64,000 bases of DNA from Styela clava (taxonomy: Eukaryota), in contig NC_135250.1 in the NCBI RefSeq assembly GCF_964204865.1, positions 4,898,001 through 4,962,000 on the forward strand, written 5' to 3'. Shown piece after piece: positions 1-64,000 of this stretch. The notes under the pieces were generated by a model. The model was given only the letters and a program-made list of their open reading frames with translations. It did not search any database and had not been told where the DNA came from. A program made the position numbers and the translations under genes. The stretch's first letter is position 1. Each line of letters opens with the position of its first letter.

Positions 1-266
1 ATCAAAGGCCGTACCACGGTCTCTCGTCCTGTCCATGTCGGGTATGATATTAGTTAGCCAGTTATTTGTTTTCAGATATTTCGACTTGATGGTCGGTTGC
101 ATCATTTCAGTTAATATGTTGTATGACACAGTCATAGTAAGAAGCCATTTTATCGAACTCATTTTTAACTACTCGAATATTTACCAAAATGGTAACTTTC
201 CCGTTTAAAAACTACAATACGGGGTAGGGCCTACTTTTCGAACAATGAGCTCTTCAACTCAAACAA

Positions 267-267
267 T

Positions 268-294
<27 letters not shown>
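267..294. repeat. (CA)n microsatellite
   Basis: Uninterrupted acacac... run. Confidence 0.95.
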
Positions 295-298
<4 letters not shown>

Positions 299-349
299 GG
301 CCCACTAGTCTTGCTTTATGATCGGCGAATGATTATTTATATTTTACAG

Positions 350-1891
350 TTCTTCAATCTATCGATCCTCAACTAAGTGAGACAGCAGCTACTTCTTCAC
401 AGATGGAAACCACTCATGCTGAAATGACAACAGAAAAATCAACTACTGGTATAATATATATGTTTACTTCATATATATTTAGGTGCTGGCAGTCCATCAA
501 GAATTGAATTGGATTTTGTGTACATTATATGTTTGTGCATTTTTCTAGTTTAAGAAGGCACCCGTCGACCTCCGTTTTTTTTTTTTGTTAAAGAAATCAG
601 AAGGCTAAAAAAATTCAAATAGAAAAATAGAATGAACAATATTTTACCCTATCAATTTCGGGTCGAGGGTCCTTATCCTGTAAACACATTAGTTATATTT
701 AATTTTTGCGGAAAGCGCCCATCCGAAAAAAACACCTTCAACCACTGCCAAAACAAGTGCTAAAACTCAAAATGTCTTGGCATGTTTTTCTAAAATCTCA
801 CACTTTTGGTAAATCCCCTTCTTGGCGTCAGGAATTTATTCAGTCAAATCAATATCCCCCTCCGCTTACAGCTTCTTTTTGTCCAATCTAGTACGATTAT
901 TCGCCATACTCGTCTGACCATCAAAATAAAATAAAAATTTGTATCATATTGAATCTATTTCCCCATATATGTACAGACGACCTTAAGACATGGAATAAAT
1001 CAAGCAACAATTATTATTACAAACTATTTCGCAACCCAGTCAACTACGCGACTGCTAAAGCAAATTGTCAAAAGTTAGGAGCCGATCTTGCATCAGTGGG
1101 AGTAAGGAATGCTACCGTCCGCAGGTTAGATGCTATTTTTAAAAACATCAAGTAGACATATCACTTGGCATATGTAGTGCTTAGAATTTAAAATACATTG
1201 GGATCTCAAATAATTATGAGAATGGAGCCGCCGTCGGATTTTTAAACTTTTCGGGTTTTGGAATCGTAGTCAAAACCCAGAATTTTCCGTAGGAATCAAT
1301 GGAAGATTGCATACGCCAAAGCTTATGTTATTAGCAAAGCATTAATAAATGTTGATTTTTCTCGAAACTAGAGTCGAAGCCGAATCGTTTTCAGACCGGA
1401 ATCGACATAAATTGTGAATTTCCGCCATATCCTTGTGGATAGTGAGTTGTAAAAATTCAATATGCAAACTACCTTATTATTTTTGAGTATAAGAGATATT
1501 TTGCAAAATTTAAACATTTCATAACATTTCTGATTTTTGAAGAGCATTTTTGAAAAGTGATGCCAAAGGATTTACTTCATTTCATCAAGGATTTTAATTG
1601 TTTGACTAAATTATTTGAATTATATATAAACATTATTGCAGCAAAATTCTTCAAATGGTGAAGTCAGGAGGAAAAAGGACTTGGGTTGGTCTTGATTACA
1701 TTGAACAAGAAGGAAGATTTGTTTGGGCTGATGGCGTGAATTCAACAAGAGAGAATACAAATTGAAATGCTGGACAACCAGACGACCATAGAAAAAACGA
1801 AGATTGTGGCGAGTTCAGTCGTTACATGAATTGGAAGTTAAATGACGTCCCATGTTCATTGTTCCAATATTATATTTGTGAAAAATCTTAA
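350..1891 (+). pseudogene. C-type lectin (CTLD, QPD motif) with Ser/Thr-rich stalk; 5' part probably upstream of window; in-frame TGA (pseudogene, nonsense allele or sequence error)
   Basis: Exons 350-448 (LQSIDPQLSETAATSSQMETTHAEMTTEKSTT), 977-1124 (KTWNKSSNNYYYKLF...NYATAKANCQKLGADLASVGVR) and 1642-1891 (RTWVGLDYIEQEGRFVWADG...N*NAGQPDD...EDCGEF...WKLNDVPC...YYICEKS*). All have AG/GT boundaries and matching phases. TGA at 1763-1765. Confidence 0.8.
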
Positions 1892-4060
1892 ATGGGATCA
1901 GTGAATGAGATTCCAATTAAAGATTTGTTATAGCGTGAGGTCTACCACACCATAGCTGGAGACGTATATAGTAACGTAACTTAAGGTCAAGGGTCAAATC
2001 CGGCCCAATGGGCAACTCGATTTGGCCCGCCTGATGCTGCCACAACCAAACTAAAACAAAATTTTGATGTTTCATCTAAAAAAAACATTGTTGAGATTAA
2101 ATGTAGTTTTGGCATGAGGCTTATTGTTTTCCACCTTTGCTTTTCAAACACTGTAAATTTTTTCCATAAAATGTAACTTTTTACGTCACGTTCCATGGCC
2201 AGCCGGTTTAGGTTGCCCCTGGTCCAAAAACCTTGCCCACCCCTGAGTTAGACGATAACCAGCCTTGGAAATAATCGCAATATACCTATTCTCAAATCTA
2301 ATTGATTGTTCGCGTACGAGAACATTCCAACAAATAATAGCATTTTATTTCTATGTCAAAATATAGCTTTTTGTGTCTCAGACCTTTTTTTTTATAAAAT
2401 ATATAAGATTCATAATGACATAGAATTTGTTCCGTTTTCAAACGCCATCTTGCGCAGTAATACCACAGACCTGGCTAAGATGCGTAAACATTAGCACTGA
2501 AAGGCTCGAAAGTTGAAATAACAGAATTTATCAAAATCAAGCCCAATATCAACCTGATATCATTGGTCTCTTATATTTAACACCATTTTTCAACAAATCA
2601 TAGCAAGGTTTAAATCAATTCGTATCACAATTCACAATGCTGGATTGCAACTTGTCGAAATGGCGTTTCAGTTACATTTAGAAAGATTGACACATAATTT
2701 GTTGAAAGTTTTATATTCATAATTTTATGCTATATACACAATATTTAATCCCATTTATATTCATGTTTGTTACTTCATCACATTTTTGTAATTATTTTGT
2801 ATATATTTGTTCTGTATTGCAGGTTTGATATATAAACTTATGCTTTTCATTTCTCTTGCTTATTTTTTGATTCCATATTTAATCAAATATATGCGTATAT
2901 ATAACAATAATCTATAAGTCTATACATAACTACTTTATATTTTACATTTCAAAGTGGAATACTATTTGTATTCTGAATAAATAAACATTACTGGAATATG
3001 GAAATAAATTTGTTTTGTATATAAGAGAGAAGCATGTGAAGCATGTCGAAAATCAATCAATAAATCAATTAAATCAGGGATTTCACAAAAACGAGCACAG
3101 TTAAAGAAAGAACGAGAATAAATTTATGCATTTTTCAGAATGGACAGGACAACAGTGATTTTATTGGTCTACTTGTCAGTAGGGCTGGCTATTTTAGAAT
3201 TTAAGAATCGAATCGAATATTGTTTTCTAATCAAATCGAATCTCGCATACTTGGGAAATATGTAATTGTGTGAGACTTTTTTATTTCAATTGGTACTCCA
3301 GACACATAAATTACTGAAAACTTAGAATCCATCACTGAAACAGTTCGCTACGTTTTTACATACAAAAAAAACATGATTTACCAATAACTCTCTATTAAAT
3401 AAAGAAACAAAATGCATTGTAAAAGTATGGCTCTAATAAAAAAAAATTCGGGGAATTCATCTCAACTTTGGCGGCCGAAAAAACAATTCGAAATGGTCGT
3501 CCGAACCAATTCGAATAATTTACTAATCATACATATGGTACTGTTGTACATATGGCAAATATTGAAATCTAGTTCAAAAATATTTGTCTAGTCAAACAAA
3601 ATGCAAAAATCCTCAATTGTCTAAATTCAATAACAAAGAAATGCAAAATCAATTCTCACGAAAATGATTAAAATGCAAATATTTAATCCATGATTAGATA
3701 GATTTGTCTAATAATTCATTACAATCCAAATTTTTCAGTGAGTTATAAACGAGATACATATGCAAAAACCCTTCCTTCCTTCCTGAATTCAATAAAGATA
3801 TAAATAATAATTGAGAAACGAAAAAAACTCAAAAATAAATTTGCATGAAAATGCAAATACTGAATTCCTGATTTTGTCTAATAACGAAGAACATGAAATG
3901 ACATTGAAAAAAAAAACACTTAAATCGGCATAAAATCTTGGCCCAACCCTAACCTAACACGCTATGTTCCGGTGTCCGCAATCTTGGTTTACATACAACG
4001 GGAGTACCAAAAAATCAGCCAATCACAAAAGAAATGAGAATAACAACAGAATCAAGTATT

Positions 4061-6670
4061 TTAAGCACGTGCCTCGCATATATATTTCATGTCTCTGTTG
4101 CACGCTAGATCGTTCAAATGCCATTTATTCTCAGGCCAAAAATGTACACAGTCTTCGTCACCTCCCAAATTATTTGGCTCTCCTTCATGCCAATCCGTAT
4201 TAATTGGAGTTGAAATCACGTCATCACCCCAGATGAATTTACCTTCAAATTTGCTTAAACCAATCCAAGTAGAATCGTTGCCAGCTTTGATCAATGGCAT
4301 TATTTCTCTGCATCAAAAAAACAACAGATTAACATAGTTAACTTATTTCCGTACATATACGGATCCACCGACGAGGTAGAGCAGGTAAGGGAAAGTAGAT
4401 ATTTTTGCTTGTGTTCAATGTTGCTTTCTCATCTACACCCTCCTGATAAGCTTCATTGCGCGATGTTCTAAGTCAATAGTTAATTAAACATTTTTGTATT
4501 TTCCCCAAAAAAAATAATGTATGACTCAAAACTTCGTCTGCTGCGCATCTGATGGATAATAATGGTAACTAAAACTCACAATGCTTATCTCACACAAATG
4601 TTACGAATAAATGAAGTCGAAAACATCTTTTGACTCCAGAAAATACGCACTTGCACAAAGGCATAAAGCAAGAAAAGCTAATTAGACTCCCGTAAACCCA
4701 ACTGATAGTTTGAAAATATTCAAGTTTAAATTTTTCAATCACCTGCGGATGGTAGAGTCTCTAACTCCAGCAGATGCCAGATCCGCTCCTCGTTTCTGGC
4801 AGTTTGATTTTGCTGTTGCGTAATTGACTTGATCGTTGAATAGTTTGTAGTAGAAACCGTTGCTTGCTCGATACCAGGTTTTGAGTTCTGTTTAAAATAT
4901 GAAAAAAGAACTATGATATGTAGATGTTTCTTTTATTGATATTACAAATTATTCGTCTTAGCGTTGAGCGTAGCGTACTAAGATTGAGAAAACGCCGTTG
5001 CATCACTATTAGCCCTATACGGTTTCGCAGGTTCGAATCCCGTGAGTATAATTCTGTGCGAGAAGAGTTAAACTCAACTTATGCATGTGCAGATTTTATG
5101 GTAATACAGTTGGTTTGCGCGTAATGTTTTATTTACATCGTCTAATATTTGTAAAACTTCCTTACTAAACTGTAGGCTAGATAGCCTCCCAAAGTGTGTT
5201 TAGCGCTGCGAGGGGTTAAAGCGTCAGACTTGACTGTGTCGCATGTTACACATCTTGGGTTCAATTTACATATTATAGCAATTGTGTATTCAATTGTTTC
5301 TATACGTCATACGCTCTTCGCTTGTGATAATAAATTTATAACATTTTCATGATTCGATTTCTTGGTAAAATATATTGAAAACAGTCTCAGAATTAGTTCG
5401 ATTCAAAATGAGATAAATAGTTCACCTTTTGCTTTGACACTTTTTCTCAGTTGTCCCAGAACGTCTATACATAAAGGTAGAAGTTTGAAGTTTGAAGACA
5501 TATTCACCAAAGTGTTTTAATGAAAAAGTTGAACAATCAAAAATATATGTGTTTTTCAAGTTCTCAAAATATTTTTTTTCGAGTTTCGCAATATTGGGTT
5601 GAAACTGTTGTAAATATTTAATCACTGTATGTTATGATAATCAAATTTTCACTTATATATAGAAAGAAGTCTTTATTTATTGTAATACCCCGTTTCTTGA
5701 ACGTTCAACATGAAGGTGCAGAAGTGTGACCAGGGAAGGGCCATAGGTGTAGCGTCATCGGGCATAACGTTGGAGGGGTCAGTTTGTTGAATAGTTTGAT
5801 GATTAAATTAATAATTCATACATTCCCATTCACTTGACCATACCCATGTATAACAACTATATATATACCTTATTTTTCCCCCGACATATTTTCAAATTTA
5901 GGTATAAGAGGCATCAATATTAAAAATTCGGCATGCCCCTAGTTCCTGGAATAAAAATATTCGCAACCTTTTTAATTTAACACCGCCACTCATAATGATC
6001 AAAATCTAATTGAAATACAAAATTAACTTCAGCACTGGGATTGTTACAGTCTCCAACTGAAACCCAGCGTCCATTCTCCCATTTTGTATAACAATGACCA
6101 CCTGAACATAAATGCGCACAATACGTATTTAGATTTGAAATGGCCCAGAAAATTCCCAATTTTTATACGGTGCATTCACTGCTCCGAACAAGGTAATCCC
6201 GTAGTGTATGTACCGGGTTAGGGTTAGCCCATAATTTTATTCCGATTTTTCTTGTTTTAGTTTCATTACGAGTTTGGGACTACCTATGTTAGCCAAGTGA
6301 ATATACCCCCTGCCCATGGGTTTCATTCCCTTTGTACAACTTGAAGAAAAGTAGGCAAATAAAATTAGTTATCTCCATATTGGTACACATACCTCTGGAG
6401 CGCCACGAATGACGGGTAAAGACAGTAATATATCTGGTTTGCCATAGAGTTCCCACTTTATTACGCACTGGGTGGGTGAGGTGGGGATCTGCGATGCCAA
6501 CATAGTTGAATCTAACGCTTAACCGGTAGGTCATCACGCCCACTCGTGCTTACTTATCACAATAATATGAAAAAAATATATATATATCTAAAAATTGAAA
6601 AATTACCTCCTGCAGCCAACGAAGTATTGATGATGAAAAGGCAAAGCGTTTCTATAATGTAGAGATTCAT
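4061..6670 (-). CDS. Secreted C-type lectin (CTLD, EPN motif)
   Basis: Signal-peptide exon 6670-6607 (MNLYIIETLCLFIINTSLAAG), exon 6101-6028 (GHCYTKWENGRWVSVGDC), small exon 5464-5426, CTLD exons 4887-4743 (KTWYRASNGFYYKLF...CQKRGADLASAGVR) and 4307-4061 (WIGL...WHEGEPNN...EDCV...WHLNDLAC...KYICE). Middle exons are uncertain. Confidence 0.8.
6192..6404 (+). mobile_element. Merlin-like MITE family A (~213 bp)
   Basis: GGTA.TCCCGTAGT...GGTTAGGGTTAG...GGAGCGCC with imperfect ~24-bp TIRs; in lectin intron. Confidence 0.8.
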
Positions 6671-7274
6671 TTTCTCAATAACTTTTCAATCTAATTTACT
6701 TCTGTAAGTAGCGTTTCAACGCCCAAATCGAAGTAAAGCCGACACTGCAATGAAAGCGGGTATTGATAGAAATTAATTTGAGTCACATAAGCATATTTTT
6801 ACAATATCTATGTAAATTGATTTTATTTTTCTTATTCTGGTAAAGCGTAACACAGTCGATACCTGCCTGAAGTTTTCCTCTGATGAGAGTCGTGGAAAGC
6901 TACACCGCTTGTGAACACTGTCACAAGCAGACTGTATGAATTCATCCCCAATTTGTGTATATATAACGGAAGTATAGATCAGGAATAATATTTTTAGATA
7001 GTATATATACTGTTCATGTTCAGATCATGCTAAATAAAAACTTACTACATTTACACGGAAATCATTACAATCAGTAAACCATTGTTGTTTTGTTATCACG
7101 AGTCACAATGAGTAAAGCTGGCATATTGGCTGGGTAGGAACCGAATATCCGCCATGTTTGATACACGTGTAGTAAAGGGGTTTATCACGAAATGGAAATT
7201 GACTGAAACACATTCCAATATACCGGTACGTACTTTTTTGAGTAACGATGAACTAGTTCGTGTGGAGTTCAATT

Positions 7275-7384
7275 GGACCTCCTGAAGTATGCGCACCAAG
7301 ATGGCGCACAACCTGAACTTAGGTTGTGTACCAGGTTATGGTTCAGGTTATGCGACATCTTGGTGCGCATACTTCAGGAGTACC
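7275..7384. mobile_element. Merlin-like palindromic MITE family B (~110 bp)
   Basis: Near-perfect foldback with CAAGATGGCG-type motif in the arms; TSD gttcaatt/gtttaatt. Confidence 0.85.
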
Positions 7385-8393
7385 GTTTAATTAAATTCGA
7401 AAACAACAGACATACGCAAGTTAGATTTTTGGGTAATTTTTGCATTTCTATTCCATTAGCAATGATTATATTATGAAAAATCTGATGCTAGGGTTTACCA
7501 GGGTTTACCAAAACGGAAAAAGTGCTCGTTTCCTGAAACTTAATGATTTAATGACGTAAATTGTGCAGTGATCGTTTGAATTTTTTTTAACAAATAATTA
7601 TCACGCGACGGGCTGTAACGAATTGAAATAAAGTTAAAATAGTGCTTATGTCAATTTCTCATTGTTGAATTAGGCGATGATCACACACTAGGAAGTTAGA
7701 AATAGCGTCAGCATTCCCGAGTGTTTGGATCATCTTGTTGTTTTATAATTACTGTTTAACAAACATAAACTCGAAATTATATGGGTACTTGTTTTTAATG
7801 AACTATTGTACTACGATATAACAGAAAACATCCAACAATTACCTGTTTATACGCAAATAATTCACTCCAGACCCTGCTCTGTAAAGCCATTTATTTCATT
7901 TCTCCCAAAGGTAAACTTAACTCTGGTAGCGAACACCAGCGTTAGGAAATGTACACTTTAACATGCTTTCATTTCCATTTATTTCGCAAACCTCTCTAAT
8001 AGATAAAAACTATATGCAATATTATGATCTCGAAAATTTTGCGAACTATAAATTCTGCTAACTTATTCGATAAGAAGTTCAAAATAACACACTTGCATTC
8101 AAATATTAGCTAAAATAAAATTAAACTCTATTAATAATAATCTCTATGTATTACCAAATAAATATAAACAACATGTTAATCTGTTATTCGGTGAAAATGC
8201 GTCTTCAATTTATGTACCTCCGTGTTCGATAGGTAGATAGATGGCTACACTAAATGGTGGCATTAGATTTCTTGTAAATGCCGTTTAGACACATCATGCC
8301 AGGACAGTTTTTTCATGCCATCATCACTTCATGCCAAAAGGTGCTTTCACCATTGCGAGTGGATGGAAAACAGTTATAAACATTGTCATGGTG

Positions 8394-8600
8394 CATGTCC
8401 GGAAAATTCTCCGTAGGAAATTTCGCTATAGGAAATCTAACCGTGTAGGAAAAATCGCCGCATGAAAAATCACCGCATAAGCATTTTGCTGTAAATGCTC
8501 TTGCGACGATTTTTCATGCGGCGATTTTTCCTATGCGGCAAAATTTCCTGCGGCGAGATTCCCTAGGGCGAAACTTTCTGCGGCGAATTTTCTTAGAATC
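8394..8600. mobile_element. Foldback MULE-like MITE built of ~15-bp subrepeats
   Basis: Inverted arrays of GGAAAAATCGCCGCA-like units; 9-bp direct repeat gtcatggtg at 8385-8393 and 8601-8609. Confidence 0.7.
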
Positions 8601-8729
8601 GTCATGGTGCACCTCGCGGGTTCATACTCCTAGTGACAAGGTCTCCATTGATCATCTCTCCGAGACGGTATTTATGTCAACCAGATGACATAAATATCGT
8701 ATCTTCAGTTTTTGTATTCTTTTCTTTTT

Positions 8730-46991
<38,262 letters not shown>

Positions 46992-48674
46992 TATTTTTTC
47001 GTCTTTACACTCGAACTATAAACATTGGTATAAAACTATATTCTAAAACTTCTGAATATAAAAAATAATATTTATTACTAAATGTCGCACGTTCGTAACA
47101 GGTATTATCGAAGTATCCTATGGGATGCCCGGAGAAAGCCGCCATGTCTATTCTGAGCCACCAATGGACCATGCGATAAATAGTGTAGGGTAGACTTTGC
47201 CGAATCAAAAGCATAATGGCGGTCCATCGGTGTCACAAGTACATGTATCAGAAACAAATAACCGGCTGGCGACGTGGACTGGTAACCAGACGAGAGTCTG
47301 TGGTACGCTATATCTCCTCAATCGGGAGAAATATGAAAATCCTATCCTACGGAACTATATGGAAAGTAATGTGCAACGTCGCTTTATTTGATGCACCAAG
47401 TATATGCTATTGTGTATTGGGTGCATTTCATGCTGATATCATTGTTGTTACATTTCCTGCCACACATTAACATTATCCTCGTGAATACTGGAATTTTTTA
47501 CGAATTCAAATTTCACTAGTGATATAGTTTAAGAAGTTACTAATTTTACTATCATAAACGTTAACGTCTATATAAATACGCTTTACCAACAAAACCATTT
47601 CTGGTATTCTAACCAAACGATCTCAATACCCTCATTTTTTTAGGGCAGTGGTTCTCAACTCCTTTTCTTTCGTGGCCTACTTTAACTTTTTCATGCAAGA
47701 GCTAAACTGCAAGAAAGACAAAAAATTCTTTCCCCAAAGCTAGACACTCTGGCCATTTTTAATATGCCCACCTGAAAATTCTAAAGCTGCCTCTAATCCC
47801 TCCAAACTCTCTGCTTTTTTGGAGCGTTGCTCAGAACAAACTGACAGAACCAGACATCATATTTTTGCGTTCCGCAAATGAAATGATTGATGAGCTTGTT
47901 AAAGAAAGCGAGACTCCGCTCATCCGAAAAGAAACGCATCGGAACTTCGTTATACCTAACTTCCGTCATGATTCTTTCATTCGTGTACAAATTGAAGAAA
48001 ACTCTGAACCTATTCATAAGTTCATTATTCGCAAGGAAGGAAGCAATCAGGAAACTTTTAACTCTGATGAGCTCTGCCGAAATAATAAACCAAGTTACAT
48101 TATCATCTTGATCGTTGAAATTTATGGAATCCCTTTGTAGGTGTGATCTGTGGACAGAAAGCGCATTTACGGCCCGGCTCAAAGTGTACGCTTACATTGG
48201 TGGGAAATACGAATATGTTGCAACAACATGATTAACTATGAGTTGTCATAACCTGTCTTTCCCGGAAATTTAATCAATTCGAAATTCCGGTTGAAAAATT
48301 AAAAGCTCTGAATAAAATTTGCATAAAGAGTAGGCCCAAGACAGTCATGGAAAAGCCAGTCATTCGGGTGGAGATACGGCACATGCTAAAATGAAAGATT
48401 TTGACTAAAACGGGAATGTATATGTTGAACTGTGCGTGTACGGTTGGGTCTGTTATTTTTTAATTTAAGTTTAGTCTTTAAAAAAGTATCACCGCACACA
48501 AATCCGATCATGAATACCAAATAAAATAGTAGAGTACAAGACATCCGACTACTGTTATTAGTAGGCCTATTACGCAAACGTAAAAATACTAATTTTATAA
48601 CTAGTTATAAAAAAATAGCGTTTTGTTTAAAAATTTCAATCTTCGCCTCATAAACATTTCAGCAAACGAAAGAA

Positions 48675-48884
48675 GGTACTCCTGTAGTATATGTACCAGG
48701 TTAGGGTTAGGCCATAGTTTTATTCCGATTTTCCTTATTTTAGCTCAATTACGAGTTCGGGGACTGTCTGTGTTAGCTAAGTAAACATACTCATAGGTTC
48801 CAGTCCCTTTACACAACTTGATGTAAAATAGGCAAACAAAATTAGTTACCTCCATATTGTTGTTACATACACTTCTGGAGCGCC
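48675..48884 (+). mobile_element. Merlin-like MITE family A
   Basis: Full copy; TSD cgaaagaa/cgatagaa. Confidence 0.85.
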
Positions 48885-51557
48885 CGATAGAATGCTTCTT
48901 CAAATTTGGCACAAAAGCACTCCACTAAAACCGCGGTGTACAGATTACGGCGGCCGATTTCTCGAGGGATAACATTACCTTTAGCATTTGGGAATTGTCC
49001 TACTCTATTCTCAATATAACAGCGTGTGAAAGTCTTCCTTTTTTATATTACAGCTAACAGATCGACACTGCAATTCTAGAGAATTCGAAGGCAACGGAAG
49101 GTAATAAATCGAACATTTCTGACTTTCTGACCAAGTTTTATAATATATGTATGCGTTGAAATATATAGTGTGTTTTTATTTCTTTCTCTCTTCTTGTCCC
49201 TCTATTTTTCTCATTTTCATTAAATGTTATCTAAAGTAAAATTCCTCATGTGTATATATTCATAAGTGTTATTGTTTTACTTGCGGTTACCAAAGTAAAC
49301 ATAATTTACCTTCTTTATTTGATCACACATTTCAAACACAATGTCTCCTTCAATTTGCCTGGACGTCTTCCATACAAAAAAACGAAATAATCAATGGATA
49401 CCTGTAGTTAAACCAATGCAAATGCTAGGAAATAAAATTTCTGAACGTTGTACAATTACCGAAAGTGATGCAACTAATATTAAAATTATTATTCGTTAAA
49501 AAAGAAAACGTGTGATGCACTGTATACAAAAATATCAACTGCACGTTTCCATCGCGATTTGATTGAATAGACGTCTCGGCATTCCTTTCTAGCGTTTTGT
49601 ATCGAGGTTACGTGTAACGTTCGTGTGGATACATATCTTATATCATAGGAATTATGCCTGCGTGTTATTTCTACTGTACTATTTAACGTAGTTTAGTAAA
49701 GGAATCCCCAACTGACTTCTTCATAGATGAAATAAGAACACAATGACGTGTAGTGCCAAATATTCGTATATATATTGTAAATTGCACAATCGCATTGGTC
49801 CAAATAACAGATAACGAAATATACTTGAAACCTTCAAACAAGTATATGTGATGAAACCAAGTTTCTAACCAACAAAGAACGAAAAAACAAGGACGAGCAA
49901 ACTTGAGGGTGGGAAATACGTCGTCAACTTTTCTCGCATAAAACGTTGCTTGGAAATAATGATGAAGGAAATTGAGTCGGACGGCGACATTGTTTCAGGC
50001 AAAAACATGCACTATTAACAACAAGTGGTTAACTACATAGAAATCCGCATTAATCATCCTTGAGTACTTGCTACAATATCATTCTTGCAAAGTGAAAAAC
50101 TGGTTAGAAATTTTTTGAAGTAAAAGACTATGCAATGGTTAAAATAATGTTTGCTATAATGCAGAAGTCCATTTCCTCTCTGATTAACTACTTTGACCAT
50201 TATTTTCTGAAAATGAACAATCGTAGCCTCTTTGGAATTGCAGACCACGAGAATTGAATTAGTAGTAATTAAAATTAGTAAATTAGTTCATTGACCTGTC
50301 GGGATGTTTTACACATGATGTGACAGGCACATTTAAAAATGCGTTAAATTTAATATTTGTAAGTATTTCTATTAATTTTACCCATTGTAAATAATAAAGC
50401 AAATCGGAATCTGTATCACGCCGGGCAACTGAGGTATGATTTAGTTTCAGCATAAGTTTGGCGTACAGTTAAAACGTAGATCAGTACCAATATCATTACC
50501 CAGCGATCACATTAATATTGCCGGTATTTTACAAAGTAATCAATAAAAATCCAATTCACAGGCATATAAAATGATTTTATAATAATATTAGTAATAAATT
50601 AATAAAATTAAATATTAATATTTGTTTCATCACACGGTCTAACACATTTACTGAACGAAAGGTTGATATTTCACGTAAGACGCGGGATGGGCTTTCCACG
50701 GCTGAGTTAAGAATCGATCAACCAATCATTTTTTAAAACCCATTCAAAGTGATCTAACATTTTAATACGGCGGATGATATATACTCAGTGACTAATATAT
50801 TTAACATTTAAGCTATTATGTTTGGCTTGGCATTTTTTGAGAAGTCCTAATGATTGAATTACGCTATTCTTTCAAACTTTTAACGCTTCTAGAAGCCATA
50901 CCAATTGAATTGGAGATTCCAAAAGTTTTTAATAAAGATTGAAAAATGGTATCATACCCAAAATGCAATAAATGAGTGGATTAATTTTTTCGAAATCAAG
51001 GAATATTTAGGCTAAATGGTTGCTGTTCATTAAGGATTACAACTAGAACTGTACAGTCGGAGTTTGGCATGTTTAGGCTACTGGAGCCGAACTTGGAAAT
51101 GGAATTGGGCTAAAACGAATACCCGAGTGCCCGGGGAATAGAATTCGTCACATTAGAATGAATTAGTCGTTGACATTGGAATTTTTCGTGATAGGCACTA
51201 GCCAGTTCACTCTGTAAAACCACACATACCATAAACGAGCAATTGGTAAACGAGTAAATGCCTGACTCCGACTCTGAAGTCATTCAGCGATGAATTTTTC
51301 GAAAACAAATTGAAACATTTGTTTTGATTGCAGTTGCCAGTGACATATTGCGACTGCGGAATATCGATTGGGAGAGGTACTTACCGTAAAAACACTTCTA
51401 CCACACAGATGCGTATCGTCTGTATCGAGCTTACTGTGTAGGGGAGTTTTCGGTCACCTTCGAGGGCTACCCGATGAAATTTAGCTATGGCACAGTTAAA
51501 AAAGTCACCTCACATTTTCCCCTCGCCAATACAAGTCATTAATTTCATATATATATA

Positions 51558-52310
51558 TAGGCTTACCATATATATGGGACAAAAACCGTAACAGTGCGAA
51601 GTAAACAAAACTCATCTCACCTTTGTGAGTAGATACTGGGCATCAATATTAGCTATAAATTAGTTCGCATGCGGGTCTCCAAACATTTTTTATAAGAGTA
51701 GGACATCTTTGAGCGTTAAAATAACTTTTTAATTTTTCGAACATTTCAATAATCCTTGGCACGGCAGGTAATAATAAGAGACTACGGTTGCCATACTGCA
51801 ATAGCTGTTGACAAAATCGTAGAACTATATCAGTTCTGTTATTCAAACGGCGTAATTATAAATACATTCATATATACATTTTGGCAACAAGGCTTTCCTA
51901 CGCAAAAGGGAAAAGTATCCATGGCATGATGTTGTATTCAGTTTTAGGGTATATGAATCGCACATCCTATAATAGATCCCGTAATGTATCTTTCTAGTTT
52001 TTTAGGTTTGAGGAAAACATTATCGCCCTTCGTCTTTTTACGCCTCCATTTAATTTTTTTAATATATCGGCAGAGCAGTTAACATTGGCTGTTAAATTAC
52101 CGGAATGAACATTGGGCCTAATACCTACGACATAACAACACATCAATTCTCTCTTCCTGTCCGAACTAGTGATAAATTTGTAATAATGTTATATAAAAAA
52201 TTGTTTATGACTGGCATGCTGCATGACCGGGACATTTAAGTCTGCCGGGCAGGACGCCGGGACAGCTTGTCACTTTGGTTCTGGGTAAACCGGGATGTAT
52301 GGTAAGCCTA
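51558..52310 (-). mobile_element. Internally deleted hAT element with transposase relic
   Basis: TIR TAGGCTTACCATA...TATGGTAAGCCTA within a (TA)n target. Internal ORF 51846-51649 has LLPAVPRIIEMFEKLKSYF...CP, resembling the RWLSL..AV.R.L......LK.YF segment of hAT transposases. Confidence 0.75.
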
Positions 52311-52825
52311 TATATATACTGAAACTAGATAACCCGCCGTATGACTAGGTATGAAATTTTGGTACCGAACTTGAAATATCGGTTCCGAGATTTTCACTCA
52401 ACAATCACGAGGTTTTCCTGAACTAGGAAAATTTGAAAGTGGTAAGAGATAAAAATGAAAAGTGCATATATTTACTGAACAAGACGTGGACAAGTGGATA
52501 GTTTTGTTCAAGTTCTGTGGTTGTTAGTCTTGTTTTTGTTGTTGGGACGATTGTTGTTGCTGCGAAAGCAGTCGCTTCTCTACGTCTACATAACTGATTG
52601 ACGAATAAATTTCGTTTTTTCGACCTTAAGATTGTTAAAGTCTCTAAAGAATATAAGCTTTTTTCTTCGAGTCTTATGGTCCCACCATTATACCAGAGAA
52701 TTACACATTTTATCCCATCTTGCAGAATATTCTATATGGTGTTTGACCGACTCCGTCACGCTCGTCCGCCAATCTATTTAGCAAAGAAAACTTGGCGTTT
52801 AAGACCTGAGGTTCCTTAGTTAGAA

Positions 52826-52990
52826 TGGGGATAGGATTTACATATTTATCCTGGGGGAGAGGAACGTCGATAAGGCGGCTTAATCAAGTGGCGAACCACG
52901 GCCTCTCGTCCGGTTACCAGTCCAAGTCGGGTATGAGATTAGTTAGCCAATTATTTGTTTTCGGAAGCAAGGGTTTGTTAGAAGACTATT
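52826..52990 (-). mobile_element. SINE 3' half, reverse
   Basis: GGATAGGATTTACATATTTATC... Further fragments at ~1-100, ~11120-11295, ~19210-19362, ~34794-35100, ~62570-62800. Confidence 0.7.
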
Positions 52991-53159
52991 GGTCTTCTAC
53001 CGGACCTACCGTACCGGTACAGTACAGCGGTTAGTCATTGAACCTTCATATCCATTTCTTTGCGCATTTCTTTCTTGTTAGTTTAGCATGTGCAGTGGCC
53101 GGAGGGATTGCTGAGTAAAATATCCCGAACTCGAAAATTCAAATCTTTCACCGATATGG

Positions 53160-53240
53160 GAATCCCAACCCACATCGCGCTAGCCGTAATCGTTGTTGCA
53201 TAACAAGGCGCCATTATTAATGTGACGTCATATGGTGAAA
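53160..53240 (+). promoter_or_regulatory. Candidate proximal promoter of the THAP-BTB gene
   Basis: Perfect CRE palindrome TGACGTCA at 53223-53230 and GGCGCCATT (YY1/E2F-like) ~110-130 bp upstream of the ATG. Motif match only. Confidence 0.3.
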
Positions 53241-53334
53241 ACCTGTTGATAAACTGTGCGGAAGCATGTGATTTCTGGATTTAAGGGTTTATTTTCATTA
53301 ATATTACTAAATTAAGTACTGTAATACTATAATT

Positions 53335-56300
53335 ATGCCAAAGCAGTGTGTTGCTGGTGGTTGCACTAACAGTAGTGGAGATGGATTTCGCATGCAGGTG
53401 TGGCCGAAAGATCCCATTGTTGCCGTGAAATGGACTCAGTTTGTAAAGCAAACCAGGGAGAATTGGACTGGCCCTTCTGCTTACTCTTTATTATGCTCTG
53501 CCCATTTTGAGGAAGACTGTTATTTTAACACTCCAACCTTGGAACTATGCGGATATCCGGCAAGAAGAGTGAAAGATGCAGTCCCAACCATCCATAAAAG
53601 GATCCAAACCAAGCCATGCGACAGAGGGAGAAGACATGATGTAAAGCCCTACCGCTACCAATTGAAAAAATCCACCATACAGAGAAAACCTAGTCATCAT
53701 GATCTCACTGTAAGTAAATGTGTACGGCCAGTCACTTCTTGCCCATACTCCAGTACTCTAAGTACAGAAGTACCGTACCTGCGTTTACTTATTTATTAAT
53801 TTGAGTTTCTGAAATTGTGTGATTTGCAGATTTGTGTTGGAATACTCGCGGCAGTAGGGTGGTTCACGTAACCGCTGGTCTGTTACGGCTTCCTCAACCA
53901 TCAAGGCTCGGCGATGTGGTGCATTGTGCTAAGCATTAGGAATACACTCGCCACTGCATCTCTGATTACCCTGCGTGGGCTCGCAGGTTCGAATCCCATG
54001 TTGGGATGATTACGTACAAGAGGATTGCTGAACTCCTCGCTGCTGCAGGGTGGTTCACATACCAGCTGGTCGGTTACGGATTCCTCCATCATCAAGTCCA
54101 TGCTTCTGAAAACAAACAACTTCAGAACTTGCCGACTAATCCCATACCCGACCTGGACTGGAAACTGGACGAGAAGTCGTGGTTCGCCATATGATTAAGC
54201 CGTCTTATCGGCTTTCTTTTTCCCCAGAGATAAATATGTAAATCCTATCCTAAGTTAATCCTTTTCCTCTCCCTCTGGATAAATATGTGAATCCTATCGT
54301 AACCAACTTTATATTGCATTTAATAAATGAAATTATGAAGTACACCAGGGGCGTAGCCAGAAATTTTCAAAGGGGGGGTGGTTCTGCTGTTCTGAAATTT
54401 CTAAGTGGCAAGTTAGACCTTAGTAAAAAATGCTATGTCTGATACAAAAAAATATGGCAAATGTGCATATGGCATGTTTTGACAAATTCTGCTCGTGGTT
54501 TTGTTGCTTTTTTATGGAAAAAAAACACTTTTTTTGCAACCAATGGACCACTTGATTCTGATCGCAATTGTGTATTTCATTTGATAATTACAAATTATTG
54601 GCATAAATATAATAGCTAATGATAATATTTTTGTCGCAATATACTTTTTTAATAATTTTTTTGACTAGCGATAATACAAGCAATCTCTGTGCATCTCATT
54701 TCATGAGTCTGTAGTATATGCTGCGTTACATTGTAAAAAGTTTTCTATTAGATTTCAAAGTTATTACCTGTTAGTAAATTTGCATCTGAGTCGTTTTGTC
54801 AGTTTTACAACAAAACCTTATGGCTACACTTTTTGCAGAAAATTGAGCAATCAACTTCAATTCCGGTGAAAAGTGTTGACTGGCTGATGTTGGAACATAA
54901 TTATGCTTTTACATCCCATGAGAATAAAATGTAAGTTTGAGCATCCCTATACAGATTCGAATTTGAAACTATCCATTGACACATATTATTATAGGACTAG
55001 TATTTATGAGATTGATTAAAGTAAGAAGCTTTTACACAAAATTTGTCAAGAAAAGTTTATTAGTGCAGTGAACTTTGGTTTGAAACAATTTGTATGGTGT
55101 AGTGTTTTCTTTTCCTACTCCATAAAATGGTTGTTATCATTAATTACCAATGTTGATGCTAGCATTTATATCATATTTGCTTTGACAGAAAACAAGAACC
55201 GAACATTCAAATACAAAAACCAGATGAGAAAATCAATCCTAATGAAAACAAGGTATGTTAACTTTTTCCATTTGTCACATTTTATATTTCATTTATACAT
55301 TTATAATTTGAATACAAGTTTTATTCAACTTTAGTCAGCATTATTTTGTTATTTGAGGTATATCGCAATTGCATGATGGCGCCATTGCCCGAATCAACCA
55401 GTATCCTATAAATCCTAATGGCTCTTCATATTTTCGTATTTTATTTTTAATCTATCGTTGTTGTTTGTATGGTGTTCAGTATTGTATGTTATAAACCCAA
55501 TTCTTGTTCTATATATGCTGATGTAATTCAGCATAATAGGTGTCGCTGACACGATAACTTGTTAGTCTTTCGTGACTCCTCTGTGATTGCGAAACATTGT
55601 GTGTCTTTGATTCATTTTAATTTTATATTATTTGTTGACAATGTTTCATGCATGGCGAAATGAAATATCTGAATCTGGTGATACACACCAGGGCTTCAAC
55701 TCTACAGCCTATAGCCCTATACTGTGACATGTCACCTACAAGATTGTGCACAAATGATGCTGGTCTTATCTGTACTCATACTTCTGTTACAAGTGAAGTC
55801 TGGTACAAATTTGTTTTCTGTTTCAGATAGGATATAATCAGTCCACACAAATCAAAAAAAGAAAACATAGAAAAAAGAGGAACTTATCCATGTACGGTAC
55901 GTAATATGTATTACTATGTTGTGTATTGCTATCCTTTGTATCAGTGGTTTCCAACTTTTTTGGTGGAGCAGAACCCTATGAGCAATTCAAGAGCTTAAGC
56001 TCCTGAGCAGTAGTTTGATGTATTTTAGAGTATAAAATATAAACACATAGCGAACTTGATACTGTATTGGTCGAACAAAATGATCATTAAAGAGAAGCAA
56101 GTTTAATAATAGTGGCAAACCTAAGGTATGTGATTAACTGATTATATTTATAGAATATACAAATCTCTGATCTGAATAAAAATTACTGATTCCCTGGATT
56201 GTCGAAATCTGATTAAACATATTTCATCAGTGATAATTTATAATTGTCATGTTACTTATTATTTAATTTATTTCACAGGTGGTAAAACTAAACTTGAACG

Positions 56301-59126
56301 AAACCCTTTCCGGCATCGAAAACGTGTTACGCCTTCGAATTTTCCAAGAGACGAGAAAAGTAAAATTCTGGTAATGTTTATCATTAACAAATATTTTTTC
56401 TTATACAATGCTTTTTGTCATCACGCTCTGAACAAGGCCCTGCTAATAGGCAGCTGCTAATATAAAAAATACTACATTATTTTGGAAGTATCGAAACGAT
56501 TCCAAGTTGGTATTGTCTACCCAATTTATTACACCCTGGGTGATGTAGGGGCATGAGATTTAACCACAGTTAAGTCTAACGTGATAAACCACCTTATTGT
56601 ACTCAACTATTTCATTGTCAGTTAATCTCCTTTTAAATGTTCGTTCATTCATATACTAAAAAACTTTTCTTTATAAAAGTTGCCCAACCATCATGATTCA
56701 AAAGATGATATCACAATGCAGAAGATGAGAACTAATGTGAAGAAGGAAAGACAAAGCTTCCTATCATACAGTACGTGCAGAAATCTTCTGATAATTTAAG
56801 ACACAAAGATGTGTAGTTTCTGCCTGTCTATGTGATTAAATGCTGCTTTTGTATTCAAAAAGCCACACATAAAATTACTGCCTACAAAAAGTCACTTTTT
56901 AGGAAAATGAAAACCTAGAGCTATAGGTACACTACTGAAAATTTGTATAATCTGCAGTCTATAAGCTATTTATTTTATCAAAAAAATATCTTAGAAGCAT
57001 TTCCAACGTGAATACAAAAAACACTTACCCAATACTTTTTAGATCGAAAAACCAAATTGCAGAGAAATTTGACAAGGTCGTATGACAATACAAGACGAAA
57101 ATCCGAAAACAAACAGGACACAGGTATGCCATGCATGCATTTACAATTTATTGAAAAAAGGTGATACCAAATTTGGTATCAAAGGCAATATAGTTATGGA
57201 ATTGGTGTGAAATAAAAAAAAAAAATCCTGCGCAGAAATTCATATCTGTATGGGCTAAAAAAGCAGAAAGAGTAGCCCAGAGGAAAAATTAGTCATGCTA
57301 AAACTTTTTCTGGTCTCTGAACTACACCTGTCACTTTGTTTATTTATCCATACCTATTCTTGAACTCGAAAGATATAATTTGATTGCCTTGAATTTAGTT
57401 TTACACAAAGCTTTTTACATCCTTGAATTTCTTTGTCTGTAGGAGATTGCAAAGACAACCTCCAATGGATAAAAACTGAACCAACCTCTGAAAATGAATC
57501 TTTTGATAAGGCGGCAAAACCGGATGAAGAAGTTGAAGGTATGGGAACCATTTTGGATATTAAAGTACGCTTTCGTTCAGTTACTGGATATTGAATCTAA
57601 TTAGGACCTTAAAACACATGAAAAAAGTTCTTTATTATCTGCCTTTTATAAAGGGCTTTCACAGCTTCGATGCAATTCGGCTCTGGTCTAAGTTATCTTG
57701 TAGATCAGGGGTCGGGAACCTTCTTGGTCAAGAGAGCCATAAAAGGTACATATTTTCAACTGCATTTCCGTGCGAGCCATATAGCATTTCTTCACTTAAA
57801 TCAGGCCTGAAATTTTTACTCAAAGTCAACACATACAATGTCAATATACATTTGATGTGACTTCTGATGCTGCATGTTGTCGCTGCGGGCCTTGAACGGC
57901 TGCTCACATGCAGCACAAGTTGAAATCTATGATAGTCATCACCTTCTTTCGTTTACGCATATCCGTAGTATTCTAAAAACTAGCTTTGCTAGTCCGATTT
58001 GAATAGGACAAATACTGTAACTAGTACGTACAAACAGACGCAAAGCTTCATTCTATTGCTCCGCGACTCTATCGCTTGTGATGTCACAAAATATGTTCCA
58101 GAATCCCCTAATTTTGTCACAATACCTGTCTGGTAACTCTTAGATAACATAGACATGCGCTGGCCGCGCATTCTCGAACGTATCCGCAAATTTTTTGCCA
58201 CATTTGGCTATAAAAGAGTTTAAAATGTTGTAACGATGGTGAGCTTAGCTTTAGAATAGTAGATTTTTCTGGGAGCCATATGCCGTCACCAAAAAAGCCA
58301 TATATGGCTCACGAGCCATGGGTTCCCGACCTCTGTTGTAGATGGTGGACCTGGGGGTTGGCTTGAGATTTTCAACTTGTGGAACCAACATAATTGCGCT
58401 CAACAGAATGTTTAAATTGTTTCAGATACTCATGCCACATACCAAACAGATCTTCTGGAATCTCTCTATGCAATGCAGAAGAACGGAAAGCTCTGCGATT
58501 TAACATTCAAAGTCAACAGTTCCAAGACAAGACGACAGGTGACTTTGAAAGCACATAAACTCATATTTGCAACAATATCAAAGAAAATAAGACTTCATAG
58601 GAATGAAGTTTTCGAAGTCGATGAAGAATTGAGTATGCAAGATCTTATCAAGATTATAGAATTTGCTTATACTGGAAAAATCATTGGCCTTGAAGACATG
58701 GAAGCTGATGAAATTGGTATGATACGTGAAGCAGCTATTTCTTTGGATATTTCAAAATGTGTGGATTATATTGACAAAATATATTTGAAAAACAACAAAA
58801 TGAATGGAGAAATCTTATTGGACAAAGAGATTCTTCATGGTGATGGAGAAAAAGAAAACGATTATCTTGATATCAAACCTCCGAATATAGATGAATATCT
58901 GCCACTTTATTTTACTCAAAATGAGTCGGATGTGGAATCTACTCAAGATTATGATACGACCGATACAGAGGATGAAATTTCAATCAAAAAATGTACTGAT
59001 TATGATAACGACGATGAAACCCCGATTAAGCCGAAAACTTTTACAATGAGTCGACATCCATCTTTTCCTTCTAAATTGCTAAAAGATACTTCCTCTGTTA
59101 AAGAGGAATATATTGTTATTGATTAA
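53335..59126 (+). CDS. THAP zinc finger + HCF-1-binding motif + C-terminal BTB/POZ protein (~553 aa, 9 exons)
   Basis: Exons 53335-53709, 54839-54930, 55189-55252, 55827-55896, 56279-56370, 56680-56770, 57043-57123, 57443-57538, 58426-59126. All are GT-AG with compatible phases, 1662 nt total. THAP: CxxxxC...W...CSAHF...AVPTI. EHNY at 54893-54904. BTB: LLESLYAMQKNGKLCDLTFKV...KAHKLIFA...IIEFAYTG. Confidence 0.85.
53905..54250 (+). mobile_element. tRNA-derived SINE, near full length, in THAP-BTB intron 1
   Basis: A-box-like TGGTGCATTGTG, B-box GGTTCGAATCCC (53986-53997), 3' tail ATAAATATGTAAATCCTATCC shared with other copies. Confidence 0.8.
57706..58335. mobile_element. hAT (Charlie-like) MITE in last intron of THAP-BTB gene
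   Basis: CAGGGGTCGGGAACC...GGTTCCCGACCTCTG with perfect TSD ttgtagat. Confidence 0.9.
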
Positions 59127-60722
59127 ATGGAACATTTTCATGACTTTGGTCTTGTATAATGAGTAGAAGATGGGGCGTTTTGGAAGCAGGATATAACGCA
59201 TTATTAGCAGTATGTTTCCTTGCCATCGTACTATAATTATCGTGCTTGGGTTACAAGATTGAAGTCACGTGAAAGACAGTTTATTATATAAGATTGCCTA
59301 AAGACAATAAATAACATGAATGGTCAGTTAGGCTTTCCCATTTTAGTCATCTGATGGGACAAGATCTGGTAAATAATTACGATATTAGTCATTTTAATAT
59401 CTGACTTGGACGGCAGGCCCTGAAGTTTGTGCAGGAATGCCTACTGTCTATCTAATTGATTCAAAGTGATTTAAAAAGAAAAGCTGGATTCTGATTGGTT
59501 GAATATTATTCCAACACACAGATTGGCATGTGGTAAATAAAGGACTTCAGTAGCATAAATGAAGTGATATTGTGTCTGGAGTCTTGTTTGTGAGAGCTGA
59601 TACATAGCTCGATGGTTGGCACCTTGACTGCAATTGCACCACTGATTACCCTGCATGATTCGGTACTAGAAGATTGCTTTAAACATGTTAGGCTCTTCCA
59701 TTTTAGTTATCTGGTGGGACAAAAGACTTGGGTGGCATGTGGTAAAAGAGGAACACCACTGATTACCCTGCATGAACTCGTAGGTTCAATTGTGATGAAA
59801 GATTGATTGTCTCGCTATCGCAAGGCAGTTCACTGACAATAAACTGTATCTGACCTGAACGGCAGGCCGAACGAAGCAAAACATCGTCCCAAACAGCCTA
59901 CTTTTATAGGCGTGTTCCAGAATTTTTGATTTAAAGCAATTTTAAAACACTAGCTGAATTCTGATTAAACTAGTATATTGTCCTGGAGAATTGATTGTTT
60001 TGGGCTACCCTATTTATTATATCACTACCCCTGGCAAATCAATCAGTGGGTTTTGGTGGAACCATTGCTGAAAGTCTCAACAAAAGATCGTTATATAAGC
60101 TCCAGTGTTGCAAAATTGAAGAATAGGATTCCCATTCTACAACTTATCACTCGAGTGAGTAATGTTTGGTACTAAAACCATTTTGCCTTGGTGAATATTA
60201 TGGCTATCAAAAACGTCACTTTGGCAATGAACGAACAATTCAGACCTTTGATCGGAAGTCGGAAAAAAAAATTTCCAAAAGTCTTTTCCATATTCATCCA
60301 CGAAATTGCCTACACTTACTCTAAGTTAATATTGAAAATATGTTGCTACATTAAAACAGAATTAGAAACTCTAAATCAAACTCCTGATGTTCTGAATAGA
60401 ATCAAACAAAAAAATGCAGCAATATATGAAATACCACAAGTCAACTTCAAAAAGCTGTTTTTAAACATGCTATTTATTGAGGCAGTGATAACATCACGAT
60501 AAAACAACTTGCAAAGAAATAATAAAACATTTAAAAACAGCAGCACCAAGATTTTTCAATCAAAAAGCACATGGTTAAAATTCTAAAAAACATTTGAATC
60601 TTTCACAATATTGCCTCAAATAAAGGGAAAAAACAACGAAATGAACACTAACACAGTACAAAGCACGAAATAGCTTGGCAGTACTTAACAAACGGAAAAG
60701 GTAAAATAGGTTTCATGATAAA

Positions 60723-63700
60723 TTACTTTGGTAGACCCTCGAGTAAAATTGTAGTAAGAAGAGTTTTATCTTGCAAGGCATATTCAACATCTCTTTCCTG
60801 CAGAGACAGTGAAATCTGTGAAAGAGATAAAAGGTTATTAATTCAAAGATTCGAAACTTGTAGGCTCATGGACTAGGGCCTATGACGAAATCAAATATTG
60901 TTGGTCGGACTCATGGCAACCAGAGTTGAAATTCCCCTTGAAGTTAAAGTCTCCTTGAACGTAATACGAGTTTATAATACAGTATTGTCGCTAGCCTCGT
61001 AATCAGTATGTACCAGGTTAGGGTTGAGCCATAATTTTATTCCAATTTTCTTATTTTAGTTCTATTACGAGTTCAGGACTGTCTGTGTAGTCCTGAACTC
61101 GCAATAGAACTAAAATAAAGAATATTGGAATAAAATTATGGCCTAACCTGCTGGTACGTACTAGAGATGTACCGATGTATCGGTATCGGGTATCGGTATC
61201 GGCAATATCGGTCATTTTTTCGGTATCGGCCATGTATCGGTATCGGTTAAATCAAGGCCGATATTTCCGATATATTTATCTTTTTGATATGGTCCAGAAT
61301 ATTTTAAAAGATAAGTTGGAATACTACTTTTTAATTTATTTTTTGTCTGGAGAGATCGTGAGCTATGAGCCATACATGTCCCCACCCCCGCGAAAGAATA
61401 GGATTCACGTGTTTTTAGCTATTCATCAGCCAAACTAGCTCAACTAATTTAGCTATTTTCGCTGTCAAATTTTAATATTGACATTTTTAATATTACATAG
61501 TAATTATGAAGAAATATATCAACACAGCACATAACAAAAAGCAACTAGGCGCCCAGTTTCAAATCATACAGTGGAATTGGGGTCCTTATCAACTCCACAT
61601 GGACTTGTGGCACGGGTATAAGTTCTGACTGTTTGTCGTCAAGTACGAGTGTCATTTAGTCCGTCGACATCGATAAACTAAATTCCAAAATTCAAAATAT
61701 ATGATTGTAAAATATTTTATATTATAAAATAGTAAAGTAAAAAAACATCCTCGACGGTTATAGGTAGGCCTTCTTTTTGTCGGTGCTGATTGATATTCTT
61801 TCATTTTGGCTTTGATTTATTGCGTCGACGATTACGATTAGCCACGAAATAAAATATTTGTAAAATGCTTTTAATCTGAACGTAGGACGGCGGCGCTAGA
61901 ATGTGTGGGTGATATTCGATATTCTTTTAAACACGAATAACGATATTCGAAGGTCGCGATATTCATATTAAGTTTAAATGGGACATCCGGGCTTAATGAG
62001 TTTTCTAATTGAACACCGAGATTACTAGCGTTACTGTATAATGTATCTTAATCAGTTGAAGCAAACACCAAACATTAATTTCATATTATGTGATATATCT
62101 TTTTTTTGGATCTGAAATAATGTGTACTATGAACAACGCTCAAAGACCATTGTTTTAACCCGTCTGCCCTACACAGCACACCTAATTAAGTAATAATTAC
62201 ATAGTATCGGAATATCGGTAATATCGGCATTTTTGTAGTATCGGCGTATCGGTATCGGTATCGGCGTTTTTGGCTGGTATCGGATCGGTATCGGCGACAA
62301 AAGTGGTATCGGTACATCTCTAGTACGTACACTACGGGAGTACCAAAAATTGACATCTAGAACAAGGCATGGCATTTCTTACACACCTTTGTCATTCTTG
62401 CTTGCTTATTTGGTTTGATGCTCAGAATTCCACGAGTCTCGATGAGTTGTAATATGGAAGTAAACTCTGATTGTGCGACAGCAGTGACTTGTCTCCTCTT
62501 GCATATTTTTGTATACGCTTCATGGAGCTGATGGAAACATATTAATTAACGATTGAAATAGTAAGATGTGGGATTATCACTTTTCATCCCAGGGGAGAAG
62601 TAAAAAGTCAATAAGACTTTATCCTATCACGAACCAAGGCCCCTTGTTCGATACCATTTCCTGTCAGGTATGGGAAAAGGTTGTTGTTTCAGATACATGA
62701 ACTTGATGGTCAAAAAAGTTGTAACCAAAAGCGGTTATGTGAATCCTCTCGGGCATAATTATCCTGACAAAACTTAAACTTCCTCGATATGGTTAGCGCA
62801 TTTCTAACGCTTAGAACAAGGCAGAGAAGATAAGAGAAAGATAAGGTTTTCATGACTATTTAACAGGTTAATGGAACCACTGATACAAGGTAACCATGTA
62901 TCATGTACAATAAACCAAGTAAAATACTGGAGATAACCAACTGTGGAAGGGTTTTGACGAGCCAAACTGCAGGGTTTTGGGGAACATGGAAGTTCGAGAA
63001 CAACTGCTTGAGTTAAAGGAACCCCTGATAGTAAGTGCACAAAAATCAAATTAACCAAGTTACCTTTCCCATTGTGACTTCTTTGCATTTGATGTGACGA
63101 GACAGAAGAATAAGAGTACAAATTGCAAGCTTCTGTTGAAGTGGAAACGCTTCTCCCTCATTTTCTTCATCATTTGTCTTTGCTTTGTGGGCAATTGATG
63201 ATTCATAAACACCAGAAAGTACTCCTGCGATCTGTTGCAATCCCACTTTCTTGGTAACTGGATTGACACCTTGGAATAAACAAAATTAGTATTATACAGA
63301 GAGTAAACATAAATACTCTGATAGAAGTATTTTTTATACTATCTGAACACACAAGGCTCCTCATAAAGCAATTTTGGTTTTGGCATTGTCTACCCACTAG
63401 GGTTGCCCCCCTGCAAGCCAACATATTAGAGTACAAACACTTTACCCACCACCTGCAATCACAGATCAAACTTTATAATTCCATGTTGTTTTAACTTAAC
63501 ATCTGTACCATGATGCGATTCGAGGTTAATTTGAAATAAACACTAAAATAATGTAATTTGAAACAAGTGTAATCCAGCACCGCATTTCTATTAGTAATCC
63601 CACACTATTGCACAACAGAAAATTTTCGGAAAAAAATTCTTACAGTTCTCTTTCCCAGATGGTGATAGAACGTGCTGTGATTTAACGCTAGTTTCGACAA

Positions 63701-63827
63701 CTTCTACAGCACGTCTGCAAACATCGAGAGCTTTCCTTGCATCGCCAGCCACGGCAGAAACCTTCCTTGCACAGAATTGAACAGCCATTGCATCTATTAC
63801 TCTCTCGTTACAGTTTTCAGCCATCGT
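60723..63827 (-). CDS. CDC6: Cell division control protein 6, 3' four exons (AAA lid + winged helix); 5' part beyond window
   Basis: Exons 63827-63644 (AVQFCARKVSAVAGDARKALDVCRRAVE), 63269-63064 (FPLQQKLAICTL...EVTMGK), 62527-62387 (LHEAYTKIC...LIETRGIL), 60815-60723 (ISLSLQERDVEYALQDKTLL...*). Phases are consistent. Confidence 0.95.
60995..62344. mobile_element. Foldback derivative of Merlin-like MITE A, interrupted by a hAT MITE, in CDC6 last intron
   Basis: Left half of family A repeated in inverted orientation around ~61085; its terminus resumes at 62331-62344 (ACTACGGGAGTACC). Confidence 0.7.
61162..62322. mobile_element. Non-autonomous hAT element (1161 bp)
   Basis: Perfect TIR TAGAGATGTACCGAT...ATCGGTACATCTCTA, subterminal GTATCG arrays, perfect 8-bp TSD gtacgtac (61154-61161 / 62323-62330). 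Confidence 0.9.
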
Positions 63828-64000
63828 CTAAAAGCAAAGTTACAATTTTTTTTAATTGAGAGTTAGTGTTGAATGTATAATTTTACTGTGTATTAAAAAA
63901 CAGTTTCTATCATTCTATGCTGCTTGGCACTGATATTTTTGTGTTGGTAAATTGCCGACTAATCTAACAAACCAGTACCTTAGTCACTGGATTCAGTACA

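What the first reader, a model, noticed from the sequence alone, without database searches (positions are those of the whole stretch)
53335..59126. Intron-split THAP / HCF-1 motif / C-terminal BTB fusion gene hidden between two apparently separate ORFs
Seen: the ORF track shows a THAP ORF and a BTB ORF 4.7 kb apart. Seven small intervening exons join them in frame with canonical GT-AG sites, giving ~553 aa. The linker holds EHNY, IKQEP, IKTEP and a basic KKRKHRKKR cluster; the protein ends VKEEYIVID. Known: THAP factors typically carry a (D/E)HxY HCF-1-binding motif and a C-terminal coiled coil. BTB transcription factors usually have BTB at the N-terminus with C2H2 fingers; psi-K-x-E is the SUMO consensus. 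Inference: a host transcription factor in which BTB replaces the coiled coil, possibly coupling THAP DNA binding and HCF-1 to BTB dimerisation, corepressors or CUL3. No transposase domain, kelch repeats or C2H2 fingers are present. I do not know a characterised chordate protein with this architecture.
Basis: partly seen in the sequence, partly recalled or inferred. Interest (0 to 1): 0.75.

Follow-up and report, generated by a model that had tools for sequence, protein, structure and literature searches.

The report
THAP–BTB gene in a sea squirt
The two separate-looking reading frames are the first and last exons of one expressed sea-squirt gene for a probable DNA-binding regulator with an unusual domain order, but public annotation already lists it (as uncharacterised) and the same domain pair has been reported in octopus.

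Summary
Observation confirmed. Nine + strand exons (53335-59126, 1662 nt, all GT..AG, no internal stop) encode 553 aa: a THAP zinc finger (Pfam 1.5e-10), a basic linker and a C-terminal BTB (Pfam 7.5e-6; predicted fold matches solved BTBs) with a disordered acidic tail. Spliced contigs from three studies carry the seven joints between exons 2 and 9. One 1718-nt contig runs from the THAP exon into the 3' UTR. A DNA-like run has none of these joints.

The gene is not hidden. RefSeq lists it as Styela clava "uncharacterized protein LOC120343388", 553 aa. It is single-copy. Exon polymorphisms are 13 synonymous to 6 non-synonymous. No relative beyond S. clava was found apart from weak BTB matches.

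Interpretation partly supported:
- EHNY sits where THAP proteins carry their HCF-1 motif, but 8.9% of shuffles contain such a motif.
- SUMO-type motifs are no more frequent than chance.
- No BACK/3-box follows the BTB, which argues weakly against a CUL3 adaptor role.
- One paper reports BTB/POZ on most octopus THAP genes, so the domain pairing is not unprecedented.

Most likely it is a lineage-restricted nuclear THAP factor that pairs through BTB instead of a coiled coil. Interest is modest.

The parts
53236..53334 (+). 5' UTR. The earliest transcript contig starts at 53236. There is an in-frame stop at 53308 and no in-frame ATG between it and the start codon.
   Evidence: (X1 record 1 covers 53236-53600)
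53335..53709 (+). Exon 1, residues 1-125. THAP zinc finger at residues 5-87, with C5-x4-C10-x43-C54-x2-H57, P24, W33, F58 and AVPTI 82-86. Donor GTAAGT.
   Evidence: (human THAP2 5.5e-7)
54839..54930 (+). Exon 2, residues 126-155 plus 2 nt. The HCF-1-binding-motif-like EHNY (residues 144-147) lies at 54893-54904.
55189..55252 (+). Exon 3, holding (I)KQEP
55827..55896 (+). Exon 4. Basic cluster KKRKHRKKR (residues 187-195, nt 55854-55880), which looks like a nuclear localisation signal.
56279..56370 (+). Exon 5, with a second basic run, RHRKR (residues 212-216)
56680..56770 (+). Exon 6
57043..57123 (+). Exon 7 (81 nt). It is skipped in the RefSeq isoform X2 (526 aa) and included in the contigs of the three runs laid.
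57443..57538 (+). Exon 8, holding IKTEP
58426..58802 (+). Exon 9, first part: BTB domain, residues 322-446. Its first helix starts upstream of the ORF's first ATG at 58473, so the BTB cannot be a gene of its own starting there.
   Evidence: Pfam 336-435; pLDDT mostly above 90 for exon-9 residues 11-120; TM 0.73-0.82 to solved BTB domains
58803..59126 (+). Exon 9, second part: acidic tail predicted disordered (D+E 26%, net charge -17), ending VKEEYIVID, then stop TAA at 59124-59126.

Best explanation
This is a single-copy, spliced and expressed host gene of the ascidian Styela clava (RefSeq LOC120343388, 'uncharacterized protein'). Its 553-aa product has four parts: an N-terminal THAP C2CH zinc finger; a basic linker of about 230 residues with no recognised domain, carrying an NLS-like KKRKHRKKR and one EHNY motif; a C-terminal BTB domain of the long, dimer-forming type found in BTB-zinc-finger and KEAP1-type proteins; and a disordered acidic tail. 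Shown here: the gene structure, the transcript, both domains, single copy, an excess of synonymous polymorphism, and the lack of detectable relatives outside S. clava. Inferred: the protein enters the nucleus and binds specific DNA through THAP. It pairs through BTB, doing the self-association job that the coiled coil does in vertebrate THAP proteins. It acts as a transcription or chromatin regulator, possibly recruiting HCF-1 through EHNY. Inferred origin: a lineage-restricted exon combination. The THAP exon's nearest relatives in this genome sit in a repeated element, 36-38% identical. The BTB's only close relatives are attached behind other zinc-binding modules.
For: Gene and transcript. 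Domains. Identity with the RefSeq model: (the window's exon peptides match P0007, XP_039268486.2). Single copy: 1 full match among 19 scored candidates; 1 among 12. Constraint: 13 synonymous and 6 non-synonymous among the 19 exon variants listed, 14 of 19 at third codon positions. Of the 12 residue differences between the two RefSeq versions, 10 lie in residues 100-320 and none in 329-553. By sequence, 21 of the 22 nearest solved BTB chains are transcription-factor BTBs (ZBTB17, PLZF, BACH1/2, ZBTB7A, NAC1 and others) and 1 is Kelch-like. EHNY lies at 144-147, shortly after the THAP domain, and is the only [DE]HxY in the protein. The motif definition and its usual position near the coiled coil come from passages of PMC13631171. 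BTB kinship: the only own-genome matches are two loci at 27-28% identity, although the genome has at least 448 BTB candidates. One is an 853-aa ORF with zf-C17orf113 and Integrase_H2C2 in front of the BTB. Three of the 5 nearest database hits place the BTB match downstream of FLYWCH or of zf-C17orf113 + Integrase_H2C2; Pfam itself confirms BTB in two of these three. The THAP's nearest own-genome relatives L005, L006 and L008 are copies of one repeat, 94-97% identical in DNA on three contigs.
Against: No function was tested: DNA binding, dimerisation, nuclear import and HCF-1 binding are all inference. The EHNY motif arises by chance in 8.9% of shuffles, and its conservation could not be checked because no orthologue was found. 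The exhaustive search with exon 9 gave only 5 weak BTB matches beyond the protein itself. Word-seeded searches gave 1 of 9, 0 of 259 and 1 of 5947 candidates, the single hits being the protein itself. A gene with no detectable orthologue may be young and dispensable. Foldseek ranks KEAP1 BTB, a CUL3-binding domain, first, so the fold alone does not separate a dimerisation role from a ligase-adaptor role. The full-length single-sequence model was too poor to show whether the linker has a coiled coil (mean pLDDT 35.8).
Confidence: 0.6

Rival explanations
1. It is a DNA-tethered cullin-3 adaptor: the BTB recruits CUL3 so that proteins near THAP binding sites, or the factor itself, are ubiquitinated.
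For: The best Foldseek matches include KEAP1 BTB (E 4.6e-8). The genome has a very large BTB repertoire dominated by BTB-BACK-Kelch genes. Adaptors such as MATH-BTB proteins also place the BTB behind the recognition domain (recalled knowledge).
Against: Pfam finds no BACK or 3-box-like region. The model shows no helices after the BTB core, and exon-9 residues 127-232 have pLDDT below 50. By sequence the BTB is nearest to transcription-factor BTBs (21 of 22 PDB hits). Among own-genome BTBs it matches only two unusual loci and none of the Kelch arrays.
Confidence: 0.15
2. It is a young, lineage-specific product of exon shuffling that is transcribed but has no maintained function.
For: No orthologue or full-length relative was found in any protein search. 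THAP and BTB are both expanded families here (PMC8122590 passages). The linker evolves fast (10 of 12 differences between versions).
Against: The frame is intact in all three 553-aa versions on record. There are 13 synonymous and 6 non-synonymous exon variants, with 14 of 19 at third positions. All eight introns are spliced cleanly in three studies. The C-terminal 225 residues are identical between the two RefSeq versions.
Confidence: 0.15
3. These are two separate genes (a THAP gene and a BTB gene), and the joined form is a read-through or assembly chimera.
For: The ORF track alone shows two ORFs 4.7 kb apart. In X1 and X2 the transcript assembly is broken inside exon 1.
Against: One contig in X6 spans exon 1 to the 3' UTR. 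The same seven joints occur in three studies. No joint or contig suggests a separate start for the BTB. The first BTB helix is encoded upstream of the first ATG of the BTB ORF.
Confidence: 0.02
4. It is a gene of a mobile element (P-element or ISL2EU-type, which carry THAP).
For: The THAP exon's closest own-genome relatives are copies of a repeated element. Earlier notes of this scan describe THAP-bearing transposons in this genome.
Against: It is single copy. It has no transposase or nuclease domain. It shares no DNA similarity with those elements. It has eight spliceosomal introns that themselves hold repeats.
Confidence: 0.03

Closest known systems
Vertebrate THAP transcription factors (THAP1, THAP2, THAP11 and relatives)
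   Same: N-terminal C2CH THAP finger; human THAP2 is the best solved match (5.5e-7) and THAP1 follows at 0.0033. One Asp/Glu-His-X-Tyr motif lies about 55 residues after the domain. A basic nuclear-localisation-like cluster is present.
   Different: No coiled coil was detected; the C-terminal self-association module is a BTB domain followed by an acidic tail. The 2026 THAP review does not contain the word BTB. No orthology was shown.
Octopus THAP (and CENPB) genes carrying BTB/POZ (Front Cell Dev Biol 2023, PMC10027918; passages and section 5 read)
   Same: THAP and BTB/POZ in one predicted protein, within a lineage-specific THAP expansion.
   Different: A different phylum. The order of the domains is not stated in the text I could read (the figure and supplements were not available). 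No sequence relative of the Styela protein was found, so the combination probably arose independently. None of these proteins is characterised.
BTB-zinc-finger factors (PLZF, BCL6, ZBTB17/Miz-1, ZBTB7A) and BACH1/2
   Same: These are the nearest solved BTB sequences and have the same long-form BTB fold. They also combine a BTB with a sequence-specific DNA-binding domain.
   Different: In those proteins the BTB is N-terminal and the DNA-binding domain is C2H2 or bZIP. Here the order is reversed, the DNA-binding domain is THAP, and there is no C2H2.
Drosophila mod(mdg4), pipsqueak, fruitless: BTB/POZ joined to transposon-type DNA-binding domains (passages of PMC1702500)
   Same: The same principle: a BTB/POZ recombined with a DNA-binding domain of transposase origin to make a new factor.
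   Different: In mod(mdg4) the POZ is N-terminal and the finger is FLYWCH. Those are insect lineage expansions and are not related by descent.
zf-C17orf113 + Integrase_H2C2 + C-terminal BTB proteins (own genome L011 5261-7822; unnamed proteins P0004, P0005) and FLYWCH + BTB (P0003)
   Same: These are among the nearest BTB relatives found anywhere, and the BTB match lies behind a zinc-binding module, as it does here.
   Different: Only 27-30% identical in the BTB; different N-terminal modules; intronless where seen; functions unknown.

Membership tests
THAP domain family (Pfam PF05485) | Match to the family profile above the curated cut-off, over the whole domain | tested here: met
   42.1 bits against a cut-off of 23.9, profile 1-87 of 87; 43 bits in the genome scan
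THAP domain family (Pfam PF05485) | C2CH zinc signature C-x2-4-C-x35-53-C-x2-H with conserved P, W, F and the AVPTIF box, at the N-terminus (consensus recalled from Roussigne et al. 2003, which I did not read here) | tested here: met
   C5, C10, C54, H57, P24, W33, F58 and AVPTI 82-86 in the exon 1 translation; they align with human THAP2
THAP domain family (Pfam PF05485) | Zinc-dependent sequence-specific DNA binding | not testable with these tools
   Needs EMSA, SELEX or DAP-seq
BTB/POZ domain (Pfam PF00651) | Profile match above the cut-off | tested here: met
   26.5 bits against 20.5 on the ORF; 25.4 bits on the full protein. The match is weak and divergent.
BTB/POZ domain (Pfam PF00651) | BTB fold | tested here: met
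   AlphaFold2 model with pLDDT mostly above 90 for exon-9 residues 11-120. Foldseek gives 243 PDB matches at E<=0.001, the listed ones nearly all BTB domains, with target TM 0.73-0.82 among the best.
BTB/POZ domain (Pfam PF00651) | Homodimerisation or oligomerisation | not testable with these tools
   No multimer prediction or experiment was available
Canonical THAP1-type factor (THAP + HCF-1 motif + coiled coil) | HCF-1 binding motif Asp/Glu-His-X-Tyr | tested here: inconclusive
   EHNY at 144-147 is present, but 8.9% of 20,000 shuffles have such a motif and 1.7% have one in residues 100-200. It is kept in all RefSeq versions. Binding was not tested.
Canonical THAP1-type factor (THAP + HCF-1 motif + coiled coil) | Coiled coil next to the motif | tested here: inconclusive
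   No helix is predicted between residues 71 and 318, but the model is unreliable (mean pLDDT 35.8). The sequence after EHNY is rich in proline.
BTB-zinc-finger (ZBTB) family | N-terminal BTB with C-terminal C2H2 fingers | tested here: not met
   The BTB is at residues 336-435 of 553 and no C2H2 hit is found
CUL3 substrate adaptors (BTB-BACK-Kelch, MATH-BTB) | BACK or 3-box helices after the BTB, plus a substrate-binding domain | tested here: not met
   No BACK, Kelch or MATH by Pfam; the region after the BTB is predicted disordered. CUL3 binding itself was not tested.
P-element / THAP9 transposases | Transposase catalytic domain; multiple copies; terminal repeats | tested here: not met
   Only THAP and BTB are found; single copy; no DNA similarity to the repeated THAP-encoding copies

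The most novel reading that the evidence does not exclude
This is a Styela-restricted invention. A THAP first exon of transposon type was spliced, through newly recruited small exons, onto a BTB of the rare clade that otherwise sits behind integrase-derived or FLYWCH zinc modules. The result would be the first chordate THAP factor that uses BTB instead of a coiled coil. It would join HCF-1 recruitment to BTB-mediated pairing or polymerisation, or to CUL3, at THAP sites.
Probability: 0.15. Interest if true: 0.5.

Novelty: new variant of a known kind. Interest (0 to 1): 0.3.

Why it matters
If the inferred mechanism holds, the gene is a natural experiment in swapping the self-association module of a THAP factor (BTB for coiled coil). 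It would also be an example of how expanded THAP and BTB repertoires in stolidobranch ascidians recombine into new regulators. It could be used to ask whether pairing alone is what the coiled coil contributes to THAP proteins. It does not bear on a long-standing open question. Both domains are well known, the gene is already in RefSeq as an uncharacterised protein, and the domain pair has been seen in octopus.

Tried and rejected
Orthologues and the wider spread of the architecture. I ran an exhaustive HMMER search with exon 9 and three word-seeded searches. I also ran two Atlas look-ups: one search gave only generic BTB clusters at 0.90 or less, and one search gave a best score of 0.78. None found a THAP-BTB relative outside S. 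clava. These tools cannot search other tunicate genomes, so absence of an orthologue is not shown.

Other THAP-BTB genes in the same genome. I compared by eye the coordinates of 128 THAP matches and the 150 best BTB matches. About one pair within 10 kb is expected by chance. I saw two same-strand pairs under 10 kb:
- The C6 pair is an intronless BTB-BACK-Kelch gene that begins with its own ATG, with an unrelated THAP fragment 2 kb upstream.
- The C8 pair (L010) was fetched but not examined.
The BTB list was cut at the best 150 of at least 448 candidates, so weak BTBs like this one are not covered.

SUMO reading: rejected as evidence, because the motif count is at chance level.

Full-length structure from a single sequence: uninformative.

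HCF-1 motifs in paralogues: the repeat-borne THAP ORFs show none in the ORF that holds the THAP domain, which settles nothing.

Literature:
- (THAP domain, BTB domain, domain architecture): 0 papers.
- (six phrasings of THAP-BTB): 0 papers.
- Searches gave the papers cited.
- Whether S. clava has HCF-1 was not tested.

Full report
**What is in the sequence**

The window is AT-rich eukaryotic DNA (GC 0.31-0.42 per 2 kb). ORF 53335-53799 matches Pfam THAP over the whole profile (1.5e-10). ORF 58473-59126 matches Pfam BTB weakly but above the cut-off (7.5e-6).

Between them, open segments in the three + frames can be linked by seven small exons. The nine exons are 53335-53709, 54839-54930, 55189-55252, 55827-55896, 56279-56370, 56680-56770, 57043-57123, 57443-57538 and 58426-59126. 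Their properties:
- Together they make 1662 nt, that is 553 codons plus TAA.
- Every intron starts with GT and ends with AG behind a pyrimidine-rich tract.
- The phases fit and there is no internal stop.

An in-frame stop lies 27 nt upstream of the ATG.

**Transcript evidence**

Of the 13 public runs listed, nine hold 18-24% of the sampled words of 53335-59126. That is about the exon share (1662 of 5792 nt). Four hold 67-73%.

I laid contigs of X1, X2 and X6 (three studies) and of the DNA-like X10 on 53230-59229.
- Each of X1, X2 and X6 has one contig with GT..AG joints at 54930|55189, 55252|55827, 55896|56279, 56370|56680, 56770|57043, 57123|57443 and 57538|58426, after the cut shifts the tool itself gives.
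- X10 has depth 0 at all seven joints.
- X6 record 18 (1718 nt) places 53410-53709 directly beside 54839-54930 and continues to 59229. One assembled transcript therefore joins the THAP exon to the BTB exon and the 3' UTR.
- In X1 and X2 the assembly is broken inside exon 1. Their 175-nt contigs stop matching exactly at 53709.

The runs' label 'RNA' is the tool's guess. The intron-less joints, absent from the DNA-like run, are the evidence of splicing. Contigs cannot give transcript ends or expression levels.

**Already annotated**

The exhaustive search with exon 9 returned a 553-aa protein that matches residues 322-553. Its 90% cluster holds four NCBI entries of Styela clava:
- 'uncharacterized protein LOC120343377'
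- 'LOC120343388' isoform X1, in two versions
- 'LOC120343388' isoform X2, 526 aa

The window's exon peptides equal XP_039268486.2 (P0007). The LOC120343377 protein differs from it at 12 of 553 residues. Four of those differences (V31E, R107H, I164M, R273K) are variants seen in the laid contigs. The assembly searched here has one copy only. The two RefSeq loci therefore look like alleles, or a collapsed duplicate from an earlier assembly.

Isoform X2 lacks exactly the 27 residues of exon 7. The three runs laid include exon 7. The gene was thus not hidden from annotation. It is simply unnamed and unstudied.

**The protein**

THAP finger. Exon 1 carries C5-x4-C10-x43-C54-x2-H57, P24, W33, F58 and AVPTI 82-86. 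It aligns best with human THAP2 among solved structures (5.5e-7), and THAP1 is next.

Linker. Residues 91-321 have 23% K+R and a net charge of +22. Pfam finds no family there, either exon by exon or on the whole protein. The linker contains KKRKHRKKR and RHRKR.

BTB domain. A model built from an 8-row alignment is confident over exon-9 residues 11-120 (pLDDT mostly above 90). It shows helix-strand-strand-helix-helix-strand-helix-helix-helix.
- Foldseek gives 243 PDB matches at E<=0.001. The best are KEAP1, myoneurin, ZBTB9, BCL6, NAC1, LRF and PLZF BTB domains, with target TM 0.68-0.82.
- By sequence, 21 of the 22 PDB hits at E<=1 are transcription-factor BTBs and one is Kelch-like.

Tail. The last 106 residues are acidic (net -17) and predicted disordered. 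No BACK, Kelch, MATH, C2H2 or transposase domain is found.

**Motifs tested against chance**

[DE]HxY occurs once, at residues 144-147. Of 20,000 shuffles of the protein, 8.9% contain at least one and 1.7% contain one within residues 100-200. The position resembles that in vertebrate THAP proteins, where the motif lies near the coiled coil. The 2026 review also reports that a canonical motif does not always mean HCF-1 binding (passages). The motif is a fair lead, not a finding.

Psi-K-x-[DE] occurs 4 times against 2.8 +/- 1.6 expected, and 30% of shuffles reach 4. This is no evidence for SUMO sites.

A full-length single-sequence model was too poor (mean pLDDT 35.8) to say whether the linker holds a coiled coil.

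**Selection and copy number**

Of the 19 exon variants listed, 13 are synonymous and 14 fall on third codon positions. Three further variant rows were not shown by the tool. The differences between the RefSeq versions cluster in the linker (10 of 12), and the last 225 residues are identical. The locus is single copy and shares no DNA with the repeated THAP-encoding elements. This is the pattern of a host gene under constraint.

**Relatives and origin**

Beyond S. clava, the exhaustive search found only five BTB matches at 25-30% identity, with E from 6e-6 to 9e-4.
- Three of the five place the BTB match downstream of another zinc module: FLYWCH in P0003, and zf-C17orf113 plus Integrase_H2C2 in P0004 and P0005.
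- In P0005 the BTB is seen by the search but not by Pfam.
- All five come from unnamed assemblies.

In the own genome the BTB matches only two loci at 27-28% identity, although at least 448 BTB candidates exist. The match is reciprocal. One of the two is an intronless 853-aa ORF with zf-C17orf113 and Integrase_H2C2 in front of the BTB.

The THAP exon's best own-genome matches (36-38% identical) belong to a repeated element. Its copies on three contigs are 94-97% identical in DNA. This fits earlier notes of this scan on THAP-bearing transposons in this genome.

Word-seeded searches for relatives found only the protein itself: the THAP region (1 of 9 candidates), exon 9 (0 of 259) and the whole RefSeq protein (1 of 5947).

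These results fit a lineage-restricted exon combination, but they do not prove it. Other tunicate genomes could not be searched with the tools at hand.

**Literature**

- PMC10027918 (passages and section 5 read): states that Octopus THAP genes, 25 in number, mostly carry BTB/POZ, as do most Octopus CENPB genes. The domain order is not given in the text, and the figure and supplements were not available.
- PMC8122590 (passages): counts 21 THAP genes in S. clava and notes a THAP expansion in stolidobranch ascidians. It mentions BTB only for 12 ZBTB genes.
- PMC1702500 (passages): describes insect POZ proteins that repeatedly combined with transposase-type DNA-binding domains.
- PMC13631171, the THAP review: contains no 'BTB'.
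- Searches for six phrasings of THAP-BTB found 0 papers. A search for THAP domain + BTB domain + domain architecture also found 0.

I found no characterised protein with this architecture and no chordate example in print. The searched library lacks most subscription journals.

**Verdict**

The interpretation as one host gene for a THAP-linker-BTB protein is right. The added functional colour ranges from plausible but unproven (HCF-1), through unsupported (CUL3), to chance level (SUMO).

The most likely working model is a nuclear, sequence-specific THAP factor that self-associates through a transcription-factor-type BTB in place of the usual coiled coil. It is a new variant of a known kind. The gene is already in the databases as an uncharacterised protein, and a parallel domain pairing is reported in octopus. 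Interest is modest.

Noticed in passing
window 53830-54430 (intron 1): Very high-copy repeat. Summed contig depth reaches 135,656 in the DNA-like run X10 and 17,300 in X2, against about 50 for flanking sequence. It contains two 71-nt direct copies (80% identical, 191 nt apart) and two 42-nt copies.
   Followed up: partly
window 57630-58430 (intron 8): MITE-like element of about 640 bp. It has 20-nt terminal inverted repeats at 57701-57720 and 58321-58340 (85% complementary) and a very high copy number by contig depth (up to 28,784 in X10).
   Followed up: partly
window 53223-53230: Perfect palindrome TGACGTCA (cAMP-response-element-like), ending 5 nt before the start (53236) of the earliest transcript contig. 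It is a possible promoter element of the gene.
   Followed up: no
L011 5261-7822 (own genome, same contig C1, about 24.8 Mb downstream of the window): Intronless 853-aa ORF with zf-C17orf113 (2.5e-6), a weak Integrase_H2C2 match and a C-terminal divergent BTB that Pfam does not recognise. Two unnamed database proteins (P0004, P0005) have the same layout. This looks like a small, undescribed family, and its BTB is the nearest relative of the BTB studied here.
   Followed up: partly
L012 6961-7722 and 6-3470: The second BTB paralogue (253-aa ORF, 51% identical to the L011 BTB) lies 3.5 kb downstream, on the same strand, of a 1154-aa open frame with ubiquitin and BAG6 domains. Whether they are one gene was not checked.
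   Followed up: no
L005, L006, L008 (contigs C8, C5, C10): Copies of a THAP-encoding repeated element, 94-97% identical in DNA over up to 2 kb. Their THAP domain is the closest own-genome relative (36-38% identical) of the gene's THAP exon.
   Followed up: partly
own genome, whole: The BTB family is hugely expanded. There are at least 448 first-look candidates, and the best 150 are all at E<=1.1e-18. Most are in long open frames arranged in tandem arrays on C5, C6, C14 and C17. There are also 128 THAP matches, many in near-identical short frames typical of repeats.
   Followed up: no
P0003 (unnamed database protein, 518 aa): FLYWCH zinc finger at residues 8-70 with a BTB at 246-330. This is another case of a transposon-type finger placed in front of a BTB, the reverse of the order in Drosophila mod(mdg4).
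   Followed up: no
window 53335-59126 compared with RefSeq: RefSeq lists two loci (LOC120343377 and LOC120343388) whose proteins differ at 12 of 553 residues, while this assembly has one copy. Four of the differences are polymorphisms seen in the laid contigs, so the two loci are probably alleles.
   Followed up: partly
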